Source: Bdellovibrionota bacterium
GTDB taxonomy: Bacteria; Bdellovibrionota_C; UBA2361; JBGSMV01
Reading direction: 5' to 3'
DNA length: 64,000 nucleotides
Assembly (NCBI GenBank): GCA_041739995.1
Contig: JBGSMV010000024.1
Coordinates: forward strand, 1 to 64,000
Shown: positions 1 to 64,000 of the stretch, piece by piece
Position numbering within the stretch: the stretch's first letter is position 1
How the letters are laid out: the number at the start of each line of letters is the position of its first letter
Program-made: the position numbers and the translations under genes
The notes under the pieces: model-generated
What the model was told of the DNA's origin: nothing
Database searches by the model: none
The model's input: the letters and a program-made list of their open reading frames with translations, nothing else

Positions 1-1394
1 TTTCTGGAAGTGATGACGGGATTTGGGCGTACGGCTCCACAGAACCGTCCAGTCGCACCCCTCAGCGTGGATCAGCCGAGCGGCCACTTCGAACCCTCGC
101 AATGGCGATCAGAGTCGCTGCTGAACTAGGGACTGTGGCGAGAATCTCACCAAGCATTCCGCTTCCTAATCCGCTCCCAGTCCTTGCGGGAGACGGGGAC
201 GGAGCGAAAATTCTGCTCAAACGAGGTATGTATACTTGGGGTGGTCGTGAGCGGGCAGACTACCAGTCAACGGTGACACTCAATCGTTGGATGACGATTG
301 CTCCTGCACCGGGCGTCCTCAAGCAAGACGCAGTAATCAACGCCCTCAACCGATCCCAAGCTCCGCGCAACAATCTCGTCAAATTCAGCGGCATCACCGT
401 TAACCTTGAGAATGAGACGACATTCTTCTTTGACGACACCTCTTCGCTGGGCAATGGAAGCACCGTTCTTCCGCGGCCAAGGATGCGTTGGGTTGAAGAC
501 GTGTACCTGAAGGGTCCAGGAATGGATAGTGGAGAGATCAGCGGCGGGAACATCCAATATGTCTACTACACGGACGGCACGCACATGGACGAGTGGTTTC
601 GCAGCGGAATTGGCGAGATCGTCCGCAACACAGTGGTGACCAACATCGGGGAGACGGGAATCGGGGGTGGGCTTGTGGTGAACAACTTTGTTCAAACATT
701 GCGCTTTGGTCATCCCGGTGCACATCCGCATCTGATTGATCCGGTGCAAGGACAGATTATCTATAACCTTGAAGCATACGATCTTCAGGGGCTTATTTGG
801 CATTGGAATGGTCGAACGCTCGTTATTCCTCCTGGAGGACTGTGCAACTTCCCTGCGAAGAACATTGCGATGGTAAATTTCTTGGCCGAATCCTTTGATT
901 CGTCAGGCGCCTCAGCCAGGATCGAGTTTGAAGATGCCTGCGCTGAGCACGTTGTCCTTTCGAACCTTACACTTCCCAATTCGCAGCTCCTTTTTAGAAA
1001 GACCAATCGAGCGGGTTTCCCCGCCGAAGGAGTCTACTCACGCGATATTGTAGTCAGAGACTCAGTGATAAGTAATTTTAGCGTGGTGGTGCAAAGCGGA
1101 GACACCGCGGATTATCAGATTGAGAGCTTCAATAATCACATCGGAATGAGCGGTCCAACGCGGATAGCTGACTCTGTGCTTCGCACCACGAGCGGCGAAC
1201 CGGGCTTTGTGAATGGAGTGAGCCCGAATGGAAACTACCGCCCCAGAGACGACTCCGTGCTGTGCGAACCGCAGCGAGCACCGCCATTAGATCACGCAAT
1301 CGCCGTCGGCCTTAACGGCGAGAGTCGCTCGGCGGCACACCCCGCGTGTATTGGTGCCTTCGCTAGGCCCACTGAGCCCGAGGAAGGTCAGTAA
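1..1394 (+). CDS. Hypothetical protein, probable right-handed beta-helix, 5'-truncated by the window edge
   Basis: The frame of ORF 102..1394 stays open back to position 3 (SGSDDGIW...GSAERPLRTLAMAI). This resembles the GSxxxPxxTIxxA motif that precedes parallel beta-helix domains. The body is rich in N/G/V/I and ends in a ...CIGAF motif. Confidence 0.55.
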   Translation, partial: SGSDDGIWAYGSTEPSSRTPQRGSAERPLRTLAMAIRVAAELGTVARISPSIPLPNPLPVLAGDGDGAKILLKRGMYTWGGRERADYQSTVTLNRWMTIAPAPGVLKQDAVINALNRSQAPRNNLVKFSGITVNLENETTFFFDDTSSLGNGSTVLPRPRMRWVEDVYLKGPGMDSGEISGGNIQYVYYTDGTHMDEWFRSGIGEIVRNTVVTNIGETGIGGGLVVNNFVQTLRFGHPGAHPHLIDPVQGQIIYNLEAYDLQGLIWHWNGRTLVIPPGGLCNFPAKNIAMVNFLAESFDSSGASARIEFEDACAEHVVLSNLTLPNSQLLFRKTNRAGFPAEGVYSRDIVVRDSVISNFSVVVQSGDTADYQIESFNNHIGMSGPTRIADSVLRTTSGEPGFVNGVSPNGNYRPRDDSVLCEPQRAPPLDHAIAVGLNGESRSAAHPACIGAFARPTEPEEGQ

Positions 1395-1650
1395 CGACAG
1401 AGTGGCGGCGGCGCCTTGGGGTCCGCGTTGAGTCCTGTGCCCTGAATCCAGCGTCCTGTCGACCGCTCAGCCGTTTAAGTCCCGCGCCAACGCGACGCTT
1501 GCTTTTAACTCTAAGGGGCGGCCTCTTGCCCAATCTATACTTCCCGTCACCAATAGCGCGCTTCGTCGTAGCCTAAGGGCCGCCGTAGGTTGTCTCTATA
1601 ATGAAGGAGTCGTTGATGTAGGGTCTGATGTGAGGGAGATGCAGGAAGAG

Positions 1651-1893
1651 TCAGGGCGGGCTGGCATCACTGAGGTCAATTAGAGTCATTGCATCCATGC
1701 CTAGCGCACATCCCTGAATCTGCTCCAGGCTTTCCGCTCCCTGCGACTGAACGCATTTCTGGCAGCTCTCAAGGGTCGAAAACATCTGCCCCTGAGTCTT
1801 CCACTGCAAGCAAGTAAACCGCGCGCCTAAAACCGATTGACTACAGCCGGATAGGGTGAGGGCAAAGGACAGTGAGAAGAGAAGGGTCCGCAT
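1651..1893 (-). CDS. Small Cys-rich lipoprotein (paralog of 25926..26180)
   Basis: Lipobox LSG-C. 41 of 52 residues from the lipobox Cys onward are identical to the ORF at 25926..26180. Confidence 0.75.
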   Translation of the reverse strand: MRTLLFSLSFALTLSGCSQSVLGARFTCLQWKTQGQMFSTLESCQKCVQSQGAESLEQIQGCALGMDAMTLIDLSDASPP

Positions 1894-1920
1894 GGGAGGG
1901 CAGAATATGTTATTTGGTTG

Positions 1921-3600
1921 AGAGTAGGAAAATCGATCTAACCATCCGAGCTAATTGGACAATCTTGGTAGTGAGCTGGAGGATGCGTTAAGCGCATTGA
2001 AGTGCCGTGTAGCCTGCGAGCGCAAGTGCGCCAAGACAGGCGGCGGACAGGTGCGAAGTGATGGATTTCGAGAGGTATGGGGTGCCGAGGCTTGGAGAGA
2101 AGCGTGGCGAGGGCGTTTTTTGTAGAAGCTTGGGTGCAGTTTTCCTGAAGCGGCGCTAAGCGCTGAAGTCGTCGGGCGGGAAGTGGTCGAAGGATTCTGG
2201 CTCAGGTGGCCGGCGTATCTTGGGCGGAGCCTGCGCCCGTGGAATACAGAGAGAGTCAGCGATTTTGATGATTTCCCGTTCATCGGTAAGGAAGGCAACG
2301 ATGCTCATCTGGCTTTTGCAGCGTGGACACTCGAGTGGGTTAATCTCGAACACCCGCTTCATGCACGCTGCCCAGCTTACTGCGGGTACTGCTCTCGCCT
2401 CCAGCGTAGCGGCGTCGTTGAGAACCGGCGCACGCTTTGCGCGCTCCCCCCGGGCTCTGCACGAATACCATCCGTAGTATCGAGTGAGAGACTCATACGG
2501 TTTAGGGATGTGGCATGAAAGGAGAGCCAGGAACTCTAATGCATCGAACTCGTGGGTACGCCCGTCGTTAGTGGAGTAAGATACGATGTCGTCAGTGAGG
2601 GAAAGTTTTTCCAAAGAGAGTGGTCCCCTTTCAATGTAGCGCGCAACAAACCTGGTGCGGTCCTCCTCAGTGAAGGGCTCTCCGACCCAGGCACCGAACC
2701 CTGAGTGTTCTTGAGAGAGTATCTGCGCCGGTACTTCGTCGGTGATGAGTCCCCGGGTAACGAGCTCGGAGAGGACCAGGTCACGGAAGTGCTCCGCCAT
2801 GCGCTCGGTGTCGATGGCTGCCAAGAGAGTAAAGACTCCCTCCTCATCGAAGGTGCCATCGGCAAGGAGCCCGTGTAGGTGGGGGTTGAAATTCAGTGCC
2901 TCACCGGCGGTCTGCACCGTAAGGACAAGGGCGGGACTTTGAGTATCTGACCCAAGGACTGCCTGCACAGAGCTGACTGCCGCCTTAAAGAGGATATCGT
3001 TAAGACTTCGATCATACCGGAAGAACACACGCAGCCGCTTGGGGAGCGTGAAGCCGCAGTGCCGATGCGGCACTTTCTCAACAACTGAGTCGTAGAGATG
3101 TTCGCCGAACTTCACGGCGCGCTTCGCGCCGCATGACGGACACAATCCCCGTTTCTTGCAAGAGAAAGCAACGAGTAAAGAATGCTTACAGGTGTCGCAA
3201 TAAACTCGCGCCGCACCGTGCGCTAGCAGTCCGCAGCTAAGATACTCATCGAACGTGGTTAAGACCTCGTCGCGAAGGACGCCGTAGGTTGATTGAAAGC
3301 GATCGTCCCAGACTCGTGTTAGCTCGTCACGTCCGTGATAGACCACGCGGTAGAGCTGCGTCTGCTCTGGAGTTCTTCGGCGATAATGCTGGAGCGAGTT
3401 CTTGGCGCTCTCCCAGCGGCGACACTGCAACACCTATCATAATCGGCAATTGCAGCGAGAAGTTGCCTGCCAAGAACAGGAGCGGAGTATTGTGTGGGCG
3501 CAAAATTTCCGTAAATAGCTTCAACCTCCCTCAGTACCCTACTACACCCTTACGGCGAGCTAATCCCGCACAACATAATCATGCGGCAACTGAGAAATCT
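1921..3600 (-). mobile_element. IS91/ISCR-like rolling-circle insertion sequence (boundaries approximate)
   Basis: Contains the HUH transposase. An oriIS-like motif (minus strand ...GATTTTCCTACTCTC, ~1921-1940) lies downstream of the gene. The far (terIS) end is not defined. Confidence 0.55.
2156..3433 (-). CDS. IS91/ISCR-family transposase (Zn-binding domain plus Y2_Tnp-type HUH domain)
   Basis: CDTC...SCKKRGLCPSC Zn motif, FTLPKRLR, HUH motif NPHLHGL, catalytic RYIER, RYYGWYS and a C-terminal CPRC. Confidence 0.93.
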   Translation of the reverse strand: MLQCRRWESAKNSLQHYRRRTPEQTQLYRVVYHGRDELTRVWDDRFQSTYGVLRDEVLTTFDEYLSCGLLAHGAARVYCDTCKHSLLVAFSCKKRGLCPSCGAKRAVKFGEHLYDSVVEKVPHRHCGFTLPKRLRVFFRYDRSLNDILFKAAVSSVQAVLGSDTQSPALVLTVQTAGEALNFNPHLHGLLADGTFDEEGVFTLLAAIDTERMAEHFRDLVLSELVTRGLITDEVPAQILSQEHSGFGAWVGEPFTEEDRTRFVARYIERGPLSLEKLSLTDDIVSYSTNDGRTHEFDALEFLALLSCHIPKPYESLTRYYGWYSCRARGERAKRAPVLNDAATLEARAVPAVSWAACMKRVFEINPLECPRCKSQMSIVAFLTDEREIIKIADSLCIPRAQAPPKIRRPPEPESFDHFPPDDFSA

Positions 3601-4002
3601 CCCCCCACCCCCCATGGCTGGGAACAGCTGAAAAACTCAGTGCTGTGAGGCTGTGCTTGTACGTGTCGCAGTACACCGGTGCCGCGCCATGCTGAAGGAG
3701 TCCGCAGCTCAGGTACTACGAAATTCTAGTGGTCCTGTTGCCAGCACCCTCGGGTTTAATCCCCAACTCCTCCGCTGCATGCGTCGGAGATAACTACCTG
3801 GTGGTTCTCGACGGTAGGTTGATTGGAAAAGAGGGTTCTCCACTTTTTGACGAATTTTGGCTTAGGGGTCCGAAGTTTCATCGGTCAAGCTCCCTCGTCT
3901 TAACTCTTGGCGCTGGTTCAGTACGCGTAATGTCTTGGGCGAAGGCAAGGAGCTGCTTCGCTTCTCTCTCGTCTCGAACCCTAAAGTCCCTCTCTAACCC
4001 CT

Positions 4003-4644
4003 TCACTTCCCGCAGCACGCGCTCTGGCGGCACCAAGCGTGAGTGTTCTCTCCCGTAGTCTTGGTCAGTAATTCCCTGCATATCTGAGGCAAGAGTGACT
4101 TTAAACCTGGGAGGTCGATTGAGTCGCTCTTTATCTCAAAGGGAAGCGAAAGCGTGCTTTTGTCAGCCCGCTGTAACTGCAGCTGTCCGCCAGAGCTGCT
4201 CGAACTAATTACAATCGCAGCGTGAGTGAAGCCTTGCGACTTAAGCTTCGTTACCATCTCTGCGGTTGCAGCATCTCGTAATGTTAGCGCCCCAATCGAT
4301 TTTACACGATCTCCTTCGATCATTGAGGCTCCCAGCCGCCCGTTCTCAAAATGCTGGCGCATTATTGGTGAAGATTCGATTTTAAGTCGACTCGCTGAGA
4401 CCAGGTCTCCAGCCTGAGCTGTTGCTCCAAATCCTACGCGAACTCCGGCGATTACTTTTTCCAGTGTAGCTCCATCAGGAGATCCGCCAGCTTCTCCTAT
4501 ATTCGATACGACGCTTGACGCGGCACTATTGCGAAGATGGTCGTCTCTTGAGGTCGCTCCTGCAGGAGACGAGAGGGAGCCTACCGAGGTACTAACAACC
4601 GCCGCCGCTACCTTGATGCTGTTCGCGATACCCATAGACGACAT
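4003..4644 (-). CDS. Hypothetical protein
   Basis: Long ORF. The start was moved to MSSMG (4644) because the upstream part overlaps the IS end motifs. Confidence 0.4.
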   Translation of the reverse strand: MSSMGIANSIKVAAAVVSTSVGSLSSPAGATSRDDHLRNSAASSVVSNIGEAGGSPDGATLEKVIAGVRVGFGATAQAGDLVSASRLKIESSPIMRQHFENGRLGASMIEGDRVKSIGALTLRDAATAEMVTKLKSQGFTHAAIVISSSSSGGQLQLQRADKSTLSLPFEIKSDSIDLPGLKSLLPQICRELLTKTTGENTHAWCRQSACCGK

Positions 4645-4692
4645 AAGCGGAACTTCCCTCGAACAAAGGATGCCATCGTTAGAACCACGATA

Positions 4693-5975
4693 AGCCTCAT
4701 AAAAAAGGTTACCAAAGAGAAGCTGTTTGAGTGGTTGAAGCCTCATAATTCCAGTTACCGAACTTTTATAAGGTTCTGGAAATATGAGAGAAATAGTAGG
4801 TTTTGACGAGTTAAAGCACCGCTACTTGAACGGAAACCGTAGGAGCAAGGCTGAAATCCTACGAAGTTTTGTGACCCTACACGGGTACAACCGGAAGAGC
4901 GCCATCCGGCTACTGAACCGAGGGGTGAACAACGCCCTTACTAGTCGCAAGCCACAGAGACGGGGACCGAAGGCGCGGTACCAGGACCCCGAGTTTCGCC
5001 GAACGCTGCGGCTACTGTGGAGCGAGATGGAGTGGCAGTGTGGCCGGAACATGAAGGAAGCCATTCCACGCTGGCTGCCTGACTTTGAGGATGAGCATGG
5101 GGCAGTCAGGTCTGAGATTCGTGAGCGGCTTTTGTCTGTCAGCCATTCAACAATAGACCGGATTCTTAGAGAGTTTCGGACCCAAGAGAAATGGAAGGGC
5201 GGGACACGCCGCGGTGCCCTGAAGGACCAGATTCAGATCTCCACTCACGCTATCCGCGATGACCGCCCTGGTCACATCGAGGTTGATACCGTGGCACACT
5301 GCGGCGGCGATATGTCGGGACGCTTTCTATGGAGTTTTACCGCTACCGATATCGTGACCGGCTGGACCGAGGTACGTTCAGTCTGGGCAAAGGGCATGGC
5401 TCCCATTATCGAGCAGTTCTCTGACATGCGGAGAAGCTTCCCATTTCCGATCTTGAGCTTTGATTCCGACAACGGTGGCGAGTTTATCAACCGCGCCATG
5501 TTTCTCTTCTTACAGCGGGAGGGGATCGCACAGTCGCGATCTCGTGCCTACGAAAGCAATGACAACGCGCATGTCGAGCAGAAAAATAGAACTCATGTGA
5601 GAAACTATCTCGGTGAAATGCGAATCGATAACCCAGAAGTTTCAGAAGCGCTGAACATTATTGTTAAAAACAAACTTTCACTGCTGAGGAACTTTTTCTT
5701 TCCCACTCGTAAGTTACTCTCAAAGACCGTCTTCGGCGGCAAGATCTACAAAACCTATGACCAGCCGGCCACCCCATACGACAGGGTGATTCGCTCGCCA
5801 CACACCCCTCCAGATGTTAGACAAGCACTCACTGACCTCGCAGCTACTCTCAAACCCATCAAACTTCGGAAGCAACTTCGCTCCCAGTTAAGACAGGTGC
5901 TTAAGCATGCTTCGGTAACATCCAATTACGAGGCTTCAGATCAAGGCTCCTTCGGTAACACCTAATTGTGAGGCT
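4693..5975 (+). mobile_element. Insertion sequence (rve/ISNCY-type) with two copies of a GGTAAC-N8/9-(T/C)GAGGCT motif at each end, inverted between ends
   Basis: Left motifs at 4693-4716 and 4739-4762 (AGCCTCA-N8-GTTACC). Right motifs at 5911-5935 and 5951-5975 (TTCGGTAAC-N9-YGAGGCT). They flank the transposase. Confidence 0.75.
4784..5965 (+). CDS. DDE integrase-core (rve) transposase, ISNCY-type
   Basis: N-terminal HTH (RYL...KAEIL...GYNRKSAIRLL). Catalytic motifs PGHIEVDTVAHCG, DIVTGWTE, DSDNGGEFIN and NDNAHVEQKN. Confidence 0.92.
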   Translation: MREIVGFDELKHRYLNGNRRSKAEILRSFVTLHGYNRKSAIRLLNRGVNNALTSRKPQRRGPKARYQDPEFRRTLRLLWSEMEWQCGRNMKEAIPRWLPDFEDEHGAVRSEIRERLLSVSHSTIDRILREFRTQEKWKGGTRRGALKDQIQISTHAIRDDRPGHIEVDTVAHCGGDMSGRFLWSFTATDIVTGWTEVRSVWAKGMAPIIEQFSDMRRSFPFPILSFDSDNGGEFINRAMFLFLQREGIAQSRSRAYESNDNAHVEQKNRTHVRNYLGEMRIDNPEVSEALNIIVKNKLSLLRNFFFPTRKLLSKTVFGGKIYKTYDQPATPYDRVIRSPHTPPDVRQALTDLAATLKPIKLRKQLRSQLRQVLKHASVTSNYEASDQGSFGNT

Positions 5976-6013
5976 CTCCGAAACTCCGAACACCTATTCG
6001 GGTATCGGCAGTC

Positions 6014-6193
6014 CTATCAAGGTCGTGAAAAAACTTTTCACGACCTTGATAGAGAGGACAGGATGCCCGACCGCGGACTAGAGCAAAGCGTAAGTACGCG
6101 AAGCGACGCGGATTTCGCGCCGCTCGTCGCGCGAAAGGAGCTTGGAGCGAGTAAAAATGGTCCAAGGAGGGCATTTTTTCACCAGCCTGCGAG
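6014..6193 (-). repeat. MITE family C, copy 1 (~180 bp)
   Basis: Reverse-complement near-copy of 49563-49743. Ends of the type CAGGCTGGTGAAAAA...TTTTTCACRACCTTG. Confidence 0.85.
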
Positions 6194-6219
6194 AGCACAT
6201 ATTCCGCAGGAAAACAGGC

Positions 6220-7923
6220 TCAACACACATTCCACGCTCGGCGCTGTCTAACTAAAAGCACCCGTACTGCCCACCAAAACACGATAGAATTGACGGTAAA
6301 AATAAGCGCAGAGACCAAAGGCGCGGGCGTATGCATCCAACCCGGCATCGTTGCACTCAGGCTCACCACGCCTTCTCTAAGAAGAATCAACCCACTCGAA
6401 ATGAATTCGAGGCCTATACCTGCCGGGTCAGTGCCAGCGATATGAAGAAGCATTGCGAGCCCTCCCCCCACAGTCCCAAAAAGTGCAATTAGCGGCGCAC
6501 AGAGAGGATTGAGGACCAGACCTGCCACCGGAAAGGTGCCGAACCAAAGCAGCCCGACAGTAAGTGGCAGTAAAGTCGCCCAAAAAGAAACCCGTAGATA
6601 ACTTCGCATTCGCGACTCTCCAGGAAGCCTCAGTTCGCTGCCGAGCACAATACCAACTAAAGCGGCATAGGTAAGCTGAGCACTCGGATCAAGAAAAATT
6701 CCAGGCCAGATCAAACACAGCACAAATGCAGTCACCACTAGTAGATTCCACATCGAGGTATCACGCTCAGTAAGCTGAGCAACGACCAATGCACACAGAC
6801 CAACCGCGGCCCGCAGGCTTGATGACTCGACTCCAACAATGAGCACAAACATCATCGTAAAACTAAGGGCGAGGAGTCTCGGCCACCACCTCAACAAGCA
6901 ACCCCATCCACTTCCTGCATGCTCGCCGCCACCAAACCCAACGCCTGAAAGCACAGAATTCATAAAAGCCGTGAGCCCACGAAACAACCCCCACAGCAGC
7001 GCGAATACGAGAGAAACCTGGTACCCCGACAGCACCAGCACATGAGAAAGTCCCGTTCGTCGAAACGCCTTTTCGGTGAACTCACTGAGCCCATCCCGCT
7101 CCCCCAATACTAACGCCAACACCAACCCCGCACGCTCGCCAGTCCCTAAGGCCTCATGTATCGAGTGTGTAAGCTCCTCGCGCGTCCGCTCGAAAAAAGA
7201 GGCTCTATTCTTCGCCAACCTGACCGCGTACTCGATTGAGCAACTTCCAGTAATTCCGCGCCGAATGAGCCCGGCGTTGTATGAAAGCGGGCCTCCTCCC
7301 AATTCAACCACTTTGATCGAAGCGCGAGCTGCCACCACATCGCCGCGACGCAACCCGGCAATCTCGCGCCAAGGCAGATCCACTGCACGACAGAGAATCC
7401 TCTTCCCGCGCCAACTATGAGGCGATTCGGTCGCCGATGAACTTGGTTCGTCGCTCCACTGCTGGCGCACTCGCATTTCAACACGCACCCCGCCAGGCTT
7501 TGGCCTTCGAGGCTGGGTTACCACTTCTAAAAGGAACCTTGCGGTAAGGGTACGTTCCACCTCAGGTATCACTTCAACGCGAGGATGTTGAAGAAGTATG
7601 GCGAGCACTCCCAGACTTCCTCCAACAAGAAAAGGCAGCAGGAGACCCCCGCGAAGCTTCTCAAAGACATGGGACCATTTTGTCCTACCAAGGAGCGTCC
7701 GCCTAAAAAGCATCAACAGCGCTGCTGTGACCCCAATGGCTACCAGCCATGTCTCAACAGCCGAGAGTAAATAGAATCCAAGCTGGGCAACCACCGCCCC
7801 AAAAGCTACCGGTGCTGCCGGACAGACAGCTCTTCCCCGAGCAAGGAGGCGCCGGAGGTTCCCCAACCTCAACGGTACATTGTGTCCCACTCCCATTTTT
7901 GTAATTTGCTCCGAATTGCTCAT
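6220..7923 (-). CDS. comEC: ComEC/Rec2 competence protein
   Basis: LVLALVLGER, FRRTGLSHVLVLSGYQV, SSLRAA, DPSAQLTY and GLVLNPL Competence-domain motifs; many TM segments. No C-terminal metallo-beta-lactamase domain. Confidence 0.88.
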   Translation of the reverse strand: MSNSEQITKMGVGHNVPLRLGNLRRLLARGRAVCPAAPVAFGAVVAQLGFYLLSAVETWLVAIGVTAALLMLFRRTLLGRTKWSHVFEKLRGGLLLPFLVGGSLGVLAILLQHPRVEVIPEVERTLTARFLLEVVTQPRRPKPGGVRVEMRVRQQWSDEPSSSATESPHSWRGKRILCRAVDLPWREIAGLRRGDVVAARASIKVVELGGGPLSYNAGLIRRGITGSCSIEYAVRLAKNRASFFERTREELTHSIHEALGTGERAGLVLALVLGERDGLSEFTEKAFRRTGLSHVLVLSGYQVSLVFALLWGLFRGLTAFMNSVLSGVGFGGGEHAGSGWGCLLRWWPRLLALSFTMMFVLIVGVESSSLRAAVGLCALVVAQLTERDTSMWNLLVVTAFVLCLIWPGIFLDPSAQLTYAALVGIVLGSELRLPGESRMRSYLRVSFWATLLPLTVGLLWFGTFPVAGLVLNPLCAPLIALFGTVGGGLAMLLHIAGTDPAGIGLEFISSGLILLREGVVSLSATMPGWMHTPAPLVSALIFTVNSIVFWWAVRVLLVRQRRAWNVC

Positions 7924-8198
7924 CGTCTCCCCCTGAGCCTCATATTCGGAGAATCCCTCCGAGAATTTCCTCAGACCAAGCAACCTTGAAGCCCGAGCCT
8001 CAAGTTAAGCCCCCTTTCCAGTACCGAAACGCAAATTCAAGGACCTACAACTGTTCTCCCTCACGACGAGGCATGATACGGTTCGCGGGTCTTGTGAAAA
8101 TTCAGGGGAACGCCTCTGAAGCGCTGAGCAACGCCGCCGCGAAATAGCGCATGGCGCGTAGAGGCTCGTGCTGCGGAATAATTGTATAGAGGTGCATA

Positions 8199-9545
8199 AT
8201 GCAGGCCGTTGAACAGGAAATGAATGGGGCTAGAAACACGATGAAAAGCGATCCCGTCGATTACAAAGTAAAAGATATCAGTCTCGCTGATTGGGGCCGC
8301 AAAGAGATCACCATTGCTGAAAAAGAAATGCCGGGCCTCATGGCACTTCGCCGCGAGTATGGTGCCAAAAAGCCACTGAAGGGCGCCCGTATCGCTGGCT
8401 GTCTGCACATGACCATTCAAACCGCCGTGCTGATTGAAACCCTAGTAGAACTAGGTGCCGAAGTGCGTTGGTCAAGCTGCAACATCTACTCCACTCAAGA
8501 TCATGCCGCAGCCGCCATCGCTAAAACCGGCGTGCCTGTGTTTGCCTGGAAGGGTGAGACAAACGAAGAGTATGACTGGTGCATCGAACAGACCATTATG
8601 TTCGGCGACAAGGGCCCCAACATGCTACTCGACGATGGTGGTGACCTGACCAAGATCGTGCACGAGAAGTATTCAGAAATGCTTCCCGAGATTCATGGCG
8701 TTTCTGAAGAAACGACTACGGGAGTGATGCGCCTGATTGAGATGTCAAAAGCAGGCAAGCTCAAAGTGGCAGCCTTCAACGTCAACGACTCGGTCACCAA
8801 GTCTAAGTTCGATAATATGTACGGCTGCCGAGAGTCGCTTGCGGACGGCTTAAAGCGTGCAACGGACGTGATGATTGCGGGCAAATGCGTGGTCATTGCC
8901 GGATTTGGAGATGTCGGTAAGGGCTGCGCTCAGTCCATGCGCGGGTTTGGCGCACGCGTGCTCATCACCGAAATCGATCCGATTATTGCACTGCAAGCTG
9001 CAATGGAAGGGTTTGACGTGGTGTTGATGGAAGATGCTGCCAAAGTCGCAGACATTTTCGTCACCGCCACAGGCAACCTCAATATCATCAATGAGAAGCA
9101 CTTCAAGGTTATGAAGGATCAAGCGATTCTTTGTAACATTGGGCACTTTGACAACGAGATTGACATTGCTTGGCTTGAGAAGAACCGCAAAGAGGAAATC
9201 AGCATCAAGCCGCAGGTCGACAAGTTCGTTATGTCGGATGGACGAGAACTTATTGTGCTTGCACGTGGACGCTTGGTTAATCTTGGCTGCGCTAACGGGC
9301 ATCCATCCTTTGTGATGTCCACCTCGTTCTCGAACCAGGTAATTGCTCAGATTGAGCTCTTTACCAATCAGGGCAAGTACAAGCGCGGCGAGGTATTTGT
9401 GTTACCGAAACTACTCGACGAAAAAGTCGCTAGATTGCATCTCGACAAGCTTGGCGTGAAGCTCACCGTGCTTTCTGATGAGCAAGCAAAATACCTTGGT
9501 GTTAGCAAGACCGGGCCATTTAAGCCTGAGAGCTATCGATACTAG
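8199..9545 (+). CDS. ahcY: Adenosylhomocysteinase
   Basis: [73 protein letters not shown]. Confidence 0.98.
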
Positions 9546-9557
9546 ACCCAACAAGGC

Positions 9558-9595
9558 AGGCCCTCGTCTTTGATTCGCTTCAAGGATGAGGGCCT
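9558..9595. terminator. Hairpin after ahcY, possible terminator
   Basis: AGGCCCTCGTCTTTGA-ttcgct-TCAAGGATGAGGGCCT, a 16-bp stem with G-U pairs immediately after the stop codon. No long U-tract. Confidence 0.5.
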
Positions 9596-9654
9596 CATAG
9601 CGCCCGCTGGCAGGCTTTCAGGGATAGTTGGCTGGTTATTGCAGCAACTGCAAC

Positions 9655-9935
9655 GCAAGCGCTCAAGAAGCGAATTCTGCTGTGTAAGCACACCTGTCGC
9701 GATGCCAATGAGTGAAATGCCGTCACTCACGTTGCGAATCGCAGCGCCATAGTGTCGCGCATCGGTTCTTAATGAATCAGCAATTGCCAAGCCCGCCGCA
9801 TCATCTGAAGCGCGATTAATCCTCTGCCCAGAAGAGAGGCGTTCGAACGTACGCGACAATCCATCACTGGCTTCCGTGAGTCGTCGCTGCGCCGCCAGTG
9901 CGGGTTTTGTTGCTACCAATCGTGATTGACGCCAC
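9655..9935 (-). pseudogene. fliC: Flagellin N-terminal fragment, frameshifted and truncated
   Basis: GGAGGA RBS, then GTG at 9935 gives MASITIGSNK. One extra base in AACAAAACCC follows, then PALAAQRRL...LSSGQRINRASDDAAGLAIA...IRNVSDGIS...LERLR, after which similarity ends. Confidence 0.85.
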
Positions 9936-10387
9936 GCGGCAACATTCCTCCGAATAGGTCCCAAAATCCTTGCGACCTACACCACTCGAGCCACCTCCCC
10001 ATGAGGTGGCACACCCTATCTATCGAAGTCGTCGTAGGAGGAGTTCCGATAAAGAGGAATCGGGTTGGCTGGAAGAAATGCGAAGTTCCACTTCGAGAAA
10101 CTCGGATATAAATACTCTACTTTCGATCCAAAGGAGGGATTTTCAGCAGCTCAAAAATTTTATCCATTGCGGGGTACCGCACGAGCCGTTACCTTCTGCT
10201 CGTGACGGATCCGCAGCTCGCACATGTTGGAGCAGCGCTTTTTGATCGCTTAAATGTTTCCCACAAGAAACAACACGCGCGCAGAAGGAGTAGAGGGAGG
10301 GGGCATGTGGTACGTGCTCACTCCCTTTTTTCTGGCTTTTTTCCTGGCTTTTTTCCTGGCTTTTGGGGGTACTCGCCCTTAAGGAGA

Positions 10388-11926
10388 CTATCGAGCAAGC
10401 GCGTAGCGCCTTAAGGTCTCAGCAATCGATTTGACGGTGGGTCTCTCATTACCCACCTCAGTTCCAGTCTGGGCTATCTTCTCAAACTCACCCTGCAACT
10501 TTTCCAACGCAACCTTCCCATCTAGCCGCTCAAGGACCCAACGCTTGTCATCTGAAAGCACCACCGACTGATGCAAGAAATTCGGCACCTCCATGCGCTC
10601 CTTAACCAAAAGTTGTGCAATAGGATGCGCCCGCACACTTCCAGTATTGGCCGCCGGCACAGGGTTTTCTGTTCGAACCAGCGCCACACCCTTCGCCACA
10701 GCGCCAACGAGACCTGAGAGCACTCTCACCTCAAAATCTGCAGGCGCCGCTGGGCCTAAGCGAAGCTTCACCTTACTAGCCAACTGCTTAACGCTGCACA
10801 TGCTTGGCCAAACCTCTTGAAGCTCCAGTAAAACAGCCGCACCTATAGGATCCTTGATTTTAAGCCCCAAGCGAGAACTCACCGAAGAGAATTCGAGTTC
10901 CTTATCAAGCTCGGCGCCACGCAAAGATCGCTGTCCCGCATCGGCAGCCCGCAACGCAAATGGCGAAGTAATGAAAATTTGTTCGACTGCCGGTAAATCG
11001 ACCTTAGCGAGAGGAGTCAAAGCTTGGTGACAAACAAGCGCCTGCCGAAACCCTCGCCCCACGATAAAATCAAGATACTGCTCGAGGCGCTCGCGACTGT
11101 TCACCGCTAAAGCAAGAACTTGCTTTTGAGCATCTGGGGAAAGGCCATCAAGCTGCAAAGTCCCCGCACTGGCATCTGCCACATACTTGAGACCCTGAGC
11201 TCCGGCCTCTTCCACAAATTGACTAAAAAGCAGCGGATGATTCTCTTGCTCAAGATAATCATGAAGAAAGTGTGAAACGTCTTGTCTGCGCACATTCTCA
11301 AGCTCTGCCCCCAGCAGCTTTGAATAGAGAGAGTCCTTTTCTGGTTGCACGGCAGTAAGAAAGTTCAAAAAACTCGCTGCGCCTTTTACGCGCTGCTCCG
11401 GATCTGTCAGGTTCTGGGTGTGAAACCGCATGGCCTCCCGCGCGATGAGTTTGAGATGGGCGCCCGGAAAGACGTTAAACCCAAGGTAAGCAAACCCGGT
11501 CGGCTTAAGTAGGCCTGCAATGCCCCGCATGACCTGTTCACGCACCTTTGGCGAAACCCACGATATCAATCCGTGTGCGATGATATAATCAAAAGGTTCA
11601 AGCTTCGGAGTACTTCGAGCAAGGTCGTGCTCAAGGAACTGACAGTTGCGAAGCCCCGCACGCGTCGACAGCTCCTTCGCAAGAGAGATCTGAACGGCGC
11701 TCGAATCTATGCCCACAAAGGTCGCACGCGGACACGAATACGCCATAGGAACGAGGTTTCCCCCAATTCCACAGCCAAGCTCTAGTACTCGCGCCGTCGC
11801 TACTACAGGAGCGGTAAAACCACTTATAAGGGCAATCGCCCCGATATGTGCTGGGTGCGAAAACCCATAACACCGCGAGCGGTATGGAACGTTCTCAAGA
11901 TTTTGCTTTAGTGCTTCGCCTGCCAC
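10388..11926 (-). CDS. Class I SAM-dependent methyltransferase with methyltransferase regulatory domain
   Basis: VLELGCGIGGN, FDYIIAHGLISWV, HDYLEQENHP, EQYLDFIVGRGFRQALVCH. Confidence 0.88.
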   Translation of the reverse strand: MAGEALKQNLENVPYRSRCYGFSHPAHIGAIALISGFTAPVVATARVLELGCGIGGNLVPMAYSCPRATFVGIDSSAVQISLAKELSTRAGLRNCQFLEHDLARSTPKLEPFDYIIAHGLISWVSPKVREQVMRGIAGLLKPTGFAYLGFNVFPGAHLKLIAREAMRFHTQNLTDPEQRVKGAASFLNFLTAVQPEKDSLYSKLLGAELENVRRQDVSHFLHDYLEQENHPLLFSQFVEEAGAQGLKYVADASAGTLQLDGLSPDAQKQVLALAVNSRERLEQYLDFIVGRGFRQALVCHQALTPLAKVDLPAVEQIFITSPFALRAADAGQRSLRGAELDKELEFSSVSSRLGLKIKDPIGAAVLLELQEVWPSMCSVKQLASKVKLRLGPAAPADFEVRVLSGLVGAVAKGVALVRTENPVPAANTGSVRAHPIAQLLVKERMEVPNFLHQSVVLSDDKRWVLERLDGKVALEKLQGEFEKIAQTGTEVGNERPTVKSIAETLRRYALAR

Positions 11927-11966
11927 TTTCTATTCATGCCTCAAACAACGTCAGAAACACAACGTA

Positions 11967-12109
11967 CTAGTGTCCTGAGTTAAGAGTTCGATGAATAATT
12001 CTCGCCGAGCTCGCTGCTCTCTTTGTGAATGTATTTAAGGAATTACACAATGAGCTCCGCGAGAACAACGAGAAAAATACTTTAATGAACTTCTGACTCA
12101 GCACACTAG
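11967..12109 (-). repeat. MITE family A (IS630-like ends), copy 1
   Basis: CTAGTGTCCTGAGT ... ACTCAGCACACTAG (13/14 inverted match) with CTAG at both ends. Homologous to 21531-21665, 24373-24515 and 50890-51008. Confidence 0.88.
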
Positions 12110-12276
12110 ACGAGAGGCTGACGTTTGCACCCCACGGAACTGGCAAGACAAGTGGGTCGGTTGTTTCTGGCAACGTGCTTTGGTCTGGAATCTTCACAGA
12201 GTGTGTGGATAAAAACTCGCCTCTCACAGGGGTCGTCTACGAATGAAAACTTTGAAAAATGAAAAAAGTAGAAGGC

Positions 12277-12312
12277 AAAAAAAAGCGCGGCGCAGGTTGC
12301 CCTGCGTCGCGC
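12277..12312 (-). terminator. Intrinsic terminator of the candidate large ncRNA
   Basis: Minus strand GCGCGACGCAGG-GCAA-CCTGCGCCGCGC-TTTTTTTT: 12-bp stem with one mismatch, GNRA loop and U8. Confidence 0.85.
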
Positions 12313-13225
12313 ACATGTCGGAACCATGAATCTTGTGACGGACCCACCATTCTAACTTTCGCCGCGGACGTTGACTCCGTGATGTCCAAAGATCCGAAGA
12401 CCTAAGAACCAGGAGCATATCGACCCGAAGCGGGAGGAGGAACGACCGTGAGTTGCCCACCTTTCAAGATCGGGTGACGTGCGGGGACGAGGATTAACCC
12501 ATCCTTCCGGCCTTCTACGCTCACCTAACCCCAGTGGCCGCTATGAACGACCTCAGAAGTACAAAACACACGATGCAAGTTTCCTAAAGCTTGATCGCCC
12601 CGAAGCAAAGAGTTCTCACCGACAAGTCGGATCGCCCTGCCCTACCTCGACTATAACCACCACTTCCACCGAGCCTTCGTTTACGGGTTACCCCTTATTG
12701 AAGTCTCACATTCGAGGGAAGATACCTCGAACATCTATTCCCCAAAGAGACACTCTCTTCTCTCCAGAGGTTCCACCTGCCTTTCGACAAGCGACGCGAT
12801 TCCCATGGGGTCACGCGCTCTCCCGAATCATGCTGACCTTCGAGAGGAACTGCATCTTTATGAGAGACCACCTTTCGGCTCTCCCACCAGTAGGACACGT
12901 CTCGGTGTCCAGAGTTTCCAGCATTCGACTTCTCGTTTCCGAGAAGGTCATCATTTCTGACAACACGCTCTTTCGAGCGCCCCACCCTTTCAGGCGCCTC
13001 TTCCTCTTCAGGAAGTACTGTCGATGCCAGTGCGAGTCCCGATCAAGACCCGCACCGAGCTAGCGGTTCCATCAACTATAAATAATTATGGCCACCAGCT
13101 TTTCGTCCGACGACAAGTGGCTGTTTCATCCCCTTGTCTGTTGAAACCAGTCTCTTGCGAGCTTCGGTTCCAAGGACGACGTATGTAAGTGCTGAGTTAC
13201 AAGCAATTTTGCTTTCCTCAACCTG
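12277..13225 (-). ncRNA. Candidate large (~950 nt) structured non-coding RNA, family unassigned
   Basis: No credible protein ORF. About nine GNRA-capped hairpins and a C(UUCG)G hairpin, all reading correctly only on the minus strand. Multi-way junctions and long-range helices (12845-12856 with 12572-12585; 13065-13070 with 12320-12325). Bounded by a promoter-like site and a terminator. Confidence 0.72.
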
Positions 13226-13231
13226 ATTGTT

Positions 13232-13260
13232 GATGTACGCCCGCGCGCGAAAGAACTCAA
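13232..13260 (-). promoter_or_regulatory. Possible sigma70-type promoter for the ncRNA
   Basis: TTGAGT-17 bp-TACATC on the minus strand; the -10 is imperfect. The predicted start (~13225) falls just before the first hairpin (13222). Confidence 0.35.
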
Positions 13261-14430
13261 GGAAACTCGAACGACTTGCACACGAGCATAAAGGAAATTT
13301 TTTCCTGCGGGATTGCCCGAGTTATCAACAGTGTTGAAAAGTTTGCTAGCTTGCGGGAAACAAGCCACACTAACTTTAAGAGATTTTTAGTTGAGCATCT
13401 TTAGTCAATATAAGTAATTGCAAACGCTGGTTGATTGTCACTCTCTTCGCTTGCCAAGCTCGGAAATAGCTTGTTCCTCTGCCTCCCATACATGCTAGTT
13501 ATTGAAGGCCATTACATTTTGGGGTGGGTAGAGGAACGTGTAACGCACTCTTCGAGGACGCGTCATTGATAGACGCGCCTAGTGGATTGCGACGACCGAG
13601 CATAATGGTTTTTGCTTGTGAATCCCTTTCCTCACGGAGCCCTTTTTACTTCACTCCTCCCTCCTCCTGAGTCGGCGATGGGGTCTGTTTCGCAGTGATC
13701 GCCTGCTGTCCCGTCACACGAGTGACGAGCAAGCTGTGGCGGGAGCGGAACAGCCCCATCGTCGGCCGGGATATTAGGAAACTTCTCGACAAGTTTGGAT
13801 CTCTCTCCCGGAGAAGCCCTTGCACTTCCCCTGCGACGGCTTCTCACGTGCACACCGCGCTCGACGAGTATTCGAGCGCGGTGCTTTTTCCTGTATTGGT
13901 TGGAGTAAGTAGCTCGCAGACTGACCCTATCTGCCGGCGAACCCTGGTCGAGTAGCTCTCGACCAGGGTTGCCTCTTACGTAGGATTTCCCAGGAAAATC
14001 ACCCTTCTTTTCACGGTTCTCCGTGCGCAGGGGGGGTGCGCGACCACACCACAGCGGTTTGAGTCTTGATGCTTTGAACTGTCCCGGATACTGCCCTTTA
14101 GTCTCCGCGTCCGTCACACCCCGAAAACCTCTGCACACAGGTGCTGAGTCAATCGAGCTGGGACGCTCCGCGTGGAGGCACCTGTGCACTGGGCATCCCG
14201 ATGGTCTTCGTGTCGAAACTCATTAGTTCTTTGAGCTACTCTCTCCGCAAGGTGCCTTAGGCCTTGGAGCTCATTAAGGATCCGCTCGGTCGCGCATCCT
14301 CCCCTTTTCTCTTCCTCTTTTTGCTTCGCGATATGCAACTTTGAGCCTTTGGTGACTACTTCACGTGACACCTAGCTCGATGCACACGTTTCCTCGCGTT
14401 GAACATATGCTCTATGAGGCTAAAACGAGA

Positions 14431-15360
14431 TCACTCAACAGGCGCAGCAGTCGCCTCAAGATAAGTCTGCTCAAGACTGCGAACGCTCTCCACACCCAGC
14501 ACTCCGACTTTGTGTCGAAACAACCAAAAGAGCACGCGACTATTCACCTCAGGAATCTGAAAATCGCCAGGATTAAAATTCACCAATAGCAATCGGCTCT
14601 CCGGGCGCGAGAACGAGAATTCAGGAAAGTGGCTAATTATTTCCGTCATATCCAACACGCCATCGTCGAGCCGAAAGGTAATGCGAGAGCTTTCCACCAA
14701 CAACTCCTTAAGCGCCCCCTGCCTCACTATCCGCCCATGATCAATCATCACCACGTGATCACACATCAGCTGCAGCTGGCTCAAATCGTGAGAACTCACC
14801 AGCACCGTAGTCGACCCGCGTAGTACATCGATGGTCGACCGAAACTGCTGCACCATCTTAGGGTCCAGCCCCTGCGTGGGCTCATCAAGCAGCACAAGCG
14901 GTGGTCGCCCCACCAGCGCTTGGGCCACCCCGAGGCGCACCTTCATACCGTGAGAGAGACTGGAGACAAGTTCGCCTGCTCTATCTTGAAGCTGCACAAG
15001 CTTGAGCACGCGCTCAGCCTCGCTGTTCGCTTCCAGTCGCGGAAGACCGGCAAGGCGCGCAAACATGACTAAATGACGCTCCACCGACCGGTTCTCGAAA
15101 TACAGTACGTCCTGCGGAAGCACACCGATCAAACCGCCGCTTGAGCGGTACTCGCGCAATTCCTCACCCTGAACTTTGATTGTTCCTCGATCAGGGCTAA
15201 AAAATCCCCCAACTAGAGAAAAGGTAGTGGTCTTCCCGGCCCCGTTCGCACCAACGAAAGCCGTGATCGAGCCCTCGGGGACAGAAAACGACACCCCGTC
15301 TAAGGCGACACGCTTTCCGTAGCGTTTATGCAGGTCTGAAATCTCAAGAGCTGCTACCAT
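14431..15360 (-). CDS. ABC transporter ATP-binding protein
   Basis: Walker A GANGAGKTT, signature LSHGM, Walker B LLDEPT and SSH switch. Confidence 0.93.
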   Translation of the reverse strand: MVAALEISDLHKRYGKRVALDGVSFSVPEGSITAFVGANGAGKTTTFSLVGGFFSPDRGTIKVQGEELREYRSSGGLIGVLPQDVLYFENRSVERHLVMFARLAGLPRLEANSEAERVLKLVQLQDRAGELVSSLSHGMKVRLGVAQALVGRPPLVLLDEPTQGLDPKMVQQFRSTIDVLRGSTTVLVSSHDLSQLQLMCDHVVMIDHGRIVRQGALKELLVESSRITFRLDDGVLDMTEIISHFPEFSFSRPESRLLLVNFNPGDFQIPEVNSRVLFWLFRHKVGVLGVESVRSLEQTYLEATAAPVE

Positions 15361-15373
15361 GCTACTACCATGT

Positions 15374-16222
15374 CTAAAGGGCTCTACGTCGAAAAAGCAG
15401 CCATCCACATCCGCCAAATAGAGCAGACCATCCGAGCATTCCACCGATAGCCAACCACTGATGTCCGAAAAACGGTGCGATAAGTCCTAGTGAGATCTTG
15501 GGCCAAAGTGGCGTGGCCCACGGAATGAAAAACACCAGACCAAAGAACAAGACCCATAAAAGATGTAAACGCACTACGGCATTCATTGGCTTTGAACTCC
15601 AGCATGAGACGAACTGAGTGCTGGCCACTAAGAACAGAAGGAACGGAACCATCGCCACCGCCATGAGCAAAACAGGTCGAGCATACCACTCAATCCTAAA
15701 CAGGGGATCTCGAAAAACTGAGAGCACTAACAGGACCGCAATGGAGATTACGTAAAGTATTAAATAGAGAATGAGGTGCGCGACCGTCTTCGAAACAAAA
15801 TATGCAAGCCGAGTCGTACGCAATAGAACGAAGCGAAGCGTGCCGCGGTACACATCGATTGCAATCATGTCGCAGCTGACCAACGCGACCAGAGTCGGAA
15901 ACCAAAGAAGGAATAAAAATTGAGAAATAACGACCGGCGAAGGCCACGATCCAAGCTCGGCGATAATGCGAGCGAGATCGCCAAATCCGTTTAGCTGAGC
16001 CCATTCTAGCAGGCGATTACGCTCCCCATTGCCGTCGTTAAAAAAGCCAAGGCTCGGGCGCAATCGCTCCTCGACGTAGGTCAGCGAAAGCATTACCGCT
16101 CCAATCACCGCGAGGTAAAGCAGCAGCGACAGCATCGCCCGACGTCGGAGCAATAGATCTCTCAGTTCCTCCTCAGTTAGGACTGCGACGTGGCGAACAA
16201 ATCTGCCGAAGGACGACGCCAT
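15374..16222 (-). CDS. ABC-2 type permease
   Basis: About six TM helices and a D..RGTLRFVLLR motif; adjacent to the ABC ATPase. Confidence 0.8.
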   Translation of the reverse strand: MASSFGRFVRHVAVLTEEELRDLLLRRRAMLSLLLYLAVIGAVMLSLTYVEERLRPSLGFFNDGNGERNRLLEWAQLNGFGDLARIIAELGSWPSPVVISQFLFLLWFPTLVALVSCDMIAIDVYRGTLRFVLLRTTRLAYFVSKTVAHLILYLILYVISIAVLLVLSVFRDPLFRIEWYARPVLLMAVAMVPFLLFLVASTQFVSCWSSKPMNAVVRLHLLWVLFFGLVFFIPWATPLWPKISLGLIAPFFGHQWLAIGGMLGWSALFGGCGWLLFRRRAL

Positions 16223-16316
16223 GCTCTCCTACATTGTCACGAGCGGTCGCTGACTCACTCGACTCGTTACCCATTCGCACCGGCTCCAGAACCGCTGCTG
16301 GACTTCCTGCATACCC

Positions 16317-16742
16317 TTAATGAATGACCACAGGGAAAAGTAACTCGAATCGAGGGATCTCCACTTCGAAAAATTCTCCATCTTCGGCTCTGAAGGTATA
16401 GGAGCCGTGCATCGACCCGTAGGGATCTTCAATTACCGCTCCGCTCGAATACGTAAAGGACTCCCCGGGTTTAAGCACGGGCTGCTCCCCGATAACTCCT
16501 GGGCCTACTACCTCTGCAAACTGCCTTTCCGCAGAAAGTACGACCCAGTGTCTTTCGAGCAACTGAGCAGTCTTATCGCTCAGATTCTCTATCGTCACGG
16601 TGTAGGAGAATGCGTAGCTATTCTCGGTTGGGCTTGATTCATTCGCCATGGGGGCTGGGGCGACTGAGACCTTGAAGTTGTGGCTCACCATAGAGTACCC
16701 CCCAACCTCAGACTTTGCTCCCTGACTTGTATCCTCAGTCAT
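16317..16742 (-). CDS. apaG: ApaG protein
   Basis: YAFSYTVTIEN, QLLERHW, VVGPGVIGEQPVL, GSMHGSY, IPRF. Confidence 0.95.
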   Translation of the reverse strand: MTEDTSQGAKSEVGGYSMVSHNFKVSVAPAPMANESSPTENSYAFSYTVTIENLSDKTAQLLERHWVVLSAERQFAEVVGPGVIGEQPVLKPGESFTYSSGAVIEDPYGSMHGSYTFRAEDGEFFEVEIPRFELLFPVVIH

Positions 16743-16969
16743 CCGAATCTCCTTCTATGCGGCAAATATAAGACGCAGCCCCGATCCACTCTCTAAAAAG
16801 TTGATAGGAGACGCAAGACACACTTATGCACCCTTGGCCTTGGATACCCCCTCAAAGCCCCTCACCTGGAGTTGAATGAAACAGTCTGCTATATCGGACC
16901 CTCAGACAATCGTCCAAGGATGTCTTTTTTGCGAAAGGCGCGATATTTTTATCGCTTGCAGGTCCGTTT

Positions 16970-17045
<76 letters not shown>

Positions 17046-17717
17046 TCGTTGACAGAGTCCATACCTGGCACATGATCGCGCCCAGTCAACGCGCGGGGAT
17101 GTCAGGGCAACCCCTTTTTCTGCCTAGGAGCGCATTCCAAAACTTGCCTGGCCAGTGAAATTGAGCGCTCCTCGCCTTGGATATTCTTGCCAAGCGCTAA
17201 AATACCCAGCAACGGATTCTTAAGAAAACGGTCATCGAAACTGAAACAGCCTGGAAGGCGCAGACGAGGAGCGAACGAGAGCAAGCTTGCGCAGCTACTG
17301 TCGTTTTGTGCCAACACCATTTGCACTCAAGCGAGTTCGCTTCCTGACCTAGCCGATGCTCAATCCATGGCGCCAACCCAATATTTTGTGCGGGACCGCG
17401 CCTTAGATGAAGCGGCAATAGGCTTTGTAACGTTCTCCTGCGTGAGGGCACTCATCCTATCCCGTACAGACCGATCTTCGGGCATCAGAATCTACCGAAC
17501 ACATCACTCATTCGGCACACCCCAACGGCGCCATGAATGCCGAGGTTATGGGCATGATGCGATTAAGACACTAATTCTGAAGACCCAACACTTGCGGACT
17601 CAAGGGCCGATTATTATCGCAACATTGCCGGAGTCTAATCTTTTGGTCATATCCAGGTCTTTTTCTGGCCCAGCGCTGTTGCATTCTATCCACTCGAACT
17701 AAGCTGTAAGAAAGTAG

Positions 17718-18731
17718 TTGCTTATGACTGAAAACTCAAAAATTGGCCGCAACATTCGCCTAACTCTGATACGACGGGTCGCACTGGCGGTCTTTATCGG
17801 GCTGCTTAGCTATACGACCTATAGGCTGCACAGATTTATTGATCGACCGATTTCAATCAAAATTAACCTATCCCATCCTGCCGAACAGATTTGTTTCGCG
17901 GCTTTGGGTGATACCGGCAGTGGAGACTCGAATCAAGCGCGGGTAAGCGAAGCACTACAGGGAGCATTCCGCCAAAGCCCCTTCGAAATGGTCCTATTAT
18001 TAGGTGATCAGTTTTATGGGAGCGGTGTTACCGACAAACTGGACCCACAATGGCAGACTAAATTCGAAGATATGTATCCTTTCTCGAAACTTCCGATCAA
18101 TTTCTATGCGGTGCTGGGGAACCACGACTATGACGGAAATATATGGGCGTCTATTGACCGATCTGATATCTCGACGCGATGGTCATCTCCCGGCAGATTT
18201 TATACCTTCACGTACAGCTTACCGAGTGGAGAGACCATCCAATTCTTTGCACTTGATTCTGCTGCGCTGACACGTTGGCATCGGCGCCTGGATAGCCAGC
18301 TCTCTTGGCTTGAATCAGAATTGGAAGAGTCCAGCGCAAACTGGAAAATTGTCTTTGGGCACCATCCAGTTGTTACTGATGGCAAACATCGAGAGTCTCG
18401 GCATGTCGTAGCAATGAATGATCAACTTAAACCGCTATTACAGCGTTTCGGTGTTCAACTATATATGAGCGGCCACGATCATAATCTTCAGTTTATCGAT
18501 GCTGGCGAAGGATTGTTCCAACTAATTAGCGGTGGCGGTGGCGCAAAGCTGCACGAGGTAATGCCATCCGCACATTCCCTCTTCGCTGCCAGCCAATTTG
18601 GCTTTACTCTCCTGTGTGCAGGAAAGGAGAAGTTAGATATTAAGATTTATTCAGATACCCAAGAATTACTTTTTAACAAAAGCCTGGACGCCAAGCCCAC
18701 GAGTCAACCGAAGCTGGCGCGGCGAGGTTGA
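17718..18731 (+). CDS. Metallophosphoesterase (purple/tartrate-resistant acid phosphatase-like), N-terminal anchor
   Basis: GDTG, LGDQFY, GNHDY, GHHP and SGHDH calcineurin-like motifs. Confidence 0.9.
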   Translation: MLMTENSKIGRNIRLTLIRRVALAVFIGLLSYTTYRLHRFIDRPISIKINLSHPAEQICFAALGDTGSGDSNQARVSEALQGAFRQSPFEMVLLLGDQFYGSGVTDKLDPQWQTKFEDMYPFSKLPINFYAVLGNHDYDGNIWASIDRSDISTRWSSPGRFYTFTYSLPSGETIQFFALDSAALTRWHRRLDSQLSWLESELEESSANWKIVFGHHPVVTDGKHRESRHVVAMNDQLKPLLQRFGVQLYMSGHDHNLQFIDAGEGLFQLISGGGGAKLHEVMPSAHSLFAASQFGFTLLCAGKEKLDIKIYSDTQELLFNKSLDAKPTSQPKLARRG

Positions 18732-18840
18732 AGGAGAATTTATCTTCCGAGAGGGCATTGCATCCCGCTCACTTAGATTACTGCCACAGTCTAGACGCAC
18801 GACCGATCTATACTGATTACTATTTCGCAAACTTAACCGA

Positions 18841-20409
18841 ATGTTTGAATCAACAGGAACATTCTTCGCTCTATCGGAAAGTGCTACACGTAAGGACGCA
18901 CACGCCGCCTCACGGCTAATCATTTGCATTTTGTTGGCTGTCTCTGCTCTAAAGATTTCATTCATAGGGCTGTCAGACTTTTCCACCCGGGGTGAGGCCA
19001 GAGAGGCCATTGTTGTACAGTCAATGATATCCTCCGGAAATTGGCTCCTTCCAAGCGCCTACAACGAAAGTATTCCTTCTAAGCCACCCCTTTTCCACTG
19101 GATATCGGCAGTAGCATCATTACCTTTCGAGCATGTCACTGAATTCACCGCGCGACTTCCGTCCGTCCTTTTTGCGGTGAGCGCCCTCGGGCTATTTCTG
19201 TTCATGCTAAAGGGGTTTTTCAGCCCGCGAGAGCTCTTGGTGTTTGCATTGTTGCTCACTTTCTCTTTTGAATGGCTGAGGGCGAGCATGTCGGCACGGG
19301 TCGACATGGTCCATGCGAGTTGCCTATCTGCTGGCTTGCTAATGAGCTTTTTTGCCCTCGAAAGCTCAAAATCTCGCTATTGGGTTGCCGCGAGCATGCT
19401 CTTTGCACTCGCGACCTTAGGAAAAGGGCCGGTTGCGATTGTCATACCTGCCGCAATTCTTTCGCTGTGGGCGCTCACTACATTTGAGAACCGACGTCTT
19501 CACTTAGTAAGTATTTTTACCTATTTAAGCTGCTCCGTGCTTTTTGCTTCGACCTGGTACATTGCAGCCTATTACCAGGCACCAGAAGAATTTATCGGAC
19601 GGCTTTGGTATGAAAATGTGAATCGGTTCACCAGCACAATGGAAGACGGTCCGCATCGGCATTCAGTCTTCTATCTGCTTGGGATGCTTCTGATCGGCTT
19701 ACTGCCGTGGTCGGCTTATTTGATTGGAGTATATAGGACGAAGTGGAATACGCTGCCTCATTTGCTTCGCAACACGAAATCTCTGTTGAGGGGGAGCAGC
19801 AGATTAGTTCAGTTTTCTCTACTTTCGATCGGCTTTATTTTCCTTTTCTATTGCATACCAAGCAGCAAACGCAGTGTATACTTGCTCGCCGCATATCCAT
19901 TCATCGCTATAATACTTACCACTCTTTTAAGTAGCCATGTTTCGAACAGATTTTTGCGTAGAGCGATCTGTCTGGGGATTGCCGTCGTCGCATTGTTTCA
20001 GGGAATCGTCCTGCCATTTCTAATAGCTCCACGGGGAAGTGAGAGAGGAATAGGGCAAATCATTGCGCACGCTATTCCTCATCACCGCAAAGCATATTCT
20101 TATGGTTTTGAGTTCTATGGTGCGGCATTCTATTCCAACTTGCTATTTTTAAGACTGGAAGATTCCTTCCAGTCAGATAGGAGATCTCCTATCAACGGTG
20201 ACATTGTGGTGTGTTTTGAAGACGACATTCAGCACATGAACGAACTGCTTAAATTGCATGCTGTGCAGCTCAATCTTTTATTCGAGACCACTCTTTCGAA
20301 CAGAGGTGTAAAGATTTTTCAGTTCGATGGCCAGGAAAGCGCAGCAGTACCACTGCATGACAGAAGTAAAGGCGAACGCACCCTGGCGAAAGAGGCCCAT
20401 TCAATATAG
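18841..20409 (+). CDS. ArnT/PMT-family (GT39/GT83-like) membrane glycosyltransferase
   Basis: EAREA, SKPPLFHW, ARLPS, RVDM, LGKGPV, ENVNRF, LLPWS and SKRSVYLL; polytopic. Confidence 0.88.
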   Translation: MFESTGTFFALSESATRKDAHAASRLIICILLAVSALKISFIGLSDFSTRGEAREAIVVQSMISSGNWLLPSAYNESIPSKPPLFHWISAVASLPFEHVTEFTARLPSVLFAVSALGLFLFMLKGFFSPRELLVFALLLTFSFEWLRASMSARVDMVHASCLSAGLLMSFFALESSKSRYWVAASMLFALATLGKGPVAIVIPAAILSLWALTTFENRRLHLVSIFTYLSCSVLFASTWYIAAYYQAPEEFIGRLWYENVNRFTSTMEDGPHRHSVFYLLGMLLIGLLPWSAYLIGVYRTKWNTLPHLLRNTKSLLRGSSRLVQFSLLSIGFIFLFYCIPSSKRSVYLLAAYPFIAIILTTLLSSHVSNRFLRRAICLGIAVVALFQGIVLPFLIAPRGSERGIGQIIAHAIPHHRKAYSYGFEFYGAAFYSNLLFLRLEDSFQSDRRSPINGDIVVCFEDDIQHMNELLKLHAVQLNLLFETTLSNRGVKIFQFDGQESAAVPLHDRSKGERTLAKEAHSI

Positions 20410-20429
20410 TCGCAAGCCTCAAAATAACG

Positions 20430-21464
20430 TTAAATGGCTCTTCGTTGAGCGGACACGCTTACTTCATGGCGATTGTAGAAAAGTTGTCGCACGCATTTTA
20501 ACACGTACTGCTCATCCAAAATGGCCTTCGCTTTTTCAATAGTGCGAAACGTCTCGGCTGCCCCCGTCTTTACAAGCTTCAAAGTAATCAGACACTCGGC
20601 CTGCGGCTTCAGAACTCGTGCTACCTCTCGCATCAACTCGGCAGACTCTATTGCATCCACTCGCATATCGTTGACCGCAAGATCAAACAGCACTTCCCTT
20701 CCACGCTTAAACTGCCTAATAAAATCCTGTGCGGTTGAAGGATACACAGACAATCCCCTTCGCCCGTCTAATCGATCGTCGAGCACGGCTGGATCTACCG
20801 CCGTCACTTCGGCTCCTTTTCCCAACAGAACCTTGGTCCATCCTCCAGGTGCAGCACCCAGATCAAGTGCCTGGCAGCCTGAAGTGACCTCAAGTCCAAA
20901 CACCTCAAGCGCTTCTTCAAGCTTGGCTTCGGCACGCGAGATTTGCTGAGGGTCGTGGCGCAACCGCATTTCCCCGCCACTCCAAGAACTAAGTGCTGAT
21001 CGAACGTCAGAAACGCCCAAAAGCACATTCTCCTGAAGCGCAAGTATGGAGACGACCACTTCTGGATCCTTACGCCGCAGTGCAACACCTGCGCTGGTCA
21101 GCCCCGCACTAATTCCTTGAATAAGGTCTTTCAGTTTATCGTTCGATGCTTCAATACCTAAGGCTCTCCCCTGGACCGCTACCGCACTTTGACACAAGGG
21201 TCCCAGCAATTTGAGGGTTCGCTCTGCAAGTACGCTCTCCGAAGCTTCTACGCCCACTTCCTCTTGCACCGGAAACATGTGCCGGAGAAAAACGAGAGCC
21301 CCGGTCTGTGAAAGCTCGGAAAGCTTGGCATATGTTGGCCCACCACTTACTTCTATCAATCCAGGTCGGTGAACGCGCAGCTGGCACCCGAGACGCGCAA
21401 GCTCTTCACTCGCCTCTTCTTGGAAGGACTCACTGCACGAACACACCACTCGCGATTCATCCAT
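20430..21464 (-). CDS. RlmM/FtsJ-like RNA 2'-O-methyltransferase
   Basis: ISRAEAKLEEA, ALDLGAAPGGWT, AVDPA, NDM, ITLKL and HEVSV, with an N-terminal THUMP-like region. Confidence 0.85.
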   Translation of the reverse strand: MDESRVVCSCSESFQEEASEELARLGCQLRVHRPGLIEVSGGPTYAKLSELSQTGALVFLRHMFPVQEEVGVEASESVLAERTLKLLGPLCQSAVAVQGRALGIEASNDKLKDLIQGISAGLTSAGVALRRKDPEVVVSILALQENVLLGVSDVRSALSSWSGGEMRLRHDPQQISRAEAKLEEALEVFGLEVTSGCQALDLGAAPGGWTKVLLGKGAEVTAVDPAVLDDRLDGRRGLSVYPSTAQDFIRQFKRGREVLFDLAVNDMRVDAIESAELMREVARVLKPQAECLITLKLVKTGAAETFRTIEKAKAILDEQYVLKCVRQLFYNRHEVSVSAQRRAI

Positions 21465-21530
21465 AACTTCGCCAAATTTCACTTTTAAGCAGGGAAGTAG
21501 GCGCCATACAAAGGCACAGGATCTCCACAC

Positions 21531-21665
21531 CTCGCGTCCTGAGCTAGAAGTTCCTTAAAGGATCCTTCTCGTTGTTCTCGCTGAGCTCCTTGTGGAAATA
21601 GGTTCACAAAGAGATCAGCGAGCGCGGCGAGAACCGCCGATCGGACTCTTAACTCACGACTCTAG
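21531..21665 (+). repeat. MITE family A, copy 2 (diverged)
   Basis: GTCCTGAG..AGAAGTTC...TTCACAAAGAGA.CAGCGAGC.CGGCGAGAA...ACTCTTAACTCA..AC.CTAG. The terminal CTAG overlaps the fabH stop codon. Confidence 0.75.
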
Positions 21666-22687
21666 CCTCGCACAACCTTCAGCAGCGTCGCGCCCCAAGT
21701 AAAGCCGCTTCCAAACGCAGCGGAGAGTACAATTTGTCCCGGCTCAAGTCGACCTGCCTCGAACGCACAGGAAAGACCAATGGGAATGGTGGCCGCAGTG
21801 GTATTTCCAAAATTCTGAATAGTATTCCAGACTTGATCCTCTCGAAGCCCGAGCTGAGAAGCCACCAGTGAATTGATTCTCAGATTAGCTTGATGTGGCA
21901 CAAAGAGATTGACGTCCGCTGCGCTTAAACCATGTCGCGAAAGCAGTGACATCGACACCTCAGTCATGCGCTTAACCGCATGCTCGAAAACTTTACGGCC
22001 ATTCATTAAGGGAAACACCTTCCCTTCTGCAACCAGCTCCTGCGTAATACGTGTCGGGAAATGAGCGCTGCCAGGATGCTCGCACCAAAGCTCTTCCACA
22101 TGGGCTCCGTCGCTATGCAGTTCACTACCGATTATTTCGAGTGCCTGCGGCCGCGTTTCCGATCTCGAGTCTTCAACTCCTTCGACAATACAACTCCCCG
22201 CACCATCGCCGAACAAGACAGCGATGTCCCGCCCTCGAGTAGACATATCTAGCCCGGTTGAATGCACTTCAGCGCCCACGACAAGAATACGTCGGTACTT
22301 GCCCACTTGCACAAGAGCATCGGCCATCTCTAGACCGTACAGAAATCCGCAGCACTGATTGCGAACGTCAAAAGCTGGCACTGGTGGAAGCCCAAGCTTG
22401 TGCTGCACCGATACCCCTATTCCAGGGAATGAATAGTCCGGAGAAAGCGTAGCGGCGATGATCGCCTCGACTGCCCCAGGACTTCTATCCAACGATCCGC
22501 GCGCTGCCTGTGTAGCAAGATCGCTGGTAGTGGTAGGAGATTCAACCCAATAGCGCGACTCAATTCCGGTGCGCTGCACTATCCACTCGTTCGAAGTGTC
22601 CATCACACGCGATAGATCCTCGTTGGTTACTTTCCGAGTCGGGATACTCATTGAAAACGAATGCGCTATGCTTTTCATATGCTCCAA
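21662..22687 (-). CDS. fabH: 3-oxoacyl-ACP synthase III
   Basis: DTSNEWIVQRTGI, catalytic Cys in NQCCGF, FGDGAG, PHQANLRI, GNTTAATIP, FGSGFTWG. Confidence 0.95.
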   Translation of the reverse strand: MEHMKSIAHSFSMSIPTRKVTNEDLSRVMDTSNEWIVQRTGIESRYWVESPTTTSDLATQAARGSLDRSPGAVEAIIAATLSPDYSFPGIGVSVQHKLGLPPVPAFDVRNQCCGFLYGLEMADALVQVGKYRRILVVGAEVHSTGLDMSTRGRDIAVLFGDGAGSCIVEGVEDSRSETRPQALEIIGSELHSDGAHVEELWCEHPGSAHFPTRITQELVAEGKVFPLMNGRKVFEHAVKRMTEVSMSLLSRHGLSAADVNLFVPHQANLRINSLVASQLGLREDQVWNTIQNFGNTTAATIPIGLSCAFEAGRLEPGQIVLSAAFGSGFTWGATLLKVVRG

Positions 22688-22995
22688 AGTGTAATCACGG
22701 GGACACGCTTAACTAACTCATACTGCAAATCTGGTTGATCCGACGATAGGGCACCTCGTCCCTTACCTAGCATGAGCACCACCGTGATCCTCAGCACTTT
22801 TCAAATGAAAAGTCGCTTGCGTGAGGCAAGGCAACTACCTGAGTCAGGGAACTATAAAGGTCAGTCTCGAAGAGCCCTAGGGCCGCCCCAATATTTACGC
22901 CCTCGTGTTTAATCTGCTGATTCAATTCACTTTATAAAGTCTGCCAAACCTGACGCAAGTTCACCACAACTCCAGACTAGTGGTTAAGAGGTACT

Positions 22996-23286
22996 ATGAA
23001 TTCTCCACGATGCCCGCACTGTGGCAGCGACAATCATCTTGAATCACGCTTTTCGGTCCTGGTAGGACCGCGAGACCTGCCCTTGTCCATACTCTTTACT
23101 CTGATTGTTGTGGTGGCTGGCAACGCGCTCGCAGCCGGCTCGGCCATGATTGCTATCGCATTGCTGGTCGCAATTGCGCCGCTTTTCTTGAGTTTCTTCC
23201 AAAAGTACTTCTGCGACCGATGTGAAATTGAGTTTCACTCTCCTGCTTCAGCGACAAAACCATCCGTACACCCCTCTGCAGATTAA
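22996..23286 (+). CDS. Small membrane protein with split Zn-ribbon
   Basis: CPHC, two TM helices, then CDRC; GAGG RBS. Confidence 0.6.
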   Translation: MNSPRCPHCGSDNHLESRFSVLVGPRDLPLSILFTLIVVVAGNALAAGSAMIAIALLVAIAPLFLSFFQKYFCDRCEIEFHSPASATKPSVHPSAD

Positions 23287-23505
23287 ACCTTCGAGGGCTT
23301 CGCAAACACCTCATTTGAGTCTCCTGTAAGATCGAAACCTCTACGACTTTTTCGCAGTCACTCCTACAAAAGCGGGTCTCCTAGAGATTTCTGCGTCGTT
23401 CTCTTTAGGACGTTTCAATTGAGACCGATCCACTTCACACGGGCGAGGCTTAAGCGACTACACGCGAGGTCCTTTGCGCCCGTAATGGACAGGGAGGACA
23501 AGTGT

Positions 23506-23694
23506 ATGTCTGAAGATAACGGGAATGAGCCAAAGCCCCAGCGTAAGCGTGGAGTAACCTCAGTAATGTTGGGTTGGATAGCTGACAGGTTGCGTCGAGC
23601 CGAAGATCTCAAGCAGAAGATAAGCACCGGAACCTACCAGATTGACTCCGAGAAAATTGCTGAGTCGATCTTGAGTGACCCACCACCTAAGTAA
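23506..23694 (+). CDS. flgM: Anti-sigma-28 factor FlgM-like protein
   Basis: RAEDLKQKISTGTYQIDSEKIAESIL matches the FlgM C-terminal motif; GGGAGGA RBS before the ATG at 23506. Confidence 0.75.
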   Translation: MSEDNGNEPKPQRKRGVTSVMLGWIADRLRRAEDLKQKISTGTYQIDSEKIAESILSDPPPK

Positions 23695-23744
23695 CAACAC
23701 CCTCAATCCAGACCCTGAGCGCACCGCAGTGTGCCGTATAGAGT

Positions 23745-24191
23745 CTAATGGAAGGCGGGCCCTTCCGCGTCTTGAGTGAGCGTTCGAGCAATATTTAATA
23801 ATTCAGACTGCGCAAAGGGTTTGCGAAGCAGCGGAACCGTCGGCAAACGCTTGGTTACCTTCGCAATGATATCTTCCGGCAACGCAGTAATTGCGACAAT
23901 TGGAACCAGAGGAAACACCCACTGCAGTTCTTCAATGGTACGCACTCCCACTTCATGGGAATATTGAAAGTCAAAAAAGCGGTCTCCGAAGGCGAACGGC
24001 ATTTCCAAGTCGCTCACTATTAGATCGGGGTAATCCTCTTTGCGCAGCTCACGGAATGCATCGTCCGGGCAACGGGCGGTAATGACGTCGAAGCCGCCGT
24101 CCTCAAGCACGGCGGTGAGGAATTCTCGAAGCTCTGCGTGGTCGTCAATTAAGAGAATGGATTTTGCATGTGAAGTCATTTTGCGAGACAT
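23745..24191 (-). CDS. Single-domain response regulator receiver
   Basis: ILLIDD, PDLIVSDLEMP, VAITA, RKPF. Confidence 0.88.
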   Translation of the reverse strand: MSRKMTSHAKSILLIDDHAELREFLTAVLEDGGFDVITARCPDDAFRELRKEDYPDLIVSDLEMPFAFGDRFFDFQYSHEVGVRTIEELQWVFPLVPIVAITALPEDIIAKVTKRLPTVPLLRKPFAQSELLNIARTLTQDAEGPAFH

Positions 24192-24252
24192 CCTGTCATT
24201 CGCTAGTCGGTGGGTACTGCAACACAGCCACAAAAAACTCTGAAAAAAGAAA

Positions 24253-24376
24253 TCTTAGTGGTCTTGTTGTTCTTAGTAGTGCAAACAAAATCTAGAAATT
24301 GGCCTAAATTTGATTAAACCACCAAGACCACAAAGCGCACGAAGATAGAAACACGCCTTATTCAGAGGCTCCCTAG
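24253..24376 (+). repeat. Repeat family B, copy 1
   Basis: Near-copy of 51004-51126. Internal imperfect palindrome CTTAGTGGTCTTG...AACCACCAAGACCACAAAG; ends in TTCAGAGGCTCCCTAG. Confidence 0.85.
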
Positions 24377-24515
24377 TGTGCTGAGTCAGAAGTTCATTTA
24401 AGTATTTTTCTCGCTGTTCTCGCTGAACTCATTGTGTAATTCATTGAATATATTCACAAAGAGAGCAGCGAGCTCGGCGAGAATTATTCATCGAACTCTT
24501 AACTCAGGACACTGG
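24373..24515 (+). repeat. MITE family A, copy 3
   Basis: CTAGTGTGCTGAGTCAGAAGTTC...AACTCTTAACTCAGGACACTGG; reverse-complement near-copy of 11967-12109. Confidence 0.88.
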
Positions 24516-24591
24516 TTACTTCGGCAGCGTGAGGCGAAAACTCAAACGAGCCCCGCGCGCACTGCTAAATCAATAGGTTAGGAGTTGGCTA

Positions 24592-25314
24592 TTAGCCCTC
24601 GAAGAAACGAACAGCCGAGAAGGCCATGGGCGTATCGGTCACAAACCCCTCCGCATATGCGGCGCCAATCGTAAGGCCCAAGTTGGCACGCGACACCCTC
24701 AGCGCATGCTCAATCGGGTTTCCGCGCACTTGAATGGCGAGCTGCGACGAGTAGGCCTGAATAGCCTCGAATGTTCGATCAATCACCGAGGTCACATCAA
24801 CGATAATCGATGCAGGCATATGGCGAGGCAACATGTAGAAGAAAAGCCGCTCGACCGTGTGCTTTGGCATCTCTGGCAGAAACCGCTCTAAGCGCGAACA
24901 CTTGACCGAGTCTCGCACCAACGCACCGGTTGTATAATGGTCGACGTGTGAGATGCCTCCAAAGTCAGCATACGGGTTGGTGTGATAGGGGGCGAATACT
25001 ATCCGAGGACGAGCAGCACGAAGCACGCGCACAATCTTTTCCCGCGCTGCGGGAGTATTCTCAACATGCAGATCTTTAAAGTCTAAGAACTCAGTCCCCA
25101 CTCCAAGGATGCGAGCTGCCTCTCGCGCCTCGCGTTCGCGCGTCTCCGGGTCTCCGAACGTGCTCATCTCGCTATGAGTGAGGGGCACTACAAGCACGCG
25201 CTTACCCGCATCGCTCAGAAGCGCAACGGTACCTCCCATCGCCATTTCAGCGTCGTCAGGGTGGGCACCAAATACCACTACATCGTATTCTGAACTCTGA
25301 GTCATCTGAGACAT
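24592..25314 (-). CDS. PIG-L/LmbE-family deacetylase (BshB1-like)
   Basis: GAHPDDAEM, R..EA..AARILG, HVDH, YSSQ, YAEGF. Confidence 0.88.
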   Translation of the reverse strand: MSQMTQSSEYDVVVFGAHPDDAEMAMGGTVALLSDAGKRVLVVPLTHSEMSTFGDPETREREAREAARILGVGTEFLDFKDLHVENTPAAREKIVRVLRAARPRIVFAPYHTNPYADFGGISHVDHYTTGALVRDSVKCSRLERFLPEMPKHTVERLFFYMLPRHMPASIIVDVTSVIDRTFEAIQAYSSQLAIQVRGNPIEHALRVSRANLGLTIGAAYAEGFVTDTPMAFSAVRFFEG

Positions 25315-25323
25315 CCGTGCATT

Positions 25324-25866
25324 CTAATCACGGTTCACTCGCTCTGCATCTGAAGCATGCTCCCGGAGCGTGCGGAGGCGCTCGACGACCAGCTTAAATT
25401 TATGAGGACTGGGAACGCCCACAATGCACATCTCTCGAATATCACTACCAGCGGTGCTGACGGAGACTTCTCCAAAGTCGAGCAGGCGCTCAAAAATATT
25501 TTGGTCAATCCGAATTTCTCGAATGTCCACATAGTCGAGGACCGGCACGGAATAGGAGAACGCCAATCTGCCCTGATGAAGCTCGATTACATTCGATTTC
25601 AAAATAACTTTCTGATTGAAGTGCCTCCTGAGGATTTCCAAGAGCACAAGCAAAGGAAGGAGAGCGATAAGACGCAGCCAGCTTGGAATACTAGAGCCAG
25701 GTTTTTCAACTCCAAGCACTTCAATGTTGACGTATACAACCACCACCACCAGCACACAGAAGAGCATCAGCAACGCCCAGTCATAGAGCTTTGCTCTATG
25801 AAAGCTAAGCACTTCCTCTTCATCGGGAAGAGTTACAAGCGAGTCGATTTCGGGGTAACGTTTCAT
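25324..25866 (-). CDS. Membrane protein with bacterial PH domain (bPH_2)
   Basis: Two TM helices followed by IREIRIDQNIFERLLDFGEVSVSTAG. Confidence 0.8.
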   Translation of the reverse strand: MKRYPEIDSLVTLPDEEEVLSFHRAKLYDWALLMLFCVLVVVVVYVNIEVLGVEKPGSSIPSWLRLIALLPLLVLLEILRRHFNQKVILKSNVIELHQGRLAFSYSVPVLDYVDIREIRIDQNIFERLLDFGEVSVSTAGSDIREMCIVGVPSPHKFKLVVERLRTLREHASDAERVNRD

Positions 25867-25925
25867 ATAGCGGCGGGCCAGCCTATCATGTTGTCGATGC
25901 CTACCAAATATCTTAGTCTCTATTA

Positions 25926-26180
25926 ATGTCTACTACAGTAGTTCGAGGAGCTTTTCTTTTGCTGGTTGCGGCTAGCCTTGCCCTGGGCGTAGGCGGCTGC
26001 AGCACTTCGGCACTTGGCGCACGCTTCACTTGCCTACAGTGGAAGGCCCAAGCCCAGATGTTTTCAACTCTGGAAAGTTGCCAGCGTTGCGTCGAAGCCC
26101 ACGGCGCAGAAAGCCTTGATCTGATTCAAGGTTGCGCTCTTGGACTAGACGCGAGCGACCTGATGAGTCTTGGGTCGTAG
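25926..26180 (+). CDS. Small Cys-rich lipoprotein (paralog of 1651..1893)
   Basis: Signal peptide ending VGG-C; shared core GARFTCLQWK...FSTLESCQ.C...IQGCALG. Confidence 0.75.
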   Translation: MSTTVVRGAFLLLVAASLALGVGGCSTSALGARFTCLQWKAQAQMFSTLESCQRCVEAHGAESLDLIQGCALGLDASDLMSLGS

Positions 26181-26322
26181 ATTTCCGTATAGTGGAGACT
26201 CCCTCTCCCAAAAGCAGCACCCCGCAAAAAAAGCATCTTACAGAACATTAACCTCACGACGTTGACCGCACGGTTCCGGCGCGATACTGAAGGCTACGTC
26301 TAAGCAAGCCTAACGAGGATCT

Positions 26323-27165
26323 ATGCAGAAATTCTTACCTACCGTGACGCCCTTCACTCGACTGCTTTTGCTCCGCATATCGGCTTTGCTTTGCGTCCTG
26401 GTTTCTTTTTCAGCACCTCTCCTTTCGCCGTCCTTAATGAGGCTCGCCCACGCCGAATGTGTCCCTACTGACGATCCTTGTGCCCCGAAGAAAAAACTAG
26501 ATGTATGGGATGCCGCCGCTCTGGTTGGCTTCAACCTTACCCAGGGGAATAGCGACACAATATTGTTGAATTTGGGAGTTAAAGCCTCCGTAGATGAAGG
26601 CGAAGATCTCTGGGACCTTGGTATGAGTTTCGGTTACGGTGAGGATGAAGACCGAAATGACCCTGACACAGACAAAGTTTCAAAAAATGACTTTCGTGCG
26701 AATGCTCGCTACGATCATCTGCTAAATGACGGACTTTACCTTGGGGGAGGCACCAAGTTTCTCTTCGACGAAGTTGCCGACATTGACTACCGTTCTAACC
26801 TAGATCCGACGGTCGGATATTTTTTCCTCCGCGACAATAGTTTTAAGCTAAGGCTTGAGGGCGGCCCCTCATACGTGTTCGAGAAAGTTTCAGGAGAAGA
26901 GAATGATTACCTTTCACCGCGCGTAGCAAATAGATTTGACTGGGCTATCTCGTGCACATCTAAGCTCTTTCAGCAGGCTGAGGTTTTGTTCGACGCCTCT
27001 GATTCAAATAATTACATCGTAAATGCCGAGATTGGTGTTGAAGCTGCGCTCTCGACCGATCTCGCCTTAGTTATTCTAATTCGGGAGAGTTTCGATAATC
27101 GCCCCGCAGAAGGAAAAGAGAAGGACGATCTCGCCGTGATCTCTTCTCTGAAGATTCTACTCTAG
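26323..27165 (+). CDS. DUF481/YdiY-family outer-membrane beta-barrel
   Basis: Signal peptide, GFNLTQGNSDT, IDYR, GYFF, LEGGPSY and DNRPAEGKEKDD. Confidence 0.8.
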   Translation: MQKFLPTVTPFTRLLLLRISALLCVLVSFSAPLLSPSLMRLAHAECVPTDDPCAPKKKLDVWDAAALVGFNLTQGNSDTILLNLGVKASVDEGEDLWDLGMSFGYGEDEDRNDPDTDKVSKNDFRANARYDHLLNDGLYLGGGTKFLFDEVADIDYRSNLDPTVGYFFLRDNSFKLRLEGGPSYVFEKVSGEENDYLSPRVANRFDWAISCTSKLFQQAEVLFDASDSNNYIVNAEIGVEAALSTDLALVILIRESFDNRPAEGKEKDDLAVISSLKILL

Positions 27166-27201
27166 CAGCTGCCTCCCAAAGGCCCAACGAGTGGGGCGGT
27201 C

Positions 27202-27747
27202 CTAGTCGGGAGACTGGTGCGCGAGACAGACTGAGTTAATACAGAACCTCTGTCCGGTTGGTGGCGGCCCGTCATTGAAAACGTGCCCAAGGTGAGCGCT
27301 GCATCGCGCGCACAAAACTTCCGTCCTTGTCATTCCGTGAGAGTTGTCGACCCTTAATTCTAGGGCCCCATCATCCACCGCCTTTGTAAACGACGGCCAG
27401 CCGGTTCCAGAATCAAATTTAGTGTCGCTCTTGAAGAGTAATTTGCCACAACAGGTACAAACGAATTCGCCAGACTCCTTAAACATGCAGTATTTGCCAG
27501 AGAATGCTCGCTCCGTCCCTGCACCACGGCACACTTGATATTGCTCTGGAGAAAGCACTTCCTTCCAATAGTCAGGAGATTTTGATTTCCAATCAACTTG
27601 ATCAGGATTGATATCCTTAAGATGTGGCGGAAGCTCCTGTGCTACTTTGGATTCTGAGTTCGCGTTCGACATAAAGTACCATCCTCCAAACGAAGCAACT
27701 GCGGTTACCCCCGCTGCAACTTTCACAATAGAACGGCGTGAATACAT
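27202..27747 (-). CDS. msrB: Peptide methionine (R)-sulfoxide reductase, Tat-like signal
   Basis: [12 protein letters not shown] and CARC Zn ligands, [28 protein letters not shown]-terminus MYSRRSIVK. Confidence 0.95.
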
Positions 27748-27980
27748 TCTGTTCCTAATATTGCTCGGGCCTTTAACCGGACAGCGCCATGATAAGCGAA
27801 CTGCCTGGATATCAACACAAGCGCCTTGCCACAGGCGCCAGAACGCTCCTGACCCTAATCGATGACTTCCCAATGGATTACTGAACTAGTCGCTAAATCT
27901 AGCGCTTCGTTACGACTGTCTCTAAGTCGATATAACCCTACTATATTTAGCTAGTTAGCTGCAGTATCGCCGGCGCTCGA

Positions 27981-28009
27981 TTGACCAAGAAGCCTGGCAC
28001 CGATACGAT
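27981..28009 (+). promoter_or_regulatory. Sigma70-type promoter for the DEAD-box helicase
   Basis: TTGACC-17 bp-TACGAT, about 230 bp upstream of the ATG. Confidence 0.55.
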
Positions 28010-28240
28010 TCGGGTGACTTATAAACAATAATAGAGAGAGAAGAGCTGACTAGGCCTTATAGGGTCGAATCAATCCACCCATTAGAGTAGCCGACAATGA
28101 GCGTTCGAGTGTGACGAACCTCCTGCGAGTCGCCCCCTGTATGGGCCTTTTTTCAAAGGCCCCGATTCATTGAGGGGCTCGCTTCAAAATTCGCTTTCCC
28201 TTTTCAAGCGCCTTCTTGTTACTACAGAGAAAAACCGTAT

Positions 28241-29842
28241 ATGAACGAAACCTCACTTGCTGAAGTGGAGACACCCTCAGAGCAATCACCCGACGCATCT
28301 CCGACAGAACCAAAACCTGCCGAAACTTTTACCGAGCTGACCGACAATGAGGCAGTCTTAAGCGCGTTGGCACGCGTGGGATTTGTGAAGCCGACACCGG
28401 TTCAAGGAGAGTCGTTGCGCTACTCGCTGGCTGGCGAAGACCTCATGCTACAGGCCAAGACCGGCAGCGGCAAAACTCTTGCATTTGCACTCCCCATTCT
28501 TGCCACACTCGCCAAGACCACGAAGAAAGATTACACCGCGGCGCTTGTGCTCGCTCCAACCAGAGAGCTGGCCTCTCAAATTTGCGAGGTATTTCGAACA
28601 ATTACTCCTGATGTCGCCCCATGTTTAGTGATCGGTGGTGTCAGCATCGCCAGCCAACTCCGCGACCTCGATAAGGACCCACGAGTGGTCGTTGGCACTC
28701 CGGGTAGAATCCTAGACCTCATGCGTCAGCGCGAGCTTCGTTTGCAACAGTGCGCATTTTTCGCGGTGGATGAAGTGGACGAAATGTTCTCCATGGATTT
28801 CGCTGAAGATGTTCGTGCAATCCTCTCTCACTTACCCGCGAAGCGGCAGGGCATATTTGTAAGCGCTACGATCTCACCGAAAGTCGAAATGCTTGCGAAC
28901 AACTTCTTAACCAACCCACGTAAGATCGTGATTTCTAGTCCTGGGGAGGCACTCCCTCCGGTTGAGCATCTCTACCTTGAAGTATCAGGTGAACTTACCG
29001 CTAAAACCACCGCGCTTTGCGATCTAATCGAGAGTTATAACCCTCGCTCGGCTATCATTTTTTGCAATACAAAGTCTGATACCGAGCTGCTCGAAGTTTA
29101 CCTTCGACGCCGGGGCTATGACGCTCGATTGCTCAATTCAGATCTTAACCAAAAACAACGCGACGCAATCATGTCACAAATGCGATCAGGGGATCTGCGC
29201 ATTTTAGTTGGTACCGATCTCGCCGCACGTGGACTCGACATCGCCGAGCTCACGCTGGTTGTGAATTATGCGCTGCCTGACCAGCCAGAAGTCTATGTGC
29301 ACCGCACCGGACGTACTGGGCGCGCAGGTAGAAGCGGAAGAGCAGTGAGTTTGATCGGCCCGCAAGACTTCATGGCGTGGATGAACATCAAGCGCTTTGT
29401 CACCATGCCGATTCAGGCACTCACTCCGCCTACTGAAGCCGATTTAGTGACCGCACGGGTGGCACATTTACACGCGCTTATTCGAGAGACCGAATCCCTC
29501 CCAAATGCCAAAGATATTGAGATGGCGCAGAAGTTTCTTTCTGATCTTGGCGTTCAAACACCAGACGAAGCAGGCTGTGCGCTCTTGGCAAAATTATGCC
29601 TTTCTTTCGTTGAGCAAATCGCCGCCGCCAAGAAGGACAAGCTCATGGCACTGAGCGAGAAGACTCAATCTGACGGAGACCCGTCTGCTCAAGATGCACC
29701 ACGCACCCAGGACCGTAGAGATCGTGGCCCTGGTTCTGGCACAGGCTCAGGCCATCGTGGTCGAGACTCGGGAAGGTCGGGTGGGCAGCGCTCGTCCGGC
29801 CCAAGACATAATGATCGCGGGGATCGAAGAGGACGCCGCTAG
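28241..29842 (+). CDS. DEAD-box RNA helicase
   Basis: Q motif, AKTGSGKT, PTRELA, TPGR, DEVD, SAT, ARGLD, HRTGRTGRAG, and an RG/S-rich tail. Confidence 0.95.
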   Translation: MNETSLAEVETPSEQSPDASPTEPKPAETFTELTDNEAVLSALARVGFVKPTPVQGESLRYSLAGEDLMLQAKTGSGKTLAFALPILATLAKTTKKDYTAALVLAPTRELASQICEVFRTITPDVAPCLVIGGVSIASQLRDLDKDPRVVVGTPGRILDLMRQRELRLQQCAFFAVDEVDEMFSMDFAEDVRAILSHLPAKRQGIFVSATISPKVEMLANNFLTNPRKIVISSPGEALPPVEHLYLEVSGELTAKTTALCDLIESYNPRSAIIFCNTKSDTELLEVYLRRRGYDARLLNSDLNQKQRDAIMSQMRSGDLRILVGTDLAARGLDIAELTLVVNYALPDQPEVYVHRTGRTGRAGRSGRAVSLIGPQDFMAWMNIKRFVTMPIQALTPPTEADLVTARVAHLHALIRETESLPNAKDIEMAQKFLSDLGVQTPDEAGCALLAKLCLSFVEQIAAAKKDKLMALSEKTQSDGDPSAQDAPRTQDRRDRGPGSGTGSGHRGRDSGRSGGQRSSGPRHNDRGDRRGRR

Positions 29843-29867
29843 CGAGAAGATCTTGCCACTTGAGAGA

Positions 29868-30830
29868 CTATTCGCCAACAGTCTCGAGAAAGCTCATCAC
29901 TCGCTGGCTGTACCAGCGTGGCTCAGACCTTGATGCCCTTCCAAACGAAGCATGGCCCCCGTGTGCTGGAAGTTCCAGCCAAAGGTGCGGATGCCGCTCA
30001 GCCAACTCGTGCGGATTACTCTCAAAATGGAGGAATGGATCGTCTTTGGCGTTCAGAATAAGTGTCGGCACTCTGATGCCGTCAAGAAATTGGCCAGAGG
30101 AGCATTTTGAATAATAGTCGAGTGCGCCGTCGAATCCGTGCAGTGGCGCAGTGTAGCGCTCATCATATTCGTGAAATGTTTGAATTTCTTCAAATCCGGC
30201 CAGTGATATCTCGGCAGGAAACCGCGTCTGCTTTTGGCGCAATTTCTTCTCCAGGTTTCGTAGAAAATAGCGCATATAAACTCGATTGCTAGGGCGAGCC
30301 AACTGAGTAGCGCAAGCAGCAAGGTCACAGGGCGCCGCTACCACCGCGATCCCCTGTACCGCGGGAAGCAAATCCTCTCCCTGCTCTCCCGCAAGCTTCA
30401 AAGTGAGATTTGCTCCGAGGCTAAAGCCAGTAAGCGCGATCGAGCGATAACGAGCCAATGCATGCTTTAACACCAGCCCCAAATCCTCAGTCTCGCCACT
30501 GTGATAAAAACGCAGGGCTCTGTTCGGTTCACCACTACACCCTCGATAATTCCAAGCCAAAACATCCCAGCCATGCCTCACTGCCGCTGCCGCCAACGAC
30601 AAGACCGGCTTGCTCTTGGTGCTTCCCTCCAAGCCATGGCTGATGAGCAGCAAACGCTCCTTTCCGCTCACGGACCAGTCGAGGTCCAGAAAATCATCAT
30701 CAGGCGTAGCTATTCGCTCCCGTGTCCATGGCAGCCGGTCAGAAACCGGCATGAAAGACCCAAAAATGGTGTTGAAGTGCCGATTGCGTAACAGCAATGG
30801 AGCACGATAGGAGGAACGCACTACAGGCAT
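29868..30830 (-). CDS. YheT-family alpha/beta hydrolase
   Basis: HGLEGS, NYRGCSG, GFSLG, NAKDDPF, GGHASF. Confidence 0.9.
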   Translation of the reverse strand: MPVVRSSYRAPLLLRNRHFNTIFGSFMPVSDRLPWTRERIATPDDDFLDLDWSVSGKERLLLISHGLEGSTKSKPVLSLAAAAVRHGWDVLAWNYRGCSGEPNRALRFYHSGETEDLGLVLKHALARYRSIALTGFSLGANLTLKLAGEQGEDLLPAVQGIAVVAAPCDLAACATQLARPSNRVYMRYFLRNLEKKLRQKQTRFPAEISLAGFEEIQTFHEYDERYTAPLHGFDGALDYYSKCSSGQFLDGIRVPTLILNAKDDPFLHFESNPHELAERHPHLWLELPAHGGHASFGRASRSEPRWYSQRVMSFLETVGE

Positions 30831-30859
30831 AACAATCTCAAGCTTAGCGAGAGAGTAGG

Positions 30860-31504
30860 CTACTTCGGCTTATACAAACCTGCCTTCGCTGCCCCAAGCA
30901 ACCCAGCCTGCAAGCTACGCTCATCAACTCTACACAAACCGCGCTCTATCGCGGGTGAAATGAGATTAAAATGTCGAGAGCTATCAAGGGCGGCGACCAA
31001 GTCGTCGAGTTGCTTGGAATCCACTCGCCAGTTTAGATAGTTGAAACGTCGTAAATCCAAAAGCACCGAATACTCCCTAAGAGTCTTCTCGCGTGCCACG
31101 TTGAAGTAAAGCTCGAAGAATGACATCGCCAGTTCGCGCAAGGACTTGTAGGCCGGCTCACGAAATCGCAGACCTGAAAAGTTTGAAGCACTAACCGCCC
31201 CATAGCGACCGTGCTGTTTATAAACTGCGATGACGTGATCATCGTCGCGTCGGGCGCGCAGATCCATGACTTGAGGACGAAAGCCTAGCTGCTCCAACGC
31301 TGCTGCCGCAAAGAGCGCTCCGTCCATACAGTGGGCGCGCTTGTGGCGTAGCACCTCTCGCGGACTCAAATATATCGGCTTTGTGTTGTAGCTAGTCCTA
31401 TCAAGAAAGCCTTGCACCCCCTCAGGCGACTTCAACGCTTTCAGCAATTTAATTTCAGAAGAAGTGAGTCCCGTCGAAGAAACTCGATCTTTGCTCTTTA
31501 CCAC
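30860..31504 (-). CDS. Conserved hypothetical protein, transglutaminase-like Cys/His motif
   Basis: AHCMDGALFAAAAL, DDDHVIAV, SNFSGLRFREP. Confidence 0.65.
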   Translation of the reverse strand: MVKSKDRVSSTGLTSSEIKLLKALKSPEGVQGFLDRTSYNTKPIYLSPREVLRHKRAHCMDGALFAAAALEQLGFRPQVMDLRARRDDDHVIAVYKQHGRYGAVSASNFSGLRFREPAYKSLRELAMSFFELYFNVAREKTLREYSVLLDLRRFNYLNWRVDSKQLDDLVAALDSSRHFNLISPAIERGLCRVDERSLQAGLLGAAKAGLYKPK

Positions 31505-31546
31505 CTGATATTCCTTGTTTGCTTATTCCTTCTCACGCTCGCTAAA

Positions 31547-32305
31547 CTATTTGCTCCGTTCTGCCCAAACGAGCAAACGCGGAGCGTCGGGCGACCAGTC
31601 AACTGTGCCAAAGTCCCCTTGCACGTGAACAATTCGCTGGCCACTCTTTTCGAGCAAACTTTCTATGTCTTCCCGCGCGTACAGCCGAACAGATTCGGTA
31701 TAGACGCTAGTTTTGCCAGTTCCCCTATCCGTAACTTTGATGCGCTTCTCAACTCTCAGCCCATCTGGCGAAAAAGTGCGAGACTCGTCATAAATCGCGC
31801 TGGCCGTCTCCTTTCGCGACTCTGGCACAAGCGTATCTCTCACTCGCTTCGGATTTAGGTAGTCAAGAAATAATACTCCGTCGGGCTTCAGTGCCCTTGC
31901 CCACTCCCTCAATAACGCCACATGCTCAGCATCTGAGGCAAGGTATCCAAAAGTAGTAAAAAATGCGCTCACGAGATCAAAACTATCAGACGCGACCGGC
32001 AGATGACGCATGTCACCTTCAACCGCTACACACGGCGAGGAATAATCTTGCAAGGCACGCACCGCCTGCTTCAACGCTTCGTGCGATCGATCCACCCCCA
32101 CGCAACAGACCTTGCGCCTCGCAAGGGCGTGAAGATGTCTTCCCCGTCCACAGCCGATATCAAGTGCAAGTTTTGGCAACTGAGCGCGCAGTATTCTGAA
32201 ACGGGCCAGCACCTCCTCAACCTGCATATTCGCTTCATCATTCGAACGATGGGCATACAGATCAAGATACTCAGAACCAAACCAGTCGACGAACCACTCA
32301 TTCAT
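31547..32305 (-). CDS. Class I SAM-dependent methyltransferase
   Basis: WF..WF...YLDLYAHR, LDIGCGRGRH, GDMR, FTTFGY, YTESVRLY. Confidence 0.9.
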   Translation of the reverse strand: MNEWFVDWFGSEYLDLYAHRSNDEANMQVEEVLARFRILRAQLPKLALDIGCGRGRHLHALARRKVCCVGVDRSHEALKQAVRALQDYSSPCVAVEGDMRHLPVASDSFDLVSAFFTTFGYLASDAEHVALLREWARALKPDGVLFLDYLNPKRVRDTLVPESRKETASAIYDESRTFSPDGLRVEKRIKVTDRGTGKTSVYTESVRLYAREDIESLLEKSGQRIVHVQGDFGTVDWSPDAPRLLVWAERSK

Positions 32306-32351
32306 ATTATTCTAACTCGACGCGATCGGCACTTGCGTACCCAAAGATCTT

Positions 32352-33356
32352 CTATGTCGACAAAGAGCTAGGCCGATGGCTATGCGCCTTCAGATCTGCC
32401 TCCCTCCCGCTTGAGGGGCTGACTGCTGTTACCTGACTAAGTGCCAGCGCTCCAAAAACGGCAAAAATCGCTACGGTCACGTCCGCTACTAAAAGGTGCA
32501 TCAGTTTCAATACTAGCACCTTTCCAAATACCAATGTCACAGCTCCCAAAGTCACCTGAGCACAAAGCACCGCCCAAAGCATCCTATGGACTACTCTGAA
32601 TTCTGCTCTCAGCGCAAAAGTTGCAGATGACCTCGTCGCTGTAAGCAACCAGAAGAGGTATCCCACGGAAATTACTGAGATCAGCGGATGAAGAATTCGA
32701 AGGCGCACCAACAAAGGAGAGCTACTTTCGAAGTCGGCCTGCACACCCGCCCAAAGTGAGGGGAATGGGTGCAACATGCTCGACAACGCCGCGACTACAC
32801 CTGCTACCCCTGAGAGACAAAGCAGAAAAAAGCCAAGCAGTATCAACGCGCAGGTTTTGGATCTAAGCGAGAATTTTTCGATCGAATCGACACGAGCAAA
32901 GTGAGCCGTCAGAGACAGGCTGGAAACTAAGAAGAACGTGTTGACCAGGTGGAGGGTAAGGGAGACGATCCTCTGTAACGATTGATTTTGATCTACCCAT
33001 CCATACAGCACCAATACTGCGCCAATGCCCGCCTCAATAACCATGAATCCGAAACTACAATAGGCCGCATATCGAGCTGGGTGATGTGAAGAGAAATTTC
33101 GCCTGGCACCCCAGGCCAGTACAAGTGCCAGCAAAAAGACTGCCCCTGAGGAAAGACGATGCATGAATTCAATCGCGGTCTCCAGTGAGGCCGATCGAGG
33201 AAAGATCGCCCCATGGCAAAGCGGCCAGTTCTCCCCGCACCCATCTCCTGAGCCACTCAGACGAGTAAATGCACCCCACAGAATAACCAGTAAGGAGAGC
33301 ACAAGGGTGGAAATGGCAAGGCGCGAAAATCCGACTCGCGTTTTCGGGACGATCAT
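32352..33356 (-). CDS. ctaA: Heme A synthase (COX15/CtaA)
   Basis: GSGDGCGENWPLCHG, IEFMHR and conserved His residues in TM helices. Confidence 0.85.
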   Translation of the reverse strand: MIVPKTRVGFSRLAISTLVLSLLVILWGAFTRLSGSGDGCGENWPLCHGAIFPRSASLETAIEFMHRLSSGAVFLLALVLAWGARRNFSSHHPARYAAYCSFGFMVIEAGIGAVLVLYGWVDQNQSLQRIVSLTLHLVNTFFLVSSLSLTAHFARVDSIEKFSLRSKTCALILLGFFLLCLSGVAGVVAALSSMLHPFPSLWAGVQADFESSSPLLVRLRILHPLISVISVGYLFWLLTATRSSATFALRAEFRVVHRMLWAVLCAQVTLGAVTLVFGKVLVLKLMHLLVADVTVAIFAVFGALALSQVTAVSPSSGREADLKAHSHRPSSLST

Positions 33357-33444
33357 GAAATGAACGCTAGCAAGATATCGAGGTCGAGCGCAAAGATCTC
33401 GGCAGAGAAATCTGAGTAATCGGAGTTCCTGCGCGAATGAGAAT

Positions 33445-33762
33445 CTAAGAGTCGCCGCCCGAGTGAGGTTCCTGTTTGTCCTGAAGCATCTTCTTAAGGG
33501 CGCGCGCAGTTTTTAGGTGAGCATCAATCTCACTCTGGGCTTTAGTTAAGACGGTAAGGGCATGCTGAGCGTCGGCCTTGGTAAGTAGCGAAGTGGTCGG
33601 GAGCGGTTGAATGCGGGAGTACTCCTCCATAAACTCCCGAACATAAGAGAGCACATCGGGGTCGGTTGAATCTTCGCCCTTCGGATAATCACGCTGAATC
33701 TCAACCTGACGATCAAGGTGGGAGCGAACTTGCAATTTTTTCTTGCCTCTTCTGGCCGCCAT
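33445..33762 (-). CDS. Hypothetical protein
   Basis: ORF with a plausible RBS (GAAGAG) before MAARRG; no recognised motif. Confidence 0.45.
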   Translation of the reverse strand: MAARRGKKKLQVRSHLDRQVEIQRDYPKGEDSTDPDVLSYVREFMEEYSRIQPLPTTSLLTKADAQHALTVLTKAQSEIDAHLKTARALKKMLQDKQEPHSGGDS

Positions 33763-34007
33763 ATATCTCTTCAGATGCGCGTCATGCTCGCATGGCCGCA
33801 CTTCAATTAAAAATCGTAACTAGTCAGCATAACCCGCACGCTGTGCCCCTCAGGGGCCAATTTGCGGAGCAAATTGGGGGTGACAACAACTAACTGGTCA
33901 CAAAATAGAGCTGCCCCGTTTAGGGAGAAATATCAGCTGCAGTATGGATTATACGCTTCAACCTTGTGACGACTTACGATACGGATTTAAAATATGGTGA
34001 CGAGTTA

Positions 34008-35051
34008 CTAAAAATCAAACACCGGGCTTGGTCCGATTACGGGGGCATCGGGGAAAAGAGAGCTATTCTGAGAACTTAGGCTCTCCGCCGATGGCTCCTG
34101 CTCCTTGGCCTTAGGCGGATCCACCAGCTCTTCTGGCGCAGGAGGCGGGAGCCTGAGCTTTAGCTCAATACGCCGATTTCCAGCCGCCTCTGTGCGCTCC
34201 GGGAACTTTGGCGCACGATCAGCCTGTCCCACCACTCCGCGAATTCGCTCAGTGGGAATCCCCTCGCGCTCCAGAAATCTCCTGGCAGCATTGGCGCGAT
34301 CTGTTGAAAGCTCCCAGTTCGTGTAGGTGTTGAAACGACTGGAGAACCGTTTGGAATCGGTGTGGCCCAAAATATCAATCGGATAGGGAACCGCTCTGAT
34401 AAACTGCGCGATTTTGGAAAATGCGTCTTCCGCCTCGATTGAAATTTGCGCACTTCCACTAGAGAACATCGAGGCTGTTTCGGTATCTCCAATTTCAATG
34501 CGAATCCCATCAGGCTCGAGCGTGATGTCGACTTCGCCAAGTACGTTTTCAATTTCTGGTGCAAGTGCGAGGGCCTCGGCGAGTCGACCGGCATATTTTT
34601 TGAGCTTCTCGGCTTCACCACCGAGCCCTTCCTCTATTGAGGAAAATTCTCCCGGGGGCATCTCTTCTGGGATTAACAACTTAGAGGCGCCATCGGCCGG
34701 GTTTTCCGCTGGTTCCTGGGTTGGATCCGGACTTTCGTGACCGGTTACCTTTTTTGCTGTACCGCTCTCAATGCCAGGGTCCTTGGAAGGTGCCACCTCT
34801 TCGCTGAAAATTCCGGCACCTCCTACTTGCAATGGTTTTCCAGTTCCGGTTTCAAAAATACCGGGCTTTCTGAAATATGCCGCAACCGCTTGGCGAGTTG
34901 GATTTTCTGCCGTACCGACCAGCCACATAACCATGAAGAAGGCCATCATCGCCGTCACGAAGTCGGCGTACGCAACTTTCCAGGCACCACCATGGTGGCC
35001 GCCATGGTGCCCTTTCTTCTTTACTACGATAATTGGCTTTTCATCGGCCAT
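34008..35051 (-). CDS. motB: Flagellar motor stator MotB
   Basis: HGGAWKVAYADFVTAMMAFF; OmpA-like GHTD, NWELSTDRANAAR and NRRIE. Confidence 0.95.
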   Translation of the reverse strand: MADEKPIIVVKKKGHHGGHHGGAWKVAYADFVTAMMAFFMVMWLVGTAENPTRQAVAAYFRKPGIFETGTGKPLQVGGAGIFSEEVAPSKDPGIESGTAKKVTGHESPDPTQEPAENPADGASKLLIPEEMPPGEFSSIEEGLGGEAEKLKKYAGRLAEALALAPEIENVLGEVDITLEPDGIRIEIGDTETASMFSSGSAQISIEAEDAFSKIAQFIRAVPYPIDILGHTDSKRFSSRFNTYTNWELSTDRANAARRFLEREGIPTERIRGVVGQADRAPKFPERTEAAGNRRIELKLRLPPPAPEELVDPPKAKEQEPSAESLSSQNSSLFPDAPVIGPSPVFDF

Positions 35052-35094
35052 GGTTCACCATCTTCCTTGAGGGCGACGACTCGCTTCTGCCGGA

Positions 35095-35952
35095 CTATTT
35101 CTTAGCTTCCTTCATAATCTCTTCGACCTCTTCCGACGTCGGCCGCATGCTGGACGGTATGGTTTTTCGTGCGAACTCGAGCGCCACTTGTGGTGGAGCA
35201 CCACCAGCAAAGGAAACTAATCCGGCCTGCACGCACTTAAGGACCGAGGTTTTATCTCGAACAATCGACTCCATCTTGCTCCCGATCGGGCCGACGATAC
35301 AGTAGGACAAAAAGATTCCCAACATCGTTCCCACGAGAGCAGCAGCAACGTGATGTCCGATTTCTGCAGGAGGGCCATCCAAGAATTGCATCGTGATGAT
35401 AATTCCTAGCACGGCTGCAACAATACCTACCGCGGGAAATGCGTCAGCAGTATTTTTCACCGCACCGGAATAGAGTAATTCTTCCTCATGATGAGTTTCA
35501 ATTTCAGTATCAAGCAGTCGCTCAAGGTCAAATGCATTCACCACGCCGTCGACGAATAGTCGAAGGGCTCCGGTAAATGTATCCATCAAATGGTGATCGT
35601 GTGATGCCCGCGGATACTTGTTAAATCGCGCGCTCTCATGCGGATTGGAAAGATCCCCTTCAATGCCAAGCACACCTTCTTTTCGCATGGTATCGAAGAC
35701 GCTTGCCATCAAGCCCAGTAACTGACTGAACAGCTCTTTATCGACACCGCTGCCTTTGACAGTCTCAAGCATCTTGGGAATTATTTTTTTCAGAACGTAA
35801 CCAGGTTGCGCGGTCAACGTAGAGAAAATACCGCAACCCATGATGACGAGATATTCATAGGGCTGGAATAGAATGCCGGCAGGACCACCGGGTCCGACTA
35901 GTCCTACGACTGTACAAACGAGAACGCCGATTAATCCAACAATTACGCTCAT
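35095..35952 (-). CDS. motA: Flagellar motor stator MotA
   Basis: RKEGVLGIE, PAVGIVAAVLG, IGHHVAAALVGTMLGIFLSY, PQVALEFARK; start at MSVIVG. Confidence 0.95.
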   Translation of the reverse strand: MSVIVGLIGVLVCTVVGLVGPGGPAGILFQPYEYLVIMGCGIFSTLTAQPGYVLKKIIPKMLETVKGSGVDKELFSQLLGLMASVFDTMRKEGVLGIEGDLSNPHESARFNKYPRASHDHHLMDTFTGALRLFVDGVVNAFDLERLLDTEIETHHEEELLYSGAVKNTADAFPAVGIVAAVLGIIITMQFLDGPPAEIGHHVAAALVGTMLGIFLSYCIVGPIGSKMESIVRDKTSVLKCVQAGLVSFAGGAPPQVALEFARKTIPSSMRPTSEEVEEIMKEAKK

Positions 35953-36334
35953 GGTCGAAAACCTTGGCCTCGCGAGCCCTCTTAACCGGCGCCCAAACTG
36001 CACGCGTGGAGGGTGGTAAAAACACTCCTGAGAGAATGATGCTACGCAGTATGATGAATATTGCTGAGGAGTTGATGCAAATACTGCTGAGACGTCGTTA
36101 CATGAGAGAGCGCCTCCTAGGCGGCTCCAAGCCCCTTTTCCCCCTCCACCGCAGGGGAAGAACTCCAACATTAGCGGAACCCGAGTTCTCCGGGAGCCTC
36201 GACCCTCATTGTTTCGGCCCACACAGCTGGTAAATAGCCATTCGAGGGCTCTTGGTTCGACGCCGCGTTGAGCCCAGCGCTGGCGCATAGTAACTTCGGC
36301 CGGCAGACCTCGTGCATATTAAATTGGAGCACTG

Positions 36335-37096
36335 ATGATCCCAGAAGGCCAAGTCACCACCCGTATCGACAAAGCGGTTGCCCACGTTCATTTTGGACAT
36401 CCTCGCAGCAACTCCCTTCCGGGAAAGGTTTTGAATTCGCTCGCCGAGCAAATTTCAGCGGCTGGAGTCGATCCCGCCGTACGCGTGGTCCTGATCCGAA
36501 GTGAAGGCGACCGAGCATTTTGCGCCGGCGCTTCCTTTGATGAACTTGCCGCCACCACCGAGCCAAAACCTGCTCACGAATTTTTTATGGGATTCGCTCG
36601 AGTAATTCTTGCGATTCGAAACTGCCCTGCTCTGGTAGTCGCACGAGTTCAAGGAAAGGCCGTAGGTGGTGGAGTGGGGCTGATAGCCGCATGCGATTAT
36701 GCACTGGCCTTGGACAGCGCTTCGATTCGCCTAAGCGAATATGCGCTTGGCTTTGGCCCCTTTGTCATCAGCCCGGCGGTTCAACGCAAAATTGGCCTGG
36801 CTTCATTTAGCGCTCTTACCATTGATAGCGAGTGGCGAGATGCAGCTTGGGGGAAACAAGCTGGACTCTACGCCGATACTTTTTCGTCTCTTCCCCTGCT
36901 CGATGGCGCAGTTACCAAGCTCACCGAGAAGCTCGCCGCTTCGAACAAAGCAGCATCCGAAAAAATCAAGGCAGTACTGTGGGCGGGAACCGAGCAGTGG
37001 GATACTCTGCTTGCAGAACGTGCCCAGATTAGCGCCGAACTACTTTGCTCACCCTTTGTTCAGTCTGCTATTAAGGTAGCGTTGAAGAATAATTAA
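36335..37096 (+). CDS. Enoyl-CoA hydratase/isomerase family protein
   Basis: FCAGASF, VQGKAVGGGVGLIAACD, LSE..LG. Confidence 0.92.
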   Translation: MIPEGQVTTRIDKAVAHVHFGHPRSNSLPGKVLNSLAEQISAAGVDPAVRVVLIRSEGDRAFCAGASFDELAATTEPKPAHEFFMGFARVILAIRNCPALVVARVQGKAVGGGVGLIAACDYALALDSASIRLSEYALGFGPFVISPAVQRKIGLASFSALTIDSEWRDAAWGKQAGLYADTFSSLPLLDGAVTKLTEKLAASNKAASEKIKAVLWAGTEQWDTLLAERAQISAELLCSPFVQSAIKVALKNN

Positions 37097-37231
37097 GAAG
37101 GTAATCCCTTACGGCTCCCCACGTTCACTTGTGCCAAAAAAGCTCCCGCCGCTTGAGTGTCTGAGCGTGCTTAACCCAACTTCGATGATAGGTGCTTGAT
37201 ATCTAAGTGCTTTTACTCTTCAGTTGAATCT

Positions 37232-37258
37232 TAGGTACTGCGCAACCTTCGCCGATAA
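37232..37258 (+). promoter_or_regulatory. Sigma28 (FliA)-type promoter
   Basis: TAGG-15 bp-GCCGATAA; the -10 matches the consensus exactly. Confidence 0.55.
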
Positions 37259-37305
37259 TAGTATGAGCGATTAGAGCACAACCTTATTGAGAGGCCTTCA
37301 ACACC

Positions 37306-38256
37306 GTGTCGACAGAAGTTCAAGGGTACATCGATCAGGGCTCCGAGCCTGATTCGACCTGGGAAATCGCACGCCTCTCGGTACAGAAGCATCTGCAAAT
37401 CCCCCCGACACTTCCGCGCGTAGTTAAAACAGGCTGGGAGGGCCTAACCTCTCAAGATGATTTTTTAAAACTTGTCGGCGGCGCTCGCGTCAATGCAGGC
37501 TGCCTCCTTTCCGCCGCTCAAATCATGAACGATGGGAGAAAGCCTAACTTTGGCGATGTGGTAAATGCGCTCAATACGCTGGGGATGGGTTACGCCTCGG
37601 TTGTCATGGCAGTGAATACTCTTACTCGACGCTTTCTCAAGTCTAAACCAGCTCCCCTTTGGAAGTCTGTCCTTAAGGAAATGATGTCGTCAATCGAGAT
37701 TGGCTACATCCTTGGTTCTAAAGTATCAGGCTTTGGGTCGGCTGCTGGCGCACTGATGGGTTTTGCCGAACACGCCGGCCTACTTATGCTTTGTATGGAT
37801 GACCCTAAAGCCTTCAAAGAGTGGCGCTTTCAAAGTCAACGCGCAGGACGCCTGGGAAGAAAAGTTGAGGTTGGATTTTTTGGCTGTGAGCCCTACCAAG
37901 TAGCGGCGCTCACCATTCAAGCCCTTGGATTCGGAGTTGAAAGTGCCGTGGGCACGGCCCTCGGCGTGGGTCGCCTGTCCCCGGAACATCTTGCGAAAGA
38001 CGACAGAATAAATTGCTGGCGCGCAGCCGTGGTGTGGATCGACTCCCTTAAACGTGGTCGTGATTTTCCTGCACAAAGCTCAATGCGAGACTTTTTTAAA
38101 GAAATCACACCGTCAAAAGACAGTGCGACAAAAAATCTGACGCTCGGCGTGCTCTACACTGAAGTTGCAAAGGTCAAGAATAACGGCTCGGATTGGACCT
38201 GGCACCTTCCACTCCCGTCCTATGACGCTACTCAAGAAGAGTGGAAGCTGAACTGA
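37306..38256 (+). CDS. Hypothetical protein, degenerate HDOD-like domain
   Basis: ALNTLG, LW, GFAEHAGLLML and E..FFGCEPYQVAA..I..LGF resemble the HDOD pattern, without the HD pair. Confidence 0.55.
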   Translation: MSTEVQGYIDQGSEPDSTWEIARLSVQKHLQIPPTLPRVVKTGWEGLTSQDDFLKLVGGARVNAGCLLSAAQIMNDGRKPNFGDVVNALNTLGMGYASVVMAVNTLTRRFLKSKPAPLWKSVLKEMMSSIEIGYILGSKVSGFGSAAGALMGFAEHAGLLMLCMDDPKAFKEWRFQSQRAGRLGRKVEVGFFGCEPYQVAALTIQALGFGVESAVGTALGVGRLSPEHLAKDDRINCWRAAVVWIDSLKRGRDFPAQSSMRDFFKEITPSKDSATKNLTLGVLYTEVAKVKNNGSDWTWHLPLPSYDATQEEWKLN

Positions 38257-38446
38257 GTGTAAAACGCTCTCGTGGAAGCGCTCCTCAAGATAAGTCGCTG
38301 CGATACGCCATCACAGGCTTACTTCATAGATACTTCTTGCTCTCTCCGCTCCCTCTGGGGTCTCCGCGTAAATTGAAACTAACCAGAAGGCGCGAAGAAT
38401 CTGAGAGATTACTCGATCGAGGGTCGATGCCCGCCCGCTGAATGCG

Positions 38447-40150
38447 CTAGCTCACGACCTGAAGTTTGTATCTCCTTCCCTCGAGGCCTTTGAAGCGCAC
38501 TTGCCCTGCGTCGTTTGTGGTCCGAACATTTCGGACTCGCAATTTACGAATTCCAAAGCGAGATCTTCTCACCTCCACTAAACGCACTGCGACACCTGGT
38601 ACGATCTCTCCTGCCTCGTTGACCACACGAGCAACGATTCGTGTACGCCCGCTAGAAAGTCGCATCGTTTTGCGTTTTACTCTGAGGCGTGGCTCAGGAC
38701 CCATTGGCGGAGCAATGGTTGGTACCACTGTCGGCGCTGGAGTGTTGATCTGAGGTGTCGGGCTCGGCATCATTGGAGTAGAAGTAGCGACCGGCGTAGC
38801 CGTGGCACTTAAGGTGGTAGACGCGGTCGGGGTCCGCGTCGGGGTTCTGGTGGGAGTACGCGTTGGTGTTCGTGTGGGAGTTATTGTCGGCGTGGGGGTC
38901 GGGGTAGACCCTCCAGACTCGGTGGCTAGGCAAGATCCATAGGTCGCCACATGACTATCAATTTGATTTCGACTACCACTCGAGAAGGAGGTCTGAGCGC
39001 TGGAAACCGAGGGGTACATTACAGAGCGTGGCAATGAGGTGTCGTGGGATGCTGAAAAATTGTGCCCCACTTCATGCGAAAATATCAGATAGTCCAGAGA
39101 TCCAAGACTACCCGTACCACGCATAGTGATACCAGTATTAGAAGACGAGGAACGACAGACTACGCCCACCCACGCGATGCCAGCGACTCCGCTTTGTAGC
39201 GCCCTTCCCGTAAAGAGATGATTCAGATCTCGGCTGCCAGGATGTGGATTCTGCGCCAGAAAAGTTCCGTATTGTCCCAGAAGCGTCGAGGCGTTGTCGC
39301 TTGTCAGAATCGTCGAGGGCGATGTGAGAGATCTAATGCTGGTGATACTAAAGGTCAGTCCCAACTCAGCCCGGTAAATCGCATCAGCTAGATTTACGGC
39401 GTGCGCCATTTGAGTATTAGTGTTGTCGCCATGTCTCTGAAAGTATTCGTAGTCAGCGTCAGTGGCTAGATCGACTACTCGCAAAAGTGTTGCCGCCAGA
39501 ACAATAGGACCACGGTTCGCGCTCTGTCCGCTACCAAGAAGCTGCAGTGGCTTCGAGTTTCCAAAACTATCTTCTGCTCCGCATCCACTGGTGGCAAAGG
39601 CCGTGCTTGGCAAACGAGACACACGACGCTCCAGGATCTTTCCCGCACGGTCGACCTTCAGAATGATGTCATAGAAGCGCTTTGCTCCTGGCAAAAACCG
39701 GTTGCTCGACAGAAAGCTAATACGAACAATGCGATGCGTCTTGCCCTTCACTACCGAAGCAGCAATCGGCGCATATGCACCACCGCCCCGTATTCGATGC
39801 ACGATAGTTCCCTGATAGAGTGTCAGATCAGTGAGATCGCTGATCGCGGTTCCCTTATCAATAAACTTTGCCGCCCAGTTCTTTCGGAGCACACGATTGA
39901 GATGAATTGAGAATCTGCCAAGTCCGGCAGTCCTTCCGCGAAAGCTAAGCGCAACGCGCCCTTCGTGCCTGCGCTGTCGCGCGAGCTCTCCAGGTACTTC
40001 GTCAGTGAGACGATGAAGGTTCGGCTGCACAAAAGTTATTCGAGTCTCAGCAAAAGATTCGCGGATCCAAAGAGAAGCGCATAACAAAATAAGCGCGAAC
40101 GAAAGGCAGATTCGCTGAAAAGCAAAGGGGGGAGTCTTAATAAATGCCAC
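38447..40150 (-). CDS. Secreted reprolysin-like (M12B) zinc metallopeptidase with Pro/Thr linker
   Basis: Signal peptide, CG cysteine-switch-like motif, HLFTG, GIAW, HEVGHNFSASH, Met-turn SVMYP, PT repeats. Confidence 0.9.
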   Translation of the reverse strand: MAFIKTPPFAFQRICLSFALILLCASLWIRESFAETRITFVQPNLHRLTDEVPGELARQRRHEGRVALSFRGRTAGLGRFSIHLNRVLRKNWAAKFIDKGTAISDLTDLTLYQGTIVHRIRGGGAYAPIAASVVKGKTHRIVRISFLSSNRFLPGAKRFYDIILKVDRAGKILERRVSRLPSTAFATSGCGAEDSFGNSKPLQLLGSGQSANRGPIVLAATLLRVVDLATDADYEYFQRHGDNTNTQMAHAVNLADAIYRAELGLTFSITSIRSLTSPSTILTSDNASTLLGQYGTFLAQNPHPGSRDLNHLFTGRALQSGVAGIAWVGVVCRSSSSNTGITMRGTGSLGSLDYLIFSHEVGHNFSASHDTSLPRSVMYPSVSSAQTSFSSGSRNQIDSHVATYGSCLATESGGSTPTPTPTITPTRTPTRTPTRTPTRTPTASTTLSATATPVATSTPMMPSPTPQINTPAPTVVPTIAPPMGPEPRLRVKRKTMRLSSGRTRIVARVVNEAGEIVPGVAVRLVEVRRSRFGIRKLRVRNVRTTNDAGQVRFKGLEGRRYKLQVVS

Positions 40151-40633
40151 TAAATACCTCTATTTCCAGTGGGCCCACCCGCTTAACTGCAAGAAGCAGG
40201 CTAGGCGCCACACTGAACGGAGGTTTGAAGGGAACCCAAATAGCGCTCGTTGACGACTGGGAGCCGCCGCGTCTGGCAAATCTTGCTAACCATTTGAAAG
40301 AATGAGAAATCTGCGTAGGTACGCAACTCGCCATTGGCTGCGCAACGGACGAAGGAGCTGCGGGAATGGCCTCCCATACTGGGGGAGTGCAGTCTTCAAG
40401 CAGAAGCGCCTTCCCCGCGAACTGTCGCTCTCACAACCTGCCGTCACCTCCCCTATTCTCGGCGGGCCGACTAAGTTAAGAACCGTTGATGCGAGGCAAG
40501 AGAGAAGGCATTAGAATTTTAGCTGCGCAAGCGTTCCATCGACTATCGTCTCACGTTGGGCGAGCCGCTCCTTGCGTTTCTTCGCAAGAGACGAAGGAAA
40601 TTTAATCTGCAAATTTACAACTAGGAGAAGCTT

Positions 40634-41281
40634 GTGTTCACAGGAATCGTATCCACAACAGGCAAAGTCATTCAGGTTGAGAAGTCCCATGGGCTTTCGC
40701 GCATTACCGTTTCCTTACCTGCTGGCCTCGAAAGCGCCCTCGCTATTGGCGCGAGCATCTCGATCGACGGTGTCTGTCTAACGGTGACATCCTTTTCCGG
40801 GCAAAACGTATCCTTTGATGTAATGCATGAAACCTTAGTGCGAACCACGCTCGGCACGCTTACACCTGAGGCTTCGGTAAATATCGAACGCTCCACTCAC
40901 TCTGGACAAGAAGTAGGTGGCCACATTTTATCAGGTCACGTTGACTGCACTGCGGAAGTTGCAGAGATTCGATCACCTGCGAATAACTACGTGCTCACTT
41001 TTCGCGTTCCTCAGCAGTGGATGAAGTATATTTTCGCAAAGGGCTTTGTTGCGCTCAACGGCTGTAGCTTGACGGTCACCGATCCAGACTATTCCCTCTA
41101 CACTTTCCAGGTTTGGCTAATTCCCGAGACACTTCGTGTTACCACCTTTGGTGCCAAGAAATCGGGAGATCAAGTGAACCTTGAGGTAGACCGAACGACC
41201 CAGGTAATTGTGGATACCGTCCACTCCTTTCTTGCAACCAATCTGGATGCTCTAATCAAGGGGCATCGGCCGGGCCCCTAA
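40634..41281 (+). CDS. ribE: Riboflavin synthase alpha chain
   Basis: MFTGIV, GASISIDGVCLTV, GGHILSGHVD, KGFVALNGCSLTV, LIPET, VNLEVD (called ribC in E. coli nomenclature). Confidence 0.95.
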   Translation: MFTGIVSTTGKVIQVEKSHGLSRITVSLPAGLESALAIGASISIDGVCLTVTSFSGQNVSFDVMHETLVRTTLGTLTPEASVNIERSTHSGQEVGGHILSGHVDCTAEVAEIRSPANNYVLTFRVPQQWMKYIFAKGFVALNGCSLTVTDPDYSLYTFQVWLIPETLRVTTFGAKKSGDQVNLEVDRTTQVIVDTVHSFLATNLDALIKGHRPGP

Positions 41282-41491
41282 GGGACGAGAGGCCCCAACA
41301 CCCCTTCTGCCGCAGTCTCCTTAGTAGGCTCCTTAGTAGGCTCCTTAGGTAGGCTTTTAGGGCGTCTGATGTTACATATAGCGGCGGCTAATTCGAGTGG
41401 CCTGTTAGATAGGGCAGACCGAAACTGTCTCCCCTAAAGGCTGCTTTGCTTCAGGGAAGCACCTCGGGTCAAGGCCATCAAATTCGACTGC

Positions 41492-42655
41492 GTGAATTTT
41501 ACAAGAGAACTGCACTACCCGCTCATGAACGCCCCACAGTTTCAAATTCTTAGTGGCACGGGTAGCACTACAAGCTTGGTAGTCTCAGGTGTTTGGAAAC
41601 TTTCCGAAGCACCCCCTACCGCCGAGCTGATGCTTGAGGCTATCAAGGCCAGTTCGTCAACGCCTGCAAAGATTTCTATCGCTGCTGAGAATCTCGGATT
41701 CTGGGATAGTTCGCTTTTCGCAGCGCTCTACACCACCGCACGCGAAGTCCTGCACTTAGATATCCCCCTGGAGTACTCAAAGCTTCCCGTTGGCCTGCGC
41801 GGACTACTCACCCTCGCCTTGGCAGTTCCTCGCCGAGAAAGTCCGCCCACTGTCTCAAGCGGAACCTGGCTGTATCGGCTTGGTAAACGAACATTGAGTA
41901 TTATCGATACCTTTCTTTCCGTTGCCCAGTTTATTGGCGAACTCTCTGTTGCTGTCGGGAGTCTTCTCACCGGGCGTGTGCGAATGCGTCGAAATGACTT
42001 CCTAGAGGTGCTACAGCAAGCGGGGCCCGCCGCTCTCCCTATCGTGTCTCTGATAAGCGTGCTGGTTGGCCTCATTTTGGCATACATTGGCGCGATTCAG
42101 CTCAATCAGTTCGGTGCCCAGATTTACGTGGCAAACCTGGTTGGACTTGCCATGTCCCGCGAGATGGCAGGAATTATGGCTGGAATCATTCTCGCAGGGA
42201 GGACCGGAGCTGCGTTTGCCGCCCAACTTGGAACAATGCAGGTGAACGAAGAGATTGACGCCCTCAAAACGCTTGGCGTTTCCCCGATGGAATCCTTAGT
42301 TCTTCCTCGCATGATTGCTCTGGTCGCCATGATCCCATTGCTATGCATGTACGCAATGTTGGCCGGCATCATTGGAGGTTTGATCGTAGGCACCGGAGTA
42401 CTTGGCATTTCACTTCCTCTCTACTTCGAGCAAACCATCAAGGCCGTCAGACTGATGGACATGTTTGTAGGGGTCGGAAAGAGCGTGTTCTTCGGTGCAT
42501 TGGTTGCACTATGCGGCTGTTATCACGGAATGCGTTGCGGTCGAAGTGCCTCGGCAGTGGGAGAGGCCACCACCGCTGCGGTAGTTAGTGGCATTGTATG
42601 TGTAGTCGTTGCGGATGCGGTGTTCGCGGTGATTTGCGATATTATTGGGATATAG
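41492..42655 (+). CDS. mlaE: MlaE-family ABC permease with N-terminal STAS-like domain
   Basis: REMAGIMAGIILAGRTGAAFAAQLGTMQVNEEIDAL, VGEATTAAVV. Confidence 0.92.
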   Translation: MNFTRELHYPLMNAPQFQILSGTGSTTSLVVSGVWKLSEAPPTAELMLEAIKASSSTPAKISIAAENLGFWDSSLFAALYTTAREVLHLDIPLEYSKLPVGLRGLLTLALAVPRRESPPTVSSGTWLYRLGKRTLSIIDTFLSVAQFIGELSVAVGSLLTGRVRMRRNDFLEVLQQAGPAALPIVSLISVLVGLILAYIGAIQLNQFGAQIYVANLVGLAMSREMAGIMAGIILAGRTGAAFAAQLGTMQVNEEIDALKTLGVSPMESLVLPRMIALVAMIPLLCMYAMLAGIIGGLIVGTGVLGISLPLYFEQTIKAVRLMDMFVGVGKSVFFGALVALCGCYHGMRCGRSASAVGEATTAAVVSGIVCVVVADAVFAVICDIIGI

Positions 42656-42868
42656 TAAGTGGCGTAAGTTATACGACTTACTGCATCCGCCGAGCAGACG
42701 CGAGGCCCAGCGACAAATAGTGTTTAAAATGAAATAAGATAGGAAAATGGTCGACTGCCAAAATGAGAGACCCAGAATAGAAGCTTTAAGCCATTTTTCA
42801 AGAAACCAAATAAATGATTCGTAGCACCCGCTGAACTTAGAACTCGCTTATATTTTGTTAGACACTAA

Positions 42869-43639
42869 ATGAGTACAGCAATACGCGTTGATAATCTCAC
42901 CATGGCCTACAGCGGGCGAGTGATCCAACGCGACTTGAACTTTGAGATCTCTCAAGGTGATATTTTTATCATTATGGGCGGAAGCGGCTGTGGGAAGAGC
43001 ACCTTGCTGCGACATTTGATTGGTCTACAAGATCCTGCTGAGGGGAAAGTTTGGTACGGGAATGTCAGCCTAAGCGAGGCCGAGAGCGATGCGCGTGCGC
43101 AAATCATGCGCTCGTTTGGGGTGCTGTATCAGAAGGGTGCCCTGTGGAGCTCCCGAACCTTGGCCGAGAACGTGGCCTTCCCCCTTGAGGAGTACACTAC
43201 TCTTTCGGCCTCAGCGATTTCAGAAATAGTCTCAGCAAAACTCGCGCTGGTAGGCCTTGCTGGCTTTGAAGAATACTATCCGTCTGAAATCAGCGGGGGC
43301 ATGCAAAAACGCGCTGCGCTTGCACGTGCTATGGCGCTAGATCCTGCCATTCTGTTTTTTGACGAACCCTCCGCAGGGCTGGATCCAGTCAGCTCGCGTC
43401 GCCTCGACGAGCTTATCTTAGAGCTGCGTGACTCTCTCGGTGCTACCATCGTAATTGTCACACACGAGTTGGCAAGCATCTTCGCCATAGGGTCCAATAG
43501 CGTTTTCCTTGATCCTGAAACCAAAACTATGTTGGCACAGGGCAGCCCGCGAGAGTTGCTCGACAACTGTCGTGACCGAAGCGTTCAACAGTTTTTAAGA
43601 CGTGGGGAAGCTTCCTCAGAAATTCACGGTGAAACATGA
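42869..43639 (+). CDS. mlaF: MlaF-family ABC ATPase
   Basis: GGSGCGKST, ISGGMQKRAALARAMALDP, FFDEPSAGLDP, VTHEL. Confidence 0.92.
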   Translation: MSTAIRVDNLTMAYSGRVIQRDLNFEISQGDIFIIMGGSGCGKSTLLRHLIGLQDPAEGKVWYGNVSLSEAESDARAQIMRSFGVLYQKGALWSSRTLAENVAFPLEEYTTLSASAISEIVSAKLALVGLAGFEEYYPSEISGGMQKRAALARAMALDPAILFFDEPSAGLDPVSSRRLDELILELRDSLGATIVIVTHELASIFAIGSNSVFLDPETKTMLAQGSPRELLDNCRDRSVQQFLRRGEASSEIHGET

Positions 43640-44553
43640 GCAAGAAAGTAGACCCAACTAAACTTGGAATTTTTGTAGTGGTTGCTTTTGTTCTCGTCGT
43701 CGTGGCGGTGGCGCTGTTCGGGAGTGGACAGATGTTTAAGCGCCCGAATCGATATGTGATTGTCTTTTCGGAGTCGGTGCAGGGCTTGAATATTGGCTCG
43801 CCAGTGAGACTTAAAGGAATTCAACTCGGCACCGTCGTTGACATACAAGCAATATTTCAAGGCCAGAGTAATAGCGTGGCGATCCCTATATATGTGGAGA
43901 TCGACCGCGAACGAATCAAAAATCTCGGAATTCTCGCGCCTTCTGCAGTAGAGCAACAAGCAACACTCTTAAAGGCGGGAATTCGCGCACAGCTAGTGAC
44001 CGATAGCATTGTTACCGGGCAACGTGCGATCTCTTTGGACTTCAGACCGGAAACTCCGGTTCGCCTCGCCAATATCGATCATACCGTCCCAGAAATTTCC
44101 TCGATCCCTTCTCCTCTAGAGGAAATTTCTGAGACCCTTCAAGCTCTGCCTATTCAAGAAATTGTCTCTAAATTTCATGCGACTCTAACCGCAGTCGAGC
44201 AAACAGTTTCGAGTCCTAGCTTCACCGAAGCAATTCAAGCCCTGGGACCTACGCTTAATGAGGTGCGGGAAAGCACCGCAAAAATATCAACTGAGTTGCA
44301 ACCCTTGATAAGAGACTTGCGCAGCAAAGTTGATGCCTTTGATGCCGAGCGAATATTTCGACGACTGGAAGACAGCCTCGCTGCCATTGATACTGCCGCA
44401 TCTGATGTAAGTTCATTAAGTAAAAAGGGATCTACATTCGATGTGAATCTGAATCGCGCCTTGCTTGAAGTGGCCGCTGCCGCCCGGGAACTTCGAGAAC
44501 TCGCCGAAATGTTACAGCGACGTCCTGAATCCCTCTTAACTGGAAAACAGTAG
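43636..44553 (+). CDS. mlaD: MlaD/MCE-domain protein
   Basis: N-terminal TM, FSESVQGLNIGSPVRLKGIQLGTV, coiled-coil tail ending RPESLLTGK. Confidence 0.9.
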   Translation: MSKKVDPTKLGIFVVVAFVLVVVAVALFGSGQMFKRPNRYVIVFSESVQGLNIGSPVRLKGIQLGTVVDIQAIFQGQSNSVAIPIYVEIDRERIKNLGILAPSAVEQQATLLKAGIRAQLVTDSIVTGQRAISLDFRPETPVRLANIDHTVPEISSIPSPLEEISETLQALPIQEIVSKFHATLTAVEQTVSSPSFTEAIQALGPTLNEVRESTAKISTELQPLIRDLRSKVDAFDAERIFRRLEDSLAAIDTAASDVSSLSKKGSTFDVNLNRALLEVAAAARELRELAEMLQRRPESLLTGKQ

Positions 44554-44561
44554 GAACGTAT

Positions 44562-45173
44562 ATGATAAGATGTCTTCTTCTTGCTACTTTGAGCGCAAGT
44601 CTGGCTGGTTGCCTTGGCGCTTCTCAACCATCACATTATTACGTACTCACCCCGACTAAACCTGCCACCAGCCTTGAGTCGCCGCCCCTAAAGGCTGCTT
44701 TCAACTCTCGCCGTACTATTGGAATTGGCCCAATTGAGGTACCCAAATATCTTGATCGTTCTAATTTGGTGACACTCAGCGGCACTAACCAGCTCAACAT
44801 TTCGGAATTTGATACCTGGGCGGAGCCGCTCAACGAGGGACTACAGCGCGTCTTCGTACAAAACATCGGTCAATCATTAAAATCCAATGGAGTGCTGGTC
44901 GTCCCTCACCAGAGCCTGGACGCCCAAGAGCTTCAAGTTTCTGTTGCGATAGATCGCTTCGAATGTGATTCCATGAAAAAATGCTTCTTTCAGTACCGGT
45001 GGGGCATACGAAGTGCCAACACTGCAAATATTTCTCAACCAAGCATGTCGACTCGTGAAGCAACTGCGCCTTCAGCAGTGGCTTCACAACAGGTAGAAAC
45101 CTTAAATCTGCTCGTCGCAGAAGGCAGCAGAGAGATTGCAGAAACACTCTTACGGCATTACTCCTTGCCTTGA
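44562..45173 (+). CDS. pqiC: PqiC-family ABC auxiliary lipoprotein
   Basis: Lipobox LAG-C, YYVL, PKYLDR, WAEPL. Confidence 0.85.
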   Translation: MIRCLLLATLSASLAGCLGASQPSHYYVLTPTKPATSLESPPLKAAFNSRRTIGIGPIEVPKYLDRSNLVTLSGTNQLNISEFDTWAEPLNEGLQRVFVQNIGQSLKSNGVLVVPHQSLDAQELQVSVAIDRFECDSMKKCFFQYRWGIRSANTANISQPSMSTREATAPSAVASQQVETLNLLVAEGSREIAETLLRHYSLP

Positions 45174-45354
45174 AGATTCCTATCAGAACGCGCGCGAAGC
45201 AAAGTTCCACCAGAAGAATACTGGCTACGAAGTTTCCCTACTCGTCTCTCATAGACCCTCGCTTGATTCCTCGTACATTCTCCCATGGAGCAAGGTTGTC
45301 ACTAAGAGGACTAGGGGGGAGAAAAGAAACTCGCCCTTGTAATAGCTAAACTCT

Positions 45355-45669
45355 ATGAACACTCTCAGAAGATCCGCCCCAGACCGCCTGCACTCAGCTG
45401 GCACAAGCATCATCGAGGCGCTGCTGCTGATAGGTTTTTCCGCACTCTTCGTGGTTATGGGTTTAAACATATTTTCTGATGGTGTCACTCGCTCATACTG
45501 CAAAGCTTCAGTCGGGATAGCTGTGGCCGATCAGGGAGGTGGCACTGATGAAGTATCTGGCGGCGGAGGGCAAGCTGTCCGCCCCAAACCGTCAACTAGG
45601 CGCCCTGGAATGACTAACTCGCAGATATTGATTGAGAGCTGCGTAGCAGTAGCTCGAGGTCCAGGCTAG
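45355..45669 (+). CDS. Flp/Tad-type pilin-like protein
   Basis: Class III signal G|TSIIE followed by a hydrophobic helix. Confidence 0.5.
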   Translation: MNTLRRSAPDRLHSAGTSIIEALLLIGFSALFVVMGLNIFSDGVTRSYCKASVGIAVADQGGGTDEVSGGGGQAVRPKPSTRRPGMTNSQILIESCVAVARGPG

Positions 45670-45764
45670 GCCTCCGGAAGGCGAAGGCCCCGGAAGGGGC
45701 CAATGTGGTGGCAAGTCACCCTGCTAAACGCAAGAAGCGTGTCTCCTCGCGGTTAACTTCCTCC

Positions 45765-46880
45765 TCAAGCACATTCCACGCCCTTCTCGCTCTGTCTAAG
45801 CTCATGCAGCTCATTGAAAAGAATTTGCCCCGACTCGCCTAGGAGCGCGCACTCACCTTCCAATCGCCTTAGTGCCTCTAGATTATCCAAAGACATTTGC
45901 AACTTTCTATAGGGAGTAAAGTCTCCCGCGTGGGGGCTGACAGAGACAAAACCAAAGTTGACACATCTCATTGCGTGCTCAGATGCATGCGATGAGCGAA
46001 TAGTTATCTGCGTGCTCTGCTCGCTTGAACAAAAAGACACTGCCGATTCTCTCTCCCAGGCCCATTTACGAGCCGCAATACCATGCTCACCCGCCGTGTA
46101 TTCCAGAAATAGGCTTTGAACCTTAAATGGGAGCGCCGCTGCCACCTTTTCCAACGCATCTGTTATCGAGGATTCGAATCGTACAATCACGGTCCAGCCA
46201 GAAAGCGCATCCATCACCTTAAGCCCACTGATCTTCGCTCCAGACTCTGCGCCTTCCAGGTTCACTTCTTGAGCGAAGAGGTGCCCCAGGCCGAATGGCT
46301 TTAGTAGAGACATGGAAGCGCTCACAGGCTTAAACAGGGCCGCGTAGCTGGATCTGATGCTCGAGGGGTCGAAATCTTGGTCCAATCTGGAAATGAAGCG
46401 CGTCAGCGTCGCATGACTAGCTTTCTTTAAGCGCGCTACGTCAGCCGGACTAAGATCAGGATGTGTGACCTGGTATGACGGGAGCCACTCCGGAATCACT
46501 ACACGGAGCCTCCTCGCACCCTGCATCCCCGTCACTTTTCGTAGAGTCCCTAGCGCAGCCAGAAGTTCGTTGGAGGGCTTTCTCGATTTTCCGGTAGCAT
46601 TGAGCCGAACTTGTCGAACGGTACTCATCAGGCGCGTGGCATGTTTGCGGTGGTAGTCGAACTGATAGCAAAGCGCAGTGAGAATTTGTCCGCGCTCTTT
46701 TCGCCCAGCTTTGTGGTACCGCTCTCGCGCCTCAGAAATAATGCTGAGCTTTTCCGCTCCGGAGCGCTTACGAGCCTGCGTCCTATGAAGCCTATTCTCA
46801 AGCTCAATTCCCACAGCCTCACCAGAGGGCAGTCCCGCGTTGGTATTCGTTAGCAATTCCACAAGCAACCTCTTTGTCAT
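45765..46880 (-). CDS. Degenerate rve/ISNCY transposase homologue (HTH retained, DDE motifs eroded)
   Basis: ERYHKAGRKERGQILTALCYQFDYHRKHATRLM, IPEWLPSY, SHATLTR, DALSGWT and LPFKV align to 4784..5965. The D, DSDNG and VE motifs are absent. Confidence 0.7.
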   Translation of the reverse strand: MTKRLLVELLTNTNAGLPSGEAVGIELENRLHRTQARKRSGAEKLSIISEARERYHKAGRKERGQILTALCYQFDYHRKHATRLMSTVRQVRLNATGKSRKPSNELLAALGTLRKVTGMQGARRLRVVIPEWLPSYQVTHPDLSPADVARLKKASHATLTRFISRLDQDFDPSSIRSSYAALFKPVSASMSLLKPFGLGHLFAQEVNLEGAESGAKISGLKVMDALSGWTVIVRFESSITDALEKVAAALPFKVQSLFLEYTAGEHGIAARKWAWERESAVSFCSSEQSTQITIRSSHASEHAMRCVNFGFVSVSPHAGDFTPYRKLQMSLDNLEALRRLEGECALLGESGQILFNELHELRQSEKGVECA

Positions 46881-47124
46881 AAAGTCTATGAACTGGTATT
46901 CATTCCCAGTTTAAAGACGCAACATAAGGTTACCCTACGCGTTTCTTCTAGAATTTGAGCTTTAGCCAAACGAGATCAAAATCGATATATATTTCGTTAA
47001 TACAAGTGGTTATCTCTACTCGTACCAGCACTTTTGAGGCCGTTTCTACGAAATGTCAAAATCAACCTATAGAATGTTTATTATCCCCATTTATAGGACG
47101 ATAGGTAGAAGGTAGGAATACTCT

Positions 47125-47955
47125 ATGGTCTTAAAGCCTGAACACCTCAAACGTCTAATGCGCCCCATCGTGCGGGCCTTCCTCAGGCACACCTACTCAA
47201 TTCATGACTTTATGGCATTAGCCAAAAGTGTCTTTGTCGAAGTTGCGGAAGAGGAAATCCTCAGTTCAGGAGGCAAACCAAACGTGAGTCGTCTCAGCGC
47301 TATGACCGGAGTCTACCGTAAAGAGGTCTCTCAGATATTTACCAAAAATGCGCCGCCCCTCTACCAAGGTGCAAGCTTGATCGCCCGCGTGCTGTCCGCA
47401 TGGGAGAGCAACAAAAAGTTCAGCAGCTCTCCCGGGAAACCGCGTTGCCTCACCTATGGCACAAGCGACAGTGAGTTCAGCGCATTGGTCTCCTCTGTAA
47501 GCACCGACATTCATGAGGGGACTGTTTTAAACGAACTAAAACGTGCGCGCATGGTTGAGATTACAGAGCAAGGTGCGTGCATGAGCAAACGTGAAGCCTA
47601 TGTACCAGGAGATGTAGATCGCGCCGTCTCTATCATCGCGGGGAACATGGAAAACTGTCTGCGTTCAGGCGAGCAAAACGCACTTTCGAACCCACAGCCA
47701 AGAAACCTTCATTTGCGCACTGCATACGACAACTTATACCTCGACAAGTTGCCAGAAATTCGAGCCTGGGTACTAGAGCAAGGCAGGGATTTTCACCGGC
47801 GCATCAGAGAATTCGTTGCGCCTTTCGATTGTGATCTTGGGATTGATCAAGAGCCCGAGCGTCCAAGCAGGGGACATCTCGTGGTGTCCTCGTTCAGTTA
47901 TAGCGCAACACCCCCTGAGCAATCGTCGTCCGAGCAGACTCTTCCGGCCGAGTAA
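47125..47955 (+). CDS. DUF6502-family protein
   Basis: LMRPIVRAFLR...KSVFVEVA, NVSRLSAMTGVYRKEV, RVLSAW, F..LV, VLNELKR, YDNL. Confidence 0.75.
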   Translation: MVLKPEHLKRLMRPIVRAFLRHTYSIHDFMALAKSVFVEVAEEEILSSGGKPNVSRLSAMTGVYRKEVSQIFTKNAPPLYQGASLIARVLSAWESNKKFSSSPGKPRCLTYGTSDSEFSALVSSVSTDIHEGTVLNELKRARMVEITEQGACMSKREAYVPGDVDRAVSIIAGNMENCLRSGEQNALSNPQPRNLHLRTAYDNLYLDKLPEIRAWVLEQGRDFHRRIREFVAPFDCDLGIDQEPERPSRGHLVVSSFSYSATPPEQSSSEQTLPAE

Positions 47956-48031
47956 GTACATGAGTTTTCGGTTTACGAAAGGCAGCTAGAGCAACACTCG
48001 AGCGCTCTGTTCTCATCACAAGAGGGGCAGG

Positions 48032-49540
48032 TCACTCACAGTTAACTGAGGAGAGCTCGTCGCGTCGTGACTGGAAGTATTCTTGCTTTACCCACACTGA
48101 AACACGCGCCCTCTGAGGACCGCTTTCATGCACCAAGCACCAATGATTCTCTGCCAAAAGCACTGTCCCTAAGGGGCTATCATCTCTCCATAGAATAGTA
48201 CCGGGGTTTACGGCGTCAATGTATTCGCGCCAATTCCGCTTTGCTCGCGCGGCAGCAAGGTATTTCTTCCAGTAGTCCTTAGCTATCAGGTTCGTACGCC
48301 CATCAATCGCAACTCGCTCAAGCGGCTCACCGTGCTCGTCACTGAAGCGATAAATAAGGTACCCCCCATGTCCAAACACATTTGCTATCGGTCGGGGGAG
48401 ATCCTGCTCCTGTATAAAATCTACCGCCTGTTTCGGCACTACTTCGAGCGCTACCGGGCTGCTCCAAACCTTGTATACACTCACAATTGAAAGACACAGG
48501 AAGACAAACGCAAGCCCTTCTTTCGGAATTTGGTCCGAACCACTTCGCAAACGACGCAGTCCTTCGATCACATTTTTTAATCCCACTGCATCGCCGACGC
48601 CCTCTCGTTCTACCTCACGCAACGCCCGCGCGAGCATGGCGACAGTGAGAATGAGAGCGAACGGTAGAAACTTAACTACGGCAAGCCCCGCGAGCACAAA
48701 GCTCACCCAGATGAGTAGTCGCGCCACCGAGTCCAACCTTCCTCGACCACTGATCAGAAAAATCAGTGCCATTGCAGCGAGCATTAAAAACGCCGTTGGA
48801 AACTGCATGATCGTCGCAGGTTGAAACTCAGCGATCACGTTGAACGCGGCGGGATGCGACGTTTTAGAGAGAAAGGTGATCCACTCTCCTCCAAAATAAG
48901 GAGTGATCAACGTGCCCAGAAATGTCAGGGCTGCAACCTCCGCAGAGCGTCGAATCGCTGGTTGAAGCGGAGCGCCTCCTTTGCCAAAACTCCACGCGGT
49001 TGCTGCAACAATCCCCAAGAGAGCAGTGAGGTGAGTGTTTGCCCAAAGCGCCATCAAGCCAACTAGAGCGAAGCGCCTTGAGCGATTCATGCCATGCCTT
49101 TCAACTTGATCGGAAACGAGCAAGAGAAGCGCAAACCAAATCCACACGAGGGACTGAGGACGAAGCGTGAAATGATTGTAACATCCGGCGGTGACGAAGA
49201 TGCCAAGCAGTAATCCGAGAAACCAATCTTTCGCGAGCCGCGAATAGGTCACTGAAAAGCTAGCGGCAAGCGCTACAGAGAGCACCAGTTTCAACGCGAG
49301 CAAACCGTGATCACCCCACCACCGATCGGCTAACGCGAATACGATTTCGCAGCTCCACGAATACGCTCTCCACAGCTGCCCATGCGAGAACATGCCCCAG
49401 ACGTCCTCATGAGGCACTCCACCGTGGGCCAATATCCAGCGCCCTGCCGCGATATGCCACCAAAGGTCAGGATCCTGAATCGGGCCGGCAATGTAGAGCC
49501 CCACTGCCAGCACCACACAGACCCATACGATCATCTTCAT
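48032..49540 (-). CDS. Polytopic membrane protein, GT-C-like glycosyltransferase
   Basis: DPDLWWHIAAGRWI, LRPQ, LWANTH, TPY, AEFQP, GGYL, IDGR. Confidence 0.7.
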   Translation of the reverse strand: MKMIVWVCVVLAVGLYIAGPIQDPDLWWHIAAGRWILAHGGVPHEDVWGMFSHGQLWRAYSWSCEIVFALADRWWGDHGLLALKLVLSVALAASFSVTYSRLAKDWFLGLLLGIFVTAGCYNHFTLRPQSLVWIWFALLLLVSDQVERHGMNRSRRFALVGLMALWANTHLTALLGIVAATAWSFGKGGAPLQPAIRRSAEVAALTFLGTLITPYFGGEWITFLSKTSHPAAFNVIAEFQPATIMQFPTAFLMLAAMALIFLISGRGRLDSVARLLIWVSFVLAGLAVVKFLPFALILTVAMLARALREVEREGVGDAVGLKNVIEGLRRLRSGSDQIPKEGLAFVFLCLSIVSVYKVWSSPVALEVVPKQAVDFIQEQDLPRPIANVFGHGGYLIYRFSDEHGEPLERVAIDGRTNLIAKDYWKKYLAAARAKRNWREYIDAVNPGTILWRDDSPLGTVLLAENHWCLVHESGPQRARVSVWVKQEYFQSRRDELSSVNCE

Positions 49541-49562
49541 TGTTATCGAGTCTCCCTACTCT

Positions 49563-49743
49563 CTAGCAGGCTGGTGAAAAAATGCCCTCCTTGGCATTTT
49601 TTCACTCGCTCCAAGCTCCTTTCGCGCGACAAGCGGCGCGAAGTCCGCGTCGCTTCGCGTACTTACGCGTTGCTCCAGTCCGCGGTCGGACATCCTGTCC
49701 TCCCTAACAAGGTCGTGCATAGAGTTTTTCACAACCTTGTTAG
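49563..49743 (+). repeat. MITE family C, copy 2
   Basis: CTAGCAGGCTGGTGAAAAA...TTTTTCACAACCTTGTTAG; near-identical to the reverse complement of 6014-6193. Confidence 0.85.
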
Positions 49744-49803
49744 AGACTACGTCCTGGACAGAGATCGTGAAAACATGGTTTCTTTGAGAGGATATTTAGT
49801 CCC

Positions 49804-50877
49804 ATGAGTTGCATGACGATAATCCACAGGGCAAAATGGCCGATAGTTATGTTTCAACATTCTAAACAGTTAGGTGCGGCATTACGTGCTTCTTGGCCTC
49901 CGAGAGAGCTTTCAGCCGTCAGAACGTCCTTACGAGCGTCTCTCCGTGCGGGAGTCCTCCTTGTCGCCGTACTATGTATAGCCAGCGGTGTGATTTTCCC
50001 CTCCTTGAGCGAAGCCTGTCCAAAAATTAGACGCCTGATTGATTTTAACTGTGACCGAGAGCTCAAAATCGTGGTCGTAGGCGATAGCATTGTCTACGGG
50101 AAGGGAGACCTCGACAATGGCAATCGCGGCGGCTGGGTAAAGCGCCTAGGCCCCCTTCTTAGAATCTCATCCGTCCAGAACCTCGGCATCCCTGGAATTA
50201 CCACTTCTCGTCTTTATTCACGTTTGGCTCGAAAGCTCGGCAAGGAGAATGATCCTCTTCGAGCACGCGCCCTGAACGCCGATATCGTCATCGTTGCGGT
50301 CGGTACAAATGACTTTTATGACCATGGCGACCCGAGTCTCGCCGCTCGTAATATTAAGCGCATCGTCGCCCTGTTGCGTAAGCGTCTTGGACGGGGAGAT
50401 TTGGTAACGCCCTACGTCATGATTGCGAAACTCACTCCTACCACAAGATCTTTCCAACGCTCGTTCGTAGAGAATGTTAACCGCATACTGGCTCGATACC
50501 GCTCAGAAGCACTGCCCTCCTATCTGCGCTTTGACTTGATGTCAGAGAATTTTGTTTCAGTCGATGGGGTCCATCCCATCTCGTCCGGGTATGATGAGAT
50601 CTCCCAAATCGCCTTCTCCTACATAAAGGACGAAGCGACGAAGGATATGAAATCACGGCGCGCAGATAAGGACCGTGACGGAGTGTTCGACATGTTCGAG
50701 CGTGGGCAGTTTCTAAGCGATCCTGCAGTGAAAGACACTGATGCCGATGGCCTGAGTGACGGTAGAGAGATTTTTCGATATCGCACCGATCCGCTGAATC
50801 CAGATTCAGACATGGATGGCCGATCCGATGGTGAGGAAATAGCAGCTGGCACAGATCCACTCGATCCGACCTCTTAG
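49804..50877 (+). CDS. SGNH/GDSL hydrolase with C-terminal DxDxDG calcium-binding repeats (start uncertain)
   Basis: GDSI, NLGIPG, GTND and DGVHP blocks; DKDRDG, DTDADGLSDG and DSDMDGRSDG repeats. Confidence 0.85.
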   Translation: MSCMTIIHRAKWPIVMFQHSKQLGAALRASWPPRELSAVRTSLRASLRAGVLLVAVLCIASGVIFPSLSEACPKIRRLIDFNCDRELKIVVVGDSIVYGKGDLDNGNRGGWVKRLGPLLRISSVQNLGIPGITTSRLYSRLARKLGKENDPLRARALNADIVIVAVGTNDFYDHGDPSLAARNIKRIVALLRKRLGRGDLVTPYVMIAKLTPTTRSFQRSFVENVNRILARYRSEALPSYLRFDLMSENFVSVDGVHPISSGYDEISQIAFSYIKDEATKDMKSRRADKDRDGVFDMFERGQFLSDPAVKDTDADGLSDGREIFRYRTDPLNPDSDMDGRSDGEEIAAGTDPLDPTS

Positions 50878-50889
50878 CCAAAGCCAATC

Positions 50890-51008
50890 CTGTGTGCTGG
50901 GTCAAAAGTTCCTTTAAGTTTTTTTCTCGCTGAACTCATTGTGTAATTCATTAAATATATTCACAAAGAGAGCCTCGAGCTCGGCGAGTGTTCTTCATCG
51001 AACTCTTA
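50890..51008 (+). repeat. MITE family A, copy 4 (right end truncated by family B)
   Basis: Shares CTCGCTGAACTCATTGTGTAATTCATT...TTCACAAAGAGAG...TTCATCGAACTCTTA with copy 3. Confidence 0.82.
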
Positions 51009-51126
51009 GTGGTCTTTGTGTGCTTAGTGGTGCAAACAAACTCTAGAAATTGGGCTAAATTTGATTAAACCACAAAAGCCACTAGGCTCACGAAGATAGA
51101 AGCACGGGGTTTCAGAGGTTTCCTAG
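51004..51126 (+). repeat. Repeat family B, copy 2
   Basis: Near-copy of 24253-24376; the terminal CTAG overlaps the purC stop codon. Confidence 0.85.
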
Positions 51127-52085
51127 TTCGCCGTGCTCGCTACCCAGCGGCGCAACGCCGCTTCTACCGCAGAAGTGACCTCGCCCTTGTTCCATACGAA
51201 CGCTTGCCCAGTCACCAGCTCATAGGCATCAATGTAGTGCCTCGATATTTCTACGCGCTTTTCCGCACTAAATTCAGGGATCTTTCCATCGCCCTTGAAC
51301 CCTTGAGCAAGCAACCATTGGCGCACGGGCTCCTTATCAAGCATTTCTGGTAACTCACCGCGCTCGAAGCGCTCAGCGTAAGAGGAAGCCTTCCAAAAAC
51401 GAGAAGAATCGAGAGTGTGTATTTCATCGACCAGAAGTAATTCTCCGTCCACAATTCCAAACTCATATTTGGTGTCTACAAGAATGAGCCCTCTACGTGC
51501 CACCTCTTCTCTTCCAAATGCAAATAACTTAAGTGCAGTCTCCCGCATCTGCTCCCATAAAGCCGGCGCAACTATTCCACGCGAGAGCACTTCTGCCTCA
51601 GAAATTGGTTCGTCGTGTGTGCCTCGTTCAGCCTTGGTCGACGGCGTAACTATCGGGGTTTGTAGTCGCTCAGACACCCGCATGCCTTTGGGTAATACGA
51701 CGCCACTGACTGGCTTCCCTTCGACATAGTCGCGCCAGGCGCTGCCCGCCAAGTACTCGCGCACCACCACTTCGATTGGTAATACTTGCGCCTCACGCCC
51801 GATCAAAACATTCGGATGCGGGGACTCGAGCACATGATTAGGAGCGATCTGCACTACCTTCTCAAACCAAAAGCGCGCCAAATCGTTCAGCACCTGCCCC
51901 TTAAAGGGAACCGTAGTGACCACTCGATCGAAACAACTTAATCGATCTGTGGTAACAAGAACTCTCCGCTTTCCAACCACATAATTATCACGAACCTTTC
52001 CTTCGTAGCGCTCCCCGAGGAAGTCAAAGTTAGTGCCTGAAAGCACAAACGGAAGTTGTGTAAGAATCTCTTGATCTGAAATCAT
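51123..52085 (-). CDS. purC: SAICAR synthetase
   Basis: GKVRDNY, TDRLSCFD, KGQVLN, PIEVVVR, TPSTKA, LVDTKYEFG, DEIHTLDSSRFW, LDKE. Confidence 0.96.
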   Translation of the reverse strand: MISDQEILTQLPFVLSGTNFDFLGERYEGKVRDNYVVGKRRVLVTTDRLSCFDRVVTTVPFKGQVLNDLARFWFEKVVQIAPNHVLESPHPNVLIGREAQVLPIEVVVREYLAGSAWRDYVEGKPVSGVVLPKGMRVSERLQTPIVTPSTKAERGTHDEPISEAEVLSRGIVAPALWEQMRETALKLFAFGREEVARRGLILVDTKYEFGIVDGELLLVDEIHTLDSSRFWKASSYAERFERGELPEMLDKEPVRQWLLAQGFKGDGKIPEFSAEKRVEISRHYIDAYELVTGQAFVWNKGEVTSAVEAALRRWVASTAN

Positions 52086-52117
52086 GTCCGCTACTTCACC
52101 TCACCTGAATGAACCGT

Positions 52118-53401
52118 TTACTGTACAAGCTTCGCTTCGGCGCTCAATTTGCGCGTCCCTTTTCGCTTCAATCTCTTACCCTTGCCGACCTTCCCCGATC
52201 CCTGTGCCAGCCCCCGAGCCTTCCTCTTCTTGTTCCCCAGTCGTGCCTTTTTCAGACTTCCTCGCCCCCCGAGAGAACCAGCCAAGACCATACGCAAGTT
52301 CGCTCTCGCAATCTTGCCGGCCCTGTAAGTTACCCCGTATAGGTTACGCTCTTTTATAGTGAACGCCGCGGCCTTGAAGCCTCTTTTCACCATGCGTCGC
52401 AGTCCCTTACTTCGACTCACGACCGACTGAATCGACTGCGCAATTGCACGATTGTTGAGTGCCGCGGCGAGCAATTCCGGATTATCACCGGCCCTCAGAA
52501 ACTTCCGCGCTCGAGTATAGGCTTCAATAGCACAGCGGAGTTCTCCCATTTCAACTCCACCATCTCTCAGAGCTTCAAAGAGATGAAGGTTGCCGAGCAG
52601 CCACCAGGGGTAGGCACGATGCGCAAAGGAATTCCAATGAGATTCCTGATGGGCCACATAAGACAACTCATCAAAAGCCCACTGCCGTGACTTACGGGTG
52701 CCCGGACCATACTTATAAGTGAGCGTCGCTCCGACTAGCCGCGCGATAAACTCCGCAGTTGCCTGCTGAGGCTCCAACGTGAGCCCCACCACCGGTGCCG
52801 ACTCAACTAGTCTCAACTTCAATGAAGAAATCCATGCGGCAGCACTCTTCGGTATCGGGAGTGCGGTCCTCTCCGGGTGAAAAGAAACGGTAATCCAACG
52901 CAAAGATCCCCATACCAACACCGGGAGATGTTCTGAACGTGCAAGAAACTTCTGCGCTTCGGCATGCGAAGTAAAGGTTTCATGGGAGCGCTGAACGGCA
53001 AAAGCTCTCGGGGGCGTTACGCGTCGCAGCTGCGTGGCGATCAGCTGTCGAAATTGCCTTGAACCTGCTTCAAAGTTGTCACCCTTAAGATAGCTCACCA
53101 CGAACGACAGAGGCGCATCACGAAGATACAGATATGAATACCCAATCGCGAGGACTCCGGCGATCATGCCGGGGATAATCACTGCTCGAGGAATGCGTTT
53201 CCCTAAGATGCGAAGTTTCCAAAATAGGAAGACCACCAGTGGAAACGCAAGCAGTTGAATTTCAGAAAGGTGAATTCCTGAGAAACCCTCAGGTCCGCTC
53301 AGTGCCAGCCTAAGCGCCGCGACTGCAAGCGCCACCGCTGCCCATACAAGTGCAGTCCTGGCTCGAGCAGGAATTGAAAAAATGAGAAGTTCCTGGGTCA
53401 T
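52118..53401 (-). CDS. Hypothetical membrane protein with TPR-like helices and a basic tail
   Basis: Three N-terminal TM segments, AIEAY..A...A...NNRA TPR-like pattern, K/R-rich C-terminus. Confidence 0.55.
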   Translation of the reverse strand: MTQELLIFSIPARARTALVWAAVALAVAALRLALSGPEGFSGIHLSEIQLLAFPLVVFLFWKLRILGKRIPRAVIIPGMIAGVLAIGYSYLYLRDAPLSFVVSYLKGDNFEAGSRQFRQLIATQLRRVTPPRAFAVQRSHETFTSHAEAQKFLARSEHLPVLVWGSLRWITVSFHPERTALPIPKSAAAWISSLKLRLVESAPVVGLTLEPQQATAEFIARLVGATLTYKYGPGTRKSRQWAFDELSYVAHQESHWNSFAHRAYPWWLLGNLHLFEALRDGGVEMGELRCAIEAYTRARKFLRAGDNPELLAAALNNRAIAQSIQSVVSRSKGLRRMVKRGFKAAAFTIKERNLYGVTYRAGKIARANLRMVLAGSLGGRGSLKKARLGNKKRKARGLAQGSGKVGKGKRLKRKGTRKLSAEAKLVQ

Positions 53402-53471
53402 ATCGCGCGGGCGATACTATCGGAATTTGGGGAAGAACAAAATCAGGCCCGACAAATACAGACTTCGCCTC

Positions 53472-53924
53472 TTAGGCTACCCCCTGCTCCAGGAGCTCAA
53501 GCCTAGCCTCAAGAAAATCGGCAAGTCCGTACGCATACTCAGGATCGATAATATCCTGGAGCTCCTCAGCTGAAATGGTCACATAATGCACTCCCGCGGC
53601 AGAGAGTACCGGCGCCATATAGCGTCTTCTTACCAACTCACGCACATCAACTACTTCTCGAAAGTCCTCGAAAAACTCTATGACCAATCGCGGACTATCG
53701 TCCTCGTTCACCACGGTAAAAAGACAGCGACTTGCACGCGCCCATTTACTGGCACTCGTCTGGGAATCTCGCTCGATGGCATTAGATTGTTCTGAAGATA
53801 GCCTTGAGGGAAGGGCCCCACCGCACACCGCGTTCAGGCTCATGAAGGGCACCACACGATCCTCTCCGAAGAAGGAGACCAGCAGTCGAAATAATAGTGC
53901 CTCTTGAGCATCAAGCAGGGACAT
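53472..53924 (-). CDS. DUF2726-like protein (degenerate)
   Basis: LLDAQEALLFRLL...SLNAV...FTVVN...PRLVIEF...VLSAAGVHYVTI follows the DUF2726 layout. Confidence 0.5.
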   Translation of the reverse strand: MSLLDAQEALLFRLLVSFFGEDRVVPFMSLNAVCGGALPSRLSSEQSNAIERDSQTSASKWARASRCLFTVVNEDDSPRLVIEFFEDFREVVDVRELVRRRYMAPVLSAAGVHYVTISAEELQDIIDPEYAYGLADFLEARLELLEQGVA

Positions 53925-54214
53925 ACCGGTAATTCTCTCACAGAATAACAAAATGAAAAACGACGCTCTCGTCTCTCACCGAATACTCCTACTCTTAAGA
54001 TCAAGTTCGGACCAGAATCGCTTCGCTCTAAATCTGTGGAACATGCGTATTTTTTAGCTTGACAGTCACCGCGCTTCTGGGGCCGGCAGAAATTTTGCCC
54101 GAAGACGCGCTCTACGCACACGCCTCGAGAACTCGCTTTTCCCACGCCACTAGCTATGATAAATGGCTCGGGATATTATTAGCACTTAACGCCCTGTGCA
54201 CCCTACGAGCAATC

Positions 54215-54721
54215 ATGCCACTGCGAGAAATTCTGATCTATCCCGACCCCCTTCTGCGCGAGCAGTGCGCTCAGGTAACTGACTTTGGAAAGGATCTCGC
54301 CACCCTCATAAACGACATGTCGCTTACCATGTACGCAAGTTCAGGGATTGGGCTTGCCGCTAGTCAGATCGGAATCTTGCAAAGAGTAATAGTGGTCGAC
54401 GTATCCGAAGATCAAGCCCAACGGCTTGCACTGGTAAACCCGGAAATAATTGCACAAGAAGGCGCAGTCTCCTCCGAAGAGGGATGTTTAAGCATCCCTG
54501 AGTTTAGAGACACGATTAAGAGAAGTGAGAAGATCTTGGTTAAGGCACAAGATCCAAATGGCAAGTATCTTGAGTTCGAGGCAGACGAAATTCTTGCGAT
54601 TTGCATTCAACACGAGATCGACCATCTTAACGGAGTGCTTTTCGTAGATCATTTGAGCCGACTGAAGCGAGAATTCTTCGCTCGTTGGCTGAAGAAGCAA
54701 GGCCTCATCCCCTCAAAGTAG
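54215..54721 (+). CDS. def: Peptide deformylase
   Basis: YPDPLLR, GIGLAASQIG, EGCLS, QHEIDHLNG. Confidence 0.97.
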   Translation: MPLREILIYPDPLLREQCAQVTDFGKDLATLINDMSLTMYASSGIGLAASQIGILQRVIVVDVSEDQAQRLALVNPEIIAQEGAVSSEEGCLSIPEFRDTIKRSEKILVKAQDPNGKYLEFEADEILAICIQHEIDHLNGVLFVDHLSRLKREFFARWLKKQGLIPSK

Positions 54722-54728
54722 GCCCTAC

Positions 54729-55721
54729 ATGTCTTCTATTCGCCGCATACTTTTTTTTGGGACACCTACTTTTTCTGCAAAGTCATTGTCCACGCTGCTC
54801 GATCCAAAGATTTCAGAGATAAGCAGCTCCAAAGTGGTGGGCGTCGTCACTCAACCAGACAGACCCGCAGGTCGAGGACACAAGCTTCTTCCCTCTCCCG
54901 TGAAGGAACTCGCACTTTCACACAATCTCCCTGTGCTGCAGCCAAACTCACTTCGCAAAGAACTCTCTGCATTTAAGGAATTTGCACAGGCACTCGGACC
55001 CATAGATCTTGGGATTGTGGTCGCCTTCGGGCAGATCCTTCCTAAAGAAGTCTTGGAGCTTCCCCGACGGGGCTGCGTAAATGTTCACGCCTCCTTGCTT
55101 CCGCGCTGGCGTGGGGCTGCACCGATTCAACGTGCGATCATGTCGGCGGACCCTCAGTCAGGCGTTTGCTTGATGCAGATGGATGAGGGCCTCGATACCG
55201 GCGCCGTCTATGCTCAGGCTGAGCTTGATATCGACGCCAAAGATACTTTTTCTTCCCTACACGACCGTCTCGCTGACCTAGGCGCTTCCCTACTTGGAGA
55301 GCGCCTTGCAGGAATTCTTAGTGGCTCTCTGCCTGCGGTACCTCAGTCAGGTGACGGAGTTACCTATGCTAAGAAAGTGAGCTCCGCTGAGGCAGAACTC
55401 AAGTTTCAACTCCCCGCAGCTCAACTTAGTGCAACGATCCGCGGACTCTCTCCACATCCCGGGGCCTACTGCTTTTTAAAAGGTCAGCGTCTTAAGTTAC
55501 TGATGGCGCAGGAATCCCCGCATCGCGAGCCCGACAAGGCTACGCCTGGAACTATTCTTCGTGCGGACGCGAGCGGAATCGAGATACAGTGTGGTACTGG
55601 GTCGATTGTATGTAGCGAATTGCAGCTCGAGGGCAAAAAGCGTCTCTCTGCGACGGACTTTTTACGCGGCACCCAGATAACGGCCGGTGAACGTCTTGAA
55701 GATAGCCCGCCCCCTAGTTAA
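54729..55721 (+). CDS. fmt: Methionyl-tRNA formyltransferase
   Basis: FFGTPTF, TQPDRPAGRG, NVHASLLPRWRGAAPIQ, MDEGLDTG. Confidence 0.97.
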   Translation: MSSIRRILFFGTPTFSAKSLSTLLDPKISEISSSKVVGVVTQPDRPAGRGHKLLPSPVKELALSHNLPVLQPNSLRKELSAFKEFAQALGPIDLGIVVAFGQILPKEVLELPRRGCVNVHASLLPRWRGAAPIQRAIMSADPQSGVCLMQMDEGLDTGAVYAQAELDIDAKDTFSSLHDRLADLGASLLGERLAGILSGSLPAVPQSGDGVTYAKKVSSAEAELKFQLPAAQLSATIRGLSPHPGAYCFLKGQRLKLLMAQESPHREPDKATPGTILRADASGIEIQCGTGSIVCSELQLEGKKRLSATDFLRGTQITAGERLEDSPPPS

Positions 55722-55751
55722 GTGCAGCGTTTCCGAAGGAGCTGAACCCTG

Positions 55752-56420
55752 ATGTCGAGCGCAAATTCAAATCGTATTGTCGTTGCGCCGTCGATTTTGG
55801 CAGCCGATTTTGGCAATCTTTCCAACGAAATTCAGTCAGTCGTTCAAGCAGGTGCCGACTGGCTGCATATCGATGTGATGGACGGGAAATTCGTTCCTCC
55901 GATCACTTTTGGGACCAATATGGTGTCCCTCGCCAAAAGCATGTGCACTATCCCGCTCGACGTGCACCTCATGATTGTCGAACCTGAAAATCATATCGAA
56001 GCCTTCAAAAAAGCTGGTACCTCACGCCTGACTGTTCATCAGGAGACCTGCGCCGATCTGCATGGTGTGCTCACTGAGATTCAAGCCCAGTGCATGTTCG
56101 CCGGCGTTTCGGTTAAACCAGAAACACCGATTCAATCGATTTTTGATGTGCTTGAAGTTTGTAACCTTGTCCTCGTGATGACGGTAAATCCCGGATGGGG
56201 TGGGCAGCCCTTTATCGAGAGCTCATTGCAGAAAATTTCTAGTCTTCGAGCGGAGATCTCCCGGCGCAACCTCTCGACCTGGGTAGAAGTGGATGGGGGG
56301 ATTAATGCAAAAACTTCAGCCGCATGCCGAAAAGCAGGTGCGAATGCTCTGGTAGCTGGAACCTATGTCTTTGGATCCCCAGATAAGCAGGCGGCGATCC
56401 ATAGTTTACGTGGAGAATAG
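55752..56420 (+). CDS. rpe: Ribulose-phosphate 3-epimerase
   Basis: APSILAADF, HIDVMDGKFVP, DVHLM, MTVNPGWGGQ, EVDGGI. Confidence 0.97.
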   Translation: MSSANSNRIVVAPSILAADFGNLSNEIQSVVQAGADWLHIDVMDGKFVPPITFGTNMVSLAKSMCTIPLDVHLMIVEPENHIEAFKKAGTSRLTVHQETCADLHGVLTEIQAQCMFAGVSVKPETPIQSIFDVLEVCNLVLVMTVNPGWGGQPFIESSLQKISSLRAEISRRNLSTWVEVDGGINAKTSAACRKAGANALVAGTYVFGSPDKQAAIHSLRGE

Positions 56421-56618
56421 AAACGCTTGATATCAGGCCACGATTCTCAGTTTTCAAATCCTTAGTGGCTGCGGGACAACGGTTGAGATGAACAGTTTCG
56501 CGCCGCTCCAAAGCCTGGCCAATCAAGCCGGTTATAAGGAGCGAAAGCTGTTCGATCCGTTTGTTAGCCAGCCCGCAACAATTCTGTAAATTCCCCGAAT
56601 ATCACCTGGGGGAATATT

Positions 56619-57137
56619 ATGCCTACGAATCGCACATCACTGGAAAAGGAAATCGCGGAATTAATCTATCTGATTCGAGGAAAGCGAGTAATGCTAGATT
56701 CCGACCTTGCTGAGCTCTATGGTGTTGAAACCAAGCAGGTCAATCGGGCGGTAAAGCGAAACCCAGAACGCTTCCCTGAAGATTTCTACTTTCAATTGTC
56801 AGAACAGGAGGTTACAGACTTGAAGTGCCAATTTGGCACTTCAAGTTCTTGGGGTGGCCCAAGAAGAGCTAGGCCACACGCTTTCACCGAGCAGGGTGTG
56901 GCAATGCTTTCAAGTGTTCTTCAGAGTAAAGAGGCCGCTGTAGTAAACGTGCAGATCATGCGAACGTTTGTCGCCATGCGAGAAGCAATCTCGGTACACA
57001 AGGAACTAACTTTCAAGTTTGAGCAACTTGAACATCGATTGGGGAAACACGACGATGAAATTGCAGCGCTGTTTGAAGCCATCAAGCAGCTCATGCTGCC
57101 GGTCAGATCGCAAAAGAAGCAACGGATCGGATTCTGA
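56619..57137 (+). CDS. ORF6N (KilA-N-like) DNA-binding protein
   Basis: IRGKRVMLDSDLAELYGVETK..N.AVKRNPERFPEDFYFQL, AFTEQGVAMLSSVL, C-terminal RIGF. Confidence 0.92.
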   Translation: MPTNRTSLEKEIAELIYLIRGKRVMLDSDLAELYGVETKQVNRAVKRNPERFPEDFYFQLSEQEVTDLKCQFGTSSSWGGPRRARPHAFTEQGVAMLSSVLQSKEAAVVNVQIMRTFVAMREAISVHKELTFKFEQLEHRLGKHDDEIAALFEAIKQLMLPVRSQKKQRIGF

Positions 57138-57269
57138 CCGCCACTATAGCTTCGCTGGCTAACGGCAAAGCCTGTGCCGCGGTACTCCGTCGGTACGAGG
57201 CGTTTGTTCTCCCTGCATTCTACGCGCCCTCGTTTTGTAAGCAACTTTTGTCTTAGATTTCCGATTATC

Positions 57270-57720
57270 AATTGTAACGCGGAGTACGCGGTGGACGCGG
57301 AGGGGAAATGTTGTACGAAGAACTTACTGGGGAAACTATTGAAGCGGCCATGAAGGTTCATAGCGCCCTTGGAGCAGGCCTCTTCGAAGAGGTATACAAG
57401 GTATGCTTGCGCCATGAACTGACCAAGAGAGGAATTATGGTGCGCTCTGAGGTAGGAGTGCCGGTAATCTATGACGGCGTAAAACTTGATCTCGGCTACC
57501 GTATCGATTTACTCGTCGAAGATAAGGTAATTGTCGAACTAAAGTCTGCTGAGCGTATAGCTCCTGTTCACAAGGCTCAACTACTGACCTATCTGAAGCT
57601 TGCAGGGCTGCAAGTCGGACTGCTACTTAACTTCAACGTGCCACATCTTAAAGACGGGATTTTACGAGTCGCTAACACCATTCCCCACTCCGCGTCCACC
57701 GCGTACTCCGCGTTATAATT
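57270..57720. repeat. 33-bp inverted repeats flanking the GxxExxY gene
   Basis: AATTGTAACGCGGAGTACGCGGTGGACGCGGAG (57270-57302) matches the reverse complement of 57688-57720 with one mismatch. Confidence 0.92.
57308..57718 (+). CDS. GxxExxY protein (PD-(D/E)xK-like nuclease)
   Basis: VHSALGAGLFEEVY, YRIDLLVEDKVIVELKS, HKAQLLTYLK, GLLLNF. Confidence 0.94.
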   Translation: MLYEELTGETIEAAMKVHSALGAGLFEEVYKVCLRHELTKRGIMVRSEVGVPVIYDGVKLDLGYRIDLLVEDKVIVELKSAERIAPVHKAQLLTYLKLAGLQVGLLLNFNVPHLKDGILRVANTIPHSASTAYSAL

Positions 57721-58004
57721 CGTTCAATGTGACACAGCAGGGAGAACATATCTATTAGCGGGGCAGCTCGCCTCAGCCGTTCTACCGATACCCCGAATAT
57801 TATACCTAGTCGTCAAACCAAAACCTCTTGCGAACTTGCCAAGATAGCGATGGGCATTCCATGAGATCAAAGATCTATGGGGGACACAAAACTACCCCTC
57901 GCCGTTATCGATTCAAGCTATCGAATGGGATATGCGAAGAAGATAGATCAGTATGAGTCTTCTTTTAAAATAGGCTCACACGAAACAAAGGAATGCTTGC
58001 GCGC

Positions 58005-58208
58005 CTACCCTTCAACCAACTCAAGCGCATCAGGGCTAAGATACGAGAGGGTCCCGTTGTCCCAAAGAACATTCACCAGTAGGCCGTTCTCGGGAGATTC
58101 AACCTTTGAGGCCATCACCTCATCACGAAGCTCCTTCACCACCCCGACGCAGCCTTGGCCACCAGCTCGCTTAACTCGATCTGAGACTTTTAATGTACGC
58201 TTCGTCAT
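58005..58208 (-). CDS. Small hypothetical protein (SH3-like beta pattern)
   Basis: GGGAG RBS; LKVSDRV...GVV...VNVLWDNGTLSY...LELV. Confidence 0.55.
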   Translation of the reverse strand: MTKRTLKVSDRVKRAGGQGCVGVVKELRDEVMASKVESPENGLLVNVLWDNGTLSYLSPDALELVEG

Positions 58209-58318
58209 ATCAATCACTCCCAAAGTTGCTTGAACGATATCGCCTTCCTGGCGCTGCAACAAGCACTCGCTATAGTTGTACTTCTGCATTTCGACTGCTA
58301 GCTATCACTGTATTGATT

Positions 58319-58990
58319 ATGAAGCATCAAACGCCATCAAGGGTTCCGTGGCGAAAATTCATCGCTATCAGCTACGCCCTCGCTATTTTTACCCTGGTCT
58401 TCATTGGACGCAAGGTTGAGGCCTGGGTGCTTGACACAGTGCACCCGCTCGTCCTCGCAACTCCTCCCGCGGTCCTTGTCCCAGCCATTTGCCTTTTTGG
58501 CTTGTCTGTTGGTCTCCTAGCATGGCGAGGGTTCTCGCGTCTTTTCTCTTCGCTAGGTTTGGCCACCGTTCTCCCTGCAGCCTTCCCCCGGGTGCTAATT
58601 TGTCTTGGCGCGTTTTGCCTACTAATTTTTTTCAGCGTGTCGATACCGGGCACTCCTGCGGAGTATGCCCACCTCCCAATCTATGCCGGGTTGAGCATGC
58701 TCACCGCAGTCGCCCTGGATGAGAAATCAAACCTCCTCTCTCTGAAAAATTCTTGTCATGTTCTTGTAAAAATTGTGTCCCAACCTATGTCTTTCGCTTT
58801 TATACTCTCGAATTTGGTGAGCTTCGGCGACGAGGCTCTGCAGTGGCTGCACCCACAACGCTTCTTTGATATTCGGGACCTCGTCCTCAATTTTATCGGA
58901 ATTCTCTGGGGACTACTCTTATTCAGCGGCTCCGCTGGTAGAGGCCTCAAAGCGAAGGTCCCTCCGCCTAGCGCTCCGTCCCCCACCTAG
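58319..58990 (+). CDS. VanZ-like membrane protein
   Basis: EYAHLPIYAGL, DEALQWLHPQRFFDIRDLVLNFIG. Confidence 0.8.
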   Translation: MKHQTPSRVPWRKFIAISYALAIFTLVFIGRKVEAWVLDTVHPLVLATPPAVLVPAICLFGLSVGLLAWRGFSRLFSSLGLATVLPAAFPRVLICLGAFCLLIFFSVSIPGTPAEYAHLPIYAGLSMLTAVALDEKSNLLSLKNSCHVLVKIVSQPMSFAFILSNLVSFGDEALQWLHPQRFFDIRDLVLNFIGILWGLLLFSGSAGRGLKAKVPPPSAPSPT

Positions 58991-59020
58991 GAGTCTGTGA
59001 AAAAGGCACAGACTCCTAGG
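58986..59020. repeat. Minimal palindrome with family D ends
   Basis: CCTAGGAGTCTGTG-aaaaagg-CACAGACTCCTAGG, the same termini as 63080-63258; overlaps the VanZ stop codon. Confidence 0.8.
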
Positions 59021-59388
59021 ATCCAGGGCCAAAAAGTGGGGTATCGCCCACGGGGAACGAATAAAAGCCGCTCTCAGGACAATACGAGGAACGCCTAGAA
59101 GCGCTCAAGGAACCTAAAAAATCGGTCGAAGCTTATAAGTATGCCAGTAAGGCACCCAGGCGAACGACCGGGCTAGGTTCTGAAATTCCTCAGTCTCGAA
59201 GTCGCGCCTGAAACACTCCTTACTGCATCAAACTTAAGAAGGAAGGGAGTCCTGAGAGGGCGAACTGCCTCTCAAATTGAACAATGCTAGGAAGGCCCAA
59301 GAGCGAATAGCAGCGTTTTAGTCCCGGTGGGGACACGGTTAATTCGGGTTCAACGCGTTAGGTTGAATCCCACTTTGCGAGGGTTGGC

Positions 59389-60648
59389 ATGCCACGTGAG
59401 TTCGGAAAAAGCGGTGGTGCTCAGTTAGTTTGCTCCTTCTGTGCAAAAACTCAGGACGAGGTAAAAAAACTAGTCGCGGGTCCAGGAGTGTACATCTGCG
59501 ACGAGTGCGTCGAGCTGTGCAATGACATTCTTGTCGAAGAGCTCGCACAAGGCGTCGGGAAAACCGCACGCGTGCCAGTTCCTACCCCAAAGGAAATTCG
59601 AGCAACGCTGGACGAATATGTAATCGGCCAGGACCATGCCAAGAAAGTGCTGTCGGTTGCGGTTCATTCTCACTTCAAGAGAATCGAAACGAACTTCAAT
59701 CCAAAGTCAGATGTCGAAATTCAGAAATCAAATATTCTGTTGATTGGACCAACCGGGTCAGGCAAGACTCTCCTCGCGCAGACTCTCGCCCGCATCCTTG
59801 ATGTGCCGTTCACCATTGCTGACGCAACCACGCTGACCGAAGCAGGCTACGTCGGTGAAGATGTCGAGAACATCATCACCAACCTTCTGCAAGCTGCGGA
59901 CTACGACGTGGAAAAGGCTCAGCGCGGAATTGTCTACATCGACGAAATCGATAAGATCGGAAGAAAGAGCGACGGCCCTTCCGTGACACGCGACGTCTCT
60001 GGAGAAGGCGTACAGCAAGCGCTGCTTAAAATCATCGAGGGTACTCGTGCAAATGTGCCGCCTAAAGGCGGGCGCAAACATCCTCAGCAGGATTTCATTA
60101 CGGTCGATACCTCAAATATCCTCTTCATCGTAGGAGGCGCCTTTGATGGTGTTGAGAAAATCATTCAGCGTCGCGTCGGGAAGAAGAGCTTGGGCTTTGG
60201 CGCCGCGCTAAGCAATGCTGACAAGGTTACCGACAGCAACGTACTGCAGCACCTAGAAACTGGAGACTTAATGAGCTTTGGGATGATCCCTGAGTTCATC
60301 GGGCGTATTCCAGTGGTCGCCGCCCTTAGCCCGCTAGACGAAGCTGCTTTGATCGAAGTTCTCACCAAACCTAAGAACGCATTGGTGAAACAATATCAGC
60401 GCTTGATGAGAATCGACGGGGTTGACCTGTCATTTGCTGACGAGGCTCTCACCGCCATTGCGCACCAAGCCGTGGAAAAGAAAACTGGCGCCCGAGGACT
60501 TAGAGGGATCCTCGAAACCGCCATGCTCGAAGCGATGTACGACATTCCGAGCAACCCGTCGGTGAAGGAAATCATAGTGACTGAGGAAGTTATCACTGAA
60601 GGCAAACAGCCAGTTCTGGTGCTGCACAAACAGGCACTCGCGAGCTAG
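59389..60648 (+). CDS. clpX: ATP-dependent Clp protease ATP-binding subunit ClpX
   Basis: CSFC...ICDEC Zn finger, [42 protein letters not shown] loop, GARGLR. Confidence 0.98.
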
Positions 60649-60694
60649 TATTAGTCGTTCCAATGGCTAACAAAGGGCGTTAGGGGATCCAACC

Positions 60695-61726
60695 GTGCAA
60701 CAAGAGATTCAGGATGCCCAGAACACTCTCGCGCGCGAGCCCAGTCTCGCCGACCGCTTTGAGGTAATGCGCATCCTAGGCCACGGATCTTCTGCTGCGG
60801 TCTACCAAGTGCTTGACCGCAATCGCAATAAGCTGATGGCGCTTAAAGTGCTTACCAACCCCAAGGCATTTCTGGAGTCCACCATTCAGCGCTTCATCGA
60901 AGAGTTTCATGTATGCCAGTCAATTGAGCATGCGAATCTAGTACGCGCCTACGATCTCTTTGAAACAAAGAATATTATCGCATTCACTACGGAGTATGTA
61001 GACGGTGCTGACCTTGGTCGCATTATGGAGACGCGCCAGCTCTCCACCGCGGAAATTGACCTGATCTTTGAGCAGCTTCTCTCCGCCCTTGAGGAACTAC
61101 ACAAGCGCAGCATCGTGCATCGAGACATTAAGCCTGAGAATTTGATTTTAAGCCGAGACCTGTGGGTAAAAGTCGTGGACCTTGGGCTCGTAAAGCGAAT
61201 GGACGAACCAGGCATTACAAAAAGCGGCGTCATTCTAGGCACCGCTCAGTATATGCCCCCTGAGTACGTACGTACCGGTACCCATGACAGTCGCGGCGAT
61301 ATTTATGCCTGCGGCATGGTGCTGTTCGAGTTAGTCTCAGGCAAACGCCGCCTTAAAAACTACCGCGGCACCGAAGTGCTCGAGCTTCTTGACCGCACGG
61401 ACTTCGCGCTTCCTCCCATTGCGCTTCAAGGATTGCCCAAAAAATATGCAGAGATAATCAAGCGCGCCATTGCGGTGGATCCCGACCGTCGCTACCAGAC
61501 GGCTGCGGCCATGCGGGATGCGTTTGCCTACCACTTTGACGATGGAAGCGTCGAGATCGTACAGCAGCTAAGCCCCTCGATTGAGATTGAGCGTTATTCC
61601 ACCGAGATGACGCAACAAATAACCATGAAGCGTAAAGCTCACCACTTTGTCTGGCTCATTGTAGCTGCAGTGGGGATCATGCTAGCCGCCGTAGCTTTCC
61701 TCTACTTTCGTCTGCAGAACTCCTAG
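60695..61726 (+). CDS. Hanks-type Ser/Thr protein kinase with C-terminal TM helix
   Basis: LGHGSSAAVY, ALK, HRDIKPEN, DLG, GTAQYMPPE, DIYACG. Confidence 0.92.
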   Translation: MQQEIQDAQNTLAREPSLADRFEVMRILGHGSSAAVYQVLDRNRNKLMALKVLTNPKAFLESTIQRFIEEFHVCQSIEHANLVRAYDLFETKNIIAFTTEYVDGADLGRIMETRQLSTAEIDLIFEQLLSALEELHKRSIVHRDIKPENLILSRDLWVKVVDLGLVKRMDEPGITKSGVILGTAQYMPPEYVRTGTHDSRGDIYACGMVLFELVSGKRRLKNYRGTEVLELLDRTDFALPPIALQGLPKKYAEIIKRAIAVDPDRRYQTAAAMRDAFAYHFDDGSVEIVQQLSPSIEIERYSTEMTQQITMKRKAHHFVWLIVAAVGIMLAAVAFLYFRLQNS

Positions 61727-61957
61727 TTCTCCAAACCCCACCCTGCCCGACCATCACCTCCAAATGGCTTGTCACGAACAACTGTGCTACGACTTCCATA
61801 GAAGCCTTTGGGTTCTTTATCGGAGAGAGTCAGGGGACAGTTTTTATACCCCTCGTTACCCATAGTGGAGAGCTTAGAGAGGCGCACAGCGCCTCCTCGT
61901 CATTAAGCCCACGCCCGACTCGGCGTTTTTGAACACTCAAAACTTACGGATAGGATA

Positions 61958-63067
61958 ATGATTATAGTTGAGTCACAGAGTTTTACTGAGCGATTTGTGA
62001 CTGCGTTTCAGTCGGTTCCTGTTCCTCTCGTCCTCACGTTTGCTGGCGTCACCCTGACCTGCATCGGATTTTTGTGGTTTCTGCTCTCGCGGATTAGGAA
62101 GCGCTTTGGATCTGCAAATGGAAACAGCATGCTGCTTGTCGAAGCGGTGCGTACCGTTGTGGATTCAACATTCCCCTCAACCATTGTGCTGTTGTCCGTA
62201 TTAGTGGGGCTTTCTTCGGTCGGGCTTTCTGCTGACGCAAACCGCTATCTGTTCCTCGCGTTAATTGCCCTCGGAATAGTGCAAATAGCCCACTGGCTGA
62301 GCCAGGTGAGTCTGGTGTGGTTGAAAAGTAATCTGGGAAACTCCCAACACTCTTCGCTACACTCTGCATTAGGCCTCATATCTTTCGCCACTCGCCTAGT
62401 CATATGGTCGCTCGCCTTCGTCGTATTACTTAGCAATCTAGGGGTCGATGTTACCGCTCTCGTCGCTGGACTCGGCATCGGCGGTGTCGCAGTTGCATTC
62501 GCACTCCAGAATATTCTGAGCGACCTTTTCGCTTCTCTTTCGATCGTGCTCGATAGGCCATTTGAGGTGGGAGACTTCATCATCGTCGGCGATGTGCAAG
62601 GCAACGTCGAGCACATCGGTGTAAAGACCACCAAAATTCGAAGCCTTTCAGGAGAGCAAATTCTCCTCGCAAACTCAGATCTACTCGGCAGCCGCATTCG
62701 TAATTTCAAGCGCATGCGCGAGCGTCGAGTCGTGTTCAATGTGGGTATCGTCTATGAGACGCCTAGGGAGAAAGTCGCCCAGGTTCCCACCTGGATTAAG
62801 GATATTATTCTGACGGACCCCCTCGCTCGCTATGACCGGGCCCACTTCAGAAGTTTTGGTGATTTTTCGCTTAATATTGAAGTCGTTTATTTTGTGCTTT
62901 CAGCGGAATTTCTGATTTACATGGAAACTCAGCAGTCAATGAATCTGAAAATTATGGACAAGTTTGCAGCCGAAGGAGTTGAGTTCGCCTACCCTACTCA
63001 GGTCGTCCACGTTACGGGTAGCCCTGCCACCGACACAAATCAGTCTGAAGTCTCTAACGCCGCCTAG
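61958..63067 (+). CDS. mscS: Small-conductance mechanosensitive channel family protein
   Basis: LVAGLGIGGVAVAFALQNILSDLFAS, DRPFEVGDFI, GVEFAYPT. Confidence 0.92.
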   Translation: MIIVESQSFTERFVTAFQSVPVPLVLTFAGVTLTCIGFLWFLLSRIRKRFGSANGNSMLLVEAVRTVVDSTFPSTIVLLSVLVGLSSVGLSADANRYLFLALIALGIVQIAHWLSQVSLVWLKSNLGNSQHSSLHSALGLISFATRLVIWSLAFVVLLSNLGVDVTALVAGLGIGGVAVAFALQNILSDLFASLSIVLDRPFEVGDFIIVGDVQGNVEHIGVKTTKIRSLSGEQILLANSDLLGSRIRNFKRMRERRVVFNVGIVYETPREKVAQVPTWIKDIILTDPLARYDRAHFRSFGDFSLNIEVVYFVLSAEFLIYMETQQSMNLKIMDKFAAEGVEFAYPTQVVHVTGSPATDTNQSEVSNAA

Positions 63068-63079
63068 GAAAGCAAGCCC

Positions 63080-63258
63080 AGGAGTCTGTGACACAGCCCT
63101 GTTTATGAGGGTCCGCCTTCGCTCACATGTGCCGGTCTTGCTATTTAACTCTAGCAGGCTTCCCCCTTCGCTCTCTCCGTCGCCACGGCTGCGGAGGACA
63201 AGCAAGCTTCGGGGGACAAGTCGGCGGGACGTCGTCTGTGCCTGTGTCACAGACTCCT
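63080..63258. repeat. MITE family D with perfect 17-bp terminal inverted repeats and nested REP-like units
   Basis: AGGAGTCTGTGACACAG (63080-63096) and CTGTGTCACAGACTCCT (63242-63258), between convergent mscS and speA. Confidence 0.85.
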
Positions 63259-63269
63259 CGAAGCGCGGC

Positions 63270-64000
63270 CTAGCCGTAGGCCAGATAAGTATATCCTTCG
63301 AGCGCTTCGCGAAATCGTTTTTGAATTTTAGCCGCCTCTTCACCCGTCATGCGACCAGCACTAAGCTCGCGCTCTATAGTGCCGCGTAGGCGTTCAACCA
63401 GGTCCGGCGCCTCGTATTGGACATACCCCAGTGCCTCGCGGACGGTGTCTCCCTCAACTACGTGCGTGAATCGGACAGCGCCCGAAGCATCAAGATCGAC
63501 ATGCACTGCGTTGGTATCGCCAAACAAGTTATGCAGATCTCCGAGAATCTCTTGATAAGCTCCAACCAAGAATGCACCAAGATAGTACGGATCAGGATTC
63601 CTCAACGAGTGCAGCGGAAGGTACGGCTTTACATCTTTCAGATCGATAAACTTGTCGATCTTTCCGTCACTATCACAAGTCATATCAGCCAGAATCGCGC
63701 GACGACTGGGCTGCTCGCTATGGCGATGAATCGGAAGGATCGGAAACAGTTGCTCAATAGCCCAGGAGTCAGGCAAAGACTGAAACAATGAGAAATTACA
63801 GAAATAAGTGTCTAGTAAAGATTCATCTAGACGCTCGATTTCTTCTGGAACATAGCGCAGCTCTGAGGCCTCTTTACGAACCTTCGCCAAAAGATGCCAG
63901 TAGGCGGAATCAGCATAGGCGCGTTCAACCAAAGATATCCCACCTTGAATAAAGCGCTCGATCACCTCTTCACGTAGAGAATTTGCATCATGCAAAGTTT
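63270..64000 (-). CDS. speA: Biosynthetic arginine decarboxylase, C-terminal part (5' end beyond the window)
   Basis: YFCNFSLFQSLPDSWAIEQLFPILP, DMTCDSDG, GAYQEILGDLHNLFGDT, GYTYL. Confidence 0.96.
   Translation of the reverse strand, partial: TLHDANSLREEVIERFIQGGISLVERAYADSAYWHLLAKVRKEASELRYVPEEIERLDESLLDTYFCNFSLFQSLPDSWAIEQLFPILPIHRHSEQPSRRAILADMTCDSDGKIDKFIDLKDVKPYLPLHSLRNPDPYYLGAFLVGAYQEILGDLHNLFGDTNAVHVDLDASGAVRFTHVVEGDTVREALGYVQYEAPDLVERLRGTIERELSAGRMTGEEAAKIQKRFREALEGYTYLAYG

Follow-up and report, generated by a model that had tools for sequence, protein, structure and literature searches.

Positions 12277-13225 on the minus strand of the window, the whole stretch of 64,000 nucleotides of a Bdellovibrionota genome (G000, from an uncultured organism related to the predatory Bdellovibrio) that was analysed, very probably hold a real structured non-coding RNA gene. 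The gene lies among those for a SAM methyltransferase, an ABC ATPase, ApaG, an AdoHcy hydrolase and ComEC, and a short conserved element, el2, lies downstream of it. Three sequences make up the comparison set: the RNA of the window genome, that of a Bdellovibrionota MAG of the same genus (G001) and that of a locus on a metagenome contig (L011). The features of the locus are as follows.

13325..13337, minus strand: upstream palindrome TCAACA-CT-GTTGA, a possible operator lying ~95 nt ahead of the -35 hexamer
13232..13260, minus strand: promoter-like site of putative function, TTGAGT (13260-13255), a 17-nt spacer and TACATC (13237-13232)
12277..13225, minus strand: very probable ncRNA gene, ~949 nt, called from fold z, consensus structure and an RNA-library contig, single copy in G000
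13141..13173, minus strand: helix 6 hairpin, near-invariant, 13 pairs, cap GCAA (GUAA in G001)
13028..13057, minus strand: helix 10 hairpin, 12 pairs, 6-nt loop with the invariant palindrome GAUC
12852..13027, minus strand: central multi-hairpin domain with helix 11 (13027-13023/12856-12852) as its closing stem
12708..12734, minus strand: helix 26 hairpin, both-side changes at 5 of 8 pairs, 100% paired
12528..12555, minus strand: longest near-invariant block, 28 nt with one Y position, holding helix 33
12317..12356, minus strand: helix 39, a 3' hairpin whose 8-nt loop CGUCACAA is invariant
12277..12312, minus strand: intrinsic terminator, stem 12312-12285 of 11 G+C-rich pairs with a GCAA loop, then U8 at 12284-12277
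10150..10345, no strand assigned: conserved element el2, with ATCCGTCACGAG (10199-10210) and CAACATGTGCG (10219-10229)

The RNA measures 949 nt in G000, and 984 and 968 nt in the homologues; pairwise identities among the G000, G001 and L011 RNAs are 59%, 59% and 84%. The start region is conserved across the homologues. An earlier reading made from the sequence alone had the unit begin just after TTGAGT-N17-TACATC, and this held in part: the position of the site is kept in all three homologues (TTGAAA-N17-TACCTA in G001 and L011), but the site fails a sigma-70 consensus scan, which returned 0 sites in 9900-13700. The U8 intrinsic terminator proposed at the other end is readily seen both in the sequence and in the G000 MFE, though a consensus terminator scan omitted 12277-12312; its outer stem and U8 are kept in G001 and L011, both with a large loop insertion. 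The upstream palindrome is aligned in the three loci and reads TCCACA-NT-GTGGA in the homologues, both half-sites co-changing in G000. It resembles a DnaA box (TTATCAACA at 13322-13330). A replication origin at this place was considered and rejected: the window has 10 near-matches to TTATCCACA vs 9.0 +/- 2.6 in shuffles, and the GC skew shows no switch at the locus.

Neither an ORF nor codon periodicity nor an in-frame pattern of indels is conserved in 12277-13225, in agreement with the sequence-only reading, which saw no credible protein there. The longest open frames of the homologues differ in place and strand; mismatches between G001 and L011 are spread over the three phases as 59/42/54, and the indels measure 1, 17, 1, 1, 1 and 1 nt. 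The RNA had also been placed among housekeeping genes with no visible prophage. The flanking genes are indeed not phage-like, and the 11 flanking ORFs scanned contain no integrase, transposase, reverse transcriptase or TnpB/IscB domain. The nearest tRNA, the only one in the window, is 3.7 kb from the gene, and no protein neighbour is conserved among the three loci.

The RNA is present in environmental RNA libraries. Fifteen of the 20 holders listed are RNA libraries, and these come from 7 studies. In library X3 one contig covers a whole 894 nt at 12320-13213 with 2 differences from G000, contig pieces within 12455-13196 occur in libraries X9 and X12, and X12 also carries a relative of the RNA with 60 differences. 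Such contigs give no strand, ends or level, and DNA can occur in an RNA library; the transcript would be that of the minus strand. As to the flanks, X3, X9 and X12 have no depth outside bins 12268-13261, whereas the DNA run X1 covers 29 of 30 bins; the uncovered part is no evidence. Since the RNA contig ends differ (13187, 13196 and 13213) and the uncovered flanks are uninformative, flank cover is a weak hint only.

Folding signals are strong on the RNA strand of all three homologues and not on the complement. Against 20 shuffles each, the fold z on the RNA strand is -7.82 for G000 and -6.71 and -5.77 for the homologues, compared with -2.80, -0.58 and -3.42 on the opposite strand. For the three-sequence alignment, the RNAalifold energy is -276.6; 20 column shuffles average -168.2 +/- 7.0 (z -15.5), the reverse complement reaches -170.5, and the SCI is 0.71 vs 0.58. 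About 60% of the RNA bases lie in some 40 helices, arranged as multi-hairpin domains; the three-sequence consensus comprises 293 pairs, with 93.8% of cells paired. Compensatory change across the homologues exceeds that in shuffles: 74 of the 293 pairs are changed on both sides vs 31.7 +/- 4.1, and 0 of 500 shuffles reach 74, a count that reflects few independent events because two of the three sequences are 84% alike, and that was taken on a consensus structure itself built from the same three sequences. When partners are slid by 1-3 columns, the both-side changes drop to 6-16 pairs. The long-range helices 1-4, 31 and 32 of the consensus are tentative. The listed substitutions (33) of the X12 relative touch 25 consensus pairs; 11 remain paired, 2 of them via double change, and 14 break, mostly in helix 29 and the long-range helices 2 and 3. 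These figures may conceal partner changes, since 31 further differences lie outside the listed substitutions.

The strand-specific GNRA signal on which the earlier reading was built was confirmed. GNRA-capped hairpins number 12, 14 and 12 on the RNA strand of the three homologues vs 3, 2 and 1 on the other strand, and in mononucleotide shuffles the mean is 2.3 and the highest count 6-8. Six loops keep to the GNRA family in each of the three homologues, that at 12873-12876 reading GAAA/GAGA/GCGA, and the caps persist as GNRA while many underlying stems covary. All eight GNRA hairpins originally listed are found at their places in the sequence; 7 of them fold in the G000 MFE, but 6 of those recur in the consensus. 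UUCUCG-GAAA-CGAGAA (12930-12945) forms in the G000 MFE but is absent as a hairpin from the consensus, and GGC-GAAA-GUU (~12355-12364) forms no hairpin in either. A proposed UUCG hairpin (12390-12403) folds in G000 but sits in a G000-only insertion. The G-U-rich stems at 13028-13057, 12893-12910 and 12708-12734 survive as consensus helices 10, 17 and 26, with 6, 0 and 5 both-side changes, respectively. A junction closed by 13015-13022 with 12959-12966 and long-range helices between 12845-12856 and 12572-12585 and between 13065-13070 and 12320-12325 had also been suggested; all are missing from the consensus, and bases of the long-range pair are engaged instead in helices 11 and 8, which are covariation-supported.

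Several elements stand out in the consensus. In helix 6, 10 of the 13 pairs never vary and 2 are changed on both sides, with 100% paired. Helix 10 shows both-side changes at 6 of its 12 pairs, again 100% paired, with the loops UGAUCG/AGAUCA/CGAUCA, and in the RNA-library relative its pair 13054/13031 co-changes from U-A to C-G. The GNRA-capped hairpins of the central domain lie at 12983-12996, 12964-12981, 12948-12962 and 12861-12886, and helices 14, 15 and 16 of this domain show both-side changes at 2, 4 and 5 pairs, respectively. The closing helix 11 does not vary among the three genomes; the X12 relative changes U-A to C-G at 13024/12855. The block at 12528-12555 is identical in the three homologues apart from one C/U. 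Helix 33 within it is a 7-pair hairpin with a 3-nt loop; as it never varies, the comparison speaks neither for nor against its pairing. Helix 39 has 15 pairs, of which 8 vary on one side and 1 on both (95.6% paired), and the word CGACAUGUGCG (12320-12310) comes after it. Two palindromes are invariant, GAUC in the helix 10 loop and ACAUGU at 12313-12318.

The gene has a narrow distribution. BLASTN against 41 related genomes found it in G000 and G001 only, and two covariance models, R1 for the 5' domain and R2 for the 3' core, run with stricter filters for sets above 40 genomes, each returned the same 2 of 91 genomes of the order and 2 of 124 of the phylum. One 20-base pattern occurs at 2 loci in genome contigs and 5 in metagenome contigs. 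Of these loci, L008 is G001's own contig, and L011-L013 represent one further lineage; L007/L009 (a Sphaerochaeta MAG contig) and L010 have no R1 match and unrelated sequence, and were discarded as chance matches. Viral contigs gave 0 matches for three conserved patterns. Occurrence in 2 of 124 genomes and the lack of a conserved protein neighbour give no pointer to function.

Searches for known families were negative. At gathering score over the whole window, the sole Rfam match is the tRNA at 16970-17042. At E <= 10 with permissive filters, 12100-13400 gave three matches, all chance-level, and the G001 and L011 loci gave 30 weak matches, 0 of them to large-RNA families. Models of GOLLD, ROOL, OLE, HEARO and introns returned no score at E <= 10 on G000, G001 or L011; of the two assignments first offered, a divergent GOLLD/ROOL member or a new class, the second is the one retained. 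The earlier statement that no RNase P, tmRNA, group II domain V or rRNA signature is seen also agrees with the model searches. Aberrant RNase P RNA and aberrant tmRNA are ruled out by the canonical genes elsewhere in G000 (RNase P at C39, 257.9 bits; tmRNA at C41, 155.4 bits). 6S RNA was undetected in 4 genomes of the family, with or without the big RNA, by a search whose control was positive in merely 5 of 14 known genomes. The result listings of full-text literature searches contain no description of such an RNA in Bdellovibrionota. With no protein, no catalogued family and many environmental RNA libraries, the RNA is a good candidate for a new large bacterial RNA class, and we are confident, short of certainty, that the class is new to Rfam and to the literature searched. 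At 949-984 nt (>500 nt), non-coding and with many helices showing compensatory change, it qualifies as a large ornate bacterial ncRNA, a term for a descriptive kind and not a homology family.

The companion element el2 shows an unexplained regularity. Its two words are those of the RNA 3' end, on the same strand and in swapped order, and within the 3.8-Mb genome they co-occur at the RNA 3' end and el2 only. It lies downstream of the RNA in all three loci (~2 kb in G000, ~250 nt in G001 and L011) and shares with the RNA its 2 of the 91 genomes of the order; the DNA between RNA and el2 is wholly different among loci. It has no match in Rfam and no conserved secondary structure on either strand (core, z -0.68 and +0.2; whole element, z +0.41 and -0.29). 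Base pairing between RNA and el2 was rejected, as RNAduplex energies were no better than those of 15 shuffles in both orientations in three genomes, and a short conserved ORF in el2 was ruled out by the frame of the shared word, which differs among the three loci. We infer a link between the two, and their shared words and same narrow distribution may give a handle on function.

The null Rfam result, the strand-specific z, the compensatory change, the lack of a conserved ORF and the RNA libraries together support the stand-alone large structured minus-strand ncRNA that had been proposed. It is probable that 12277-13225 is an independently transcribed ncRNA gene of ~950 nt, of an undescribed class, restricted in the searched data to one genus-level uncultured lineage of Bdellovibrionota. 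GNRA loops docking into helices would give the RNA a compact, defined three-dimensional fold. This body might act in trans as a scaffold, either as a ribonucleoprotein core or as an RNA-only assembly, on the model of OLE, ROOL and GOLLD. By that analogy we tentatively favor scaffolding or assembly over catalysis or regulation, at a little under even chances. The near-invariant 12528-12555 block, the GAUC loop, the CGUCACAA loop and the 3' ACAUGUG word are likely to be contact or active surfaces.

A bolder reading, which we regard as rather unlikely, makes this RNA the founder of an ornate class of ~950-1000 nt in predatory-type Bdellovibrionota that is abundant in nature, has a fold on the scale of a ribosomal subunit brought about by the conserved GNRA loops, self-associates via GAUC and/or the 3' ACAUGU and works with el2. 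RNA and el2 would then share, for example, one binding protein or docking partner. If true, the class would be a fourth, phylogenetically unrelated example beside OLE, ROOL and GOLLD, and the first such RNA from a Gram-negative predator lineage.

It is also conceivable that the invariant block and the junctions form the active site of a large ribozyme, with catalysis on the RNA itself or in trans. Size, multi-domain helical architecture and many GNRA loops are typical of large ribozymes. The long invariant stretches, the 28-nt block among them, also speak for this reading, as does an unvarying hairpin at 12861-12886, GAGCC-GNRA-GGU-GG-UCUC, which has a bulge of 2 nt. However, neither ribozyme nor intron models gave a match at E <= 10, flanking exons and an intron-encoded protein are absent, and the library contigs contain no joints or processing sites, which they could hardly show. 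We consider a ribozyme unlikely.

The RNA might instead be a component of a mobile or recombining module, in which the shared words are recombination or protein-binding sites bracketing a variable cargo. In G000 this cargo would consist of the methyltransferase and a dispersed repeat; G001 and L011 would carry just an inverted repeat. The exclusive pairing of the words at two places in the genome and in all three loci, the complete difference of the intervening DNA and the flanking protein genes not common to the loci are all in keeping with this. Yet no integrase, transposase or reverse transcriptase is nearby, the RNA is single copy, the same orientation and swapped order of the words fit neither direct nor inverted att-type repeats, and ~900 nt of conserved structure would be left unexplained, which makes such a module very unlikely. 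More improbable still is a very divergent GOLLD, ROOL, OLE, HEARO/omega RNA or group I/II intron beyond the reach of Rfam models. The scale and ornate look are similar, and models built from limited taxa can miss distant branches, but none scored on any of the three homologues even with permissive filters, the setting has neither a prophage tRNA nor an adjoining TnpB/IscB or reverse transcriptase, the host is not one of the Bacillota, and the conserved patterns are absent from the viral contigs. A cis-acting leader, a 3' UTR, an antisense transcript of a neighbour or a decayed protein gene is barely credible: the opposite strand holds an open frame of 194 aa and a same-strand methyltransferase gene lies 350 nt downstream, but the ncRNA has its own terminator, its neighbours are not conserved among the three loci, the antisense ORF has no Pfam family and is missing from the homologues, codon periodicity is absent, and the structure signal is confined to the minus strand. 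We do not think that the RNA serves as an antisense regulator, leader or mRNA.

The scaffold-type RNA favored here can be set beside the known large RNAs. Bacterial RNAs of such size and complexity, rRNA aside, are very rare, and we know of no large ncRNA of the phylum's own in Bdellovibrionota. OLE RNA (ornate, large, extremophilic) has ~600 nt, belongs to Bacillota and adjoins oap partner genes. It is reported to be exceptionally highly expressed (PMC3413148) and to form an RNA-only dimer (PMC12286853). Both RNAs are stand-alone and non-coding, with many helices and long highly conserved stretches, and by analogy the Bdellovibrionota RNA may likewise be a folded body with partners and not a base-pairing regulator. 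In contrast to OLE, it has no match to the Rfam OLE model, is ~350 nt longer, comes from another phylum and has varying flanks with no conserved adjacent partner-protein gene.

GOLLD has ~800 nt, and GOLLD and ROOL are typically found in phages or prophages, often beside tRNA genes. In both, A-minor and kissing-loop tertiary contacts are reported to build large RNA-only cages (PMC12286853). The present RNA is of comparable size with dense hairpins, and its conserved GNRA loops and palindromic GAUC loop may be elements that make such contacts. It differs in having no Rfam match, no prophage genes in its flanks, its nearest tRNA 3.7 kb away and 0 matches in viral contigs. Its invariant palindromes, GAUC and ACAUGU, offer a lead to possible self-assembly into a multimer. 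HEARO/IS605-type omega RNA adjoins a TnpB/IscB-type ORF, unlike the present RNA, which has no match to its model and no domain of that type among the 11 flanking ORFs. Large catalytic RNAs rich in GNRA loops, such as RNase P RNA and the group II introns, hold several domains together through tetraloop contacts and have invariant unpaired or bulged segments. Multi-domain architecture, GNRA loops and invariant unpaired or bulged segments are found here as well. In contrast to group I and II introns, the unit interrupts no gene, has its own start region and terminator and is accompanied by no reverse-transcriptase ORF; it further differs from group II introns in lacking exons, a domain V of canonical size and any intron model match.

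The candidate is without detectable relation to the known large classes and draws support from its conserved structure, from compensatory change and from its occurrence in RNA libraries. Its defined ~950-nt sequence makes in vitro transcription, probing, mass photometry and cryo-EM feasible without culturing the organism. RNase P, the group I and II introns, OLE, GOLLD, ROOL and HEARO have each revealed new capabilities of RNA, the latest being protein-free cages (PMC12286853).

The large RNA, a stretch of about 950 nt on the minus strand (12277-13225) of the Bdellovibrionota genome (G000), is a conserved, strand-specific and highly structured non-coding unit that has its own terminator and occurs in RNA libraries. 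The sequence-only reading had described it as a large ornate non-coding RNA, and this description is upheld by the strand-specific fold, the covariation, the non-coding tests and the presence in RNA libraries. BLASTN against 41 related genomes gave matches, in three collinear patches, only in G000 and one genome of the same genus (G001). Public collections were scanned with one 20-base pattern from the best-conserved block. Two loci matched in genome_contigs (G001's contig and one chance match) and five in metagenome_contigs, where a third homologue lies on three contigs (L011-L013). These three were confirmed at 140.2 bits each by R1, a covariance model of the 5' domain at the opposite end of the RNA, and L012 and L011 are identical at all but 3 of 1020 positions. 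A Sphaerochaeta MAG contig present in both collections and one other metagenome locus had no R1 match and were set aside as chance matches. Pairwise identity is 59% for G000/G001, 59% for G000/L011 and 84% for G001/L011. The distribution is narrow: R1 and R2 (a model of the 3' core) each found the RNA in 2 of 124 phylum genomes and 2 of 91 order genomes, and three of its conserved patterns had no match in viral contigs.

GNRA-capped hairpins crowd the minus strand of 12277-13225, as first described. They number 12, 14 and 12 on the RNA strand of the G000, G001 and L011 homologues, compared with 3, 2 and 1 on the other strand and a shuffle baseline of mean 2.3 (maximum 6-8). Tertiary-contact loops keep GNRA and vary within the GNRA family; in the three homologues, six loops are GNRA throughout, with members of the family interchanging. 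The minus strand of G000 folds at -382.7 kcal/mol (z = -7.82 vs -2.80 for the plus strand; 20 dinucleotide shuffles), and the corresponding values for the RNA strand and the other strand are -6.71 vs -0.58 in G001 and -5.77 vs -3.42 in L011.

In the two-way and three-way alignments, invariant blocks lie between the hairpins, and the stems diverge yet remain complementary, which reads as the classic pattern of a non-coding RNA. RNAalifold on the three sequences gave -276.6 kcal/mol vs -168.2 +/- 7.0 in 20 column shuffles that preserve gap and conservation classes (z -15.5), and -170.5 for the reverse-complement alignment. The SCI was 0.71 vs 0.58. Standard pairs fill 93.8% of 864 cells of the consensus structure vs 86.3 +/- 0.7 in shuffles. 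Both sides changed in 74 of 293 pairs vs 31.7 +/- 4.1, and none of 500 shuffles was as high; the structure was derived from the same three sequences and the independent events are few. Shifting the partners by 1-3 columns left 40.6-44.4% of cells paired and both-side changes in 6-16 pairs. Double changes were found in helices 10 (six), 26 (five), 16 (five), 8 (four) and 15 (four), all of them 90% paired or more. Support is strongest for local hairpins, and the long-range helices are tentative. A relative in public sequencing run X12 (60 differences across a 762-nt contig that spans 12455-13196) bears on the latter. The 33 substitutions listed for it affect 25 pairs of the consensus, of which 11 stay paired and 14 break; because 31 further differences and changes close to contig ends lie outside the list, this comparison can judge only the weakened long-range helices. 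Double changes that keep pairing occur at 13054/13031 (helix 10) and 13024/12855 (helix 11, otherwise invariant). The broken pairs concentrate in long-range helices 2 and 3, plus helix 29, and among the listed substitutions helices 2 and 3 lose support.

The stretch is poor in ORFs, as had been noticed: there are short overlapping frames and one opposite-strand frame of 194 aa, which matches no Pfam family. The longest open frames lie at differing places and strands across the three homologues. Mismatches between G001 and L011 fall 59/42/54 by codon phase, and their indels measure 1, 17, 1, 1, 1 and 1 nt.

Twenty public runs contain the stretch partly or wholly, and 15 of these, from seven studies, are RNA libraries. 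At least 79% of sampled words were present in four libraries of just 56-61 million letters. Contigs of one DNA run and three RNA runs were mapped to 11700-13800. A single X3 contig holds all 894 nt at 12320-13213 with 2 differences, X9 has pieces inside 12503-13187, and X12 has an exact 289-nt piece besides the relative. This is good evidence that RNA preparations contain the sequence as a unit of roughly this length; the reading is limited to presence as a unit, because contigs carry no strand, ends or level and RNA libraries may contain contaminating DNA. As a guide to the boundaries the contigs are a weak hint. The loose ends of X12 at 13196 and X9 at 12503 read like Illumina adapters, and are fragment ends, not necessarily RNA ends.

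Of the proposed promoter, TTGA (-35-like) and TAC.T. (-10-like), 17 nt apart, are kept in the three loci, but the site fails a sigma-70 scan, which returned no sites in 9900-13700. The proposed terminator holds, its stem and U8 run being conserved, with an insertion of about 50 nt in the loop of G001 and L011. About 230 nt upstream of the RNA are conserved too and contain a palindrome:

13325-13337 (or 13322-13337): palindrome of G000, about 95 nt before the -35 hexamer
L004 ~1330-1350: homologue in the G001 locus, upstream of the large RNA
L011 ~1222-1242: homologue in the metagenome contig, upstream of the large RNA

Its halves change together in G000, and it looks like a candidate operator. 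It also resembles paired DnaA boxes, with a perfect TTATCCACA in G001; another perfect copy stands at 12204-12212, just downstream of the RNA. The whole window has no excess of DnaA-like boxes, and no GC-skew switch at this place. Flanking protein genes are not common to the three loci: tblastn with the ORFs adjoining the RNA in G001 and L011 gave no match in the genome of G000, the upstream 185-aa ORF of G000 was not found in G001 or the related genomes G002-G004, and the flanks in G000 are ordinary genes.

A conserved non-coding element, el2, lies downstream of the RNA:

~10150-10345: el2 in the window
L008:2470-2680: el2 in the G001 locus
L011:2420-2670: el2 in the metagenome contig

In G001 and L011 it follows the RNA by about 250 nt; in G000 the DNA between the two holds a methyltransferase gene and also a dispersed repeat. 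It contains ATCCGTCACGAG and CAACATGTGCG, and the same two words of 11-12 nt occur in the RNA, in the loop region of its 3' hairpin (12332-12343) and directly beyond it (12310-12320), on the same strand in swapped order. In the 3.8-Mb genome they stand close together at these two places only, and the el2 pattern is found in 2 of 91 order genomes, exactly those with the large RNA. el2 had no Rfam match, no conserved structure on either strand, and no duplex with the large RNA better than shuffles. Our best guess is that el2 may be a protein-binding site shared with the RNA. On its plus strand, which is the strand opposite to that of the RNA, el2 has a terminator-like hairpin and U-run at 10301-10319. 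Beside it, right after the methyltransferase stop codon, an 11-nt unit (AAAAAGCCAGG-like) stands three times in tandem (10330-10365, minus). Long near-perfect inverted repeats lie between RNA terminator and el2 at L004:2482-2556 and L011:2313-2368; they differ from each other in sequence, are absent from G000 and attract spurious Rfam miRNA-precursor matches.

The dispersed repeat of G000 (about 145 nt, 11967-12110) resembles MITE or REP elements. A BLASTN search of the G000 genome with 11900-12280 gave roughly 97 more matches, with identities of 65-95% over about 100-150 nt. They lie in either orientation on about 40 contigs, and three are at other positions of the window's own contig. In DNA run X1 the depth over the repeat rises to 215, up to 17 contigs cover it, and loose ends are numerous. 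The repeat has no Rfam match, and the 86-aa 'ORF' at 11967-12227 is probably its artefact. Further along, a 140-aa ORF with a TTG start (9542-9964, minus) matches only the flagellin N-terminal helical region (Pfam Flagellin_N, E 9e-22) and may be a flagellin gene that is truncated or a fragment. The Rfam model for 6S RNA matched nothing in G000, G001, G003 and G004, and its control was positive in just 5 of the 14 known genomes; the 6S RNA of these four family genomes may be too divergent for it.

We favour a scaffold or assembly role for the large RNA over the other readings. A catalytic RNA is unlikely. A mobile or recombination module is more doubtful still; the RNA is in single copy in G000. 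Membership of a known family is the least probable of these, since the RNA is without relation to the families catalogued in Rfam: at Rfam 15 gathering scores the sole match in the 64-kb window is a tRNA (16970-17042), permissive filters (E <= 10) gave three chance-level matches in the RNA region (a nematode snoRNA, a CRISPR repeat and an archaeal snoRNA), and the 30 weak matches on the two homologous loci, most of which are miRNA-like and caused by long inverted repeats that flank the RNA, include no GOLLD, ROOL, OLE, HEARO, intron or other large RNA. Canonical RNase P RNA and tmRNA are encoded elsewhere in G000. Full-text literature searches found no description of such an RNA, which is real and, as far as these searches reach, undescribed.

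As a scaffold, the large RNA would act in trans as a compactly folded molecule, whose GNRA loops and invariant segments would form and present a three-dimensional surface. It represents a new class inside a known kind, the large ornate bacterial non-coding RNAs, and a scaffold or assembly role after the example of OLE, ROOL and GOLLD (PMC12286853) is a tentative reading with a little under an even chance.
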